Shown: piece by piece, positions 1 through 64,000 of the stretch
How positions within the stretch are numbered: the stretch's first letter is position 1
Layout of the letters: every line of letters starts with the position of its first letter
Source of the DNA: Lingula anatina
Lineage: Eukaryota > Animalia > Brachiopoda
Direction: 5' to 3'
DNA: 64,000 nucleotides
Assembly (NCBI GenBank): GCA_051362555.1
Contig: CM120649.1
Location: forward strand, 11,222,001-11,286,000
Made by a program: the position numbers and the translations under genes
Notes under the pieces: generated by a model
Told to the model about the DNA's origin: nothing
What the model saw: the letters and a program-made list of their open reading frames with translations, nothing else
Database searches by the model: none

Positions 1-35
1 TTTCTTTTCCTTTTTTCTTTTCTTTCTTTCCTCTT

Positions 36-66
<31 letters not shown>

Positions 67-590
67 AAGACACCCCTTTATTTGTATTCTGGATTGGTAA
101 AGGTACAAGTTGGACCAGTTTCCAGGCTAAAATTTGATTGTGAAACAAGCTCTGCTAGCTTACAAAGCTTTATTATTTCCTGTACCCTTTACCCTTCCAC
201 TTGTTCTCATTTTAACTCTTATTTTTTATTTGTCATTTTATAATTATTTTAAAATGGATCATTTTATTTTCACATCAGACATTCATCTTTGAATAGTTTA
301 TGTATCAATTTTAAGAGCTCAGACAGAAACCAATTTCTGATGTATTTTTTATGGTGTAATTCTTTGATTTTTTAAATGGGAAAATGTAATAATCCTGACA
401 GAAAATCCATTTTGATCAATTATATCGAAATACAACATTGTCCAGTGACCTCACATCAAATAGATGAAGTAAAAATCCAAGTTTCTTGGATGTGTTAAAC
501 CTAGGGTACATTTACCAAGCAGTGTTTGTACAGTGCAAGTATACGGCCCATAAATATAAGCTTCATAAATTAGTGTGATTATTATCACAG

Positions 591-3500
591 GTCAGATAAA
601 ATCCAAGATCAGCGAGTAGCTTACAGCAATGACAATGGCATGAGTTGGGTCAACTATGAAAATAACCCAGTTTTAGACCGCCACAGTGAGAATTTTAGGG
701 ATCCAAAGGCAAGTATGTGTACATACATAGGTATAGGTGTGTGTGTGTGTGTGTGTGTGTAGAGGATGTGCATTTTCTGCACATGCATTCATGGGTGTGT
801 AAATGTGCAAGTATACATTTGTGTGTTTATGTGTGTAAAGTTGTTATCTAGTTTGCATTTTCTCAAAAGATTGATTACCATTCATCATATATCTTGATAT
901 ATGATGAATGGTAATCATATATCTTGATATATAAAATGCACATGCAATTAGTTTAACATGATATCTTTGTATGCAGGGCCTTTCTCACGAAAATGTGAAT
1001 TTCATTTGCTAAGCTTAGAAAGCTAAAATCAAAGAGGCAACTATGCAAAGTCAGCTTTGCAGTATTGGTCTGAAGGTTTACAAAAATGATTGACCAGCAG
1101 TAAATGAATTGGACATTCATCAACAGACTTTTATCACCTTTGACAATAAAAAAATAAAAAAATAAAAAAATAAAAATCTTAGTCAAGGCAATCAAAATTT
1201 GCTCAAGGGGCTTTGTTAAGAGGCCAACAAAGAAAAAGGTCATTTGCCTTTTTGATTCTTTATGAAAGTGCAACTTAGTTGACTACTTCTTACCAGACTA
1301 CAATTATAGCTAAAAAACTGACTTAAGAACTTTTGTTAAACAGGGTGCTGGTATAAACGTGCTAATAATCGAACAAAACTAATACCTCTTTTTTTTTCCT
1401 TCACCAGGTGTTTTGGCACCCTCCCACTAAATCATGGTGCATGTTAGCTGTTCTGGCCCAGAAACACACCATCCTTTTTTACACCTCAGTAAACCTGATA
1501 GATTGGACCCTGACGTCAGAGTTCATCCCATCTCCCAGCACTGGCGTCAGCATTGAGGGAAACTGGGAATGTCCTGATGTGTTCCCGCTGAAGGTGATAG
1601 GGGCAGGTAAGGAGGTATTTAGAACAGTTATTATGATGAGGTTGGGGGGGGGGGGGGGGGAGAGGGGAGGTGCACAGTGGGAAAGGGCCCCTCCCTCAGC
1701 TCTGGGGTATCCACCCTCCTACTCTCCCTCTTCTCACATCTAAAAATGCACCAAATGAAGCAAAACAAGACTTTTTTAGATTAAAATCTATTTAGCGATT
1801 TTAGTTGTATGCAATTTGAAATAATTTTAAAGCATGGTTTGGATCAAATAATACCTCAAATGATTAATTTTTTTCCTTCTATTATAAATACAGGTATATT
1901 AATATATATATAATTTTATTTAACAATCATGTTATTATACTGTTGTTAACTTTTTTGTTGAATGTATTTTTCCTAATGTTTTTTCTGCTTTACTTAGTTT
2001 ATCACAATTGGTCAGTTTCCATATTTTTGAATTTTTAGAACATTCTACAAAGAAATGGAATATATCATCCACAGAAGGAAAATATTTACAGACATGCTTA
2101 GAAATCATTACAATACATTTATTAAGATATTTCCCTGCTGTCATCACACATTGATTACAAGTCAAAAATATTATATTACAGCATTTTCAAAATGAGACTT
2201 AACTAAGTAAATTTTACTAACTCATGTCCTTCATATTATTATAAAAAATGATCTACTCTTTAATATTTGTCTGTCTTCCTACCCCCCTCCCCTTAAAAGA
2301 AAACAAAAAATAAATAAATAAATAAATAAATTAATTAATTAATTAATTAAAATACGTAATAAAAATCCAGGATCTGCCTTTGTATGATCTCTGCTTACAT
2401 CACTTGAGTCTGTTTGTTAGTAGAAATGGTGTGTCAAAAAGTTCTTTACAAATTTTGATGAAATATTTAGGATAGATAATTTCAGTGGAACAGTATTGCA
2501 TTGTATTGCATTGTATTGCATTGTATTGTATTGATAGCCAATCAAATAAAGTGGATTCTTAAGGTGGACACCAGTGGTAACCGCACAGAAATGTCCAGAA
2601 CTGGAGCCCAGTACTTCATAGGTAAGTGTTAATATACCATAAGATGACAATTTCCTGTCCAATCGTTTTCTATTTATCCTATGCTATCCTATCCTATACT
2701 GTCTTACCATAATCCTATGCTATCATATCCTATGCTATCCCTTAGTTTGGTCAACCATGGGGATGCCACTTGAGAATTTGGCGACCAGTTCTGTCTACTC
2801 CCATTAACACATTGAAAATGCAATAAATAAGTCAACACTAAAAGTTGATAGTACATTTTGTATCATCGACCGTTTTCACATTGTGAAGTTCATTTTTCTG
2901 TTTCTAACCATTAACATATAATTATGATAACTGGGGAAGGGGGAGGTCTCTGTTTAGATAACTCCCTTGGGGACCATTCCCATAGCATACTAGCAGGATT
3001 GTTCTATTTCAAAGGGGTTTCTTGCTAAATTGCATTTAGTTTAAGCGTGCACAAAAGTTAATTACCACCAAGCAGCTTAAGTGGGCGTGACAGACATTTA
3101 AGCCACTTAAACTGAATGCAATTTAGCAAGAACCCCCTTGGAGTAAGATCGATCCTACAAGTACAATAGGTTGACGGCAAACCACTCTTACATAATAGCC
3201 TGACCATTAAGGTTCAAATCTCTCAAACTGGTGTGAAACAGAAAGCCATAGACGAGGATATGGAAATGGCCCAAACATGAGCCCTGTATATTTTGTCCTA
3301 GGTGAATTTAATGGTACCCACTTTGTGGCAGCAGGAAAGTCTCAGTGGCTGGACTCTGGGATGGATTTCTATGCGTCCAATACCTGGAACAACAGGTACA
3401 GCCATGATGGAAGGATGATTATAATTGGCTGGGCTTGGTAAGTGCTTTGTCATCATGAAAGATACATTGATTGGTTTCTACAGTAGGGCTGTTTTGGTGC

Positions 3501-4259
3501 ATATGTATATTTGTGTGTGTTTGTGTCTGTGTAGTTTTTTAGTGTGTATGTGTGTGAGTGTCAGTCTGTAGGGTGTGTGTGTGTTTGTGTCTGTTTATCT
3601 GTTTTTAATTATGTTTGCTATATATATATATATATATAGTGTTTGTATATCTGTGTGTGTGCATTTGCAGATGTTTACAAGTGAGACAGTCTCATCCTGG
3701 GTGTGCATGTGTGTGTGTGTGTGTGCAACACGCATGTGCAATAAGGTATTTCTTTTGCTTTTTTCGTATTTTGTGTAGCAGTAATAGAATAACCATCATG
3801 ATTTGATTAAAAAATTTATTTTCATTTTTTCTACTAGCAATTGGTATTACTCAGAGAACATCCCCACCTCTCCTTTCCGAGGCATGATGAGTATTCCGCG
3901 GGTCTTGTCTCTGCTGCCGTATGGGGATGGACTGCACCTGGCACAACAGCCAATACAGGAGCTGCAATCTCTGCGCGGTGACCCAATCACGTTTGCTCCT
4001 AACCCAGTTGTCACAGTAAGTGGGGGACTGATGTTATCTCAAACAAAAACAGATATGTAGTTTGAATTGTTTGCTGTGTCTAATGTGATAATGTGCTACT
4101 TTTTCACTGTGGAGGTGGGAGAAATCTCACTACTGTTCAGTCTCTTTAATTAAGTTTTTAGCGATAAGAACCACTGAGTGGGACAACATTTTTTTTATGT
4201 ACAGACACAGATGTGTCTGTACATATAGCCATCATCTGCGTCTGTCGTCGCCGTCGCCG

Positions 4260-4290
<31 letters not shown>

Positions 4291-7200
4291 GCACTTTTAC
4301 CGATAACACGATAAGTGGAAAACCATTTTACCTTTTGACTTGAAACTTGCAGAACTGATGAATATTCATAATACGCAGGTCAAGTTCGAAAATCAGCATG
4401 ATCGGGTCACTTTTAGGGAATTTATGCTGTTTTTTCACTTTTTTCAGCATATATGCAGCACCGATAACACGATAAGTGAAAAACCATTTTACCTTTTGAC
4501 TTGAAACTTACAGAACTGATGAATATTCATAATACGCAAGTCGAGTTCGAAAATCAGCATGATCGGGTCATTTTTAGGGAAGTTATGCTGTTTTTTTTCA
4601 CTTTTTTCAGCATAAATGCAGCACCGATAACACGATAAGTGAAAAACCGTTTTACCTTTTGGCTTGAAACTTACAGAACTGATGAATATTCATAATACAC
4701 AAGTCGAGTTCGAAAATCGGCATGATCGGGCCATGTTTAGGGGAGTTATGCGGTTTCTTTCACTTTTTTCAGCATAAATGCAGCACCGATAACACGATAA
4801 GTGAAAAACCGTTTTACCTTTTGGCTTGAAACTTACAGAACTGATGAATATTCATAATACACAAGTCGAGTTCGAAAATCAGCATGATCGGGCCATTTTT
4901 AGGGGAGTTATGCGGTTTTTTCATTTTTTTCAGCATAAATGCAACACCGATAACACGATAAGTGAAAAACCGTTTTACCTTTTGGCTTGAAACTTACAGA
5001 ACTGATGAATATTCTTAATACGCAGGTCAAGTTCGAAAATCAGCATGATCGGGCCATATTTGTGGAAGTTATGCTGCTTTTTCACTATTTCAGCATATGT
5101 GCAACACCGATAACACATTTCAAGGAAAATTAATTGGCCAATCGTCTTGAAATTCACAGGGTGATCAAATATTCTAAAATACAGATGAGGTTCGAAAATA
5201 AGCTTGATCGGTTCAGTTTTGGTGAAATTGTGCCTTTTTTTGTATATGAGTCTTTTTTCCTCGGATTTAATTCTTAGGCATGTTAACAATCTCATTTGTG
5301 AACTAATTAGTAATGTAAAGGTGTTCTTTTGACATTTTCTGCATCTTAACAATATTGTTAGTTGATTATATAAAAATGATGGTAAACCTGTTATTGTGCA
5401 TTGTGTAATAAAGTGCCAAAAATGGAAATAAACTCATATCTTTACAGTTTGTCAGATTCAATCATTCACCATGTTCAGAATCTCAGAATGGAACAAATTG
5501 GACATTTAAAATTGTTCTATTGATATTTTTCCTATGTCAACAACTTTCTTAGTTGATCATTTAAAAACGACAGTAAATTGATTATTTTGATATATGTAAA
5601 AAAAAGTGTTGAAAGTGGAAAGAAATTCATTTCAGTACAGTTATCTCTTGTGTACATTTTGGCATTTTGAAGTTGTGACTCTGAACTTCCATGGCCCTGA
5701 AGACCTTTCCATATCAAATTTTCTGAATATCCATGATATTTTTATTTTATTATTAAAAATTGATGGTCATTATGCTGTTATGCATTATGTAATATGGTAT
5801 CAAAATTTAAGACAACCCCATTTTAGACAATGCCTCCATAGTGACCATTAAAGGAAAACCAAGTCACTTACTCTTCTCAAACTTATAGAAATGTAGTATA
5901 GCACTAAATTATAGCTTCAGTTGGAAAAGCTGTTATATCGGTTAACTTTCTTGGAAATTATATAGTTTTTTGTTACAATTAAAATTTTCACATATTAACA
6001 TTTTCAAGGTGTGACTTAGTCTTTGAACTTCCATTGGCTTGAATACCATTGCTAGTCACATCTTTTGAATAGCAATGATACATTTACTTTATTATTAAAA
6101 ATTGATGGCCATTGTGCTGTTAAGCATTATGTTAAATTGCATAAAAGATGAAAAAAAACCTTTTTTGGACATCGCTGCTAGGATGACCATTAAGGAAAAA
6201 CCATTTTACTTATGATATTCTAACTTACTGAAAAGTTTCATAGGACTGAAGTGTAGCTTGTGTTGGAAATCAGTGTGATTGTTTTCTGTATTGTAAGCAT
6301 TGCAGCTGTATGGAGTGCTATATGGGGCTACTGTTTATGGATGGTGGTAATTGTCCCTTGGGATAATCACTAGCTAAATTCAGAGCTATAAAATTACTTG
6401 CCTAATTGATTTTCAAGTGCCCATTAAATAAGATTACATAAAACACACGTTGAGATTTCCCATTCAAGTCCTATAGGTTAAGCTCTCTTAACTGTGTCAC
6501 ATAATTAGGAATTGGTGATAATTATGCAGGTAAATCTTGTTTAATATTGCAAATAAGTTTACAAAAGAAAAAAAAAATTGTAATGCCAACATTAATGCTA
6601 CAGATGAATAACAGTGCCTTATTATCCTCAAACACATTGGGGTTATTCATATCATGTTAATACAGCAAGATTAAAAGTTTGAATAGCAGCTTTATTGGAA
6701 TTTTTTTTTTTTTTTTGTTTTCTTTTTAATTTTTTTCTAAACACTGGCATTTTCAACTCCCATCCACCTGAAGCTCTTCAGATTTTCTGTATTTCCACAT
6801 AAGCAGTTGCATAGGTTTTTATGTCTTTAAACATTATGTAATATTATTTTATGCACTGTCAACATTTTTCAAATATGGGGATTTTCATTATGTGAATTTG
6901 AACTCTCATAGTCCAGAAACTGTTATCTTATTGCAGGGGTAGATTGAGGCCGCCTTCTGGGTCTTTCAGATGACGGTCAGATTTTAAAGTTTACATTGAC
7001 TGGTATCAATTTTTTTGTGTTGGAAGACCATCAAAAGTGTAGGATGGATCAACAAAGATACTTTGGAATACTGTCAGAAAATATCTCTGGATCTGCTCCT
7101 GTTATTGACCATGTTATCTGTTGTGCATGATTAAAAATCAGTGTTAACTGACTGTGTTATTATAAGCATTATTTATTATTGCATCAAAATTGACAAAATG

Positions 7201-8175
7201 ACCTATTTTGCATCTTTATTTTCTGTTTTTTTGTCTGTACATTTGACAGCTTTGCTGCCTTGTTAATAAATTTATGTGACAACATCATTATCAAGCTGGT
7301 TGTTGTTTGTTGATGCCCTGTAAAAGTTTCTCTCTCATGGTTGTCCTTGAAAATATTTTGTTCCAAAGTAAGTTATGATTATCACTAAAATATTACTAAA
7401 TAGATGCCCTTGGAATCAAGAACAGTCCAATAGATAATGCCCACTCTTTGTTATAAACAGCTGAAAGTTTAATATGACAGTCTTCATGCTAGATTTACCA
7501 GAAAGGTGTGATTGATACTCACATAATATGCTACCAAAATACTGTGTGTCAAAAACATTATTGCCATTACAGCCATTGGGTAAATCCCATTAAAAAGTAA
7601 TCAGTAAAACAATCTAAGTTAGTTTATGTTTTTGTCATTTTTGTCAAATTTTACTAGACAAATTTATTTATTAGCCATTTTTTAAACTTTTTTTGTCCTC
7701 CTTCCCCTTCTTTCAGGCAGATGGCTATGCAGTGCAATTCAACACAAATCACGTAAGGTCTCTTGAAATTTTCCTCAATGTGACGGTGCTCTCCAGAGAC
7801 AAGCTGAAGGAGTTTGGTTTAAAGCTCATGAAAGGTCCTAGCCAGGAACTTGTGATAGGATGGAGATCTGATGACCAATCTTTCTTCATAAACCGCACAG
7901 CATCAGGGATCGTGGACATGGCGCCTCATTTTCCTGTGGTGAACTGTACACAGGTTCCGCTGAATCAAGATGGCCGAATGTGGGCACAAATTTTTCTCGA
8001 CTGGTGTTCCGTGGAGGTTTTCGTTAACGGAGGCGTTGTGACCTTCACCGACCTTTTCTTCCCAGATACCAACCAGGACATAATGGAATTTTATTGGACA
8101 GGTGCCAAGGACGCCATCACATATGACTTGGGTGGTTACGAGATGACTTCCATTTGGAAAAAAGCAAAGAACTGA
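591..8175 (+). CDS. Glycoside hydrolase family 32 (levanase/exo-inulinase/beta-fructofuranosidase-like), spliced, 5'-truncated by the window
   Basis: Exons 591-708, 1408-1606, 2538-2621, 3302-3437, 3838-4015 and 7717-8175 join in frame: ..QRVAYSNDNGMSWVNYENNPVL..FRDPK|VFWH..GNWECPDVFPL..KWILKV..AQYFIG|EFNGTHF..WLDSGMDFYA..IIGWACNWYYSENIPTSPFRGMMSIPR..IFLDWCSVEVFVNGG..FTDLFFP..stop. RDP, WECPD and SVEVF are hallmark GH32 motifs. The NDPNG nucleophile exon was not found and presumably lies upstream. Confidence 0.93.
872..917. repeat. Perfect 22-bp inverted repeat with a 2-nt loop in a GH32 intron
   Basis: TGATTACCATTCATCATATATC-TT-GATATATGATGAATGGTAATCA, followed immediately by a direct re-copy of CATATATCTTGATATAT. 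Confidence 0.85.
2675..2800 (-). mobile_element. Possible degenerate 3' tail of an RTE-type LINE/SINE
   Basis: The minus strand reads GTGGCATCCCCATGGTTGACCAAACTAAGGG followed by a (GATAG/CATAG)n tail. This resembles RTE 3' ends by visual recall only. Confidence 0.3.
2970..3170. mobile_element. Degenerate copy of the GATCGATC Tourist-like MITE family
   Basis: Starts GACCATTCCCATAG and contains TAATTA, TTAAGC and GATCGATC motifs shared with the copies at 9621, 14752, 21897, 22126 and 24891. Boundaries are approximate. Confidence 0.55.
4189..7264 (+). mobile_element. Helentron-associated interspersed element (HINE/DINE-1-like), non-autonomous, in the last GH32 intron
   Basis: T-run, then a 5' hairpin ATGTACAGACAC-agat-GTGTCTGTACAT (4197-4224), a (GTCGCC)n microsatellite and a 162-bp tandem array. 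The 3' end has the subTIR GTCTGTACAT (7233-7242), a short hairpin GACAGC-ttt-GCTGCC and TTGTT. Confidence 0.72.
4300..5240. repeat. About 162-bp tandem repeat, 5 copies plus 1 diverged copy
   Basis: CCGATAACAC recurs at 4300, 4461, 4624, 4786, 4947 and 5107. Confidence 0.95.
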
Positions 8176-8916
8176 GAAGTGTAAAAATTTTCTTCCTACC
8201 ATTAGATTCAGCCAATTTGGTCATAGACTTGCATCAGTCGTCAGTGAGTAGCAATTCACGTCAGTCTCATGAAAGTCTAAGACCAGGTTAGCCACAAGGA
8301 AACAATAGGAAGAATCTTTTATGATCCAACTAACTAGCCAGTGAACTTTTGCTCATTTATGAAGTATTCTCATATTGGATGGATGTGCATATTATATTTT
8401 CATCTTTTTAGGGTAAATATAAGTGTGGTAAAAGGGTAAGGAGATTGAAAGAGATTTTATTTTGAAAAAAAAAGTGCTTCAGGATGAAATCTTTTTGGAA
8501 AAATTAAGAGTATAAATTTAAAAATAATTGAGTGGTAGCAGGGTTTTATCCTGATATTTTCCTGCTGTTCAGTTGCAATTTTTGACTTTGCTGTGACATA
8601 ACTACTATATGTACAGATAAGATTGGGAAATGGCAATAAGAGTATTAGATTATGTTTTTTGATTGCTACATCTTTTTGTTTTACTATGATATCTATCAGT
8701 TTGTTGACAAGCAGAAAAAATTGTTTGGGGATAAAGTGGTTTTTATGCAAGTTGGGTATTTTAGAGCAAGAACAGTATTTTATATAATGTTTTCTCAAGA
8801 AGTGAAATTGTAATAATTTATAATATTATATAATAATCCTTGATAGGAAAAAGGGAATAGAATATGGGTTATTGATGATTTTATGTTATCAGCTTGTATT
8901 TTTGAGTCATTTGACA

Positions 8917-8917
8917 T

Positions 8918-8956
<39 letters not shown>

Positions 8957-8986
8957 TTCATTTATTTATTTATTTATTTATTTATT
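8917..8986. repeat. (ATTT)n microsatellite
   Basis: Direct reading of the sequence. Confidence 0.95.
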
Positions 8987-9620
8987 AGAACAGTCAGTAC
9001 AGGAGCGTGTCAATGTATACATTCCTAAAACATTATCTTGCCATCATTCTTAAGTCATCAGATAACATTTATGGGGCTTTGCAAAGATGTAAGGTTATAA
9101 AATATTGTTACTCTGTCTTCCATTTTTCTTCTAAGCTTTTCACAGCTGGCAAATAATTTAGGGCTTCATTTGTTTGGAAGACATTAAGATTTTTTCATAG
9201 ATCTAAGCCACTGTGTAAAGATAATGGGCAAAACAATATTTTTGTGCAATACTTAGGTATATCACACACAGCTGATCATGAATATGTTTGTTTGTGGATT
9301 ATACAGATTTATATGTGTGTATTTGGCATTGAATAGAGATTTAGTTGACATGACTGTGCAGAGAAAGCACTTTTTATATAAATTATGAAAGAATAATTTA
9401 GGTATAGTTTGAGATGAGATGCTGGACAAAAGTGGTGTTCATACCAAGTCTCACTTCAACCAGTAATATGTATAATACAACAAACCTGTTCTCACCAAGT
9501 TTAATTTAAAACCAAAAACAGACAGATGTTAATTCTGATGCAAACATGCCCAAGCTGGACTGGAGAACTGTGATAAGATTTTTGCACATATCATGTTGCT
9601 CTGTTAGTATTTGTGTCTAA

Positions 9621-9874
9621 GAGACCATTCCCAGAGACTATCATGCTAACTTTGGATCGATCTGTCTCCAAGGGGGTTCTTACTATGCTATCAACTTAAG
9701 CGGCTTAGATATCCCGCACACCCGCTGAAGCTGTGAGAGGGTAATTAACTATCGTTTAGCAGCTTCTGTAGGTGTGCCAGACATCTAAGCCTCTTAAGCT
9801 GAAAGCATTTAGCGAGAAACCCCTTGGAGATGGATTGATCCTATTAGATCGATCTAGGTATGGGAACCCAGTCT
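9621..9874. mobile_element. GATCGATC Tourist-like (PIF/Harbinger-type) MITE
   Basis: Ends GAGACCATTCCCA...TGGGAACCCAGTC with subterminal GATCGATC at both ends and TAA-like flanks; same family as 21897-22338. Confidence 0.7.
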
Positions 9875-10590
9875 TAAATCGGGGCATAAGTATGATCATC
9901 CCCTGTGTTACAATGTATTCCATGCACACATTTGAGATAGAGAAAGTCAAGATACTGGTATGAAAATATGGTCTTTAGTGCACATATTATTTTAACTGCA
10001 CTGTGTGTGAAAGAAAAAATGCCATAATTATCAATAGACTCAACTTACTTATGTCTTGGGAGTGCAACCCCTTGTATTATAGGATAACCATTGTAACAGT
10101 AAGGGTACAGTGCTTTTCACTTGCACGATGGTAAAGGTTGTTTCATTTTTATTATAAATATATTTACACTGAATTTTATCTCGAGTATCAAAATCTCAAG
10201 GCGTCATCATTAGGTAGATAAATCATGCACAGTTGTGAAATTTTACTTGCCATACTGTTTTTATCTGACTTTCCTTGCTCTTAAAGAGAATAGCAATAAA
10301 TATATATATTTGCATTCACTGTTGTTTCTAAAATATTTGAAGAAAGAATATTTTGATGCCTTGAGTTGTGAGGGTTAAGATCTTTTCACGAAAAAATAAG
10401 ATCATTATTAGATAATTCAACTGGCGGACTTTCGTTGGACTTTGCCGTTTTCATTAGTCTTAACTCGGGTTCGCGTCACATGGATTGATTCCATATTAAA
10501 GAACGATAACTTCAGTAACTGGTTTAGATCGTTTCGGCTCATTCCGTTTCATCAATACGGAAATCGCCCCAAATTAGTCTAGTTCTTCCG

Positions 10591-13500
10591 TCATCCATTG
10601 AATACCATGTAATCGGGATCGTCGGAGTCACTGTCCACACTCCACTGTCTCCTGCTGCGTTCTGGTAAACAAAAAATTGCCGTGTATAAATTGATAATAG
10701 TTGAAGTGGTTATGAATATTAAATATTTAAAGTCACTTATTTTGCCTTTTGTTCAATTACTTATTTCAAATATTTATGACAAAAACAGCAAGTAAATATT
10801 TGATTAGTATGATTAATAACCATATGTGCAATATTACTTGCTACTTTCAAAGATTTGCTCCCCTTTTTTTTCTCGTCAGAAGAGCCTAGTCAATGAAACA
10901 ACGGATTAATTTTCCGTTTCATATTACTTCTGCCAGCGAACCAAGCTATATTTCCATCATCGCTACATGTAGTTTGTAGACTAGATATCTTTTAAAAGTC
11001 CTCAAATTGTGATTGAATTATTGGGATAGTCATTTATTCGGGAAGGAAAAAGAGACCACCGTTTTAACTGGATTCGAGTTTCCCTGTATTTTTCGAAGAA
11101 GCCATATTTCTTACTTTATTTCGTTATTATTTTTATTTTCTCTTTCAGTAATATCTAGTTGATTTTTAACTGAATAAAATCTATTCATCTCAAACCATCA
11201 GCGATCATGTTTTTAGTGTGAAAGCAATACCAGCCAAGATAAAGCAGTTAAAGCGACAAACTTCGTGCGCTTCCGTCACACAAGACGGAGGGCGGAATCA
11301 GCCGAGGTTCTCCGAACTTACCAATACTGTCCAGAATATTAGGATCACTGCACGACCTATAGAGAGGATGCTCCTTTGGGCTCAAGGGATGTTCAGATTT
11401 AGACGAAGGAATGTGAGCTGGGCTTACAGATATGCGACCATTTACTGAAAAAAATTCATGAATGTACCAAAAACGGTTCTTGAACGTTTCAAAAATACCA
11501 GTACATAGAAAGCAAGTGCCTGTCAATATGAATTTTTTATGACCGAAATAAATTAATACGGATGATGCTTCTGAATTAAGAATCTTCCAATAAAGGGAAA
11601 GAGACGCAGGAATGAACAGATATTATCGTAGAAAAAGCTTTAAAAGGATACAGTGCGAGTTAGACATATAGTAATAAATGAATGAAAATTTTCCTTGGAA
11701 TTCAAACTGTTTTCACCTTTAAATAAGGTATATCCATTCCAAAACTGTTGTGAAAAAACAATGCATAAAACTAAGTTTGGTGTTAAGGAAAAATGCTGAA
11801 ACTTCATACGTACATATCTAACGCACATTGCATGCCTTTAACCTTTCCGAACGCAAAAAATATACTGTTAGAAATACTTACTTTGACTTATAGAGAGATA
11901 ACTTGCTCCTGATCCTGAACTCTGACCCGTTCCCGTCTTGTTCTCAAAATCTGACGGTGATGGCATCTCCAGACTAACTGGGCGGGGCTCCGCAATCGAA
12001 CGTCTTCTCTGGATCACTTGGACTAAAATGGACAAATCGATATTCTTTTTAATTTATTAAAGTCCAAAGGTATAAATGTAAGTGTAATTTGTTAGTTATA
12101 ATCCCCTTCGTGCAGCGTCCAAAATACATTGATACTGTTCCCAGATACTTCTTATGTTGTCTGCATTGGAGCAAAAATATCTGAAAACACTTACTTTCGC
12201 ATATTGATAGTTTTCTCTGCAAGAGCAATTACCGTAAACATTCTTCATCTTCATTTTTAAACAACACAAATATTTCGAGAGTGAGTGAGAGAGAGAGAAT
12301 GAGAGAGAGACAGAGGCAGAGAGAGAGAGAGAGAGAGTGCATGTGTGTGTGAGAGAGATAACATTACCAGGTTTTATTTTCAGGTTCAATGTAAGTTTAT
12401 CGGGTCTAGGGGGAGGCTCTGGCGTTTGTTCACCTGGTATGGCATATTCACCTGAACCTGAGGATTCTAAACAAATCAAATAAAATATGTATATCAAATA
12501 GCCATTATAGGAGAAGACAGCGGGCACGTGCCGCGCCCTTGGCTTTAGAGGTACCTTCTCTCTAATTAATTAATACATAATTAAGGTGCTGTAAAAATAC
12601 ACAATTTTCAATAATAATAACAATATTTTTATTTTATCATCCTATCTATAGAGACCATTAAAAACCTCTTTCATCCCTAAGCCCTATATTACGCGGTGAA
12701 GTTGCCTTCGCACGCTATCCATTGCTTCATACTTGTGCCCCCTAAACCAAATGCTGGTGGTATTGATTATTTTACATTCAGTCTTTAATATACTGCCATT
12801 TTTGTTGACTATCTCTGGTAAATAAAGGAGTGTTAATTTTCGTGGTGATCGCCACTCGTCGCTAGGTGTCTGACAGCCAATGCATATTATACACTTACCT
12901 GACTGGCGGTATTTGTGGGTGATTATCATGTAAGCGACGCACACATATTGTTTAATATATAGGCCTAATATTACTGTTTTATAAAAAAAATATTACTGTT
13001 GGTTTCTTGCCACATTGGAGGATGCTACTGTATGAAATAGCATCAATCATGGGACAAGTCAAAATTGTATAAATATTACACAAACCGTGAGCTTCACTGA
13101 CGTTATTTAAGCCTCTCTTACAACCCGTCGTGCGTGCTTAGAGATCGTGCGTCCTCGGAGTTCTTGTCAGACGTAGCGTTGTCGCAGGATGAAAATTAAA
13201 TCGCAGCGGACGAAGTAATAAGTACTTTAGGAGTAGGTGTGTCGTGCTCTAAACGTGGGGCCCGCAAGTGGTCTGTACGCCCTTTTTTGGAAGTAGAAAG
13301 AAGTAAGGAGCACGTACGATCTGTACTTGTGTCGCACACAGTGAGTGAGATAATCAAACGTGTATTGCAAGTTAAGCGTACGTTTTCAGAAATCGTACTT
13401 ACGAAGTAAGAGAAACGTAAGAGAAACGTAATAAGCACGGAAGTGGAACGCACGGATAATATAATAAATAATAATATATAATAAATAATATAAAGGGAGC

Positions 13501-15633
13501 ACCGAGTATCTTCATCATTCACTGTTTTGGCTTCCAAAATGGCACTTCCAAGAAGGATGCGCCATCGACTTCTACAGCTACTAATGCTACAGGAGACCGA
13601 AGATCACGACGCAATGCTTGCAGTGGTTGCTCGGGATCGCCTGCACTTTTATCGTGCTGGGCACGTGCGTCGTCTTAGTGTGACGCACTTCACAAGTATG
13701 GTAGTAGTACTCGCCACGCACTTTGGAAGTAAGATAAACGCACGGAGGAAGTGCACTCACCCCCCTTTTTGTTAAAACGTACATTGAAAGCAAGTTGAAC
13801 GTACGAGTCTCTTGCGTGGTAAGTACGTCTTCGTGGTAAAATACCCCGGAATTTCTGCATGCTTTTCCTGCGTTACACGCACGCCTAGCGCACTTACTCA
13901 GTACTTTTGTCTTGCGTGCTACGAGCGTGCTCCAGGCGTTTTAATTGTCGCAGACAGGTCGTAGCGAAAAACTGGCCGGCCAGTTTTCGGGCTGCGTGCT
14001 TTGCGTCGTGTTTGCGTCCACCAAAAAAAGTACGTTCCACGTGCGTGTATCTTACTACTTGGCCAATTTTTTGCACGCAAACCGCTCGTAGAAGCACGCA
14101 CGACCGGTTGTAAGAGTAGCTTTAAAGAGTCGAAGGAATCAGCCACATATCACATACCGGTCTGCCACGTGGTATTAGATCTTTCTTTAACAGGGAGAGG
14201 TTGAGGTGGTCGTCCGCTGAGGTGTTTCCTCTGAACCGGTCTGGAAAACTCCTGCATCAACAGCTCTTTACTCGGAATATACTGATGGGTCTGGAAGGGA
14301 TGATACGTTGACAAGACTTAAGGTAACTATTTTTTACTGAATGGTTAAACCTTACTCCACCCCTACACACACGCGTGCGCACACACACACACACACACAC
14401 ACACGCATACCACGCACACACATATAGGCACTCGCACATACACAGACACTCCCACACGCAAACACACTTGGAATTTGCTTCCTATAGCCTGTGTTCATAA
14501 TTTGATGCTGCACATACAAGTATTATTACGTGCATTACAAACTATAATAAAAATACCTAGTACACAAAAAATAATCGTCTTAATACAAGCCTAGATATAG
14601 TAAAATATAACCCAGTGACTTTCATATTGAAGCACCTAGCAACATGAGCCACCCTGAGTGTAAAGTGTAAAGACATGCTGAAAGCGGAGGTTAGATTACC
14701 GCTTTATAATCACTGTTGCTCAGGGTGGCAGTATGAGATAACGCTAAATAAGACTGGGTTCCCATACTTGGATCTGGATCGACCTAACTCCCTGGGGGTT
14801 CACGCTAAATTGCTATTAGCTCAAGAGGCTTAAATGTCTGTCACGCCTACCGAATCAGCTAGGGGTAAAGATAATTACCCCCTAACAGCTTTACAAGGCG
14901 TGACAGACATTTAAGCCAGTTAGTTTGATAGCAATATAGTGAGAGTCCCCAGGGAGATAGATCGATCCAAATATCTGTGGGAATGGTCCTCTACCTTGAA
15001 TGTGTAGCCGACGTCTATCTCGCTGTATTTCCTTGGCCTGGGTAACTCGATCTTGTCCGATAAATTTCCGACCACTCGCGCACTGTCCATTTTACCTGGT
15101 GAAAAAGAAGCCTGCGTTCACATCTGGGCTAAATTAGACAGATAAACGTGTATAACTTACATGAAATAGACTAACAAATCTATTACTGGACTTACAATTT
15201 GTCCAGTTGATGACATGGCGTCCCCCTCAGCCGTTCCGTTCCCCTTAGAATACAGATGAATTATTCTCACCCCTGTTTCGTACTCTGTGTCAAACTGTTA
15301 TGATACACAGATTAAACATGTATACCGAATGCGTCGTCAACTAAACAAAATAGAGTAATAGATTTAAATACGAATTATTTTATGTTAAATATAACTGGTT
15401 GACTCGCATACTGTACATAGTGTATAATTTAATTCAACTACGTAGGGTGCTAGTCAGGTTCCATAATTTTCCATTAAAAATAGTATAACTACGAAATGGA
15501 AACAAAAACATCCAAATTTCCATCCTGTGGCCTACACGGTACATTTAAATTACCCTCGTCTTCTCAAAATGAACCAGTAACTTTTCCACATGTCTGTCCA
15601 GAGCATCGTCATCAGGGTCTTCATCTTTACATT

Positions 15634-15685
<52 letters not shown>

Positions 15686-17014
15686 CCGTGCCCCAAAGTC
15701 CTGAATCCACCAATGAAAATGCGAGTGTGCGGCTGTCACCGGCCAAATTTCGAACATCATACTTGAGATTGTTCTCTTCTTTTTAATAGGTATGCCATAT
15801 TATTTTTAAAAGTTGGTCAAGATCAAGTAGACATAAATATATATATATTGAGACACGTTACTTTTAAAGGAGCCCTCTTTAGTCTGACGCGTAGGTGTAC
15901 TTCTCGGCATCAGCACGGTTACCAACTGCTGCTGGGCCATAGCCACGTGCAAGCCATTCTCGTGCAGGACTCGGTTAGCTTCGGCCAGCACCCTGACTGC
16001 CTCACGTGCCTTGCAGTGCTGTGATAAAACATCAGTAAGCTTGTTTAGAACATATACATAGGGAATTTAGCTCTTAAAATAAAAAGGTTAGTTAGGGTTA
16101 AGTTTTGAACACAAATACAATAAGTAACTGATAAGCATAAAAATTAGGAGTTTGGAAGATAAAATTGTAATGACGTTATATAAGCAAGTGCATTCCTTGA
16201 TTATAAATGTACCTTTAATCTCTGTACAGCAATATGAAGCTGTGCTCGTACCTTATTTATGTTGAGAGCATCCGTTTTGGCCTCCAAGTCCAGCTGACTT
16301 TCCTCTACCAGTGATTTAGCCTACATTAAAAAAAGATTCCATTGATAAATTTTTGACAAATGCTCAACAATTTTGCCCTGTAAGACAACAAGCGATACAT
16401 CAGATCTCTCCTTATGTTGACTCATACGGCGTGGGGCAACACCCCACCCCACCCCATTCCCGCACCCCACATGACCAGGGGTTGTTTTCGCCCTCTCTTC
16501 TTCGTCCGTCAACTTTTAAAGTCGTCCAAAGTTCCAGAGATTACTTCAAACTCACCCCAATAGTCAGCCTTTTACTGACAACGGCAGAGGTATGATGGCA
16601 TTGGGAACGAGTGTTCAGTACTCGCTGAAACTCAGGGTGACAAAGGGTTTATTTATTTATTTATTTATTTTTATTTCTTTATTTTATTTATTTTTTTTTT
16701 GCCTTTAGAATACTCACTGTGGGTAGTGGGCAAAAGAGTGATTTAAATGAAAACATTAAGTTTGTTCCAATTACGTATCGCCAGGGAAGTTTTCTTACCT
16801 TTATGTATTCTAACTGCGTGCTTTCAAGTTTCCGACCCTCTCCTTTCTTCATCAAATGATCCAACTGGAATCACAAACGTTTGAGAAGTATGCTTTACTA
16901 GATCTCTGACACCTACTGACGTCCGCAGATAGTCCATTAATACTGATAAAAACTGATAAATATACTAATTACATTTTACTCATTGGTTGATATAGAGGAC
17001 ACAGTGGAACACGC

Positions 17015-17065
<51 letters not shown>

Positions 17066-20000
17066 GTCAATCAGCTTCGGAGAAACCCCTTCCTCGCTCT
17101 TGTCCCCCCCCCCCTCAAAAAAGGATACCCCAGTGCCCTATAAATAGCTCATTTAGTAACAGTCAAATATCACTCGCCATCTACATGTACATGTATCTAC
17201 TACAGTATATACCAATTAGCACGGCAAAACAGTAATCCTACTCATTCCACCCCGGATCCGCCTTATACAAAATGCAAGAATCATATTATCATCAGCATCA
17301 ATTGATTCATTATACTGAATTCGTGCGTAAACGTGTCATTTTAATTAATTTTAATTTAAAATGTCACAAGAATTGCTCAACCTCCGTGATATATACATGC
17401 GCACTAATGGTAATAATTGAAATGCTTTGTAAAAAATTTCTGAATAATAAATTTTAATTTGTCATATTTTAAACCATAATGACATGAATTAGGTATTCAA
17501 GTACCTGTTTCTCCAATTTGTTTGTTTTTCCTTTGAGCTCCAAGTAATTTTTCCTGGCTTCGTCAACTTCTTTGGTTTCCGTTAAAATTTCTTTGAACTG
17601 TTTTCTATAATGTTCGTACTGGAAAAGATTCCAAATAAAAAAAAATCACACAGACACTAATATACAATATCTAAACAAAGATGCTGAACAGATTTTTGTT
17701 GTTTCTTTTCCATTATCAAGCTCTCCCTTAATGCTAAAGACACCATAATACAACCCATTTATCACGATATCCTTCAAGAAGAGAGTAGCAGCCTTTAATT
17801 TTTCATAAAAATGCTTTTGTTAATAATTCATGTACATTCAACTGAGGATGCAAAAAAATGGGTTTCAGCTCAATAAACTATTAATTTACAGTGAAAGTAA
17901 ACATCACTATCATGAAAACCATACAGTGATTTAGGGGCACTCTTAAAAGAAAAGAAAAAAACAGGTGAGCGGCATTGAAAGTTTTTGGTAAAACGCAACT
18001 TGATCGTCTCTCCGGAGACCGATTTTCGACGATCCTGTATTGTGGATCAGACACGGTTCTGTGCCATTGACCTAAAACCCAAAACTAATCACGTGAGAAG
18101 GGGAAACGATCATTCGAGGTCGATCAGCGCTTCTATAGTAATACGGACACTGTTTCTCCAATTTATTCCTAATAAAAGTTTTTGTATAAAAACATTTGTA
18201 CAAAAATAAGGGGTTTCTTATGCGTTGTAAAATTATCAGAATTATATAAGTAAGAACTGTACCAGAATTGGAACTCGGCTATGCGGGAGCTCTTACTGCA
18301 ATGACTGGTGATGGAGCAGAGGATTTTTTATGTAATATTGTACTGTCTGTACATCGACTCATTGTAATTTATAAATAAATTATTTTGATGCTTGAAGATG
18401 AAGTGATTTTGGTCATTGAGAGTTATTAGACGATAAATGATTTATATACGTTTAAGCATCAGCGAAGTAGAATATACCAGCTATTATTGCGTGGACAATA
18501 TTAACTCGCACATTGGCATACTGTGCTCCAACAATCTCCTATCTTACTATTTCATATACTTGTAATCTAGATAATGCCTGAATCATAATACCTGATAACA
18601 TGGTTTCTAATCAAGATATCGCAAGTACAATAATGGATTAAATGTATAGCAATTGTAACACATACGAACGACAGTTAATAAGCACACACACGTACATACA
18701 TAAACGCACACACTTTGACATGAAGGTTTTTTTAAAGAAACATTACAAGCCAATTGTAGGTCGCAGGCTGCGGAAACAGAAGCAGTTGCCCCTTCCCCAG
18801 TGATGTTTTAAAAATACGTATTATCTAAATTGTCAACCCTTTCTCTACTACAAGTCACATACTTTCTCCAGCGCCTGGATGAGTACCGCGGGCAATACAA
18901 ATGTGTGTTGTGCACCTACCCTAACCATTCCCTTACCTTAAAATCCTGCTTTGACACTATATTTTAGTAGTACGCTGGTACATATAGCTCCAGGGGTTTA
19001 ATTTTGCTAGGGGGAAGGGGGAGGATAAAAATACGAAATAGTGGGCAAGGCTAACATTACTGATGGTACAGGTATGAAAAGAATTGCTTGAATTTCTCTC
19101 GGTTCGTTTTTATTTTATTTTATTTTATTTTATTTTATTTTATTTTATTTTATTTTATTTTATTTTATTTTTTTTTTTTTGGGGGGGGGGGGGGAGGAGA
19201 AGGGAGAGCGGGTGAAGGGGGTTCCTCCGTGATTAGAGGCTTCTAGGTATGAAAAGTGCTTGAGAGCTTTAACACCTTGTTCCCTCAGTTTTCACGTGTA
19301 CAGTATATACAGTGTATCGTATATGCAGATGCAGTAATTGGCCTTCTGGTTCCGAATCACGCTGTTATATGACATGATTCTATAGTAACTCTGAACAAAA
19401 AACACGGGGTGACAAGGATCATGTTTATTTATTTATTTATTCGTGTGTTTGTTTGTTTCGATAGGCCTATATGGTCTATTTTGTCTTTGTGCGGCTGAAA
19501 GAGGTGGCGGTAGGGATGAGGGGGTAAAATAGGGGTGTGGGGACAGGATAAAAAGGGGTGAGGGGTAACAATGGGGTATGTAGAGAGAGGCTGACAAGGG
19601 GGGTGGTGAAAGGATAACAATGGGGGTGTAGGGATAACAAAGGGATGTGGGGGAGCACCTGTTTCCTTACCTGTTCCATATAGTTATCAAGCAGCTCTGT
19701 CCACAGCGTGTCTACTTCGTACATCGTCATGAACAAATCTCTCAGTCCAGAGTTGGCCTCACTCTTCAGCCATTTAGCAAGGTGTGTGGACGCTTGAATG
19801 TAAATAGATAGAAACTGAATGACAGGGCCAGGGAGCAAAGTGGACCACGTGTACGCCTTCTCATCCCCTCCCCCCCCCAAAAAAAAATAATAAGGAGGAG
19901 GTACCTCTCTACTCGCCTCCAAAAAGTTTAACAAGCCACACAAAAACCAGGCAATATGACCATCCTTCGGACCTTATATATTATAGTAAAATTATTTTCG

Positions 20001-20936
20001 ACAAAGTTTTTTTTTTATTTGCCGAGCGAAACCTTCCCAGCCCAGAAATCCCCAGAATTTGTCAGTGAAAAGAGTTGATTATTATAAATCATATTTATAG
20101 GCTTTACACTGAACATAAAATTTATATATACGCTATGAAACCGGCCAAAATTCTTGTTACAAAGTATGGAATATTTCAACAGAATATCAGTGGATTGGTT
20201 GGGATAAGGTTAAAAAAAGACAGACGCAACATGATTAGCTCATCTTTCAGATATAAAAAAACACTATCACCCTTTAGTACAAGTTTTGCTGGACAATATT
20301 TTATTTTAATTACGCTGACAGGAATAATAGTACATTTAACCTGTCATTCTGATCAGATTATATTTGTCACACAGGATAACTTCTAATGTGCGCCACTGCG
20401 ATCATCTGTTTCTCTATCATTACTTAATGTGAAAACTGTCACAGCAGAATAGAGAAAAATGAATACGTCTTTAGCTTTCGAAGTATCCCATACTTGCAGG
20501 AAGAGGACACATTACAGAAGGGTAATTAGCAATACAAATTATGATCAATCAAGATTAATATACTATATTCAGCATAATTTGCCGTCACGAATGAACGTAG
20601 TAAGTCTCTATTTCCATTACAACAGTACGTGATTCAAAACTAGAAAGGCAGAACTCGTAACTCTAGGAATGGTTTTGAATATGATATACAACGCTGATTA
20701 AATTGTAAAATTAAATTGATTAAATTGTAAAAGTGGTGAAATTTTCAATCAAAAAATTTAAACTTTTGTTCCGTCTATAAAGTTTTAGCGGTCTTTGTTT
20801 GCCTATTAACCCTACCTTGTCTCTTAGCTTCTATCATTTTACGCAGGGACTGAGCGACCATCTTCTCGTGATAAATCACCATCCCCAGGTCCCAGTGGGT
20901 CCCGTGGGAGAACCGAGTGGCCACCCTGCGGAACAT
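10591..20936 (-). CDS. Pil1/Lsp1 (eisosome)-like BAR-domain protein with a disordered Tyr/Pro-motif tail, 13 exons, about 455 aa
   Basis: Minus-strand exons 20936-20816, 19792-19671, 17618-17505, 16864-16799, 16320-16213, 16018-15862, 15624-15554, 15243-15196, 15111-14995, 14290-14158, 12466-12368, 12022-11882 and 10661-10591 all have GT-AG boundaries and compatible phases. They sum to 1368 nt from GCC-ATG to TGA. N-terminus: MFRRVATRFSHGTHWDLGMVIYHEKMVAQSLRKMIEAKRQASTHLAKWLKSEANSGLRDLFMTMYEVDTLWTELLDNYMEQYEHYRKQFKEILTETKEVDEAR. The gene model is well supported (weakest site: acceptor at 15111); the family call is from manual alignment only. Confidence 0.8.
13110..14121. mobile_element. PIF/Harbinger-like non-autonomous DNA transposon (1012 bp) in an intron of the Pil1-like gene
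   Basis: About 30-bp TIRs AGCCTCTCTTACAACCCGTCGTGCGTGCTT / AAGCACGCACGACCGGTTGTAAGAGTAGCT, with a TTA target duplication at 13107-13109 and 14122-14124. The interior is GC-rich with many CGTGC/GCACG motifs. Confidence 0.85.
14752..14991. mobile_element. GATCGATC Tourist-like MITE abutting a splice donor
   Basis: GACTGGGTTCCCATAC...GATCGATCC..GTGGGAATGGTCCTC, inverted relative to the 9621 copy. Confidence 0.7.
15636..15683. repeat. (CA)n microsatellite
   Basis: Direct reading. Similar tracts occur at about 738-760, 14380-14404, 17031-17063 and 55851-55890. Confidence 0.95.
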
Positions 20937-21896
20937 GGCCTCACGTCTCCAGCGGTCACTATGCAGTGAAACTCCTCCGCCCTCTTTTTCCCTTTTTACA
21001 CAGGGTACCAAATTGCAAGTCAGAGGGCTTTTCTGCTTATTTTTGTATTCAGTAGTGTCAGTGGAATTGTTATAATCCTTGGTAGAGAAATATTTGCTTA
21101 TTGTTAAGATTCTTCTCAGCCATTAACATAATGAATGCATGTCAGTCCAACGCTTGTAATGTCTACTTTAGCATGGAGTGTTGCGTTAAATTTGCCCGCC
21201 GTGCATTGACCTTAGTATTATCAACACAACTTCCGTGTTCGGGGTGTTTAAATAACAGCGCTCGAATGACAGAGTTATGATCTTCCTCTAGTCGGTTTTA
21301 CTGCACTAGACTTTCGCACTCTTGGTTTTAAAGTGCTTTTTACGAAATTGCCACTTTAATACTGTCTATACATGTGACCGGCGTTCGGTTTGTCCTTTCA
21401 GACATGTCGATCAATCCCAGTAGACCACGTAGTTAGGGGTTCCTCGCTCCGACCCGTCTGGGATTGTTGGGCTATTTCTAGCCTTTACCTTGTCGACCTT
21501 AAAAAAGGGTGGCCTTAATTTCGGTCATCTAAGGACATGTAAACGGCTGGAATGAGTCCCTGTGTAGCAACTGCAGTGTGTCACTAGTTTCACCACTCTT
21601 TGTGCTATATGTATGACATATTGTGCAGTCGACCTAACGTCACATTTCAAATAGATCAACGATCAGACTGATAAACTGCTCCCCTTATCGGATTCCACTG
21701 CTGTTTGAACAACAGAGTCACATACTAATCTCTGCACTCGATTTATCTGCTACGTCCACAGAATAATCCCAATGAGAACCACGTACAATGTGTATTCTGA
21801 AATCAGAGTGGCCTCTGAAATAGTATAGAAGATTGAAGAATACAATTATTTTGTAACAGACTACCGATACTAGCGGGCCCTATGGTCAGAGAGTAA

Positions 21897-22338
21897 CACC
21901 CCATTTCCATAGATTTTTAGATCGATCTATCCCTGTGGGGAGTCTCACTAGATTACTGTCAGCTTGGCCGGCTTAAGCGTCTTTCCCGCCTACTAATTGC
22001 TGTAAGGGGGTAATTAACTATGGTGCCCGCTCGGCTGATTGCAATTTAGCGTGAACCCCCAGGGAGTTAGGTCGATCTAAAACTTAATCTTCAGATCGAT
22101 CTAAATCTCTGGGAAAGCACCCTAAGACCCCATTCCCACAGATTTTAGATCGATCTAACCCTGTGGGGAGTCTCACTAGATTACTCTCAGCTTAGTCGGC
22201 TTAAGCGTCTGTCCCGCCTACTAAAAGCTGTAAGGGGGTAATTAACTACCGTGCACGCTCGACTGACTGCAATTTAGCGTGAACCCCAGGGAGTTAGGTC
22301 GATCTAGATGGATCGATCTAAATCTATGTGAATCACTC
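21897..22338. mobile_element. Two head-to-tail copies of the GATCGATC Tourist-like MITE
   Basis: Copies 21897-22122 and 22126-22338 are separated and flanked by TAA. TIRs are CC(C)ATT(T/C)CCA(T/C)AGATTTTAGATCGATCTA...AGATCGATCTAAATCT. Confidence 0.85.
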
Positions 22339-24890
22339 TAAGAGGCACACACGTAATTCGGGCAGTTCTCGTTGCACGTGAAATCTTTAAAGCGATTAAA
22401 GTTTACCTTAGTTATCGGTAGGTACTCTGTAGATAAGGATCCGAACGTGACGGTATCCCCCAGGTCACGTTTCCAAATAAATATACAGTGTATGATTTAC
22501 ATTCGCAAGGCAGGAGAACGATTACATATATTCTCCTATGACTGCACCTGTACACCGGGTATAAGCACAAAAAAGTGAGCATATGAGTAGCGTCCGTGAC
22601 ACACATTCTATGTAATAATTGCATAATTTTTTTTTCTGTTTCATACTTTATATTGTGCAGGTAGCCAGTATGCATTTAAAAAAATAAAAAAATGAAAGGG
22701 ATAAATAACAGTCTTGTACACGTAAATATTAGATAATTTTTTTAATATCCATTTTTCTTTTGTGGAAGGACGGCGCCACGAGGCTCAGAGGCCACCGGGT
22801 TGTCAGATACCTTTGTAACTCAGGGTTCCCAAGCGCTTTTTGAATGCTTTGGGCCCATTGTTTTCTTTATGAATTGTTCCTTTGCTCCCTGCGGAATAAT
22901 TTCCTTATAGGATATTGCCAGGGGAGGGTAAGTAACTTTTTATAGAAAATTCTATAGCAGAAATTAGAAGTTTTTAATATGTGCTATGCAGATTCCCTCT
23001 AAGTATAACGCATCATGCTACTAGTATCTCACGCGACTCAAGTCCACATGCTAAAGGAAAAAACACATTAATCACCCGAGCGGCTAAAAAAACAAAAAAC
23101 AAACAGATTTACAACTACATCTCGTTTCTGGCCGTAAACTTGACCTCCAGTTCGTAAAAATCTGCCAAATGACGTAGCACTCTATGACGCGTTACTGCTC
23201 CGCGAGCTTAGTACTTATTCCAATGAGGTTTGGCGAAAACGACCGAGGGCTATATCTAGTATAGAAAGAAAGCAGGAAATATATGTTCAAATAATATTTA
23301 TTTTCTGGAGTATGAAATTATACCATGTGGTATTTCTTTTAGTTATGCTATTTGAAACCAGAAAAATATATGGTGGCATTTGGCCGGGTTTAATGACAAA
23401 CATTTTTACAGACCCAAAGACATGTTAGAAATAATCCTGGAAGTTTGAAATTTCTTGATTAATCGAGTGATGGCAGGTCCTAACTGTAAAAATATTGGAA
23501 CTCTCTTGGAAATTAACCAAGTGGGAGGGGGGGGGGTCAGGGTTTTTTATCTTTTTAATCACGCCAGTCAAAAGAACAGGAGGGAGGAAAAGGTGTGGCT
23601 CTTTTGAATGGTCATTTACATGTACCTACTCGTTTTACCTACCTAAAGACAATCAATGCGCAATTTAAACTTTCGGGGTTCATAACAAAATTGTCAAGTG
23701 CTTAATATTAGACGAAAAGGTTTCTTTTCTATTAATAATGTATAAATTATTTAGTGCTGCAGTGATTCTAGATTGATTCGACCTTTTATATCGGGCACGA
23801 CATTAATATAAGCATTCAAGGTCTAACGTTTTTTTAAATTTTTTGTTGAAAAAGAACATCCTGCCCCAATGTATCGGTGGGTTATAACAGAGTCGGTTAT
23901 GGAAACACGCAGAACAACCTAAAACTTCCCCAATATCGGAAGGCCGCGACAAGGTAGACGTGCATGTAAATAAAAACGCTATATAGTCATTGTGCTGGAT
24001 ATGGAATCGGGATGGTACGAGAACGAAATTGGACTCGGGTTGGACCGGGCAAATGACAATATTCATTTTGTAAACAGATAAATGAATGATAAATTATTTT
24101 GAAAAGTATATAATAAAAATAAACATTAAATTAAATTCGTACTACATATTGGACCATCATACATTCTGATATTGGCTCTAAACTTACTTTATAAATACAG
24201 TGCCACACAGCGTAATTCTGTCTATTACATGCATGCACAGACCTATACATTATGTGTAAATACGACGAGGTATTTTTTTGCCTCATAAGAAAAGAGCAAA
24301 AAAAGGGCTATATATATTTATACTTCTTTACTACATAAAATGTTTTTCAACAACAGAAAAAATATTGGTTCATTTTAAAAGTAAAAATTGACAATAAACC
24401 ATCAATAAATTGTGGACTAAGTATTCATTGTAATTTTAAACATATTTTAATAGCCATTTGCTAAATACCAAACTAATTCTATGAATACAGTAACTCGATC
24501 TAAACATTCATAACACATAGCAGCACGACATTCAAACATAAATTTTACGCCACAGATGTTATACACTGTACAACTGTGTTGCCCAACTACAATTGTAAAG
24601 TCACATGATAAAAAGTCCGTCAACATTGTCCAGTCTTTCTTGCTTCGCCTTGTAACTCTGAGTCTCTCTACTCCTTACGTCTAACTCCTGAAATTGTCAC
24701 TTAAAGAAAACAGTACAACAACTGTTTGGATTTGTTCTGTTACAAGTTTCTAAGCGTTGTGTAATCCGACCTTGTTGATATATTGGACGAAAGAGTATAC
24801 CTGATAGGCCTACCAATACCCGTGGGGTTGAAAAAGGCTAGTTTTAGGTCGGTAATCGTTCTACATGTATATCTGGGCGTGTGGCTCTTA

Positions 24891-25105
24891 GGCTCTGTTC
24901 TCACAACTTTTAGATCGATCTATCACCGCGGGGAGTCTCACTAGATTACTGTCAGATAATCCCCCTTAAGTGTCCGTCCCCGCCTACTACAAGCTTTAAG
25001 GGGTAATTAACTTTCGTGTCCGCCCGGCTGACAGCTATTTAGCGTGAACCCCCAGGGAGTTAGGTCGATCCAATGTAGGTCGATCTAATCTATGAGAATG
25101 GGGTG
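24891..25105. mobile_element. GATCGATC Tourist-like MITE
   Basis: TTA on both sides; interior close to 22126-22338 (GGGGAGTCTCACTAGATTACT, TTTAGCGTGAACCCCCAGGGAGTTAGGTCGATC). Confidence 0.85.
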
Positions 25106-25514
25106 TTATCCCCCTCCAATACTTTAACCACACCAGCCCGACGTGCAGGAAGCAGTGAGATGACGGTCCCAGTCTACATATTTTTTACCAAAATTTTGTT
25201 CACGTAAATGAGCCTTCAAAATATATTTCTTCAAAAACAAACACGAAATTGCTTCTCAATTTCGGCATCCACCCAACCCCCATGTATACCCAACCACATG
25301 CAAACACAGGCAGGTATTTAATTTGCTTTCGAAGTGCCTACTTACAATTACCAAACTGAACACACTACGCTTTTCATTTGCATGGAGTTGACCAGAACAA
25401 TTGTCACACGTTTGGTTCTACTATTTCCGCTACTCAGGAAACATGAGGTCTCACACCAGAAAGGTTCATATAAATGTTTTACTCTTTCAAAAGAATCACA
25501 CGATTTTCTAGCCC

Positions 25515-26645
25515 CTATTCTACTGATCTCTTGTTCAATGGAGCTATATTGATAACCGCCTGTCTGTGGACAAATTTCTGAGGATTATTAAAGCACGGTA
25601 TACGCCTATATACATCACTGATTTCTGGAATACGCAGGCAATATATGACAGGGTCCAGAAGAATGTTCAGCAAATGCAAGTTACCAGCGACAACATGAAC
25701 AATGCTGAAACCAGCAGGGATGGGCGAGGAAACCAAGTCGAATGAGAAATGCACTGTAAAAGCCACGACGCCAGTACTCAAAAGGAAGAAGTCGGTAGCC
25801 CAAAGCATCGCTATAGTTAGACTTGTCTTAAAGGCTTTTTTCGCCTTGCCATTTGACGGGCCTTGTGTGATCTGTTTTCGAGCTTTGTAGAGTAGTAGGG
25901 TTAGCATGACCGTGTTGCCAACAAACGCTATGGCAGTTGTTATACTTCCGGTCCCACTTACGGCTAAATACACTGACTGAGACATCAGCATAGCCAAGCA
26001 ACCATCTTGGGGTTCTTTTATATAGTTGAAGATGATTCCCACGGAGAAGGAGACTGCAGGGATGAGATAAGACACGAAAACGAAAAGAGCCGTTGGTTTC
26101 TTGTTTTTCTTCATGGTAAAATCCAAGGGATGCCATACGGTGGTGAGTTGGTGGTATACGAGCGAGGTAGTGGCAATCAGAGGCAATAGAGTGAAATAAC
26201 TCATCAGACAAACGGTAAACCTCTCAAGGCAAGCCAAGTTTAATAAAGCAACCGGGGTGTTCTCGACAGAACTATGAACAGCACCACCTTCAAAAGATGT
26301 CTTGCTGGTAGCGTTCTCGGTGAGGTTGGTCGCCTCAAGAAAGAAAGAAGCACAGTCGAGTGACTTCTCAGGGTTCTGGGAAGGTGGAATCATCGTCTGA
26401 ATGTAGATACTGACGCATATTGTTACTACCATGCTCACGGCCAGCATTAGGTCTGACACTGCCAAATTCACCAAATTGATTTGAAATGTTGTAAGGGGCC
26501 TTGCCAAGCGCCCCAAGGCTGCCAAAGAAATACTGTTCATCGTTACAGCGACAACAGATATCGCTAGAAGGATCTCTCGAGACGGCGGTAAAAGCACCTG
26601 TTCAAACCGTGTGAAGAAGATCTCTAAATCAGACGAATTCGACAT
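25515..26645 (-). CDS. Class A (rhodopsin-like) orphan GPCR, copy 1
   Basis: Seven hydrophobic segments; TM1 MNS, TM2 NLAVSD, TM3 Cys, TM7 LDPVIY, helix 8 RIPEI. First ATG is at 26645 (MSNSSD); the ORF-track start is a GTG. Confidence 0.9.
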   Translation of the reverse strand: MSNSSDLEIFFTRFEQVLLPPSREILLAISVVAVTMNSISLAALGRLARPLTTFQINLVNLAVSDLMLAVSMVVTICVSIYIQTMIPPSQNPEKSLDCASFFLEATNLTENATSKTSFEGGAVHSSVENTPVALLNLACLERFTVCLMSYFTLLPLIATTSLVYHQLTTVWHPLDFTMKKNKKPTALFVFVSYLIPAVSFSVGIIFNYIKEPQDGCLAMLMSQSVYLAVSGTGSITTAIAFVGNTVMLTLLLYKARKQITQGPSNGKAKKAFKTSLTIAMLWATDFFLLSTGVVAFTVHFSFDLVSSPIPAGFSIVHVVAGNLHLLNILLDPVIYCLRIPEISDVYRRIPCFNNPQKFVHRQAVINIAPLNKRSVE

Positions 26646-28105
26646 TCCGAGTTTGGTAAATGTTAACCATGGAAGTATACCGTACTGAATCACTCTTTAC
26701 AGTGATCTCTCTATATAGAGTTTATTAAGGATACACCAAAAGTAATCATTTATTGACAATGATGAAAAACAGGAACCCACCTTATGCCAAATGCACATTA
26801 ATCTTCTATATATATATGCTGTTTCCTTTGTCACCCGTACGATTTTCCAGATGAGATGTAATTAGTAATAATTCAATGTCATATCTGACGGTAAACTGAA
26901 AATAATAACCAATGACCATCACATCAATCATGGTTACAAGTGCCATCCTACTGTCACAGTTTATGCGTTTTTGTAATCAAGGGCTGTTTGGTGCTAACTG
27001 AAGAAGCCGTCAAGATAATGATCACTATTCGTATATGTTGGTAAATGGCATTCTTCTCTTCCTACTCGAGAATCATTGCTTGGACTTTCCTGCATTTTGG
27101 ATAGAAGTTTTATTCCATTTTCAAACTGATAAAATATCCAGCGTCACTTGTATTTTATGTGCTGTTTTCACGAAACAGCAGATGCTGAAGTTGTGAGAAT
27201 CAGTAGCAAATCCAAGAAACATCATGCCCCTTGATCCAGCAAGGTTGAAGCTGTTTTAATCACTGTTGTGATTGTGCCTCTTATTATTCACATCATCATG
27301 TTAACATCTCTTTTAAAACTGGATTTTTTCCAGATCTCTTCAGAACTATATGTAGTACTGCAATCATTAGACCTATCTTGAAAAAAGTAAATCTTGACTC
27401 CACTTTACACAAAATTATACTGTTTGTTACATCACGACTCCTGAAACCGTCTTTAACAAAAAAGAAAAGCTGTATTTCCGACCCCAGGACCTGGGCGATA
27501 AAAAAATAAACTAATGATAAATGGTACCAAAATGGAATTTATATAGCTAAATGCTCACAAACACAACGAAGCTGTTTTTCCTCATAATTACATAACACTA
27601 AAGTATATCTGTATTACTGAAATCTGTCATTTATTAATGACAAAAAAGTAATTTGATACAAAGTAACAAAAACGAAAGATAATTATACATCCCCCACACT
27701 ATATAACTAACATAATACATAATAACAAAGAAGGATGATGAGTGAAACCAACATTAACTAATATGTGAACTAAAGTTACTAAAATATGTGAACAAAAAAG
27801 CTACTGGAGCAAGAAGTTGGCGCAAATGACAAATAAAGGTCCATACTATATAACTACCATAATACATAATAACTAAGGAAGGATAATGAGTGCAACAATA
27901 ATTAATGGAGATAATGTGATCAACATGCTGGAGCGTAGGCACAAATAAAAAAAATACAGGCACAAAAGTATTATTTCTAAAAGAATGCGTCAAACAATAA
28001 ATAGGATAAAATATGTGAACAACAAAGGCAGCGAAACAAATGAAAAATAAAGATCGCTTGCCCTGTATTGCAAAAATCAATATATATAGAAAAAGCGATG
28101 ACTTA

Positions 28106-28280
28106 AGCCTAGGTCCTAACTATCTAGCTAAGTTCCTTGCGTCCGGCTAGGACGTAGCTAGATCGCACGTAGCGGCTGTTGATCATGTCGAAAAGTTTCA
28201 CACGCGAACTCCCACGTTTTCCCCATTTTTTGGCCGTAGACCACACATAGCAGGCCGTACGTTCGGTTGGGACCTAGGCT
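28106..28280. mobile_element. Short Harbinger/Tourist-like MITE (175 bp)
   Basis: TIRs AGCCTAGGTCCTAAC / GTTGGGACCTAGGCT with TTA at 28103-28105 and 28281-28283. Confidence 0.85.
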
Positions 28281-28954
28281 TTACGCAGGTGATGGGGGAC
28301 AGTGGGGGGTTTCCTTATGAAAAATGAAAGAATAACGAATTAAATGATCTTAAAGTGTAGCTTTTAAAATTGTCCAAGTTTGCCACTAAGGAAAAATGCT
28401 GGTGATCTTCACCGCAGCTAAAAGCTGACTGACTGCACACTGAGCTAGGTCAATAGAAGAAAAAACACAGACAATCACAATTTAAACAAATGAGCGTGCC
28501 TAGACACAGGCTCACTGCCCTGGTCATCTGTTCACACAATGCCCGGTCAACTATTTTATAGGTCAAAATGTGCAGACACTTAAACTACCCCTATAAACTT
28601 ACAGCTTTTTTTACGTAAACACAATTAATTATTTCCTCCCCTAGAACAATATTTGCAAATATTTGTCTGGAAATGAAAAAAAAATATATTGATGTTTTTA
28701 ATTTAATTGGTAAATAACGATAGACACATTTCAAGGTTAACTCCCACAATTACTTTAACACTTGGGATGCCCATTTTTTTCAATTGGTTAAGTGCTTTAA
28801 ATGAGGTGGTTAATGACACTTATAAAGATTTCTTGAGCTATTTTAATTATGTGTACATTATGTAACGATACATTGATTAGGCATCTTCTCGGATACAATA
28901 TCAGCACAAGGGCTCGAATTCTTAGGTTTTCTGTTTTCCTAAAACAGACCGTTT

Positions 28955-29088
28955 AATTCTTAGGGATGGACAAAGAGATTTAAAGTCGAATGAAAGAACA
29001 ATGGTAAACTCCATGACACCGGAGCTGCAGAGTACGAAGACGGTGGCCCACATTGCTATAGTTTGACTTGCCTTGAAGGTCTTTTGGC
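28955..29088 (-). pseudogene. Relic of a sixth GPCR copy (TM6/ECL3 fragment)
   Basis: Minus strand reads KTFKASQTIAMWATVFVLCSSGVMEFTIVLSFDF, matching KTFKTSQTIAMLWGTVFVLWSAGVV..FSFD of the paralogs. It lies between unit-specific non-coding landmarks. Confidence 0.85.
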
Positions 29089-32000
29089 ATTTTTTTAGTA
29101 CGATTTGCTATCTGAGGTATAATTGGCATAATTCAAAGTCATATCTTGACTGATGATAATAACCCCCGTGTCGACTAAGGTTGCAAGCACCTCCTACTGT
29201 CACAGATAAAACATAATAGAGTTAATGTGTCTCCGTCATTATTTATAAGGGGTTATTTGGTGTTAACTGAAGAAGTCGTTATGATAATCACTATTAGTAT
29301 AGGCCCTATATTATATTCGTTCATTTTGCTTAAATGCACTCTGCCAGGGATTGAATCGTCAAATGATTTTTCTAGGAAAATAGCAATTTTCTTCGACTTA
29401 CGAATCATTGTTCGACTCGTTTCTCCATTTAGATACGCTGTTTTTATTCCAATTTTGATTTGATAGTTTAGTACTGAATGACTGGCCAGAACGACATCTC
29501 ATTTCCCTGACCTTCACCGTCCTTGGTTTACTTTTCTCTTGATAACCATAGAAAATGGAGTGGTGATTTGCATTGCGGCCCTGTATCTTGCGTGGTATTT
29601 TTCATTTTGTATATTTTATACATTTTCTTTTATCGTGCCATATTCTTACTTATACTCAAAATTGCATTTCTTTGTTCGATGAAGAAGGCGTAATGCAAGT
29701 GATATTATAAGCAATAAGAGTTTTCAGAACTTCCTCATGTAGTATTTAGTCATAGGATCAATCGAACGATGCTGAGATAATTGAGAACCATAAATGCCGG
29801 GATGGTTTCAAATATTACTGAATTATTTGCTGTGCTGGTTTTACTTGGTGGATAGCGACAAACACAGAGTTGGATTAATTCCGCCACTAAAGGCGAGACA
29901 ATTTGCACGAATTTAACACAGACGTTGCTATCCAAGAAAGTCATTTTTTTCTGCATTGCGCTTTACATACATGCATATTATATATATCTTCACCGCCGTC
30001 ATTCTTTAGGAAAAATGTTGAAATATCTAGGTACGAAATCCCAACGATTAAACTTTATTTGCTTTATGAGCGTTCAATTATCCCCTTAAAAAGGTTGATT
30101 AAAAGAGCAAGCACAATAAAGCAAACTGGAAATAAATAGTTTATATACCTGAGCTTCATAACTTCATACAGATGGAAGCTTTTATTTGTTTGTTTGTTTG
30201 ATGATGATGGTGGCCACTTGCCCCAAAAGTCTTTTGACAAACAAAATACATAGCAACGGAGTTTTAGTTGTCAGGAGGTTAACTCTTTTTAATCACGTCA
30301 GTTAAAGGAACAGGTTGCAATGGAATGCATAACATAAAAAGCGTTGCCTATTCACAAACGTGCTTGAAATTTACTTCCTTCGAACCAAAATAAAGACATC
30401 CAATACATGATTTAGAGTTTGGCGGTTTATACAAAATTGTCATGCGGTTAAAAAGGTGGTTAATAGCGTTTAAATAGTTTTTTATGACCAATATTAATTG
30501 TGAATACGTTATGGAGTAACACAGTGATGACAAATACGATATTAGAAACAGGATTTGAGTTTCAACGCTTTTAATTTATTTATTATTTTTATTCATTTAT
30601 TATTATTTTAGAAATAGATAACATCTTTCCCCAATGTATTGGTGGGTTATAACCGAGTCGTTTGCGTGTGCGATTGCAAAATCACAGAACTATATGAACT
30701 CCCCCAATAACGGAAGGTCACGTAAGGGTATATGTGCATGTAAATAAAACCGCTAAAGCCATCGTGCTGGATTTGCATGGAATCGGGAAGGCGTGAGCAC
30801 AAATTTGGTCGCTAGATGGACCGGGCAATTTACAGTGTGTCTCTTTAACGACAAATCAATCTAAAATTCATAAAGAAAATGAACAATAAATAAACACCAT
30901 AGTTTTTATTGAGTTATTATACATAGAGATAATGGGCTCTATTTGCTCATGCAATATCAAACTCACTTTTTAATACAGTACCACACACTGTTTAGTTATT
31001 GCATGCATGCACAGACCTTCATACGGCATCCATGTGAAAATACTAGAAGTGTGTTGTTTTTGAACCTCACAAGAAAAATGCAATATAGTGCCTACATTAT
31101 ATAATGCCTTTCTTTTCATCATTTAATGTTTTACAAAAAATTGAATCATATCAAAAGTATGGAGTAAAAAAAATTAATTGAAAATAAACTGTGGATTGAC
31201 TATTTCTTGTAATATAAACCATATTCTTTTTGCTAAATACCAAACTCATTTAATAAATACAGAAACTCGAACTAAATAAAACATCTAACCCAACGAATCC
31301 ATACAGAATTGATACGCCAAAAATGCTATATAATGTACAAATATATCCAATACAAACAACTGTACAGTCATATCTATCTAGCCATGCTGAGCGCGTGACA
31401 GTCTTTCTCCTACTTGAAGCTAATTCCTGGAATCGTAACGTAAACAAAACCATTATTATTTGATCTGTTACAACTCTGTAGGCGTAAAGTACTCCGACCC
31501 TTTTGATTTAAGTTGAAGGGGCAACCAAATTGGCCTTCAAATTTGACGTGGTTTTGATTTTTTTTAGTCAGGCAGTCGTTCCACAAAATTTGAAGGGATT
31601 ACCTATCACCCCTCTTAAATTTTCCAACCACACCATTACTACGTGCAGGAGGTGGTAGTTTGAGGGTCTCAGTCTAAATCTTTTTACCAAAAATGAGTTT
31701 ACTTATAAGGATATCAACTGTTTCTTTTGGAAGAAAAAGGATTTCCCCATAATTACCAATGGTTTAAGAATCAATTCTTACATTCAAAGTTAGTCCATGT
31801 TGTTTTTCTAAAAAATATTGTTTTTCTAAAAGGAAAAGCCATCTATGAAAGTCCTCGTGGTCCTATGGCAAGCATAGATTCCAGAATAATTGCCATAACC
31901 GCTTACTAAAAGATGACATGGAATATATTACATTTCTATGAGTTGTTTACAATGTATTTTTGATGAAACATGAATCTTACTCGAACACTTGTTATACCTT

Positions 32001-32246
32001 TATATAAGCTTCCAAAACATATGTCTTTAAACTCAAACACTGCTTTTCTGATTTCTTAATGCCCACCCCCACCCCCCTCACAAGCACACAAAGAAGTATT
32101 AAATTTGCTTCCCAAGTGCGCATACCAACCTTCAATACTCAAATTGAAAACAAGTTGAAAAGAGGTGAAAAGAAGAAACACCACAAGCCTATCCCAACTA
32201 TATTTGGAACTCAAGAAATATGAGGTCTTACCAGAAAAACTTAATA

Positions 32247-33425
32247 TTAAAATTCCACACCTTCAAAAGAGCCACACGGGTTTTGAGTGCCTTGAGATTC
32301 TACTGACCTCTTATTCAGTGTAGCTATATCGATGGGAGCCTCCCTGATGTTTCCTTTTTGTGAGTTATAAAAGCGCAGCATACGCGTATATGCTTGTCTG
32401 ACTTCCGGAATACGCAGGCCATATATGATAGGGTCCAGAAGCGGGTTCAGCATATACAAGTAAGTGACAATGACGTGAACAATGCCGAATCTTTCAGGGA
32501 TGCGCAAAGAGATTAAGTCGAATGAGAAATCCATGGTAAAAACCACGACGCCGGCACTCCAAAGGACGAAGACGGTACCCCATAACATCGCTATAGTTTG
32601 GCTTGTCTTGAAGGTATTTTTTGCCATGCCCTTCGATGGACCTTGTGTCATCTGTTTCCGAGCTTTGTAGAGGAGTAAAGCCAGCATAACCGTGTTGCCA
32701 ATGAATGCTGTGGCAGTTACTATACTGCCAGTTCCACTGAGGGCTAAATGCACTGACTGAGACATGAACGTAGCTAAGCAACCATCCTGGGGTCTCTTTA
32801 TACAGTTGTAGATGATTCCCAAGGAGAAGGAGACCGTTGGGATGAGGTAGGACAAGATCACAAAAACCGCCGTTGGTTTCTTGTTGTACTTCCCGGTCAA
32901 GTTCAAGGGATGCCACACAGTGGTGAGTTGGTGGTAGACGAGGGAGGTGGTGGAAATCAACGGCAATAAAGTAAAATAGGCCGTGAGAGTAACCATAAAC
33001 CTCTCAAAGCAAGCCAAGTTTATTAAACCAAATTGGACATTCCCATCGGAATCACGGACGATCGCGTCTTCACCAAATGCCACACTGGTAGCGTTCTCAG
33101 TGAAGTTGGTCGTCTCAAGAAGGACAGTCACACCGTCTTCTGAGTCTCTAGGGTTCTGGGAATGAGGAATCATCACCCGGGTGTGGATGTTGAGGCATAT
33201 TGCTACCGCCATGGTCACTGCAAGCATTAGGTCTGACACTGCCAAATTCACCAAATTGATTTGGAATGTTGTAAGGGGCCTTTTCAAGCGCCCCAAGGCT
33301 GCCAAAGAAACACTGTTCATCGTTACGGCGACAATAGCTAGCGTAAGTAGGATCTCCCGAGACGGCGATGAAAGCGCCTTTGCCGGTCGCGCCATGTAGA
33401 ACTGAAAACCAGTGACATTAAACAT
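32247..33425 (-). CDS. Class A orphan GPCR, copy 2
   Basis: 392-aa ORF with 7 TM segments, NLAVSD, YHQL and LNPLLDPIIYGLRIPEVR. Confidence 0.92.
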   Translation of the reverse strand: MFNVTGFQFYMARPAKALSSPSREILLTLAIVAVTMNSVSLAALGRLKRPLTTFQINLVNLAVSDLMLAVTMAVAICLNIHTRVMIPHSQNPRDSEDGVTVLLETTNFTENATSVAFGEDAIVRDSDGNVQFGLINLACFERFMVTLTAYFTLLPLISTTSLVYHQLTTVWHPLNLTGKYNKKPTAVFVILSYLIPTVSFSLGIIYNCIKRPQDGCLATFMSQSVHLALSGTGSIVTATAFIGNTVMLALLLYKARKQMTQGPSKGMAKNTFKTSQTIAMLWGTVFVLWSAGVVVFTMDFSFDLISLRIPERFGIVHVIVTYLYMLNPLLDPIIYGLRIPEVRQAYTRMLRFYNSQKGNIREAPIDIATLNKRSVESQGTQNPCGSFEGVEF

Positions 33426-34138
33426 TGTGAGGTTGGTCAGTGTCAGCCACGGCGGTATTTCTTACTAAATCACGCCCTACCTTGATGCTCTTATATACAG
33501 ATTTTAGACGATATAACATAAGTTATGATAAAGAAGTTTTTAAAACCAGAAACGCATTCTTACATGTACACCAATTTTATTATTCGTCCTTAAATGATGT
33601 ATCCTTTGTTATCAGTACCATTTGCTACGTGAGGTATAATTGGCATAATTCAAAGTCATATGTAGACTGATGATAAAATAATAACCAATTACCCACGTGT
33701 TGACTAGGGTTGCAAGCTTTTTTCTACTGGCACAGATAAAAGAAACGAGTTTCCTACGAGTTTCCTTCCTAAATTATTAGGGGCTATTGGTGATGACTGT
33801 GGAAGTTGTAAATATAATGATGCCCATCAGAATTTATTGTATTCATTCATTCCGCACAAAAGCATTCTGCATTGGACTTACCCGCTTAAATGATTTCTAG
33901 GAATATGCCCGTTATTACTTACACATGAACCATTAGTCTACCCGTTCTAACATTAATATAAGATTTTTCACTCCGTTTTCAATTTGATAGTTTAATTCTT
34001 AATGACTGGCCAGGAGTTTAGAACAACATCTGCTTTCCCTGACCTTCACCGGGCATGACTTACTTATCACTGCCTAACACTAGAAAATGTTGAAGGGTTT
34101 TGCATTGTCGCTCTGTATCTTGCATGATTGCTATTCTA

Positions 34139-35430
34139 GGGGAGACCGGGGCTAGTTGGACCCTGGGGTAAGTTGGACCCCCGTCAATTTATGAAAAAGT
34201 AACTACGAGGTAAAAAAATTGCCCACATATTACTCTTGCAAAGTGACCGTAGCCTACAATGCTAAGGAAGTGTCGGACGTTAAAAGGTTTTACTTAAGCG
34301 GTGAGTCGAAATAAACGATTTTTGCACCTAAAAGTAAATTTATTTAAGAGATTTAAAAAACTTTTATCATAGGATTTTGATCGAATGTAAGATATGTATA
34401 GGGCATCAAACTAAAGCTCATTGTTTCAAATTTCACAGAGATGTATCATCGTTGCTCATTCTAGCACCATAAATGGCTACCAGCCTTTAAAATAAATAAT
34501 GTGCACCCGGGGCTAGTTGCCCCCCTTGACTCGGGGCAAGTTGGACCCTCATGTTACCCACAAACCTTTGCGCGCAACGCTGTTTGAAATAAACATGTTG
34601 GTGAAATTGACAAAGCTTGCCGGTGTCTATTACCGTCTGGTTGATTTTTTTAATTTTCTCTCTGGTGTCTTTTTGAAAATTTATATTAGAAATATTCTGT
34701 TGATTGTAAGTATTTAAAAGCAAATCCATTGGACTTTCCGTAGAAAACATTTATTTTGCCTTAATTCATTGTAAGGGGATTCCCTTTGTATATATAGTGT
34801 TATATGTGGCCCCAAGGGGATTTTTCACCCCTCCCTAGCTAGAGACCATTGTTGAAACAAACTCAATGGTTTAAAACTGGATTTGTTACTTTCTTTTAAA
34901 AAGAAAATTTATTATTCGTTTTCATTCATTAAAAACCTTCTTTATACCATTATTTATTTATTCTTAATTAATCAAAACACATTTTATTGATAGATATTTT
35001 GGTTCTTGCAACACATACCCCCCCCCCCCCCCAACAACGTGACGTACGGAAACCTCAATAAATCTGCCTCATTTGAACTGTTTATTCATCGAAGACTCTC
35101 AAAAATCAATTGAATAAATTAAACATTTATAAATATGTATTTCAAGGCGTTTACATGGGATATATACTTCATTTTCGTATAGGGGGGCCAACTTGCCCCG
35201 AACCTGGGGCCAACTTGCCCCATGGCGGGGCAAGTTGGACCCCCTGACATCAACTGCGTTTTTTGTCAAATTGTGAGTCACCTGGCATTATATTTGAAAA
35301 ATAATGACGTTGCATACGTTGCTTAGTTCATGGGGCTTACTTTGAAACCGGTTTTGTTACTCTAACCCACTCCTAGTTGGCTCTACAAGGCCAAAAGTGT
35401 CTAACTGGGCCAACTAGCCCCGGTCTCCCC
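34139..35430. mobile_element. Tc1/mariner (pogo-like) non-autonomous DNA transposon, 1292 bp
   Basis: Perfect TIRs GGGGAGACCGGGGCTAGTTGG / CCAACTAGCCCCGGTCTCCCC with TA on both sides. Internal repeats of GGGGCAAGTTG. Absent from the paralogous site near 39240. No transposase ORF. Confidence 0.9.
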
Positions 35431-37107
35431 TATATACATGCAATAAGTATTTTTTTAATTGTGTCAAACTTACTTACACTCTCAATTGCATTTTTTGAAG
35501 AGGTTGGCATGATGCAAGTGATATCTATAATGAGGAGAAGTCTTCAAAGCTTCATACTGTTGAAAATGGTTTTCGTGAAAAAGTGACTTCTTTGCCTAAG
35601 AGTCCTCTAGCTGGTATACCAAAGACATACAGACGGAGTGGTGATGGGGTGTCAGTGGGGTATCTCGTTTCAAAAACGTCGGTTAAATCACAGGCTGCAG
35701 GGAAACTGTACTGTTCTTTAATGATTATCTTTTCTCAGGAGAGCGTTAACTACAAATAAAGTGTTCTTCTTTCGCGCCTGAATAAAAAAACAAATTTGCT
35801 ACTTGAACACTGGCACTTCAAACGAATTTTTAAGTGCTTTAAATGGTATGGTTAATAACATTCAAACAGGTTTCTTGATATATATTGATTTTGTGTACAT
35901 TATGCAACAATGCATTGGTTTGACATTTTGGTACGCTATATCAACACAGGGGTTTGAATTCTTAAGGTTTTTATATTTTCTGAAAAACAGCACCCCTTTC
36001 CCCAACGTATCCGTGGGTTATAAGAGAGCTAGTGGTGTGAGGGATTGCACAGAACAATCTAAAATTTCCTAGAAATATTGGAAGGTCACGACAGAGTGAA
36101 CGTGTTTAAAAAAAAACGCCCTGGATTTGGAATCGGTAAGGCTCGAGGACTGGACCGGCGCCGAGTTGCATAGACGAAATTACATTGTTCCTTTTGCAAA
36201 CAGAAAAATAAACGATAAATCAATCTAAATTTTATATATTGAAAATGAACGTACTATCCATTGTTATATAATACATTCTGTACAGACCTACATACATGCG
36301 ACGTTAATGTGAAAATACGAGATGGCATCGCTTTTGGGCCTCAACAAAATATAATTGCTTTATTGAAAATTATTAATAAACTGAGTATGGATTGTAATTT
36401 TAGACATGTATACTAATAATTGAAACAGAATTTCACACTGAAAATGCTATAGAACGACACACATCACCTTTATTATCACCTTTATTACAAATTTATATTA
36501 AAAAACGTCGTCAACCATTGCCAGCAATCGTAGCTATCAACATTCTGACATCTTTTACTGGAGCTGAAGGTGCGACAGTCCTTACCCCGCTGAAGTCTTC
36601 TTTCTGGAGTTTAATTTCTAAATAAAACCATGAGCATTGGTATGTCCTATTACAACTTTGTAGGCATAGAACTCCGATCATATTGATTTTAGTTGAAAAG
36701 GCCTAAGCAATAGGCTTCCAATCTTTCGTAGGGTTGATAAGAGTTTAAGAGTATTTTTAGGTGGGCAGTCGTTCCTCATTGACGTCAGGACCATAGCCCC
36801 ACCTTCCTCTCCCCATTTTTGGAACACATACAGAAAGCGTTATAGGTTCCATTCTTTTTACACAAACATTGCCGTTTTGAATAAGACTTTAAAATGCATA
36901 TATCTTTAAAATCAAGCACTTTTTTCTGAATGCCCACTCCCAGCACGCAGACATAGGCACGCATCAAATTTGCTAGGTGCCTACTTACAATTACAAACCG
37001 ATAAAAACAGACTTTGTATTTACATGGAGTTGAACAGGCGAACACGTTCAAACCTACTATATTTACTACTCAAGAAATATGAAGTTTTACAACAGAAAAA
37101 GATTATA

Positions 37108-38262
37108 TTAAAATTTCTCTTCTTCACAATTGTCGTTCGGTTTCCGAGTTTCATGAGGTTCTACTGACTTATTACCTGATGTAGCTTTATCGATGGGCAG
37201 CTCGTTGATGTTACATTTTTGTTGGTTTTTGAAGCTCAATATACGGGTATATGCTTGTCTGACTTCGGGAATGCGCACGCCATATATGATAGGGTCCACA
37301 AGCGGATTCAACGTATACAGTTGAACGCTAACGACGTTAACAATGCCGAAACTCTCAGGGATGGATGATGAGATCAAGCTGAATGAGAAAACTATGGTTA
37401 ATGCCACAAGCCCAGCACTCCAGAGAACGAAAAGGGTAGCCCACAACATCGCTATAGTTTGACTTGTCTTGAAGGCCTTTTTCGCCATGTTCTTTGATGG
37501 ACCATTTATTATCTGTTTCCTCGCTTTGTAGAGGAGTAAAGCTAGCATGACCGTGTTGCCAACGAACGCCATGGCTGTTGTTATACTGACAGTTCCACTG
37601 ACGGCTAAATGCATTGGCTGAGACATCAGGGTAGCTAAGCAGCCATCTTGGGATTCCTTCACATAGTTGAAAATAATTCCCAATGAAAACGAGACCGCTG
37701 GGATGAGAAAGGACAAGATCACGAAAACAGCCGTTGGCTTCTTGTTGTACTTCTTCGAAAAATCTAAGGGATGCCACAAAGTGGTGAGTTGGTGGTAGAC
37801 GAGCGAGGTAGTGGCCATCAGCGGTAATAGAGTGAAATAAATTGTGAGAACAACTGTAATCTTCTCAAAGCATGCCACGTTTATTAAACGAAATGAGGCT
37901 TTCTCGTTGGAATTGTGGGCGGTCGCATCTTCTCCAAATGCAGTACTTGTAGCGTTCTCGGTGAGGTTGATTGTCTCATGAACGGCATTAACACCGTCTA
38001 CTGATTCTCCATGGTTCTGGGAAGGTGGTATCATCGTCTGAATGTAGATATTGACGCATATTGCAACTGTCTTGGTCACGGCCAGCATTAGGTCAGAGAC
38101 GGCCAAAATCACCAAATTGATTTGAAATGTTGTAAGGGGCCTTGTCAAGCGCCCCAAGGCTGCCAAAGATATACTGTTCATCGTTACGGCGACAACAGAT
38201 AGCGTAAGAAGGATCTCCCGAGACGGCGATGATAACGGCTTTACCAACGGCGCGATGTCCAT
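37108..38262 (-). CDS. Class A orphan GPCR, copy 3 (ancestral ATG reads ATA; next ATG at 38262)
   Basis: Open 7TM frame with ILAVSD, YHQL and LNPLVDPIIYGVRIPEVR. The ORF-track start at 38283 is a TTG. Confidence 0.85.
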   Translation of the reverse strand: MDIAPLVKPLSSPSREILLTLSVVAVTMNSISLAALGRLTRPLTTFQINLVILAVSDLMLAVTKTVAICVNIYIQTMIPPSQNHGESVDGVNAVHETINLTENATSTAFGEDATAHNSNEKASFRLINVACFEKITVVLTIYFTLLPLMATTSLVYHQLTTLWHPLDFSKKYNKKPTAVFVILSFLIPAVSFSLGIIFNYVKESQDGCLATLMSQPMHLAVSGTVSITTAMAFVGNTVMLALLLYKARKQIINGPSKNMAKKAFKTSQTIAMLWATLFVLWSAGLVALTIVFSFSLISSSIPESFGIVNVVSVQLYTLNPLVDPIIYGVRIPEVRQAYTRILSFKNQQKCNINELPIDKATSGNKSVEPHETRKPNDNCEEEKF

Positions 38263-41200
38263 CTCAAAATCAGACGTATTCAATATTCTGAGTTTGTGAA
38301 ATGTTAACCACGGAAGTATATTGTACTAATTCTAGCCGTACAGTCTTCCCCTTAAATACAGATTTTGACCGATACAACTTATAATAATTACCCTGATGTC
38401 GACTAGGGTTTCGAGCTTTTTCCTATTGTCACAAATAAAACAAAACAGTTTTCGTGTTTCCGCCATTTATTATTAAAGGCTACTTGGTGCCAACTTGCGT
38501 AGTTGTAGAGATAACCATCAGTATTAGAATGTATTGAATTCATTCATTCCGTTTAGATTAATTATCTTAGGGAATTAACTGCCAAAATTATTTTTCTTGG
38601 AAAAAACAAGTTTTGCCTACTCACGTATCATTGTTCGACACGATGGTTTATTCCATTTTGAAGTAGACAGTTTAGTCCTAAATTACTGACAAATCGTTTA
38701 GAACAGCATGTGCCTATACTGGCCTTCACCGGGCATGGTTTAATTCTAACTTCATTATTCAAAGTCATATCTAGACTTATGTATGATTATAATGACCCAT
38801 AATCCTCGTGTTCACTAGGGATTCAAGCTTTATCCACAGAAAAAAGAAACAATTTACGAGTTTCCTTCATTAATTTTTAAGGGCTATTGGTACTTACTGA
38901 AGAAGTTGTAAATATAATGATCACTATAGGAATATGCTGTTTTCATTCATTCCGCATAAAGGCACTCTAAATAGGACTTACCCGCTTAAATGATTTTTTC
39001 TCGAAAAATAGCCGTTTTAGTATTACTCACTAACATTTGGTCTACCCTTTCGAACATTAAGATAAGAATTTCCATTCTGTTTTCAATTTAATAGTTTAGT
39101 TCCTAATGACAGGTCAACCGTTTAGAACAACATCTGCTTCCCGTGACCTTCACCGGGCATGACTTACGTATCACTGCCTACAACTAGAAAACGGTGCAGG
39201 GTTTTCTATTGTCGCCCTGTGTCTTGCATGTTATTGTAATTTTGTATACAATTAGTATTTTCTGTAATTGTGTCAATCTTGCTTATAATCTAAATAGCAT
39301 TTTGAACAGGTTGGCATAATGCAAGTCATACTTATAATCAGGAGAGGTCTTCAAAGCTTCATACTGTTGAAAACTCTTTTCGTATTGATGAATAAGTGAC
39401 TTCTTTGCCTAAGAGTCCTCTAGCTGGCATACCAAAGACATACAGACGGAGTGGTGGTGGGGTGTCAGTGGGGTATCTCGTTTCAAAAACGTCAGTTAGG
39501 CACAGGCTGCAGGGAAACGGTGCTGCCCTTTGATGGTTATCTCTTCTCAGGCGAGCGTTAACTAGAAATAAAGTGTGCTTCCTTCGCACCTGAATAAAAA
39601 ATCAATTCCCTATACTCAAACACTGGCCCTTCAAACGAATTTTTGTGTCTTTTAAATGAGATGGTTAATAATGTTCAAACAGGTTTCTTGACCTATGTTG
39701 ATTATGCGTATATTATGCAGCAATGCATTGATTTGACATTTTTCGGACACGATATTAACACAAGGGTTCAAATTCTTAAGCTTTTTATTTTCTGAAAAAC
39801 AACACCCCTTTCCCCAATGTATCGGAGGGTTATAACAGAGCCAGTGGTGTGAGGGATTGCACAGAAAAATTTCAAATTTCCCAAAAATTGTAAGGTCAAG
39901 ACAGGTTAAACGCGCATGTATATAAAACCTTGCAGGAACCGGAACAAGTAAGGCGCGAGGATGGAACTGACATCGAGTTGGATGGGACAAATTACTGTTC
40001 TTTTTGGAAACAGAAAAATTAACGATAAGTCAATCTTGAAGTTATATGGTGAAAGTGAACAAGAAATAAGCGCCGTACTATTTATTGTTATGTCATAGAT
40101 TCTGTTGTTGGGACCGATCTGTTTAGTAAATGTCAAACTAACTTTATAAGTGACGTACTACACCCTTTATTATGTCAATTACAGGCATACACAGTCCTAC
40201 TTGCATGCGGCGCACATGTGAAAATACGGGATGATATCATTTCTGAGCCTCACACCAAAAGAGCAAGATTGGGCTTTTATGAATTTATATTGCTTTTTTG
40301 TCAACATATAATGAAACATAAAAAGAAACCCTTATTGCACCAGCTCAGTTTCTCTCCTCCGCTTTTGTTAGGAGGGATTTACAAGACAGTGCTGCACTCA
40401 GCGGCAATTGAGTAAAAGTAGTAATAGAAACACTTTTTTTAGTAAATAATTAAATAGTCTTACTCATCGTGATTGTTTAATAGGATATTCACAAAAAATT
40501 GTATTCATATTGTCATTTTCATCCACACAAGTGGATGCATATGTTACAGTGAAATAAACTATAAACTATAAATAAACTATAAACTATATAATGTTTTTCA
40601 AAAACAAAAACAAATAATAATTGATTTATTGAAAATGTATTATTAAAAAATAAACAATTAATAAAGGGCGTACTGAGTAATGATTGTATTTTTACCATGC
40701 ATATAAATAATTCAAACAATTTTACACCCGAAATGCTATAGAACTGCACACACCACCTTCATACTACAGTCAACTGAATAAAAAAAACTCCATCAACCAT
40801 ACCCAACCATCATACCATTCATCTTTATGACATCATCTAGTGACGCTGAGCGCGTTATAGTCTTTCTTCTACTTTAGTCTAGATTCTGAAGTTTTGTATT
40901 TAAAGAAAAAACCATAGCAGACCAGTTTTTGTTTGTTCTGTTACAACTTTGTAGGCGCTAAGGACTCCGACCCTGTTGAATTTAGCTGCAAGAGTCTGCC
41001 TAATAGGCCTACCAATTTTTCAACCATGTGAAGGAAGCGGTAGATTGAGGGTTTCAGTCTGTTAACGCAAGTTTTGCTTTTTTTAAATAAGACTTTAAAT
41101 ATATATCTTTAAATCAAACTCAAAGTTTTTTTTCTGAATACCCACACCCAGCACGCACACACAGGCACACATCAAATTTGCTAGGTGCCTGCTTGCAATT

Positions 41201-41294
41201 ACCCAACCGAAAAAAACAGAGTTTGATTTAACATGGAGCTGAATAGACTGTTAAACTCAAGAAATATGAATTGTTACACCAGAAAAAGATTATA

Positions 41295-42464
41295 CTAAAA
41301 TTTCTCTTCCTCAAGATAATCTTTAGTCCCTTGAGATTCTACTGACCTCTTCTTCAATGTAGCTATATTGATGGCCGACTGACTGATGTTTCCTTTTTGT
41401 GGGTTATTGGAGCGCAACATATTGGTATATGCTTGTCTGACTTCCGGGATACGTAGGCCATATATGATAGGGTCCAGAAGCGGGTTCAGCATGTACAAGT
41501 AAGTGACAACGACGTAAACAATGTCAAAATTCTTAGGGACAGGCGACGAGATTAATTCGAATGAGAAAACAATGGCAAAAGCCACTACCCCGGCACTCCA
41601 GAAGATAAAGACGGTGGCCCACAAAATTGCTATAGTTAGACTTGTCTTGAAGGCTTTTCTCGCCATGCCCTTCGATGGACCTTGTGTCATCTGTTTCCAC
41701 GCTTTGTAGAGGAGTAAAGCCAGCATGACCGTGTTGACAACGAATGCTATGGCAGTTATTATATTGCCAGTTCCACTGAGGGCTAAATTCACTGACGGAG
41801 ACATCAGAGTAGCTAAGCAACCATCTTGGGGTCTCTTTATATAGTTAAAAATGATTCCTAGTGAGAAGGAGACCACTGGGATCAGGTAGGACAAGATCAC
41901 GAAAACAGCCGTTGGCTTCTTGTTGTACTTCTTCGTAAGATCTAAGGGATGCCACACAGTGGTGAGTTGGTGGTAGACAAGAGACGTGGTGGCAATCAAT
42001 GGTAACAAAGTGAAATAAATCGTGAGAGCAACCATAAACCTCTCAAAGCAAGCTAAGTTTATTAAACCAAATTGGACATTCCCATCGGAATCACGGGCGA
42101 TCGCGTCTTCACCAAATGCCACAGTGGTAGCGTTCTGTGATAGGTTGATTGTGTCATGAAGGACAAACACACCGTCTACTGATTCTCTATGGTTCTGGAA
42201 AGGTGGAATCATCGTCTGAATGTGAATATTGACGCATATTGTTATTGCCATGGTCACGGCGAGTATTAGGTCTGACACTGCCAAATTCACCAAGTTGATT
42301 TGGAATGTTGTAAGGGGCCTTGTCAAGCGCCCGAGTGCTGCCAAAGAAACACTGTTCATCATTACAGCGATAACAGATAGCGTAAGAAGGATCTCCCGAG
42401 ACAGCGGTGAAAGCGTCTTTTCCAACCGTGCGATGTAGATCTCAAAATCGGTAGCATTAAACAT
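41295..42464 (-). CDS. Class A orphan GPCR, copy 4
   Basis: 7TM ORF. The ATG homologous to the other copies is at 42464 (MFNATD); an in-frame upstream ATG exists at 42554. Confidence 0.9.
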   Translation of the reverse strand: MFNATDFEIYIARLEKTLSPLSREILLTLSVIAVMMNSVSLAALGRLTRPLTTFQINLVNLAVSDLILAVTMAITICVNIHIQTMIPPFQNHRESVDGVFVLHDTINLSQNATTVAFGEDAIARDSDGNVQFGLINLACFERFMVALTIYFTLLPLIATTSLVYHQLTTVWHPLDLTKKYNKKPTAVFVILSYLIPVVSFSLGIIFNYIKRPQDGCLATLMSPSVNLALSGTGNIITAIAFVVNTVMLALLLYKAWKQMTQGPSKGMARKAFKTSLTIAILWATVFIFWSAGVVAFAIVFSFELISSPVPKNFDIVYVVVTYLYMLNPLLDPIIYGLRIPEVRQAYTNMLRSNNPQKGNISQSAINIATLKKRSVESQGTKDYLEEEKF

Positions 42465-44846
42465 TGTGAGGTTGGTCAGTGTCAGCCACGGAGGTGTAAC
42501 TAAACCAAGCCTTACTGTGATCCCCTTACATACAAATTTTAAACGATACAACATGAGTGGTCCATTATTGAGGAAGGTAAAGAAGTTTAACCAGAAACTT
42601 ATATGAGTACCAATTTTTATTCATCTTTATTCAATGAAAACGTTTTTATCAGTACAATGTGCTACATGAGGTATAATTGGCATAATTCTTTAATCATATC
42701 TTGACTGATGAAATAATAACCCTCTTGTCGACTAGGGTTGCAAGCTTTCTCCTACTGTTACAGATAAAAAAAATACAGTTTACGCGTTACCGCCACTTGT
42801 TATTAAGGGTTATTTGGCGCTTAGTGAAGGAGTCGTAAAGATAATGATCACAATTAGTGTACATTGTACTCATTCATGTACTCTGCAAGGGGTTTACCGT
42901 CTAAAATTTTTCTTGGAAAATAGAAATTCTCCATACACGAGTCATTGTTCGTCCCGTTTCTGCATTCAGACACGATGTTTAATTCCAATTTCAATTTGAT
43001 AGCTAAGTGAAACCATAGCAATTGCCACGCAGTAGCGGTGGGGTGTCAGGGGAAAAACTTTAAAAAAAAAGAAAAGAAAACGCAGATTAAACCACAGGCT
43101 CCAGTAGAAATGTGCTGCTTTATAATGGTTATCCTAAATACAAATATAAAAATAAAAATTTGCTTTCTTTGCGCCTGAATAAAAAATCAGTTCACGATTT
43201 AAACACTAGCGCTTCATACGAATTGGTTAAGTTCTTGAAATGAGATGATTAACGTTTTAAGAGGTTTCTTGAGATAAATTAATTCCGTGTACATTATGTA
43301 ACAATACATTGGTTTGGCATTTTTTGGACACATTATCATCACAAAGATTCGAATTCTAACGCTTTTTATTTTCTGGAAAAAAAGCCCCCCCCCCCCCCCC
43401 CCTCAATTAAAAAAGTATCGGTGGGTTATAACAGAAATAGTTGCGTGTACGATTGCAAAATCACAGAACAATCATAGATTCCCGAAAAAGTGGAAGGTCA
43501 CGACAGGGTAAACGTGCATGTAAATAAATATGCATGTAAATAAAAACGCTATAGTTATCGTGCTGGATATGGAATCGGGATGGCACGAGAACGAAATTGG
43601 CCTCGAGTTGGACCTGGCAATTTTTCAAACACTTTTCCAAACACATACAAACGATACATCAATCCAAATTTTTAAGAAACAAAATGAACTATTAATAAAC
43701 GTCTTACTATTTATTGAAGTATTATACATTAAAATCTTGGGATCTATTTCCTTGATAATTCACTTTATCAATTTTACAGTACCACATACAGGGTACCGTT
43801 ATTATGTCTATTGCATGCATGTCCATACCCGGTACCTACATACGGTGCCAAGTAAAAACACGCAGTGGCGTCATTTTTTTAGCCTAACACGAAAAGAGCA
43901 AGACATGGTCTATGTGAATACTGCTTTCCTTTTCAACATATGGAGTTTTTCAACAAAAAAAATTATTTGATTCATTTCAAAAGTATAATGAAAATATACA
44001 ATTAATTGAGTGTGTAGTGAATATTTATTGTAATGTTAACCATTTTCATGGGCTCTGTATGCTAAATGACAAACTTACTTTATAAATATGGTAACTCAAA
44101 ATAAACATTCAATACGTCTAAAGGCTATCAACGACATTCAAACAAAATTTTACACCAATAGATGCCACCTTTTAATTTAGAGTCAGTTGAATAAGTCTAT
44201 GTCCATCCTACTCAGCCTCATTTGCATCATCTAGTGCTGAAGTCTACCATATGGAATTTTGCATTTAAATATAATAGGACAATTATTTTGATGTGTTCTT
44301 TTACAGCTTTGTAGGCGTTAGGTACTCCAGCCCTGTTGATTTTAGTTGAAAGGATCTACATAACAGGCCTGATTATTTGCCGTGGGTTTGAAAATGTTTT
44401 TTTTTTTATGTGTGCAGTCGTTCTCCATAGACGTGTGGACACTAGCCCCACAATATTTCAAACACTCCAGTCCCACGTGCAAGATGCGACGAGGTGAGAG
44501 TTCCAGTGTTTAAACCAAATCTTTACTAAAATAAGCATTCCTAATGTATTTGGTCAAATCCACCTACTACTTGTTAATTTTTTTTCCACCCACAGACTAC
44601 ACAGGGACGTATTTAAGTGGTCACTCACAATTATCGGACTACGTTGTTTGACCATCAAGTTGGACAGGTGGATTGCCACACGCCTAGCTATACTATGTTT
44701 GTACCCTAGAAATATAAGTCTTAAACCGAATAAATATCATACTAAACATTGTCTACTTCAAAAGATTCATTGCCTGAGATTCTACTGACCTCTTATTCAA
44801 TGTATTTATTTATATGAAAATAATTGAATTATAGCCTCAAAATACC

Positions 44847-45962
44847 TTAAAAGTCCTTGGATTTGTTTTTTATGTTCCTGGATGATCGAGCCTTATTATT
44901 AAAGCCCAGCATACGCTTATATGCTTTTCTGACTTCCTGGATGCGCACGCCATATATGATAGGGTCCAGCAGCGGATTCAGCATATACAAGTTAATAGCA
45001 ACGGTATCAACAATGCCGAAATTTTCAGGGAGGGGCGAAGGGATCAGGTCAAATGCGAAAATTATTGAAAAAGTCACGACGCCGGTGCCCCAGAAGACGA
45101 AAACGGTACCCCACAGCGTCGCTACAGTTAGACTTACTTTGACAGTCGACACTTTCACAGAGACGCTCGCTGATGGACTTTGTGCCAGTTGTTTCCGAGT
45201 TTTGTAGAGGAGTAAGGCCAACATCGCCGTGTTCCCAACGAACGCTATGGCTGTTGTTATACTGACAGTTCCACTGACGGCTAAATACACTGGCTGAGAC
45301 ATCAGAGTAGCTAAGCAACCATCTTGGGGTTCCTTTATGTACTTGTAGGTGATTCCCGCGGAGAAGGAGACCGCAGGGATGAGATAGGACAAGATCACGA
45401 AAAACGCCGTTGGCTTCTTGTTGACCTTCATGGTCAAATCCAAGGGATACCATACTATAGTGAGTTGGTGGTATACGAGCGAGGTAGTAGCCATCAGAGG
45501 CAATAGAGTGAAATAACTCATCAGACAAACGGTAAACCTCTCAAGGCAAGCTAAGCTTATTAAACCAACTGGGGTTTTCTCGTCGAAATCATGGGCAGTC
45601 GCTTCTTCACCAAGTGCCATACTTGTAGCGTTCTCAGTGAAGTTCGCCGTCTCATCAAAGACATAAGCAACGTCCTGTGAATCTCTAGGGTTCAGAGAAA
45701 GTGAAATCTTCGTCTGAATGTAAATATTGACGCATATTGCTACCGCCATAGTCACGGCAAGGATAAGGTCTGACACTGCCAAATTCACCAAATTGATTTG
45801 GAAAGTTGTAACGGGTCTTGTCAACCGACCCAAGGCTGCCAACGAAATGCTGTTCATCAGTACGGCGATCACTGATAGACTAAGTAGGGTCTCCCGCGAC
45901 GGTGGTAAAAGCGCTTGTTCCAACTGCGAGATGTAGATCTCAAAATTAGACGAATTCAACAT
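44847..45962 (-). CDS. Class A orphan GPCR, copy 5 (replaced C-terminal tail)
   Basis: 371-aa 7TM ORF with NLAVSD, YHQL and LNPLLDPIIYGVR. The ancestral tail sequence is left non-coding at about 44772-44803. Confidence 0.9.
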   Translation of the reverse strand: MLNSSNFEIYISQLEQALLPPSRETLLSLSVIAVLMNSISLAALGRLTRPVTTFQINLVNLAVSDLILAVTMAVAICVNIYIQTKISLSLNPRDSQDVAYVFDETANFTENATSMALGEEATAHDFDEKTPVGLISLACLERFTVCLMSYFTLLPLMATTSLVYHQLTIVWYPLDLTMKVNKKPTAFFVILSYLIPAVSFSAGITYKYIKEPQDGCLATLMSQPVYLAVSGTVSITTAIAFVGNTAMLALLLYKTRKQLAQSPSASVSVKVSTVKVSLTVATLWGTVFVFWGTGVVTFSIIFAFDLIPSPLPENFGIVDTVAINLYMLNPLLDPIIYGVRIQEVRKAYKRMLGFNNKARSSRNIKNKSKDF

Positions 45963-46652
45963 TTTGAGTTTGGTCAGTGTCAGCCACGGAGGTATATCCT
46001 ACTAAAACTCACGTGGAAGTGATCGGCTTAAACACAGGTTTGATCTAAATGCAGAATTTGGTTAGCAGCAGTATAAGGTCACTTATACTAGATAATAGAC
46101 GAGTAAAAATACAAGTGATGCATTCTTACCAAAGACTTCTTTGATAAATGCCGTTTTCTTCGTCATCAATGCTATTTGCAAAATTAGGAATAATTGGAAT
46201 AATTCAAAGTCATATCTAGGCTGAGGATAATAACCAAAAATCCTCGTATCGATTCGGATAGCGGGTTTTCTACTGTCACAAATAAAAGCAGTCTAGGGGT
46301 TTCCGTCATTAGGGGCTATTTGGTGTTACATAAAGAAGTCCTCAAGATTTGATCACTATTAGTAAATTATTTTTTCCTTTTTGCTTAAGATTTGTATAAC
46401 ATTTGTGAATATTTTTGGTTTTTAATATTGTCACAAATCACCTGTTCTTGTGACCCAGAAACATTTTAGTTTTATGTTCTTTTTGTTAGTTTTATCATGC
46501 CATTATATTCATACTCAAAATACATTTCTGCAAGTGATACCTATAGTTTTTATAAGCAGATGTCATCTTCAAAACACCGTCTTTAGAGATCAATCGGACA
46601 AAGCTGCGTTAACAACCGGCTGGAAATTAGTCAAATTGTTCATGTAATTTGT

Positions 46653-46862
46653 TGTGTTTGGTTTACTTGGTGGGTGGCGACGGATACTGGATTGGCTTAA
46701 CTTTGTCACTCAGGGGGAAATATACTTATAGGCATATAAGAAATTATATGGAAATAAGTCAAATTATTCAAGTAGTTTGCTGTGTTTGGTTTACTTGGTG
46801 GGTGGCGACAGATACTGACTTGTTTAATTTCGTCACTCGGGGGGAAATGCACTTATTGCCAT
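46653..46862. repeat. Two-copy local duplication, about 128-bp spacing
   Basis: TGTGTTTGGTTTACTTGGTGGGTGGCGAC(G/A)GATACTG at about 46653 and 46781. Confidence 0.8.
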
Positions 46863-48191
46863 ACCTTTAATAAACTAAAACACTGTATGTGCTTGCTCCG
46901 TATAATAAGAACGCCAACGGAACAGTTATCAAGCAATGACAATTACCTGGAATTCATCGATGACCCTGCTATCTAAGAAAGTTACTTTGGCCTGCATTGC
47001 CCTTCACATTCTGGTACATTACACATCTTCACTGTCGTCTTTCTCTGTCGGAATCTTAAATTGTCTCGGTACGTAATCCCAACAAACGAACTGTTCATAA
47101 TTTATTGTGATCGGTACACACATTTAGGTAAATGAAATGAAATGTGGGATTAAAATGTTATCACCCTCGTGCACCCATGTATCATAGTGCATGACATTAC
47201 GCAATCTGAAAGGTAAACTTTTATATTTATATTATTTTATCAGGGGTAGGGGTTGAACTCTGAAATAATTAACTCTATATCATGGGCGTTGATCATCAAG
47301 AACAGCATCTTAGTCAATTTAAAGTATAAAACAAAGAGCATCGTTTGTCAGATACAGGTTGAGGAAATGTGTCAAACAAGACAGCAGTGGACGAAGGGGA
47401 CAATACCCAGTCTCCTCAAAATAAACAAATAAATAAATGGATTGAATTAATAAATAATAGTTAATAAAATAAAATAAAATAAATAACTTTTTGTCATTTG
47501 TGAAAGTACGACGTTCCGCATCCAGGAGATCATAACAGTACGCACGCTATTAGACACGTGACTTACAAAGAACACATTCAGATGTTAATTGTGCATAGAT
47601 TTAGGCACCTTTTCTACATCTATGGAAATCGATATGGAACATCAGATTTGAGGAGGTGAATGTTCATAATTTGAATACATGAGAAAAATGTGGATATACT
47701 TTGGTACTTTTGATTTTACTGTGTCAGGTTAGATGTTTTATCTTGAATAAAGTAAATCACTGTTTAAATCGTTGTAGCTATGGTGTGACAATTTAATAGC
47801 AAAACGCCATGGCACTGGAGGTATGCCAACCTTTTTTTATGAAAAGTGTACTGTAAAGTTGCTTTTGCAATGGGGGAACACGCTCTAATGAATCATCCCA
47901 TTTTTTAATCTACCTAAAAGCTGCTTCTGTAGGATACTATAGATAAAGTTCATTTAAAGACACCGTGTATGTACGTTCAGCTGTCGCCTTCGTCTGTAGT
48001 CATTGTTGGCGTCTCCGTGCATGTTTACCGTAAACACAAGATATGGAGAAATGTGCCACTTTTTATCTTCAAACTTACTGTAGTGATTAGATTGAGTTCC
48101 AAAACCAGCCTGGTTGAATCCTTTTTCAAATTATGCATTTTTGTGTAGTTAGATTTTTCAAATGTTCTTTTCAGGGCTAAATTACAGTTCT

Positions 48192-48365
48192 CAGGGCCGT
48201 AGCCTGAGCAAAATACCGGGGGGGGGGGGGGGGGGCAGTAAGCGGACACGAGGGGGCGAAGCTACCGAGGGGGGAGGGTGTGGTGTGTAAAATTCCAAAT
48301 TCCAGGGGGGGGGGGGCAGCTGCCCCCCCCTGCCCCCCCCCCCCTCCCCGGAGGCTACGGCCCTG
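48192..48365. mobile_element. hAT-like MITE with an apparent 5-bp target duplication
   Basis: TIRs CAGGGCCGTAGCC / GGCTACGGCCCTG, GTTCT on both sides, and poly-G/poly-C tracts inside. Confidence 0.8.
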
Positions 48366-50019
48366 GTTCTTATGTCCTCAGTAATGAAATTACATGATCA
48401 ACATAGGTGGTGATCATACCATTTAACATTAGGTTATATTGCATCAAAATTGGCTAAAAATCCTACTCTGTGCACAGTCATCTTCTTTTCGGTAGATCAC
48501 GCACTAATGAAACTTTCAGGATCAGTGGTCAAATTCCCTTTATGTAGAAATCGCCCTTAGAAAATCCAACACAGACAACTATAACCACTTTCAATATTCT
48601 AAATGTAAAATCGTGTCTTGCTCCGTTCACACTACACCATGGAAATAGTCGTGGGGAATCGAACTATTTTAATCTTAAACCATGACTGTTAAGTTACTAA
48701 ATGTGCTTGTGAATTATTAAATGTCTCCTACATACTCCTCCCTAGCTTAATCTGACTTGCATTAATTTGAGTGGGCAGCTAGCCCGATATGACAACAATT
48801 TGCACAACGTGAAAAACGTTTCTTCTGAAAAAGAGAAAAAAATTCTCAGCGGACTCTATAAATGTTTTTCTTTTCAGAAATCGCATCGACGATCAATAAC
48901 GCCCCAGCTTAACCCTCTATATATTTTGCGACCACCTATCTTGTGGAAACTATACCAAAAGAGTAAAAGCTCTCAAATGCTGAGAGGTTGTTTCAATTTT
49001 AGATATTACAGTGTCTCATTCAACCCTGTGTGAGAAACTATCGAGGTTTTATGCGACATCACTTACTAATGGCGGGCATAAGTGGTTGGACTTTTTATTC
49101 GTCTAAGATACGGTTGCTGAAATAGAATAGTAAAACGTTATCACTGGTGTGAACACAAGTTCTTTTATTGCCAGATATATAGTACAAGATGTAGTTTTGT
49201 CAGGACGTGGGTGTGCAAACCTCGAGAACATGAGAGACCGGGTGGAACAAGGCTTTACCTGCGGTGGGCACCAAGCATGTAAGGCCCAAAACTGGGGCAG
49301 TTGTCAAGGCAACTCAATTTTAAATTATTTTAATAATTAAAATTAATTAATGAATAACCACCAACATCTGATTTGTAGTTCTGTCAATTTCTGTTCCGCC
49401 CTGGATTTTTAAAATCAATATCCATTTATCACTTGCAAGTACATGTGTATCTCAATCTTCACATTCGACCTGGGTCAAGGTACAAATAATTTCCAGCTAT
49501 TTGTGTAGACTAGTATCAGTGGACCCAAGAAAGAAAAATCCAGTTTACAGATAAGACAGGTCAATTTACTAGAAAGATTTTTATTTTTGACTAATCAAAA
49601 AAAAAAAAAAAAAAGACTGGATCTGGTTAACTGAACACTGGTATAATAGACTTAAAGAGTTTATGTATAAGAGCTTGAAATGATCTGAGCAAGTCTGATA
49701 TCATTTCTCGATTAAAAAAATTATTTACCGATTCAGTGTTTCTAGAAAAAAAATATACAAAAGTTTCAGGAGTTCCCCAAAGTCTGTAAATGTGTACTGA
49801 ACAAAATACTAATATTGTTAGGTAAAAGTTTATTGTAAAAATGTTATTAAGTGAAATAAACAAATAAATAAATGTTCCCCAGTGAAATATAAATGGGAAA
49901 GAATCAAATTTAAGTCAGAATAAGTCTTCAAACATCTGTATATTTCCACAGAACAATTAAATTTCTTCTGAGTAATATTTATGAGGAAACAATGAGCACA
50001 AATCTCAAGAAAACAGTAT

Positions 50020-50508
50020 TTAAAAGTCTGGATCTGAATCATCATCCCATTCACAAGTCTCTACACCACCCTCAAATTCCACCTCTACGTCATACTCGTA
50101 ACCAGGATCTCCAGGCTTCTTTCTGTTCTTCTCAAACGACTCCTCCATGACAGCTTTTTTAGCAGCCAATGTCCTATCATCTGCCTTGTTCAAGTCCTCC
50201 TCTGGATCGATAGTTTCTAGTTTCTCTCTCTCTCTTAAACTGTCCTCCAAACTTATCCCTTTCATTTTATCCTGAATCACAGTCAGCAGTTTCTCCAGCT
50301 GTCTCAAGGGGATGTTTTGTAAATATTTTTCATGTTTTTTATTGAGTCTCAGTTCATCAACTGCGCGTTGTATCCCAGAATTCTTGGTGAAGTTCCGCAC
50401 AGGCATTGTGCGACGGTGAAGTTTGTTCTTAGATACAATGAGGTAAGTTACGATGATAGCTGGGGGGTTGAAACGTATTCCACATTTCTTCAGTTGAATG
50501 TCTGTCAT
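50020..50508 (-). CDS. CEP19: Centrosomal protein of 19 kDa
   Basis: 162 aa with KKCGIRFNPPAI, RTMPVRNF, LRQLEKL, IDPEEDLNK, FEKN and YDVEVEF, all recognisable CEP19 motifs. A splice acceptor near 50549 implies upstream non-coding exon(s) at about 51457-51590. Confidence 0.96.
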   Translation of the reverse strand: MTDIQLKKCGIRFNPPAIIVTYLIVSKNKLHRRTMPVRNFTKNSGIQRAVDELRLNKKHEKYLQNIPLRQLEKLLTVIQDKMKGISLEDSLREREKLETIDPEEDLNKADDRTLAAKKAVMEESFEKNRKKPGDPGYEYDVEVEFEGGVETCEWDDDSDPDF

Positions 50509-51145
50509 ATTTGCTTTTAGCTTTGGCTTTACATTGGCCTGTTAAAATCTGCAAAAATTGAACAAGAAAATGATGTAAGCAAAAACTAGACAGCATTTCA
50601 AAGCACAGAACTCTATGGACGGAAAAAAGAAAGGCAATAGTACTTCTTTAAGGGTTTAAAACAAAAACAAAATTATTTTAAAACTACCAGGATAGGATTA
50701 AGTTCACAAAACTGTAATCACTTCTTTTCCTCCTGAAAATGTCTTTGTCAAAATAAAAAAAAAGACTTCTCGCCCACTAACAAACAGACAGACAAATGCT
50801 GATAAGAACATAACCTCCTTTGATTAGGTTACAGGCAATAATTATAGCAGTCAGCATACAGATGCTAATAAAATCTTATGGAAAAAAATTAATGTGTTAG
50901 AGAAGGTGTGAGGCACATCGTTTTTGAACTGATGTCAAGATGTAGGTAATGACCCATTTGTGTGGAATTCCTACTGAAAAATATGTGTATAATTAATATG
51001 GATTAAATAAGAGAAGGCTTTCTACCCCCGAAACATAGCACAGCTAAGCTTACAGCACTTGTGCGCCGATGAAGTGAAATGTAAACCCCTTCCCACCCCA
51101 ATACGGTACACACACAGTAAAATTCATTTCCTAGGCAACTGAATA

Positions 51146-51424
51146 CAGTGGCAGATTTAGGGGGTGTCAGGGGGGGTCCTGACCCCCTTCGATTTCAGAA
51201 AAAAAAAACGCACCTAAGGTCCCCTCTTCAAATTGGAATTTTGACTAGCTGAATCATAGTTCTAAACCGTACCATATGGCACCGTTCGCCCTCTATAATA
51301 CCAAAAATGTTCGGGACCCGCTAAAGGGCCCTGAAACCCACGCCAAGGGGGGGGGTTTGAAGAGTCGGCTTCGCTTATGCGTACCCCCCCCCCCCCCATT
51401 CAAATAATCCTGGATCCGCCCCTG
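51146..51424. mobile_element. hAT-like MITE in the CEP19 5' intron
   Basis: CAGTGGCAGATTTAGG...CCTGGATCCGCCCCTG imperfect TIRs; flanks GAATA/AAATA. Confidence 0.7.
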
Positions 51425-51549
51425 AAATATGTGTTTCATGCATCACCACCCCTTACCTTTAAGTTATCAGTAACCAGCAAATGTTAAATCGATGTTTTTC
51501 TCTGACTTTAATCTACATAAAAAACAAATATGGTTTTAAAAAGTACTCA

Positions 51550-51923
51550 TATTTTGGTTCATTACTGGTACGGAGATGGTGTCAACGGAAATGCGTGTTA
51601 AAACATCCGCTAGGTGGCATTAGAAATACAAGAAAGGACAGTAACTTTTATATATAGGCCTAAGAAACAAGATGTGAAATACTGTTTTATGCGATTAAAC
51701 CAAGACAGTGGTCACATTGTGCTAAATTCTCAGCATACAGCGTTCGATTCTGTCCTAAAAAGAGAATGGTTTACGCAAAATTGGCATTTAACGCATGCGC
51801 TGTAAGCTCGCGCCAGTCTGTTTCAAGATGGTGGTCGCCGTGCAAGAAAACCGAGCCTAAAAACAATCAAATGTGAAAAGCGTCAATATACAACAAGCAA
51901 GGTTTTTTTCCGTTGGGTAGAAG
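51550..51923. promoter_or_regulatory. Probable CEP19/EMSY bidirectional promoter with EMSY non-coding first exon
   Basis: Divergent genes; locally CpG-richer. NRF1-like ACGCATGCGC at 51791-51800, YY1-like CAAGATGG near 51824 and ETS-like CGGAAAT near 51586. Donor AAG|GTAAGA at 51923/51924. Confidence 0.6.
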
Positions 51924-52375
51924 GTAAGATTATAAAAATAAGGTCAAGGATCCCCATTATCAAAGGCTGGCGAAGTGCTGTTAGGAAGTTCTTTGGCTTT
52001 TAATCCAAATATTTGTGGAGCCACACATCGGCTTTGTAGACAATGTGATGTTACATCTTTGAACTGTGTCACGTGTTTAAAACTTTGACGGATTTCTCCA
52101 TGATTTGGAATTATTATCATTTTTACCTATGTTTGTGTATCCAATTGTATCACTAACAATGAATTTCAAAAACATCGATAGAAAAAAAATGAAGAGTAAT
52201 ATGTAGTGACACAGTGACAATTAATGGTGAAATTCACCGGACTATTTTCACTCCCTAGCTGGTGCTAGCGAATAATAATAATAACAACAACAACAATAGG
52301 TTTTTAATATTCGGGAAGGTTACATGCTGTTCATTTTAAAATTGCAACATTAATTCCATAAACATTCAGGTCAGG

Positions 52376-53081
52376 ATGACGTTCTGGCCGCAGCTGTTAG
52401 ATCTGTCCAGAGATGAGTGTAAACGTATTTTGCGCCGCCTGGAACTGGAGGCCTACTCGAACCTGGTGTCTGCTTTCCGTGCACAAGGGGACCTCACCAA
52501 GGATAAGAAAAAACTGCTGCTAGACCTGCAGCAGTCGTTGAGGTAAGATGCAATCTTTGTGTGAAAGGTTCCCCCCCCCCAAAAAAAAAAAAAAAAAAAA
52601 AAAAAGTTAAGGGGGGAAATCTTTTGCAATTAAAGGTGATATTATTGTTGGCCTAAGACTTTTCAGATATGCATGAGGTTTTTAGTTTATTTTTCCAATC
52701 ATCTTTTAGGTGCATCCACTTTTATGTAGGTATTGCAGATTTAATCAGTGTTCATCTTGTTTGTTTATTAGTATCAGATTTGCACAGTTGCAGCTAAAAA
52801 AGACATTTCAACACTAGAACTGTCATGTTTAAAAATTTAAGCACTTTACCTATTCAAAATAGTTTCTGTACAGTTGTGTGATTTTTTTTTTTTTTTTTTT
52901 TTTTTTGTATTTAAAAAATAAATATTTAATTAATTATGTATTTTTAGCATTTCAACAGAACGGCACAGAGCTGAAGTCAGGAGAGCTGTAAATGATGAAA
53001 AACTGACAACAATTGCCGATTGGTATGTAATGGTCATTTTTATACCTGCTGACTTTAAAACAACTTTTTAATATGATTCTT

Positions 53082-53125
<44 letters not shown>

Positions 53126-55847
53126 AGTAGGACATACAAAACTTTTAGGTAATTCAAATCTAAAATATCTAAATTTTGAATTTACTGTTTTCTTATTCAG
53201 CATAGCATACATAACTTTTTAACTAAAAATGTATTCATAACACTGAAATTCCAACTGTTTTCCCATTCAGCATGTCTGGGCCCAACGTCAGTTCCGAGTG
53301 GTTGGTAGAGGGGAGGCGCTTGGTACCTCTAATGCCACGACTGGTGCCCCAGACTGCATTTACCCTGGCAGCCAATCACGCTGCTCAAGTACAAGCTGAG
53401 AAAAACGCCATGATGCCTCTGCCATCAGTCACAGGAAATAAAGATTGTAAGTTTTAGTTTCTAAGGAGTAGAAGTGAGAATGTAAAATATAGTGAATTAT
53501 TTAAAAAAATACTTTTAAGACAGTTAAAACATGTTTTTAACCAGTGAGGCACAATATTTCCACCCTCCATCCACTTGCTTTTATCACATGACTGACTCAT
53601 GTGTTCTTGATGAGAGGTGTAGTGTTGTAAGACTTTCCTTGCAAATGTTGGGAGTTAACTTTTTGTTGACCTTGTTATTCCAGTGAACAAAGCACCCAGC
53701 ACGCCAGTGCCACCTGGTGTGACAGTGGCAAAGATTAGCCAGGTGGCGCCACCAGACTCTCCACAGGTGGTCCCTGCCTCTGGTCCTGTGACCCCCACAC
53801 CAGTGGCCAGTGTCAAACAGCGTCCATCTAGTCCAGCGTCCAATGTGGTCGTCCTGCCCAGTGGGATGTCAATACACATTAAAGGTGGGGGATATGTCAA
53901 TATATTAATACATTTTGTTTTTTTAAAATCGGGTATGGTAATCACTTGATCTCTTCTGTGGGGGAAATTTGTGAATTTAACAAATTCTTTATTTTTTATG
54001 TCATAAATTCTGAAAAATAGAATAATCCTATTTAGTGATGGTAAGATAATGAAAATTAAAACAGGCTACCTTATACTTATTTTCTGTATACTCAAAGCAT
54101 TTGGTTATAAATACTAAATAGAAACATTTTTTTAATTGTCCCAAAATTATGTATTTGAAAGATTTTTAAATGAAGTAAGGACTTTTTGCATTGACAGGTT
54201 TGTCTTTATGAGTAGTAACATATAGTAAACGGAAAATGCAATTGAAAGTGAAAGCAATATGCAATCTACTCTTTTTGATGAGTGTCAAGTGAAAAATAAA
54301 CTTCTTGTCATTTCAGGGGGAATAAACACAGAAGAGGAAGATGAATTCCCTTCACGGAAACGCAAACGCAGCAATTCAGTGGAGGGGTTTCTTCCTCGCA
54401 CTGTCACCACGGTATCCCTGCCCACGCCCAAGGTGACATACACCACGACCTCCAGCTCCTCTAACACCATCCACGGTATTTCCCCCATGAAGATCACCAT
54501 CTCTAAGAGTCCACAGAAGATGCAGAACACTGTCACACCCTCACAGAAGGTAAATATGGGGAATGCGGTTTACTCGTAATCACTTGGATCCTTTCAATGT
54601 GGAAAAATTATCAATCTTTCAGAAACATAATTTGGGAGTCGTTTAAAATATAATTTTTGGTATTTATGGTGTTTTTACTGCATAGAAGTATAAGGTAGCC
54701 TACTTTTCAGTTTTTTAGCTACCACTCAAAGATAAATGTTCTAATTTCAAGATTTATGACTTGGAAAAATACCTTAGCTGTAAAATTCACAGTTTCCCCC
54801 CAAGAAAAGATCAAGTCATTACCAGACCATTAGGTAATATGTTGGACATTCATCTTTGTTGCTCTATGGTGTAAAATTTTTCATACAGGAATGCTGAGAA
54901 CAGTCAACAGGAATACTGTAACAGTTATAGGCACTGGATCAGGTGTTGAACATTTATATTAATTTTTTCTGAAAATTACAGCCAATTTTCATTTATCAGC
55001 ATACCATATCCAAAACTGTCTAGAAAATTTCTATCTATAAACCAGTCATGAGTTCTAAATTTTTTATCTTTACCTCCTGATGTGAAGACCACCAGTCTCT
55101 ATCTCCATTTTGAGTGGCTAAAACAATTAAAACCAGAACTCAACAGTTGTTTTTGTGATTGTAATTTTGGTGACAGTTTTGGATATGGCATACCTCAATG
55201 ACTTATTGTAGATTACTGAAATTATCAGGAAAAAAGTTTTAACACTAATTCCTTGACTCAAGTTAAAGCATTAAAAGATGGACTTCTCATCTGTATGTTT
55301 TAACCACTGTCCACTTCAGGTCATCCTAGTGTCCAGCTCTGGTCAGTCCAGCACCCCTAACATTCTCCAGAAGTCCATCACTGTGCCTATAATCAAGACG
55401 ACAGCTACCACAGCGACGGCAGCCATAGGATCGTACCCAAAGACTATTGTGTCTCCGGCTAGCTCCTCCACCATGGGGAGTATTGCCTCAGTGGTGTCTT
55501 CACAGGGTATGGTATAGATTTGTATTTAGGAATTATTATGATTTGATTCATTTAGTGTCAGTTTGAAATGCATTTTTCATTTTAAAATTCATATTTGAAT
55601 TTATGTTTACTTTGATTCACATTTGATGGCAATGGGATTTAAGTTTAAATCTAGTTAAACTTCATTCATTAAAAATTTACATTAAATTTTAATTGAAGTT
55701 AATATTGATCTGAAGTTTTGATTTATATTAAACTTTGATAAGGAAAGCAATTGGAGTTAATTTTCACTTCTTGAGGTCAACTCAGGGTCAGTTCTTACCA
55801 GGTTTAAGTCCCACCCTACACGTACAGTAGTGCACACTCACATGCTT

Positions 55848-55893
<46 letters not shown>

Positions 55894-58800
55894 GCATTCA
55901 CAGACATAGGGCTGTAATATGTGAGTTTTCCAGGCTCACACCCCAGTGGCTTGAGTATAACCAGACCAAGACCTTAGACCATACAAATGTCTATTATGTA
56001 CTCTATTTTCCAGGTTTCCATCCCAGTGGCTTGAGTATAACCAGACCAAGACCTAAGACCATACAAATGCGTAGTATGTACTCTATTTTGCAGGTTTCCA
56101 TCCCAGTGGCTTGAGTATAACCAGACCAAGACCTAAGACCATACAAATGCGTAGTATGTACTCTATTTTCCAGGTTTCCATCCCAGTGGCTTGAGTATAA
56201 CCAGACCAAGACCTAAGACCATACAAATGCGTAGTATGTACTCTATTTTCCAGGTTTCCACCCCAGTGGCTTGAGTATAACTAGACCCAAGACCTAAGAC
56301 CATAGTTACATATATGTAGTATGTACTTTATTTTCCAGGCTCACACCCTAGTGGCTTGAGTATAACCAGACCAAGACCTAAGACCATACAAATGCGTAGT
56401 ATGAACTCTATTTTCCAGGTTTCCATCCCAGTGGCTTGAGTATAACCAGACCAAGACCTAAGACCATACAAATGCGTAGTATGTACTCTATTTTCCAGGT
56501 TTCCATCCAAGTGGCTTGAGTATAACCAGACCAAGACCTAAGACCATACAAATGCGTAGTATGTACTCTATTTTCCAGGTTTCCACCCCAGTGGCTTGAG
56601 TATAACTAGACCCAAGACCTAAGACCATAGTTACATATATGTAGTATGTACTTTATTTTCCAGGCTCACACCCCAGTGGCTTGAGTATAACCAGACCAAG
56701 ACCTAAGACCATACAAACAAGGCCAAAAGTTCAACAGGTAGGGATAATTTTGTGACCTATGGAGCAGAAAAATTATGAAATACATTAATTTTTATTTATG
56801 TCAAATTGATGTCAGAATGTGACTTAATGTAAAGTATTTAGGTGTAACAGTATATCTTCACTGTTTGAATTGAACCAATTATTTTTATTAACCAAAATAT
56901 GAAATCTTGTTACCAACCAAAAAGGGACAGAATCTTTTATTCTAAACACACTCAGTCTGAAATGAGAGAATATATGATTCACCCAGTAGTGAGATAACAC
57001 ATTATAAGAGTAAAAATTCATATAATACTGGATGTAATGCAGCAACAAAATATTAAACTTTGACAAATAACTAAGTAATTTAAAATTAATAAATGGATAG
57101 ACTGACAGACATAAAAAAAACATCAAAGAATTTCCAGCTTAATAATCACAGATACGAAAGGAAGACCTCACTCTCTCTCTCTCTCTCTCTCTCTGATTTT
57201 CTCACTATCCGCAGGTTGGCAGTCATAAGCCAGGTATAGTAATCCCAATGTCTCCACAACAGCAGCCATCTCCACAGAGTGTCCCTGTACAGCTGAAGTC
57301 CATGGCCAAACCCACCATACAGATCAAACAGGAAGGAGGTATGACGCACCCTGAAGTTCATTAGTTTAAAGTGTCATTCATTTTGCCTTTGAGGGTGTGG
57401 AGGGGAGGGGGAGACCGGGGGGGGGGGGGGGAGCCAAACCCAATAAGATAAAGCAGGAAGGAGGTATGACAGATGGCAAAGATAAACTACATAAATTGAG
57501 ATATTCTTCCCATGTAGTCACACACTAGGTAGTGTAGTGAAAAGTACACCTCAGGCTCAAATTAGATAAGGTTTTAATAAATATATCTGACTGTGTTTTA
57601 GGCATGAAGATCATTGCTCACAGTGTGCTCTCTGCTGGCAGTAAGATAAACTACAGGGGCTTATAAATTAATATCTGTTTTCTAGGCATGAAGATCATCA
57701 CTCACAGTGTGCCCTCTGCAGGCAGTAAGATCCTCCCTAAGCCTCAGTTCGCCACTGGCGCCAGTGGGAACCAGGTGGTGGTGGTCACCAGTGGTGCTCA
57801 GAGCTCTCTGGCAGTGGTGACCAAAGCTTCAGTGGGCGTGGCAGGTTGGTATGCACATATGAGCACTAAGAGTTTGTTTGCGTGTCTTTGGGTATGCATG
57901 AGTGTGTGTGTGTATGTGTGTGTGTGTGTGTGTTCACAGAAAGCCTGAGAGTACAAATATGTGGAGTTTGAATCATTGCAATGTGTTTTGATGTAAAGAT
58001 AAAAAACAATGGATCCTTTATACAATAATTTATATGGTACAAAGAATTATAATTATAATAATTGTAATCTGTCCATTCCAGGCAGTCACAGTGTGCCCAG
58101 TAAAGTGTTGAATATCACCACTCAGGGAGGCAAGGTGATAGCAGCCTCAACATCACGCGGGGGCAGTGGCTCTCCTAATGTGGTCACCGTGAACCCCAAG
58201 ACACTACAGCTGACCTCGGTCAGAGCTGGGACCAGTAATTGTGAGTATTGACCACCAGACTGACCAAGGTTTATGTGACAGGTAGACTATGGATCAGTGG
58301 TTTGTTGGTGACAATAACACTTGAGAAGCATGAGTGGATACCACGCACACCTGTGACCTTGTTAACTAGTGGTTCAACTGACTTATATGGGCGGCGGTTT
58401 ATACAAAAATGCAAAACACGATTAGTCGTCATCGTTATCAGATCAGTCGAAATGAAAACACGATTAGTCGTCGTCGTTATCAGATCAGAAGGCAAAATAC
58501 GACTAGTAGTCGTCAAAACGCAACTAGTCATCAAAACGCGACTAGTCATCAAAACGCAACTAGTCATCATCAAAACGCAACTTGTCATCATCAAAACGCA
58601 ACTAGTCATCATCAAAACGCAACTTGTCATCAAAACGCGATTTGACGCCAGATGGCGCCCATTGTGCGAAAATCTAGGCCAAGTCACATGATCCACAGTG
58701 ATCAAAATGGCGGACGTTATTGAAGCAGCATTATCATATTCCTCGCTCGAACTCGAGAATTATCTCTACGCGTACAATCTAATAATGATATTATATATAT

Positions 58801-60674
58801 AATAATATCTGGAACTTGTGAAATGAGTACAACAATAAAGCAGTGCTTCACAAGTGTGTGTTTTTGTTTTTTTTAATTTATAACATGTCCAAATTATTTA
58901 ATAAATTATTTAATTATTTATTATTTCGAGAATTATCTCTACGCGTACAATCTAATAATGATATTATATATATAATAATATCTCGAACTCGAGATAATTC
59001 TCGAGTTCGAGCGAGGAATATGATAATGCTGTTCAATAACGTCCGCCATTTTGATCACTGTGGATCATGTGACTTGGCCTAGATTTTCGTACAATGGGCG
59101 CCATCTGGCGTCAAATCGCGTTTTGATGACAAGTTGCGTTTTGATGATGACTAGTTGCGTTTTGATGATGACAAGTTGCGTTTTGATGATGACTAGTTGC
59201 GTTTTGATGACTAGTTGCGCTTTGACGACTACTAGTCGTATTTTGCCTTCTGATCTGATAACGATGACGACTAATCGTGTTTTGCATTTTTGTATAAACC
59301 GCCGCCCATAGACTTATACTGTGTTCAATATTGAGAATGTTGTTGTGTACCTATAGCCACTAACTTGCAAAGTTTAACATAAATATCTGTATCTTTTGTT
59401 CTCAGCACACACCGTGGTGTAAATATTTAGAGTTTATTAAAAGTATACTCAGTTGTCATAATGACATAACTTATACATATGCACTGACCTCGTTTAGGAC
59501 AGTGACCTGTGTCACCTCTCTGATCCTCTTGTTTGAGTGGTTAATCTTTTGTTTATTTCCAGTCTCCACAGTGCAGAAGACTGTCTCTCAGGTGCCAGGG
59601 AAGCCCAATGTCATTGTGGTCCAGAAGGGGACGGCACGTGGGAGCTCCACCCCCTCCACACCTCCCATACAGATCAAGGTGCCCAACCAGGGAGCAACGG
59701 CCACAGCCAGTCCATTTGAGAAGGTAAAATTCCTAAATTTAATGTTACTTATGATTATTAATTAATTTGATATATTTATTTGGAAGGCTGTGACTCCTTA
59801 AATATGTTTGTTTTCGATCTAGGATGGTTCAGAATAGTAGGCCACTTTGGCATTAGATTGCTGCTTTCATTAAAGAAATGATAATGAGAAAGCCTAAGTT
59901 TACAAACCTTACTTTAACCATTTCACTCACTTGACCCTAGCCAGAAAACTGACCAATGTTGAGTTAGAGTATTAATATAAAAATGGCAGATGACAGTGAC
60001 AAAAAAATAAATTTTCACATTGTTTACAAGTTTGTTATTATTTACCTTTATTTTTTTATTTTCTCAATAAAATGAAGTCAATTACCATTCTACAGGTTAA
60101 CAGACTACAGGCCGTATACTAAAAAAAAAGTTATTATTGAATAATCCTGGTAGGATAAACAATTTATATTAGGTTGATGAATGAAATATAACATAATGGG
60201 AAATATAATGCAGTGTGGTTTATGTGGTAGGTGAATTGGGGAAATTTATGAGTGAATAGAAAGTAGAATATGTGACAGAAAATGTGCTTGGTTGATTTCT
60301 GGTCTGGTTGCTTGGTTGATTTATTGACCAGTTGGTTTGTTGAAACAATTTTGTAGTGTTGAAGTTTTGGTAACAGGGATCTTTTTCTCGTCAGGAATTT
60401 GGAACTTTCCTCAATAAACAAGACGTCCAGCGTCAGACCTCATGGCCTCAGAAGGTCAGCATTCGTGTGCAGGACACTCGTGCCAGTGAAACAAGACAGG
60501 ACACCACCAAAGCAGAGCTAGTGCGTTCAGATTCTGAGCCATCAGGGCGGTCCTCCATTCTGGCTGAGCTAATACAGGCAGTGGGTATTGGGCCAGACTC
60601 AGGGTCTGGGTCTAATTCTGGGAGAGCAACACCTGTTGGGGAGGAGGGGTTTCAGGCAGTTTCACAGCAAAAAG
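52376..60674 (+). CDS. EMSY: BRCA2-interacting transcriptional repressor EMSY (ENT domain), 3'-incomplete
   Basis: Exons 52376-52542, 52948-53022, 53271-53446, 53684-53884, 54317-54549, 55320-55506, 56664-56737, 57215-57338, 57686-57844, 58082-58240, 59563-59723 and 60395-60674 are in phase. The N-terminus MTFWPQLLDLSRDECKRILRRLELEAY..AQGDLTK..SISTERHRAEVRRAVNDE..MSGPN..EGRRLVPLMPRLVPQTAFT is the EMSY ENT domain. No stop codon is reached. Confidence 0.95.
55925..56715 (+). repeat. 80/85-bp minisatellite derived from an EMSY acceptor and exon start, 10 units
   Basis: Post-CAG unit starts at 55934, 56014, 56094, 56174, 56254, 56339, 56419, 56499, 56579 and 56664. The last unit continues into the constitutive exon. 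Confidence 0.95.
58386..59310. mobile_element. Foldback element with TATGG termini and a 6-bp target duplication (IS3EU-like, non-autonomous)
   Basis: TATGGGCGGCGGTTTATAC...GTATAAACCGCCGCCCATA, with GACTTA at 58380-58385 and 59311-59316. Inverted arms are about 58386-58765 and 58991-59310 and contain 18-21-bp GTCATCAAAACGCAACT repeats. Confidence 0.88.
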
Positions 60675-61039
60675 GTAAGGGGAGCTGCAGAGTTAAAAAA
60701 AAAAGTTTAGTCATTCATCTTTGTGATCTTTGTCATCAAGTGATAACCATTTTATAGGTTCTCAGAATTTTTTTTTTTTTTTACCTACTTGCACTTTGAG
60801 CAGGTAGGGCCTAGACGAGTTGCAGCTCAAAGCAGAAACAGTAAACAGAAACATTATTATATCTAGATTTTACTGGCAGTTGATGTAACGCCAGTGTTGG
60901 TTGCTAACCAAAGATAGGATTTTGTTGAGGAATTTTTTATGAAAATAAAATCAAGAATGAAAAAGAAAAAGGAAAAAAGATAAATCATGTCACAGCTTTA
61001 GTAAGATAAGGTTTAGATAAAGTCTGTCAGTCAATATAA

Positions 61040-63982
61040 TTGTACCACCAGCGTAGGCGCTGGCGGTACACATGGTTTTAGTCCCGACCCGTATGTTCCG
61101 CCGGCTCCTGCGGCTCCGCCGGCTCCTGTGGCTCCTGCGGCTCCGTCGCCAAGTCACCGTTACCGCTTCTCCTCCTAGACGGTAAGGGCCTCCATACCCA
61201 TCTCTTGGATTTAGGTCACCTATAATCTCAACTCGTTCCACGTAAAATTTGGGCTTTGTCGGTATTGGGGTCTAGGTGTGGTACTCATTGCAATGCACCC
61301 TTGTCCAAAAATGGCAAAATTAAATGCTAATTATCTCCCCTACGGAAGGAATTATGGGAAAAATTTCTACAGACAGCTTTCCAAAAGTCATATGTGTAGA
61401 TTTCAAATATGCCCTTGGATTTGACCTTTGACCTTTATTTCAAGGTCAAATGGGCCAAAATTTAAAAAAAAACAAAATTTTTGCTGAAAAAAAAATTATT
61501 TGCGGTCTTATTCAGACACCACAAAGACTTAACTAATAATATTAATGGAAAGTGTTACCCTTCGGGTCATCTTTCATCTCCGTGAATTTGGGGTCAATCG
61601 GTGCATTTTCACGGGAGTAGCGGCCATAAGATATCGAAACTGAAAACTGTCTCTAATTCGGGAACCGTTAATGCTAGACACCCATTCTTTTTTGCATTTT
61701 GTAGGGCATTTAAAGCCCAACACTGGAGGTGGTCTCCGTTTTTTTGTATTCCATACGGTTTTCGAGTTACGCTGTATCAAAAAGTACATATTGGTGGTGA
61801 AAGCTAAATGTGCAGTACGGTAATGGATAAAAAATTTTGAACTCCGGAAAAATAAAACATAAGGCTTGGCAAAGCAGACAACTTGTGGTCAAAAATGACA
61901 TTATTTCATCAAATTTGAACATCTGGAACTTCAGAGCACCTCCCATTTCAAGAATTTTGACCAAAATGACCTTTTCTTTATTTTAATTAATTTTTTCTGT
62001 AGGAAATTTATGGCACATTATGATAACTCCAAAATTATAACATTTAGTCCCTTATATCTCCAAAACTGGCAGAGATAGGTCCATAGTTACTATTGAAGTT
62101 GAATAGGAAGTCATATACTGGCAATCTAAATGTGACCTTAAAATTTACCTTTGACCTACTTTTCACCATGAACTGAACTTTGCAAATTTTGCTTCCCTTT
62201 TATCTCCAAAACTGGCAGAGATAGGTCCATAGTTACTATTGAACTTGAGTAGAAAGTCATATACTGGCAATCTACATGTGACCTTAAAATTGACCTTTGA
62301 CCTACTTTTCACCATGAACTGAACTTTGGAAATTTTGCTTCCCTTTTATCTCCAAAACTGGCAGAGATAGGTCCATAGTCTCTATTGAACTTGAATAGGA
62401 AGTCATATGCTGGCAATCTACATGTGACCTTAAAATTGACCTTTCACCTACTTTTCACCATGAACTGAACTTTGCAAATTTTGCTTCCCTTTTATCTCCA
62501 AAACTGGCAGAGATAGGTCCATAGTCTCTATTGAACTTGAATAGGAAGACATATACTGGCAATCTAAATGTGACCTTTAAATTGACCTTTGACCTACTTT
62601 TCACCATGAACTGAACTTTGCAAATTTTGCTTCCCTTTTATCTCCAAAACTGGCAGAGATAGGTCCATAGTCTCTATTGAACTTGAATAGGAAGTCATAT
62701 ACTGGCAATCTACATGTGACCTTAAAATTGACCTTTGACCTACTTTTCACCATGAACTGAACTTTGCAAATTTTGATTCTCTTTTATCTCCAAAACTGGC
62801 AGAGATAGGTCCATAGTTACTATTGAAGTTGAATAGGAAGTCATATACTGGCAATCTAAATGTGACCTTAAAATTGACCTTTGACCTACTTTTCACCAAG
62901 AACTGAACTTTGGAAATTTTGCTTCCCTTTTATCTCCAAAGTTACGCTGTATCAAACAGTACATATTGGTGGTGAAAGCAAAATGTGCAGTACGGTAATG
63001 GATAATAAATTTTGAACTCCGGAAAAATAAAACATAAGGCTTGGCAAAGCAGACAACTTGTGGTCAAAAATGACATTATTTCATCAAATTTGAACATCTG
63101 GAACTTCAGAGCACCTCCCATTTCAAGAATTTTGACCAAAATGACCTTTATTTTAATTAATTTTTTCTATAGGAAATTTATGGCACATTATTGTAACTCC
63201 AAAATTATAACATTTAGTCCCTTATCTCTCCAAAACTGGCAGAGATAGGTCCATAGTCTCTATTGAACTTGAATAGGAAGTCATATACTGGCAATCTACA
63301 TGTGACCTTAAAATTGACCTTTGACCTACTTTTCACCATGAACTGAACTTTGCAAATTTTGATTCCCTTTTATCTCCAAAACTGGCAGAGATAGGTCCAT
63401 AGTTACTATTGAACTTGAATAGGAAGTCATATACTGGCAATCTTAAAGTGACCTTAAAATTGACCTTTGACCTACTTTTCACCATGAACTGAACTTTGCA
63501 TATTTTGCTTCCCCTTTATCTCTAAAACTGGCAGAGATAGGTCCATAGTTACTATTGAACATGAATAGGAAGTCATATACTGGCAATCTAAGTGTGACCT
63601 TGAAATTGACCTTTGACCTACTTATTATCATGAACTGAACTCTGCTAATTTCTTTCTCTTTTAACTCCAAACCTGGCAGAGATAGGTCCATAGTTACTAT
63701 TGAAGTTGAATAGGAAGTCATATACTGGCAATTTACTGTGACCTTGGAATTGACCTTTGACCTACCTTACGATGAACTTAACTTTGATCGTACCATTTTT
63801 AGTAATATATATATCTTTTGCATATTTTGAAAATTCTTGTTGATTGCATTTTTACAGCTTGTCAAGCACAAGACTGGTGGCTGTGTTCCTTATTTTGTAT
63901 ATGTGGGGGTCTATACGAATGCGTTTGCTCCAGCTGGTGGTACAATATTCGGAGGCGGTATCGCCTCTCTGATCCTCTAGTT
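61040..63982 (+). mobile_element. Second Helentron/HINE-like element, in an EMSY intron
   Basis: 5' hairpin TGTACCACCAGCG-tagg-CGCTGGCGGTACA (61041-61070), 9-bp GGCTCC(T/G)NC repeats and a 146-bp array. The 3' end has subTIR GCTGGTGGTACAA (63933-63945), hairpin GGAGGCG-gtat-CGCCTCT and terminal CTAGTT. Confidence 0.82.
62050..63790. repeat. 146-bp tandem repeat in two blocks, with an internal duplication at about 1.17-kb spacing
   Basis: CAAAACTGGCAGAG-like at 62061, 62207, 62353, 62499, 62645, 62791, then 63231, 63377, 63523 and about 63668. Region 62941-63230 recopies about 61766-62060. Confidence 0.95.
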
Positions 63983-64000
63983 ATGAAAGTGTTTCAATTT

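Follow-up and report, generated by a model that had tools for sequence, protein, structure and literature searches.

LOC106169769 of the brachiopod Lingula anatina, read from its sequence, is an intact 12-exon animal gene encoding a divergent BAR protein of the Pil1/Lsp1 family, and we hold its membership of that family to be very probable. No stretch-sensitive membrane domain is better understood than the eisosome, whose core proteins are regarded as fungal. Animals have been stated to have no direct Pil1 or Lsp1 orthologues (PMC10010689), and another report describes significant BLAST matches of Pil1/Lsp1 as confined to fungi (PMC3128537). Our literature search, made mostly at the level of titles and abstracts, turned up none in which animal Pil1 homologues are described; an animal mention of PF13805 was a non-significant match in a tapeworm cystatin.

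The window, the whole stretch of DNA that was analysed, is 64,000 nucleotides long. In it the locus forms a spliced, phase-consistent ORF on the minus strand, with the ATG at 20936, a stop ending at 10591 and eleven introns, all of them GT-AG. The CDS of 1317 nt has a single, terminal stop and encodes 438 aa, of which 437 are identical to the RefSeq-named Lingula anatina LOC106169769 protein (P0001), the mismatch being residue 28. The 12 coding exons, with helices and disorder as predicted, are:

20816..20936, minus strand: coding exon 1, aa 1-40; ATG at 20936; basic N-terminal helix and start of BAR helix 1
19671..19792, minus strand: coding exon 2, aa 41-81; end of helix 1 with Trp48, start of helix 2
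17505..17618, minus strand: coding exon 3, aa 82-119; helix 2 with Arg86, Lys90, Leu93 and Arg103
16799..16864, minus strand: coding exon 4, aa 120-141; tip of the BAR arm, start of helix 3
16252..16320, minus strand: coding exon 5, aa 142-164; helix 3
15862..16018, minus strand: coding exon 6, aa 165-217; end of helix 3, conserved Pro202, start of helix 4
14995..15095, minus strand: coding exon 7, aa 217-250; helix 4 (aa 211-232)
14158..14290, minus strand: coding exon 8, aa 251-295; start of the predicted disordered Ser/Pro-rich tail
12368..12466, minus strand: coding exon 9, aa 295-328; tail, with an acidic-Tyr motif near 301 and PxxPxR at 310-315
11882..12022, minus strand: coding exon 10, aa 328-375; predicted disordered tail
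11322..11444, minus strand: coding exon 11, aa 375-416; predicted disordered tail
10591..10661, minus strand: coding exon 12, aa 416-438 and stop; acidic C-terminus with a Tyr433 motif

The initial annotation had described a phase-consistent ORF of 13 exons; its phase and its limits (20936-10591) were exact, and its exon number was one too high. The spliced chain is complete without an additional exon. When a 13th exon was sought in intron 6, all nine extra-exon combinations tested led to early stops, and a scan of all 11 introns gave three frame-preserving candidate cassettes (two in intron 4 and one in intron 8). A 13th exon was rejected since the alignment with the closest homologue, P0002, which covers residues 16-316, has no Lingula-side insert at any junction. 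An alternative acceptor for exon 6, 21 nt upstream, was also rejected, since the family and P0002 align without its seven added residues; the acceptor at 16018 preserves the family register. RNA reads from four of the nine listed runs (6-25% of each), placed on 19250-21400, gave only short repeat-like matches and left exons 1-2 uncovered, a result that had no positive control and so is silent on expression. The neighbours of the locus are animal genes (rhodopsin-like GPCRs and CEP19), and a GH32 glycosidase gene that may be foreign in origin adjoins it.

Compared alone with Pfam, the Lingula protein had Pil1 (PF13805) as its best family and no match to FAM92 (PF06730). Since the Pil1 score of 19.5 bits (E 7.5e-4) lies below the curated gathering cut-off of 27 bits, the protein is classed, on this sequence comparison, as a divergent Pil1/Lsp1 variant and not as a Pfam-defined member. 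Its identity to Lsp1/Pil1 is 15-20%, none of 11 exon pieces matched Pil1 in an exon-by-exon Pfam scan, and a phmmer search of PDB sequences with the single protein returned no Pil1/Lsp1 chain at E <= 10. Of 74 phmmer relatives, 34 match Pil1 at E <= 0.01; the curated cut-off is reached by 13, six of them named animal proteins. Two match FAM92, below the cut-off. Searched against PDB sequences, a profile of 60 rows (A1) gave Lsp1 at 2e-18 and Pil1 at 3e-14, with FAM92 at 1.5e-4 and amphiphysin at 0.36. An animal-only profile (A2) of 17 named proteins gave Lsp1 at E 9e-14, Pil1 at 8e-12 and FAM92 at 1.3e-3; its alignment to Pil1 begins at Pil1 residue 41, and its FAM92 match is confined to profile positions 111-197. 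A profile of 31 proteins from a separate animal subfamily (B, described below), free of any Lingula-side sequence, scored the Lingula protein at 111.5 bits and its reversed sequence at -15.6, so the likeness is above chance. The nematode protein, as a single query, found Lsp1 at 1.3e-4.

The by-eye alignment of helix 1 in the initial annotation proved correct between the Phe-Arg-Arg at the N-terminus and Trp48 (Pil1 Trp89). For helix 2, the pairing of Tyr85/Arg86/Lys90 with Pil1 Tyr125/Arg126/Lys130 holds, and the Tyr-Glu-Val match is four residues out of register: Tyr65 to Tyr85 spans 20 residues in Lingula versus 16 from Pil1 Tyr109 to Tyr125 in the A1 alignment. This match is, judged by the alignment, a coincidence.

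Our fold comparison rests on an alignment-based model, which replaced a single-sequence model (mean pLDDT 54.5) in which BAR families had tied Z scores, with Lsp1 at 11.9 (rank 8) and arfaptin at 12.9. In the alignment-based model, 215 residues have pLDDT >= 90, and three long helices (15-50, 55-126 and 129-200, pLDDT > 90) take up a BAR arrangement; all of the top 28 VIA rows are BAR proteins. The best VIA match is Lsp1 at Z 16.6 (rmsd 3.3, 208 aligned), and 8QB8 gives Z 16.5 (rmsd 3.2, 217 aligned), with model residues 1-235 falling on 39-261. The next family is arfaptin at Z 13.6 (rmsd 2.8, 182 aligned), and FAM92 stands at 12.0. In Foldseek the first six places all go to Lsp1/Pil1 (1e-6 to 1.4e-5), followed by SNX1-SNX5 at 3.2e-4. 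A predicted helix 4 (aa 211-232) superposes on the Lsp1 helix ending at residue 261, and among the VIA top ten only Lsp1 rows have alignments that reach model residue 235. In the place of the Pil1 amphipathic helix (39-48) is a predicted helix at residues 2-8 with a moment of 0.71, superposed from 8QB8 residue 39, in a region (residues 1-10) of lower confidence (pLDDT 59). The layout that the model predicts is thus Lsp1-like, with a short helix at the N-terminus, the three of the BAR domain and then a fourth. This match is not wholly independent, because the training structures of AlphaFold2 probably include 3PLT (released 2011). The Atlas's own model of the protein also ranked an Lsp1/Pil1 cluster first; by language-model features the Pil1 cluster came only 26th of 30. 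The resemblance to Pil1/Lsp1 had been proposed beforehand together with a test, namely a better match elsewhere, no Pil1 signal, or transcripts that fail to join the exons. Once run, that test did not refute the reading by profile or by structure, and the best matches of both kinds were Pil1/Lsp1, above FAM92, SNX-BAR and arfaptin; its transcript part yielded no reads in either direction.

The basic lipid pocket of Pil1 is formed by Arg43, Lys66, Arg70, Arg126, Lys130 and Arg133, according to PMC11324527. Four of the six are kept in Lingula as Arg3, Lys25, Arg86 and Lys90 (Pil1 Arg43, Lys66, Arg126 and Lys130), and two are lost (Arg70 to Gln29, Arg133 to Leu93). A basic residue occupies the Arg70 site in 4 of 73 rows and the Arg133 site in 3 of 77, and fungal Gonapodya domains likewise have no equivalents of these two; Lys or Arg fills the Lys66 site in 61/72 rows and the Arg126 site in 62/77. 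Trp48, equivalent to Pil1 Trp89, is Trp in 76 of 77 aligned rows, Pil1 Arg143 is kept as Arg103, and the profile alignment equates Phe2/Arg3/Arg4 with Pil1 Phe42/Arg43/Arg44. Pil1 Lys148 is not retained in the Lingula protein. Of the Pil1 lattice contacts at the tip (Arg145, Tyr155, Tyr158 and 171-186), Arg145 appears not to be retained (Asn105), and Lys stands at the Tyr155 and Tyr158 positions, where tip gap placement differs between the Pil1 and Lsp1 alignments. Like the RefSeq-named model and most relatives, the protein starts near Pil1 residue 41, and it contains no counterparts of Phe33, Tyr40 or the residue 1-8 lattice arm. In this gene model the arm that links Pil1 dimers is absent, so a lattice like that of yeast cannot be taken for granted.

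The family has further members in corals, an acoel, deuterostome invertebrates, spiralians, arthropods, a nematode, choanoflagellates and Capsaspora; those that are named comprise 16 other animal proteins, two choanoflagellates and Capsaspora. A word-index homologue search returned only the Lingula protein, and with a profile it returned three proteins among 7985 scored candidates. Databases already show part of this homology: a Mya arenaria protein bears a precomputed PF13805 label. The animal proteins fall into two subfamilies, and the Lingula protein sits by these alignments in the second (A), which keeps the charge at Pil1 K130 and is without the PPxY tail. The charge is kept in 13 of 15 subfamily-A rows versus 3 of 31 in B, where 28 of 31 rows have an acidic residue; PPxY is present in 1/13 tails of A versus 26/27 of B, and the median tail length is 270 aa in A versus 95 aa in B. 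Subfamily A includes corals, an acoel, nemerteans, starfish, acorn worm and amphioxus. Subfamily B consists of mollusc, arthropod and nematode proteins, with an Atlas cluster of 176 that is mostly arthropod; a sea-slug member matched the arthropod cluster at TM 0.96 and then Pil1. In a tree that left out 11 of the 77 rows (< 150 aligned positions), the Lingula protein groups with nemertean proteins (97/93), at a point where long branches meet. With a single fungal protein (two domains) and without any other BAR family as outgroup, the tree is weakly rooted.

About half of the Lingula protein (~200 residues) is a predicted disordered Ser/Pro-rich tail, whose acidic-Tyr (near 301) and PxxPxR (310-315) motifs are echoed in P0002. 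PxxPxR occurs in 7 of 13 subfamily-A tails (1.9 expected by shuffling) and acidic-Tyr motifs in 8 of 13 (3.8 expected), an enrichment that is a statistical lead only, the tails being mutually related. A five-letter proline pattern (4/13 tails) was set aside, since it was picked from the Lingula tail itself.

It is very unlikely that the protein belongs to another BAR family (FAM92/CIBAR, SNX-BAR or arfaptin), or is a generic coiled coil with a chance likeness to Pil1. FAM92 is the Pfam match for 2 of 74 relatives, its clusters rank above Pil1 by language-model features, and the single-sequence model gave tied VIA scores. However, Lsp1 and FAM92 are about ten orders of magnitude apart with the animal-only profile, of which FAM92 matches only positions 111-197; the Z gap of 3 favours Lsp1, and the Capsaspora protein bridges the Lingula protein and Pil1. 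This alternative is already largely refuted. Horizontal acquisition from a fungus by the Lingula lineage, or fungal contamination, would fit the description of Pil1/Lsp1 as fungus-restricted by BLAST (PMC3128537) and the adjoining, possibly foreign GH32 gene. We judge it extremely improbable: the gene has eleven GT-AG introns and animal neighbours, the sole fungal match ranks 62nd of 75, the protein groups with nemerteans in the tree (97/93, with long branches), and the 16 other animal, two choanoflagellate and Capsaspora relatives already contradict it by their spread. The initial annotation had offered both acquisition and opisthokont retention as origins; the spread of relatives over Capsaspora, two choanoflagellates and a wide range of animal phyla favours inheritance from an opisthokont ancestor over transfer. 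Its suggestion that this animal carries an eisosome-type protein stands as to homology, by profile and by fold; the protein is not peculiar to Lingula, its relatives spanning many phyla, its lattice arm is absent, and an eisosome-type function is one that we infer.

Our preferred reading, which we consider probable, is of a divergent, inherited Pil1/Lsp1-family BAR dimer that bends acidic, PI(4,5)P2-rich membrane and docks signalling partners on its tail. By analogy with the BAR family, the dimer would be antiparallel and curved, its basic pocket would grip PI(4,5)P2 and phosphatidylserine head groups, and its N-terminal helix would lie in the inner leaflet. More tentatively, the tail of ~200 residues might bind SH3 proteins by its PxxPxR motif and SH2 proteins by its acidic-Tyr sites. 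The gene was likely passed down from a single-celled ancestor. We expect that the protein binds and bends membrane, and we doubt that it builds eisosome-like furrows. A true animal eisosome core, with a Pil1-like lattice and stable plasma-membrane furrows that buffer membrane tension, is accordingly a possible but unlikely reading. The modelled superposition of the whole Lsp1 layout, running from the region of the amphipathic helix through helix 4, is consistent with it, as are the four kept pocket residues, the Lys130 charge in 13 of 15 subfamily-A rows and the tubulation by yeast Pil1/Lsp1 in mammalian cells without other fungal proteins (PMC3128537). The missing Pil1 1-8 arm argues against it, and so does the lack of evident counterparts of Arg145 and tyrosines 155/158 at the tip, where the register is unsure. 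Family membership also leaves function unfixed, because the fungal members Meu14 and Ssp1 have their role at the rim of the prospore membrane, outside eisosomes (PMC12470953). A repurposed signalling adaptor, in which the BAR dimer merely anchors the tail at the membrane with little bending, would suit a protein of which about half is Ser/Pro-rich tail with PxxPxR and acidic-Tyr motifs, and which has lost two pocket arginines and lattice contacts. The basic N-terminal helix (hydrophobic moment 0.71) and the concave-face basic residues, conserved family-wide, count against this option, and we find it quite improbable.

The Lingula protein represents an unstudied family that combines the Pil1 architecture with most of the lipid pocket in wall-less cells, which dates the scaffold to the last common ancestor of fungi and animals or earlier. 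The family also provides named genes for tests in tractable invertebrates, including a nematode candidate for the PIP2-rich meisosomes, whose known markers are only VHA-5 and RAL-1 (PMC10010689). A joint reading, speculative and rather unlikely as a whole, is that animals never lost the eisosome scaffold and that a duplication before the choanoflagellate split produced the two Pil1 subfamilies. The Lingula-type subfamily, keeping most of the pocket, may build tension-sensing furrows tied to SH3/SH2 signalling, and the PPxY-type subfamily, with the nematode protein, could be the missing nematode meisosome scaffold.

Of other BAR families, FAM92/CIBAR1 (9UHD, 8CEG) is nearest by profile (E 1.5e-4 and 1.3e-3), and its match covers only the helix 2-3 hairpin. 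S. cerevisiae Pil1/Lsp1 (PF13805; 3PLT, 8QB7, 8QB8, 8QB9) is the best match over the whole domain, with Pil1 41-261 corresponding to Lingula 1-235. The two share the N-terminal helix, three BAR helices, helix 4 and disordered C-terminal tail (predicted on the Lingula side) and equivalents of Arg43, Lys66, Trp89, Arg126, Lys130 and Arg143. Unlike Pil1/Lsp1, the Lingula protein is without the N-terminal 40 residues, and hence the lattice arm, has ~6-7 extra residues at the tip and seven in helix 3, and ends in a ~200-residue tail with PxxPxR. Capsaspora owczarzaki CAOG_01508 (P0011), for which our literature search found no study, matches the Lingula protein by phmmer at E 4e-16, scores 84.9 bits against Pfam Pil1, finds Pil1 at 1e-14 as a query, and keeps the Lys66, Arg126, Lys130 and Arg133 equivalents; unlike the Lingula protein, it has 260 aa and is nearly tailless. 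Animal subfamily B shares the domain with Lingula and differs in its acidic Lys130 site, PPxY and shorter tails. S. pombe Meu14 and S. cerevisiae Ssp1, likened here by description (PMC12470953), are fungal and sporulation-specific, and they provide a precedent for a divergent Pil1-type BAR protein that is seen by structure and shapes a non-eisosome membrane.

The minus strand of the window carries a spliced gene running from 20936 to 10591. Using exon 2 as a query, we recovered a single protein, P0001 (438 aa), listed at NCBI as 'uncharacterized protein LOC106169769 [Lingula anatina]', which maps onto the window as 12 coding exons from 20936 to 10591. Joined by coordinates, these exons form a frame of 1317 nt, interrupted by 11 GT-AG introns and ending in its one stop; the spliced product matches P0001 at all but one residue. 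The window is thus most probably DNA of Lingula. The initial annotation had placed the gene at 10591..20936, exactly the mapped coding span, with 13 exons; we find support for 12, and the closest homologue, P0002 (321 columns, 38% identity), needs no extra exon to align. Insertion of an additional exon in intron 6 produced premature stops in 9 of 9 tested cases, and P0002 likewise aligns without any of 3 frame-preserving candidate exons in introns 4 and 8. In 4 RNA runs no read fell on exons 1-2, a result that is uninformative either way since there was no positive control. The gene lies in an animal genomic setting, with a GH32 glycosidase gene, five rhodopsin-like GPCR ORFs and CEP19 as neighbours.

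Neighbouring genes and repeats in the window
~574-8175, plus strand: multi-exon GH32 gene, last exon matching the Pfam GH32 C-terminal family (E 1.9e-21)
~4300-5430, within a GH32-gene intron: tandem repeat with a unit of ~160 nt and repeated ORF translations
13106-14125, intron 8: ~1-kb element whose 34-nt ends are inverted (88% complementary), with a further inverted pair inside
14772-14972, intron 7: inverted repeat resembling a hairpin, arms of 94 nt (77% complementary) and loop of 13 nt
25515-45998, minus strand: GPCR-like tandem array of five similar ORFs, each a single exon of 383-441 aa from stop to stop
50020-50541, minus strand: CEP19-like gene, single ORF (Pfam E 3.2e-52)

Further exon-like ORFs of the GH32 gene lie near 574, 1369, 3211 and 3788; the gene is presumably levanase/inulinase-like and possibly of foreign origin in an animal. 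Two of the five GPCR-like ORFs were scanned, and both match the 7tm_1 or Srg chemoreceptor families in Pfam. The intron 8 element looks like a non-autonomous DNA transposon.

Taken by itself, P0001 is no more than suggestive of kinship with Pil1/Lsp1, the yeast eisosome BAR proteins. Its best Pfam family is Pil1 (E 7.5e-4; 19.5 bits against a 27-bit cut-off), and no Pil1/Lsp1 turned up when the PDB was searched with phmmer. With the Atlas model of P0001, the Lsp1/Pil1 cluster came first structurally (TM 0.73; score 544, next 226) and only 26th of 30 by Atlas features, while a single-sequence AlphaFold2 model placed Lsp1/Pil1 at Foldseek ranks 1-6 and left the BAR families tied by geometry.

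The family-level evidence for this kinship is strong. An exhaustive search with P0001 yielded 74 relatives at E <= 0.001, among which 34 match Pfam Pil1 at E <= 0.01. The cut-off is reached by 13 of the relatives, and 2 match FAM92, another BAR family. A 60-row family profile found Lsp1 at 2e-18 and Pil1 at 3e-14, followed by FAM92 at 1.5e-4, and an animal-only profile of 17 named proteins, built to exclude any contribution from Capsaspora, gave 9e-14, 8e-12 and 1.3e-3, respectively. A profile comparison of the kind that the initial annotation had proposed, Pil1 against other BAR families, puts Pil1/Lsp1 best and FAM92 far behind. Organism names come from 18 of 30 relatives looked up (out of 74), together with two Mya proteins from another search. 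They include cnidarians, an acoel and deuterostomes (Stylophora, Acropora, Convolutriloba, Ptychodera, Acanthaster, Branchiostoma), other animals (Lineus, Tubulanus, Littorina, Plakobranchus, Pinctada, Mya, Lepeophtheirus, Clastoptera, Aphelenchus), and, outside animals, Capsaspora, the choanoflagellates Microstomoeca and Salpingoeca (both named from EukProt accessions) and the fungus Gonapodya. The named relatives, a minority of the 74 hits, include no vertebrate, so absence from vertebrates is not implied.

P0067 (KAH7725079.1, from the nematode Aphelenchus avenae, with Aphelenchoides in one of its names) is a family member with 27.0 bits to Pfam Pil1 and an E of 1.3e-4 to Lsp1, and is without Lys66 and Arg126 equivalents; it and P0043 are both named zinc-binding alcohol dehydrogenase, apparently by mis-transfer. 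The fungal P0062 (KAJ3335322.1, Gonapodya sp.) carries a pair of Pil1 domains in tandem (two stretches, Pfam 125.4 bits); either a genuine fusion or the merging of two genes in the annotation could account for this. Gonapodya is an early-diverging fungus, and the accessible text of PMC3128537 reports that no homologues were found among chytrids, in that group. In P0034 the family domain follows a mitochondrial ribosomal protein L51/S25 domain, probably through a gene-model merge.

An alignment-based AlphaFold2 model has 215 residues at pLDDT of at least 90, with predicted helices at 2-8, 15-50, 55-126, 129-200 and 211-232 and a low-confidence tail beyond. Foldseek places Lsp1/Pil1 at ranks 1-6 for this model. 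In VIA, Lsp1 reaches Z 16.6 (208 residues aligned at rmsd 3.3) and 16.5 (217 at rmsd 3.2), compared with 13.6 for arfaptin, and model residues 1-235 superpose on 8QB8, a Pil1/Lsp1 structure, at 39-261. For yeast Pil1, the available part of PMC11324527 gives an amphipathic helix at 39-48 and names R126/K130/R133 as contacts for PI(4,5)P2, R43/K66/R70 as contacts for phosphatidylserine, F33/Y40/F42/F50 as sterol residues, and residues 1-8, 145, 155, 158 and 171-186 as lattice contacts. Transferring these positions through profile alignments, we find Phe2, Arg3, Lys25, Arg86 and Lys90 kept in the Lingula protein, with Gln29 at the Arg70 site and Leu93 at the Arg133 site. Among the family rows, basic residues occupy the Lys66 site in 61 of 72 and the Arg126 site in 62 of 77, and Trp89 is retained in 76 of 77. 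The Lingula protein begins around Pil1 residue 41 and so has nothing equivalent to the lattice arm, Phe33 or Tyr40. Two by-eye matches to yeast in the initial annotation were correct; its Tyr-Glu-Val match was four residues off register.

The animal proteins appear to fall into two subfamilies. In an IQ-TREE tree built from 66 rows and 240 columns after removal of 11 short rows, with the root placed on the two Gonapodya domains, subfamily B (mollusc, arthropod, nematode) joins a Salpingoeca-containing group with support of 100/98, and this branch joins Capsaspora and Microstomoeca at 96/95. Subfamily A (Lingula, nemertean, coral, acoel, deuterostome) lies outside the branch holding B, Capsaspora and Microstomoeca, with weak support as a single group (76/77). 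Constraining the 16 named animal rows to a single group leads to a marginal rejection (p-AU 0.044), under a hypothesis chosen after viewing a first tree. Because of this marginal value and the timing of the question, we consider a duplication predating animals likely but not settled. The Lys130 site, which is within the tree columns, carries a basic residue in 13 of 15 rows of A and an acidic one in 28 of 31 rows of B. The tails, whose traits are independent of those columns, also differ: a PPxY motif is present in 26 of 27 B tails and in a single one of the 13 A tails, and median tail length is 270 aa in A and 95 aa in B. A tails also carry PxxPxR (7 of 13; shuffling expectation 1.9) and acidic-Tyr motifs (8 of 13; expectation 3.8), which are candidate binding sites for SH3 and SH2 domains, respectively.

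For the Lingula protein, the analysis shows homology, a predicted fold and the retained residues; from these we infer that residues 1-235 most likely assemble into a curved dimer, with a basic pocket that would bind PI(4,5)P2 and phosphatidylserine. A short N-terminal helix would most likely enter the inner leaflet, the protein would sense or impose membrane curvature, and the tail would recruit partner proteins. A furrow lattice like that of yeast is a less likely possibility, with odds of roughly one in four, since the protein is missing one of three lattice contacts and the divergent fungal members Meu14 and Ssp1 act elsewhere, according to the accessible text of PMC12470953. Transfer from a fungus, or contamination, is unlikely given the introns, the animal neighbours and the broad spread of relatives.

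Pil1/Lsp1 have been regarded as fungal. As far as the available portions of these papers go, PMC3128537 confines significant matches to fungi, PMC13312728 and PMC6723945 treat the proteins as fungal, the latter using neither 'animal' nor 'metazoa', and PMC10010689 reports no direct Pil1 or LSP-1 orthologues in animals. Within literature coverage that leaves out most subscription papers and all supplements, we found no description of animal Pil1 homologues and no paper pairing Pil1 with Lingula or Pil1/eisosome with Capsaspora; some animal proteins already carry automatic PF13805 database labels. The animal Pil1/Lsp1-type gene proposed in the initial annotation is a real spliced gene, and at the level of homology its reading is supported: the Lingula protein represents a divergent, tail-bearing animal branch of the Pil1/Lsp1 family that is without the lattice arm. 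Nematode meisosomes are described in the accessible text of PMC10010689 as eisosome-like and rich in a PIP2 marker, and the nematode family member P0067 offers a lead for these structures.

What the first reader, a model, noticed from the sequence alone, without database searches (positions are those of the whole stretch)
55925..56737. EMSY splice-site minisatellite: repeated 60-nt in-frame exon plus 20-nt GT..AG spacer
Seen: ten tandem copies of the acceptor and start of one EMSY exon. In six units (56014, 56094, 56174, 56339, 56419, 56499) the 80 bp split into a stop-free 60-nt phase-1/phase-1 segment, x(F/S)HPSGLSITRPRPKTIQMR, and 20 nt reading GTATGTACTCTATTTTCCAG (single-base variants in two units). 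That spacer is a donor fused to an acceptor. Unit 1 has an in-frame stop and no donor, and the two 85-bp units are frameshifted. Without using these donors, only the tenth acceptor gives protein. Known: 20 nt is below the usual metazoan minimum intron size, and such tight spacing sterically prevents joining of adjacent exons. Inference: the array could act as cassette exons that tune peptide copy number and NMD, as true micro-introns, or as a run of nine decoy acceptors that must be skipped.
Basis: partly seen in the sequence, partly recalled or inferred. Interest (0 to 1): 0.78.

Follow-up and report, generated by a model that had tools for sequence, protein, structure and literature searches.

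The report
Silent splice-acceptor "mirage" in brachiopod EMSY
In the EMSY gene of a lamp shell (brachiopod), the end of an intron plus the start of the next exon is repeated nine extra times, but the RNA reads examined join the last, real copy and keep the 20-base spacers, so this is likely a harmless example of a repeat type already known from lancelets, not a splicing switch.

Summary
The array is real and is as described: ten 80/85-nt copies of the acceptor and first 54 nt of EMSY coding exon 7 in Lingula. It is not an assembly artefact. Unspliced sense reads in three RNA runs hold the tandem junctions, and two DNA runs hold repeated units. In X12 and X13, 0 of 66 listed reads entering from exon 55320-55506 show a decoy letter; X11 adds 28 that agree, checked less strictly. 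All 5 reads passing unit position 54 in X12 and X13 keep the spacer, and no spacer-removed joint is listed. The donor-like hexamer pairs with U1 more weakly than all 12 real EMSY donors and differs in another lineage. Simulated boundary duplications give an open in-frame exon plus GT..AG spacer in 1,940 of 8,610 cases. It is a new member of a known kind, the amphioxus 'mirage' minisatellites (PMC3087553). The scan has noted these before, in this genome and others. Limits: the array-bearing RNA comes from one study, about 6% of each run, without NMD block. Use below a few percent, or in other tissues, is not excluded.

The parts
55320..55506 (+). Upstream EMSY coding exon 6 (187 nt, ends in phase 1)
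   Evidence: Fits P0121; its 3' end is the loose-end consensus on 28, 27, 39 and 27 reads of X11, X14, X12 and X13
55507..56663 (+). Functional intron (1,157 nt), which includes units 1-9
   Evidence: Junction reads; RefSeq models P0001 and P0121 have one copy of the peptide
55908..55933 (+). Unique left flank ending in acceptor 1; likely a diverged copy of the same intron end as the spacers
   Evidence: Alignment A1; shuffle support is weak, 242 of 5,000
55934..56013 (+). Unit 1: decoy with an in-frame stop and no GT at the donor place
   Evidence: its diagnostic letter is in 0 of 36 X12 reads and 1 of 34 X13 reads, the latter best explained as an unspliced read
56014..56253 (+). Units 2-4: 80-nt F-type decoys (60 nt open plus 20-nt GT..AG spacer)
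   Evidence: F-type letters are accounted for by spacer-holding reads
56254..56338 (+). Unit 5: 85-nt shifted decoy, identical to unit 9
56339..56418 (+). Unit 6: S-type decoy; its acceptor context differs from the real one at 1 of 248 nt upstream and 1 of 54 nt downstream
   Evidence: not used by the reads that reach position 55
56419..56578 (+). Units 7-8: 80-nt F-type decoys
56579..56663 (+). Unit 9: 85-nt decoy whose tail holds the pyrimidine tract and AG of the real exon; predicted branch-like motif at -41
   Evidence: the motif is recalled consensus; the branch point is untested
56664..56737 (+). Unit 10 = authentic exon 7 (74 nt, phase 1 to phase 0), followed by the strongest predicted donor of the gene
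57215..57338 (+). Downstream exon 8; a minor in-frame acceptor at 57263 is also used
   Evidence: Loose ends run exon 7 into exon 8; joint 56737 to 57263 in 4 X11 reads

Best explanation
The array is a tandem amplification of about 26 nt of intron end plus 54 nt of EMSY exon 7 (a 'mirage' minisatellite); the RNA reads examined skip the nine extra copies as intron, likely because only the last copy is followed by a strong donor. Shown: the unit anatomy, that unspliced reads keep the spacers, and that spliced reads enter the authentic copy. Inferred: a first duplication across the intron/exon border, then growth by unequal exchange (325-nt higher-order repeat; units 3, 4 and 7 identical, 5 and 9 identical). 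Inferred: the acceptor is chosen by exon definition. Acceptors 6 and 10 are nearly identical until unit position 54, so the deciding signal probably lies after it, in the exon's last 20 nt and its CAG|GT donor. Inferred: the donor-like hexamer in the spacer is incidental sequence of the copied intron end. The 60-nt segment is open because 54 nt of it are coding in the same phase.
For: RNA. X12: 39 listed reads come from exon 6. F-type letters are in 1 of 44 reads (it has 6 other differences). The unit-1 letter is in 0 of 36. Depth falls from 35 at position 54 to 1, and that read runs on into the spacer. X13: 27 listed reads come from exon 6. F-type letters are in 4 of 34, matching 4 of the 5 spacer-side reads. 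Depth falls from 29 to 4, with no drop at position 60 (arithmetic). 18 and 14 loose ends continue with the real exon end and exon 8. RNA. X11: 28 exon-6 reads; array reads keep the spacer (go-back joints in 4 and 6 reads, 4 loose ends); no spacer-removed joint is listed. Array read density is about that of the next intron, 1.6 against 1.3 per 100 nt, from my approximate counts. All laid RNA reads are on one strand. 2 of 2 Lingula RefSeq models have one copy. Donor: U1 duplex -3.3 kcal/mol, against -4.2 to -11.2 for 12 real donors, with exon 7's the strongest; 97 intronic GT sites in 5,319 positions score as well. In DNA run X3, another lineage, the hexamer reads GTACTT. Chance: 1,940 of 8,610 simulated duplications give the same look, 668 with a donor of 6 or more matches in 11. 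Precedent: PMC3087553 section 16.
Against: By simple match count the array donor (6 of 11) is inside the range of real EMSY donors (5-9), and GTATGT starts a real EMSY intron at 53023. Six of nine decoys are open and in frame. X3 keeps the 60+20 geometry and the GT. The array-bearing RNA is three samples of one study, about 6 in 100 of each run, polyA, tissue unknown, no NMD block. Counts are reads, not fragments (21-23 start places). The tool lists joints and loose ends only from 3 reads. Each lay used one unit as reference, so unit assignment rests on diagnostic letters. Unit 6 can be told apart only in reads reaching position 55 (32 listed, about 59 by depth; bounds 9% and 5%). The RNA animals' array alleles may differ from the window's. 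Homology of the left flank to the spacer is weak statistically (242 and 344 of 5,000 shuffles). Exon definition was not tested.
Confidence: 0.9

Rival explanations
1. Low-level or tissue-restricted cassette exons: a unit's 60 nt is included using its weak donor and an acceptor two or more units on (intron of 100 nt or more), adding 20-residue repeats to EMSY.
For: Six units are open and phase-symmetric; routes with introns of 100-590 nt exist. The donor has 6 of 11 consensus matches. The model is proposed for amphioxus mirages.
Against: Such mRNA would escape NMD and be visible, yet 0 of 66 (X12, X13) and no listed row in X11 show it. The donor is the weakest by U1 pairing and differs in X3. 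RefSeq models have one copy.
Confidence: 0.06
2. Leaky decoys: some splicing goes to acceptors 1-9, reads through to a stop and is cleared by NMD, so that array length lowers EMSY output.
For: Read-through gives a stop from 9 of 9 decoys. Steady-state polyA RNA would hide cleared products. Acceptor 6 is almost identical to acceptor 10.
Against: No junction read continues into a spacer: the 1 and 4 continuing reads are accounted for by unspliced reads. Array depth is about intron depth. NMD is rarely complete (general knowledge).
Confidence: 0.03
3. True 20-nt spliceosomal micro-introns that join successive 60-nt exons.
For: The spacers are GT..AG and in frame. Animals with introns of 22-27 nt median length exist (PMC13644364, abstract).
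Against: All reads crossing a spacer keep it: 5 of 5 in X12 and X13, and the listed X11 rows. The abstract finds such introns only in myxobolids and a dicyemid among 51 genomes. EMSY's 11 introns here are 237-1,322 nt. The only branch-like motif in range lies at -37, upstream of the GT.
Confidence: 0.01
4. Assembly artefact.
For: Exact copy number was not checked with long DNA reads.
Against: Tandem junctions of both 80- and 85-nt types occur in raw RNA reads of three samples, and repeated units occur in contigs of DNA runs X3 and X10. Units carry distinct variants that recur in reads, for example the unit-6 spacer variant in X13.
Confidence: 0.005

Closest known systems
Amphioxus 'mirage' minisatellites, above all globin BflGb6 (also BflGb9, Adh3); PMC3087553, passages and section 16 read; the original Adh3 paper was not read
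   Same: Tandem copies of an intron's 3' end plus the 5' part of the next exon. Copies keep splice signals. Regular splicing is undisturbed. Copy number varies (6 and 3 in BflGb6 haplotypes). Inner units are homogenised.
   Different: A brachiopod, not a cephalochordate. The unit is 80/85 nt rather than 150-160 nt; there are ten copies with a 325-nt higher-order repeat. Six copies happen to carry an in-frame GT 20 nt before the next AG.
Human CBS 844ins68; PMC2630376, passages read
   Same: A duplicated intron 7/exon 8 junction; the distal site is strongly favoured and normal mRNA is made.
   Different: One extra copy of 68 nt, a polymorphic insertion, against nine extra copies here.
Human F7 IVS7 37-bp VNTR; PMC1557585, abstract read
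   Same: A minisatellite spanning an exon-intron border whose identical splice sites normally stay silent.
   Different: Donor side; the site next to the exon is chosen by 5'-to-3' scanning. Here the acceptor side is repeated and the last copy wins.
Ultra-short animal introns of myxobolids and Dicyema; PMC13644364, abstract read
   Same: Length range near 20-27 nt.
   Different: Those are genome-wide and spliced. The spacers here are kept in every read that crosses them, in a gene with introns of 237 nt or more.

Membership tests
Mirage minisatellite | Head-to-tail repeat whose unit spans an intron-exon border | tested here: met
   Unit = about 26 nt intron end plus 54 nt exon 7
Mirage minisatellite | Copies keep cryptic splice signals | tested here: met
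   9 of 9 decoys keep a pyrimidine tract and AG
Mirage minisatellite | Regular splicing is not disturbed | tested here: met
   0 of 66 junction reads show decoy letters, bound 4.4%; X11 agrees; one study only
Mirage minisatellite | Copy number varies between haplotypes or lineages | tested here: inconclusive
   Ten in the window. X3 shows two unit contigs, each near flank depth (31 and 42 against 37), suggesting two copies. X10 shows 19 contigs. Contig depth is not a copy number.
Mirage minisatellite | Concerted evolution of inner units, border units apart | tested here: met
   Units 3, 4 and 7 are identical, 5 and 9 are identical, and unit 1 has private changes; no tree was built
Mirage minisatellite | Somatic length instability (reported for Adh3) | not testable with these tools
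   Needs long reads from one animal
Tandem cassette or mutually exclusive exons | Copies are included in mRNA | tested here: not met
   bounds 4.4% for F-type and unit 1, 5-9% for unit 6
Tandem cassette or mutually exclusive exons | Each copy has its own conserved donor | tested here: not met
   Weakest U1 pairing of 13 donors scored; the hexamer differs in unit 1, in the left flank and in X3
Tandem cassette or mutually exclusive exons | Protein models with extra or alternative copies | tested here: not met
   2 of 2 Lingula models have one copy; these are predicted models
Ultra-short spliceosomal intron | Spacer is removed in RNA | tested here: not met
   5 of 5 crossing reads in X12 and X13 keep it; the X11 rows keep it
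Ultra-short spliceosomal intron | Host has generally tiny introns | tested here: not met
   11 EMSY introns are 237-1,322 nt; one gene only, as no genome was held
Ultra-short spliceosomal intron | Branch point inside the intron | tested here: inconclusive
   A motif scan finds a branch-like motif only at -37, upstream of the GT; no lariat data

The most novel reading that the evidence does not exclude
A mirage caught in the act of exonisation: in some tissue or stage, or below a few percent, the weak donor is used and one to three 60-nt units are spliced in frame across introns of 100 nt or more. Array genotype would then set the number of 20-residue repeats in EMSY. This would be a living case of the exon-and-intron-gain model proposed for amphioxus mirages.
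Probability: 0.06. Interest if true: 0.55.

Novelty: new member of a known kind. Interest (0 to 1): 0.13.

Why it matters
As it stands it matters little. It is one more silent mirage, in a genome where the scan has already noted many. Its modest use is as a natural test of acceptor choice. Acceptors 6 and 10 differ at 1 of 248 nt upstream, and the one downstream difference is also carried by an allele of the real exon, yet the reads that can tell them apart use acceptor 10. That points to the last 20 exon bases and the donor as the deciding signal, as exon definition predicts, and a small minigene could test it. If rare in-frame inclusion were found, it would show a mirage turning into new exons.

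Tried and rejected
No whole genome was held, so intron sizes and mirage frequency could not be measured genome-wide. The run index listed no RNA holder; that blank was not used as evidence, and raw RNA runs were laid instead. X17 gave 5 reads and no usable row. X14 gave 27 exon-6 junction reads but no spacer reads and has other exon letters, so it is not shown to carry the array and was left out of the counts. The C-to-T letter at unit position 11 (18 of 40, 28 of 44 and 15 of 34 reads) matches window unit 6 and first suggested that unit 6 is used. Rejected: 34 of 35 X12 reads and 25 of 29 X13 reads that reach position 54 do not go on with the unit's next letters, and in X12 the 18 reads continuing into the real exon end outnumber the 16 C reads. 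It is an allele of exon 7. One search started the exon fit one base off; its real-donor list was discarded and redone. In one search one acceptor (58086) fits with a mismatch and may be 3 nt off. The canonical joint 56737 to 57215 was not in the joint table (rows near a CT repeat were dropped); it is seen in loose ends. Left-flank homology to the spacer got only weak shuffle support. Literature: 'Lingula' with 'EMSY' gave 0 papers; four VNTR/exon-boundary terms together gave 0; the mirage terms gave 1 paper; the listing held nothing on mirages in Lingula. The library lacks most subscription papers. One CBS paper was not held. I did not open the supplement of PMC3087553 that aligns the BflGb6 units; it may show in-frame GTs like those here. 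No structure or complex prediction was run, as no variant protein is supported.

Full report
OBSERVATION. Tandem Repeats Finder reports an array at 55926-56717 (period 80, 9.8 copies, 90% matches) with a 325-nt higher-order period. Cutting at the acceptors gives ten units: seven of 80 nt, two of 85 nt, and the 74-nt last one. Read-through from acceptors 1-9 meets a stop in 9 of 9 cases. Units 3, 4 and 7 are identical, and so are 5 and 9. The order is S-F-F-F-85, S-F-F-85, S(real).

GENE AND ORGANISM. The exon at 52376 carries an ENT domain. The best homologue is Lingula anatina EMSY, which matches the window almost letter for letter in every exon. Twelve exons fit model P0121 with 2 mismatches in 665 residues; the 11 introns are 237-1,322 nt. 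Both Lingula models (P0001, P0121) join exon 6 to unit 10 to exon 8 and hold the peptide once. These are predicted models, so raw reads were the real test.

RNA TEST, DOWNSTREAM SIDE (unit 10 plus exon 8 as reference; 85% likeness; rows listed from 3 reads). In X11, 52 reads were laid, all on one strand. 28 have exon 6 as a loose end before 56664. About 12 come from the array (my count from the tables), and the listed rows keep the spacer: go-back joints in 4 and 6 reads for the 80- and 85-nt types, and 4 loose ends reading into the spacer. No joint that removes the spacer is listed. X11's intron reads lack X3's differences, so X11 is close to the window's lineage. Array read density is about that of the next intron (1.6 against 1.3 per 100 nt), as expected for pre-mRNA. 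X14 gave 27 reads with the same junction but has other exon letters and no spacer reads, so I left it out. X17 gave 5 reads and was uninformative.

RNA TEST, UPSTREAM SIDE (unique flank plus unit 1 as reference). X12: 45 laid, 39 listed as entering from exon 6. F-type letters are in 1 of 44, and the unit-1 letter in 0 of 36. Depth is 35 at unit position 54 and 1 after it. X13: 37 laid, 27 listed from exon 6. F-type letters are in 4 of 34, the same number as among the 5 spacer-side reads. The unit-1 letter is in 1 of 34, and one read reaches into the unique flank. Depth is 29 at position 54 and 4 after it, with no fall at position 60. So all 5 reads that pass position 54 keep the spacer, and all are accounted for as unspliced. 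18 and 14 loose ends continue with the real exon end and exon 8. One result first pointed the other way: a T at position 11, the mark of window unit 6, is in 18 of 40, 28 of 44 and 15 of 34 reads. The exits at position 54 show that it is an allele of the real exon. Upper bounds (one-sided 95%, reads not fragments): 4.4% for F-type and unit-1 acceptors (0 of 66), 3.1% with X11 added (0 of 94, less strict), and 5-9% for unit 6. All three array-bearing samples belong to one study; about 6 in 100 of each run was read; tissue is unknown; NMD was not blocked.

DNA TEST. X3, whose downstream intron differs at 37 letters and 17 gaps over about 290 nt, has a contig spanning unit end, spacer and next unit, and a second unit contig that begins in the unique flank. 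Each is near the depth of the flanking contig, which suggests two copies (inference). In X3 the spacer keeps its length and its GT but the hexamer reads GTACTT. X10 gives 19 contigs on the unit, some crossing the spacer. The array is therefore no artefact, and it occurs in diverged lineages. The count of ten was not checked independently.

IS THE EXON-PLUS-SPACER LOOK MORE THAN CHANCE? Not by much. Phase and 54 of 60 nt are inherited from the real exon. In 8,610 simulated duplications at the ten other EMSY acceptors, 1,940 gave an open in-frame segment plus a GT..AG spacer, and 668 had a donor with 6 or more of 11 consensus matches. Against a recalled U1 5' end, the array donor pairs at -3.3 kcal/mol and the 12 real donors at -4.2 to -11.2; exon 7's own is the strongest. 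97 GT sites in 5,319 intron positions do as well as the array donor. Against my reading, its match count of 6 lies within the real range of 5-9, and GTATGT opens a real EMSY intron. The unique flank before unit 1 resembles the spacer but has A where the donor G stands; shuffle support is weak. A recalled branch-point pattern occurs at -37 or -41, upstream of the spacer's GT, which fits an ordinary intron end and not a 20-nt intron.

MECHANISM. Most likely a segment across the intron 6/exon 7 border was duplicated and then amplified by unequal exchange (inferred from the higher-order repeat and from the letter shared by unit 6 and an exon allele). The copies are tolerated because they are spliced out (shown within sampling). 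Acceptor 6 differs from acceptor 10 at 1 of 248 nt upstream and 1 of 54 nt downstream, so the choice probably rests on what follows position 54: the exon's last 20 nt and its strong donor. That is exon definition, inferred and untested.

COMPARISON. [quoted passage not shown] They have 6 and 3 copies in two haplotypes, and RT-PCR suggested no effect on regular splicing (PMC3087553, section 16 read). That is the same architecture and behaviour. Human CBS 844ins68 (PMC2630376, passages) and the F7 IVS7 VNTR (PMC1557585, abstract) are smaller or donor-side parallels. Animal introns under 30 nt were found only in two parasitic lineages among 51 genomes (PMC13644364, abstract). I found no paper naming both Lingula and EMSY. 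The same gene has two more border duplicates in the next intron, so 3 of 24 borders probed are duplicated. I reached the mirage reading, before seeing the scan's notes. Those notes report mirages on other pieces of this genome, and 80 findings in at least 16 genomes hold the same words. They are unchecked and are not counted as support.

VERDICT. Observation confirmed. The decoy reading is supported; the cassette and micro-intron readings are not. New member of a known kind; interest 0.13.

Noticed in passing
window 57433-57470 (+): Donor-side duplicate of the end of EMSY exon 8 in the next intron, 88% over 41 nt, with the donor motif kept; read-through to it meets a stop.
   Followed up: partly
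window 57591-57647 (+): Acceptor-side duplicate of the start of EMSY exon 9, 89% over 57 nt, 84 nt before the real acceptor; read-through meets a stop. Four X14 loose ends match the real copy.
   Followed up: partly
window 56737 to 57263: Alternative in-frame acceptor inside exon 8 that drops 48 nt, in 4 X11 reads.
   Followed up: no
P0121 residues 729-779 (outside the window): The second Lingula EMSY model has 35 extra residues that include a repeat of the preceding stretch. It may be a border duplicate that entered the coding model, or a prediction error.
   Followed up: no
window 56674: A synonymous C/T allele in exon 7 matches the private letter of decoy unit 6, which hints at sequence exchange between array and exon.
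   Followed up: partly
window 56680, 56731, 57226 in X11: A few X11 reads carry letters typical of X14 (6 of 40, 1 of 11, 2 of 13). These may be array variants, pooled animals or cross-over between libraries.
   Followed up: no
window 55951 in X10: One X10 contig joins flank-like letters to unit position 18, as if a first unit had lost its acceptor.
   Followed up: no
window 50020-50541 (-): Single-ORF CEP19 gene lying head to head with EMSY.
   Followed up: no
window 41295-42620 and 44847-45998 (-): Two similar long single ORFs. The first has a 7tm_1 hit just under the curated cut-off; the second has no Pfam hit.
   Followed up: no
window 58271-59350: Inverted pair of short-tandem-repeat blocks in an EMSY intron, likely a foldback-type mobile element.
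   Followed up: no
window 4299-5116 and 62048-63786: Satellite arrays with periods of 161 and 146 nt.
   Followed up: no
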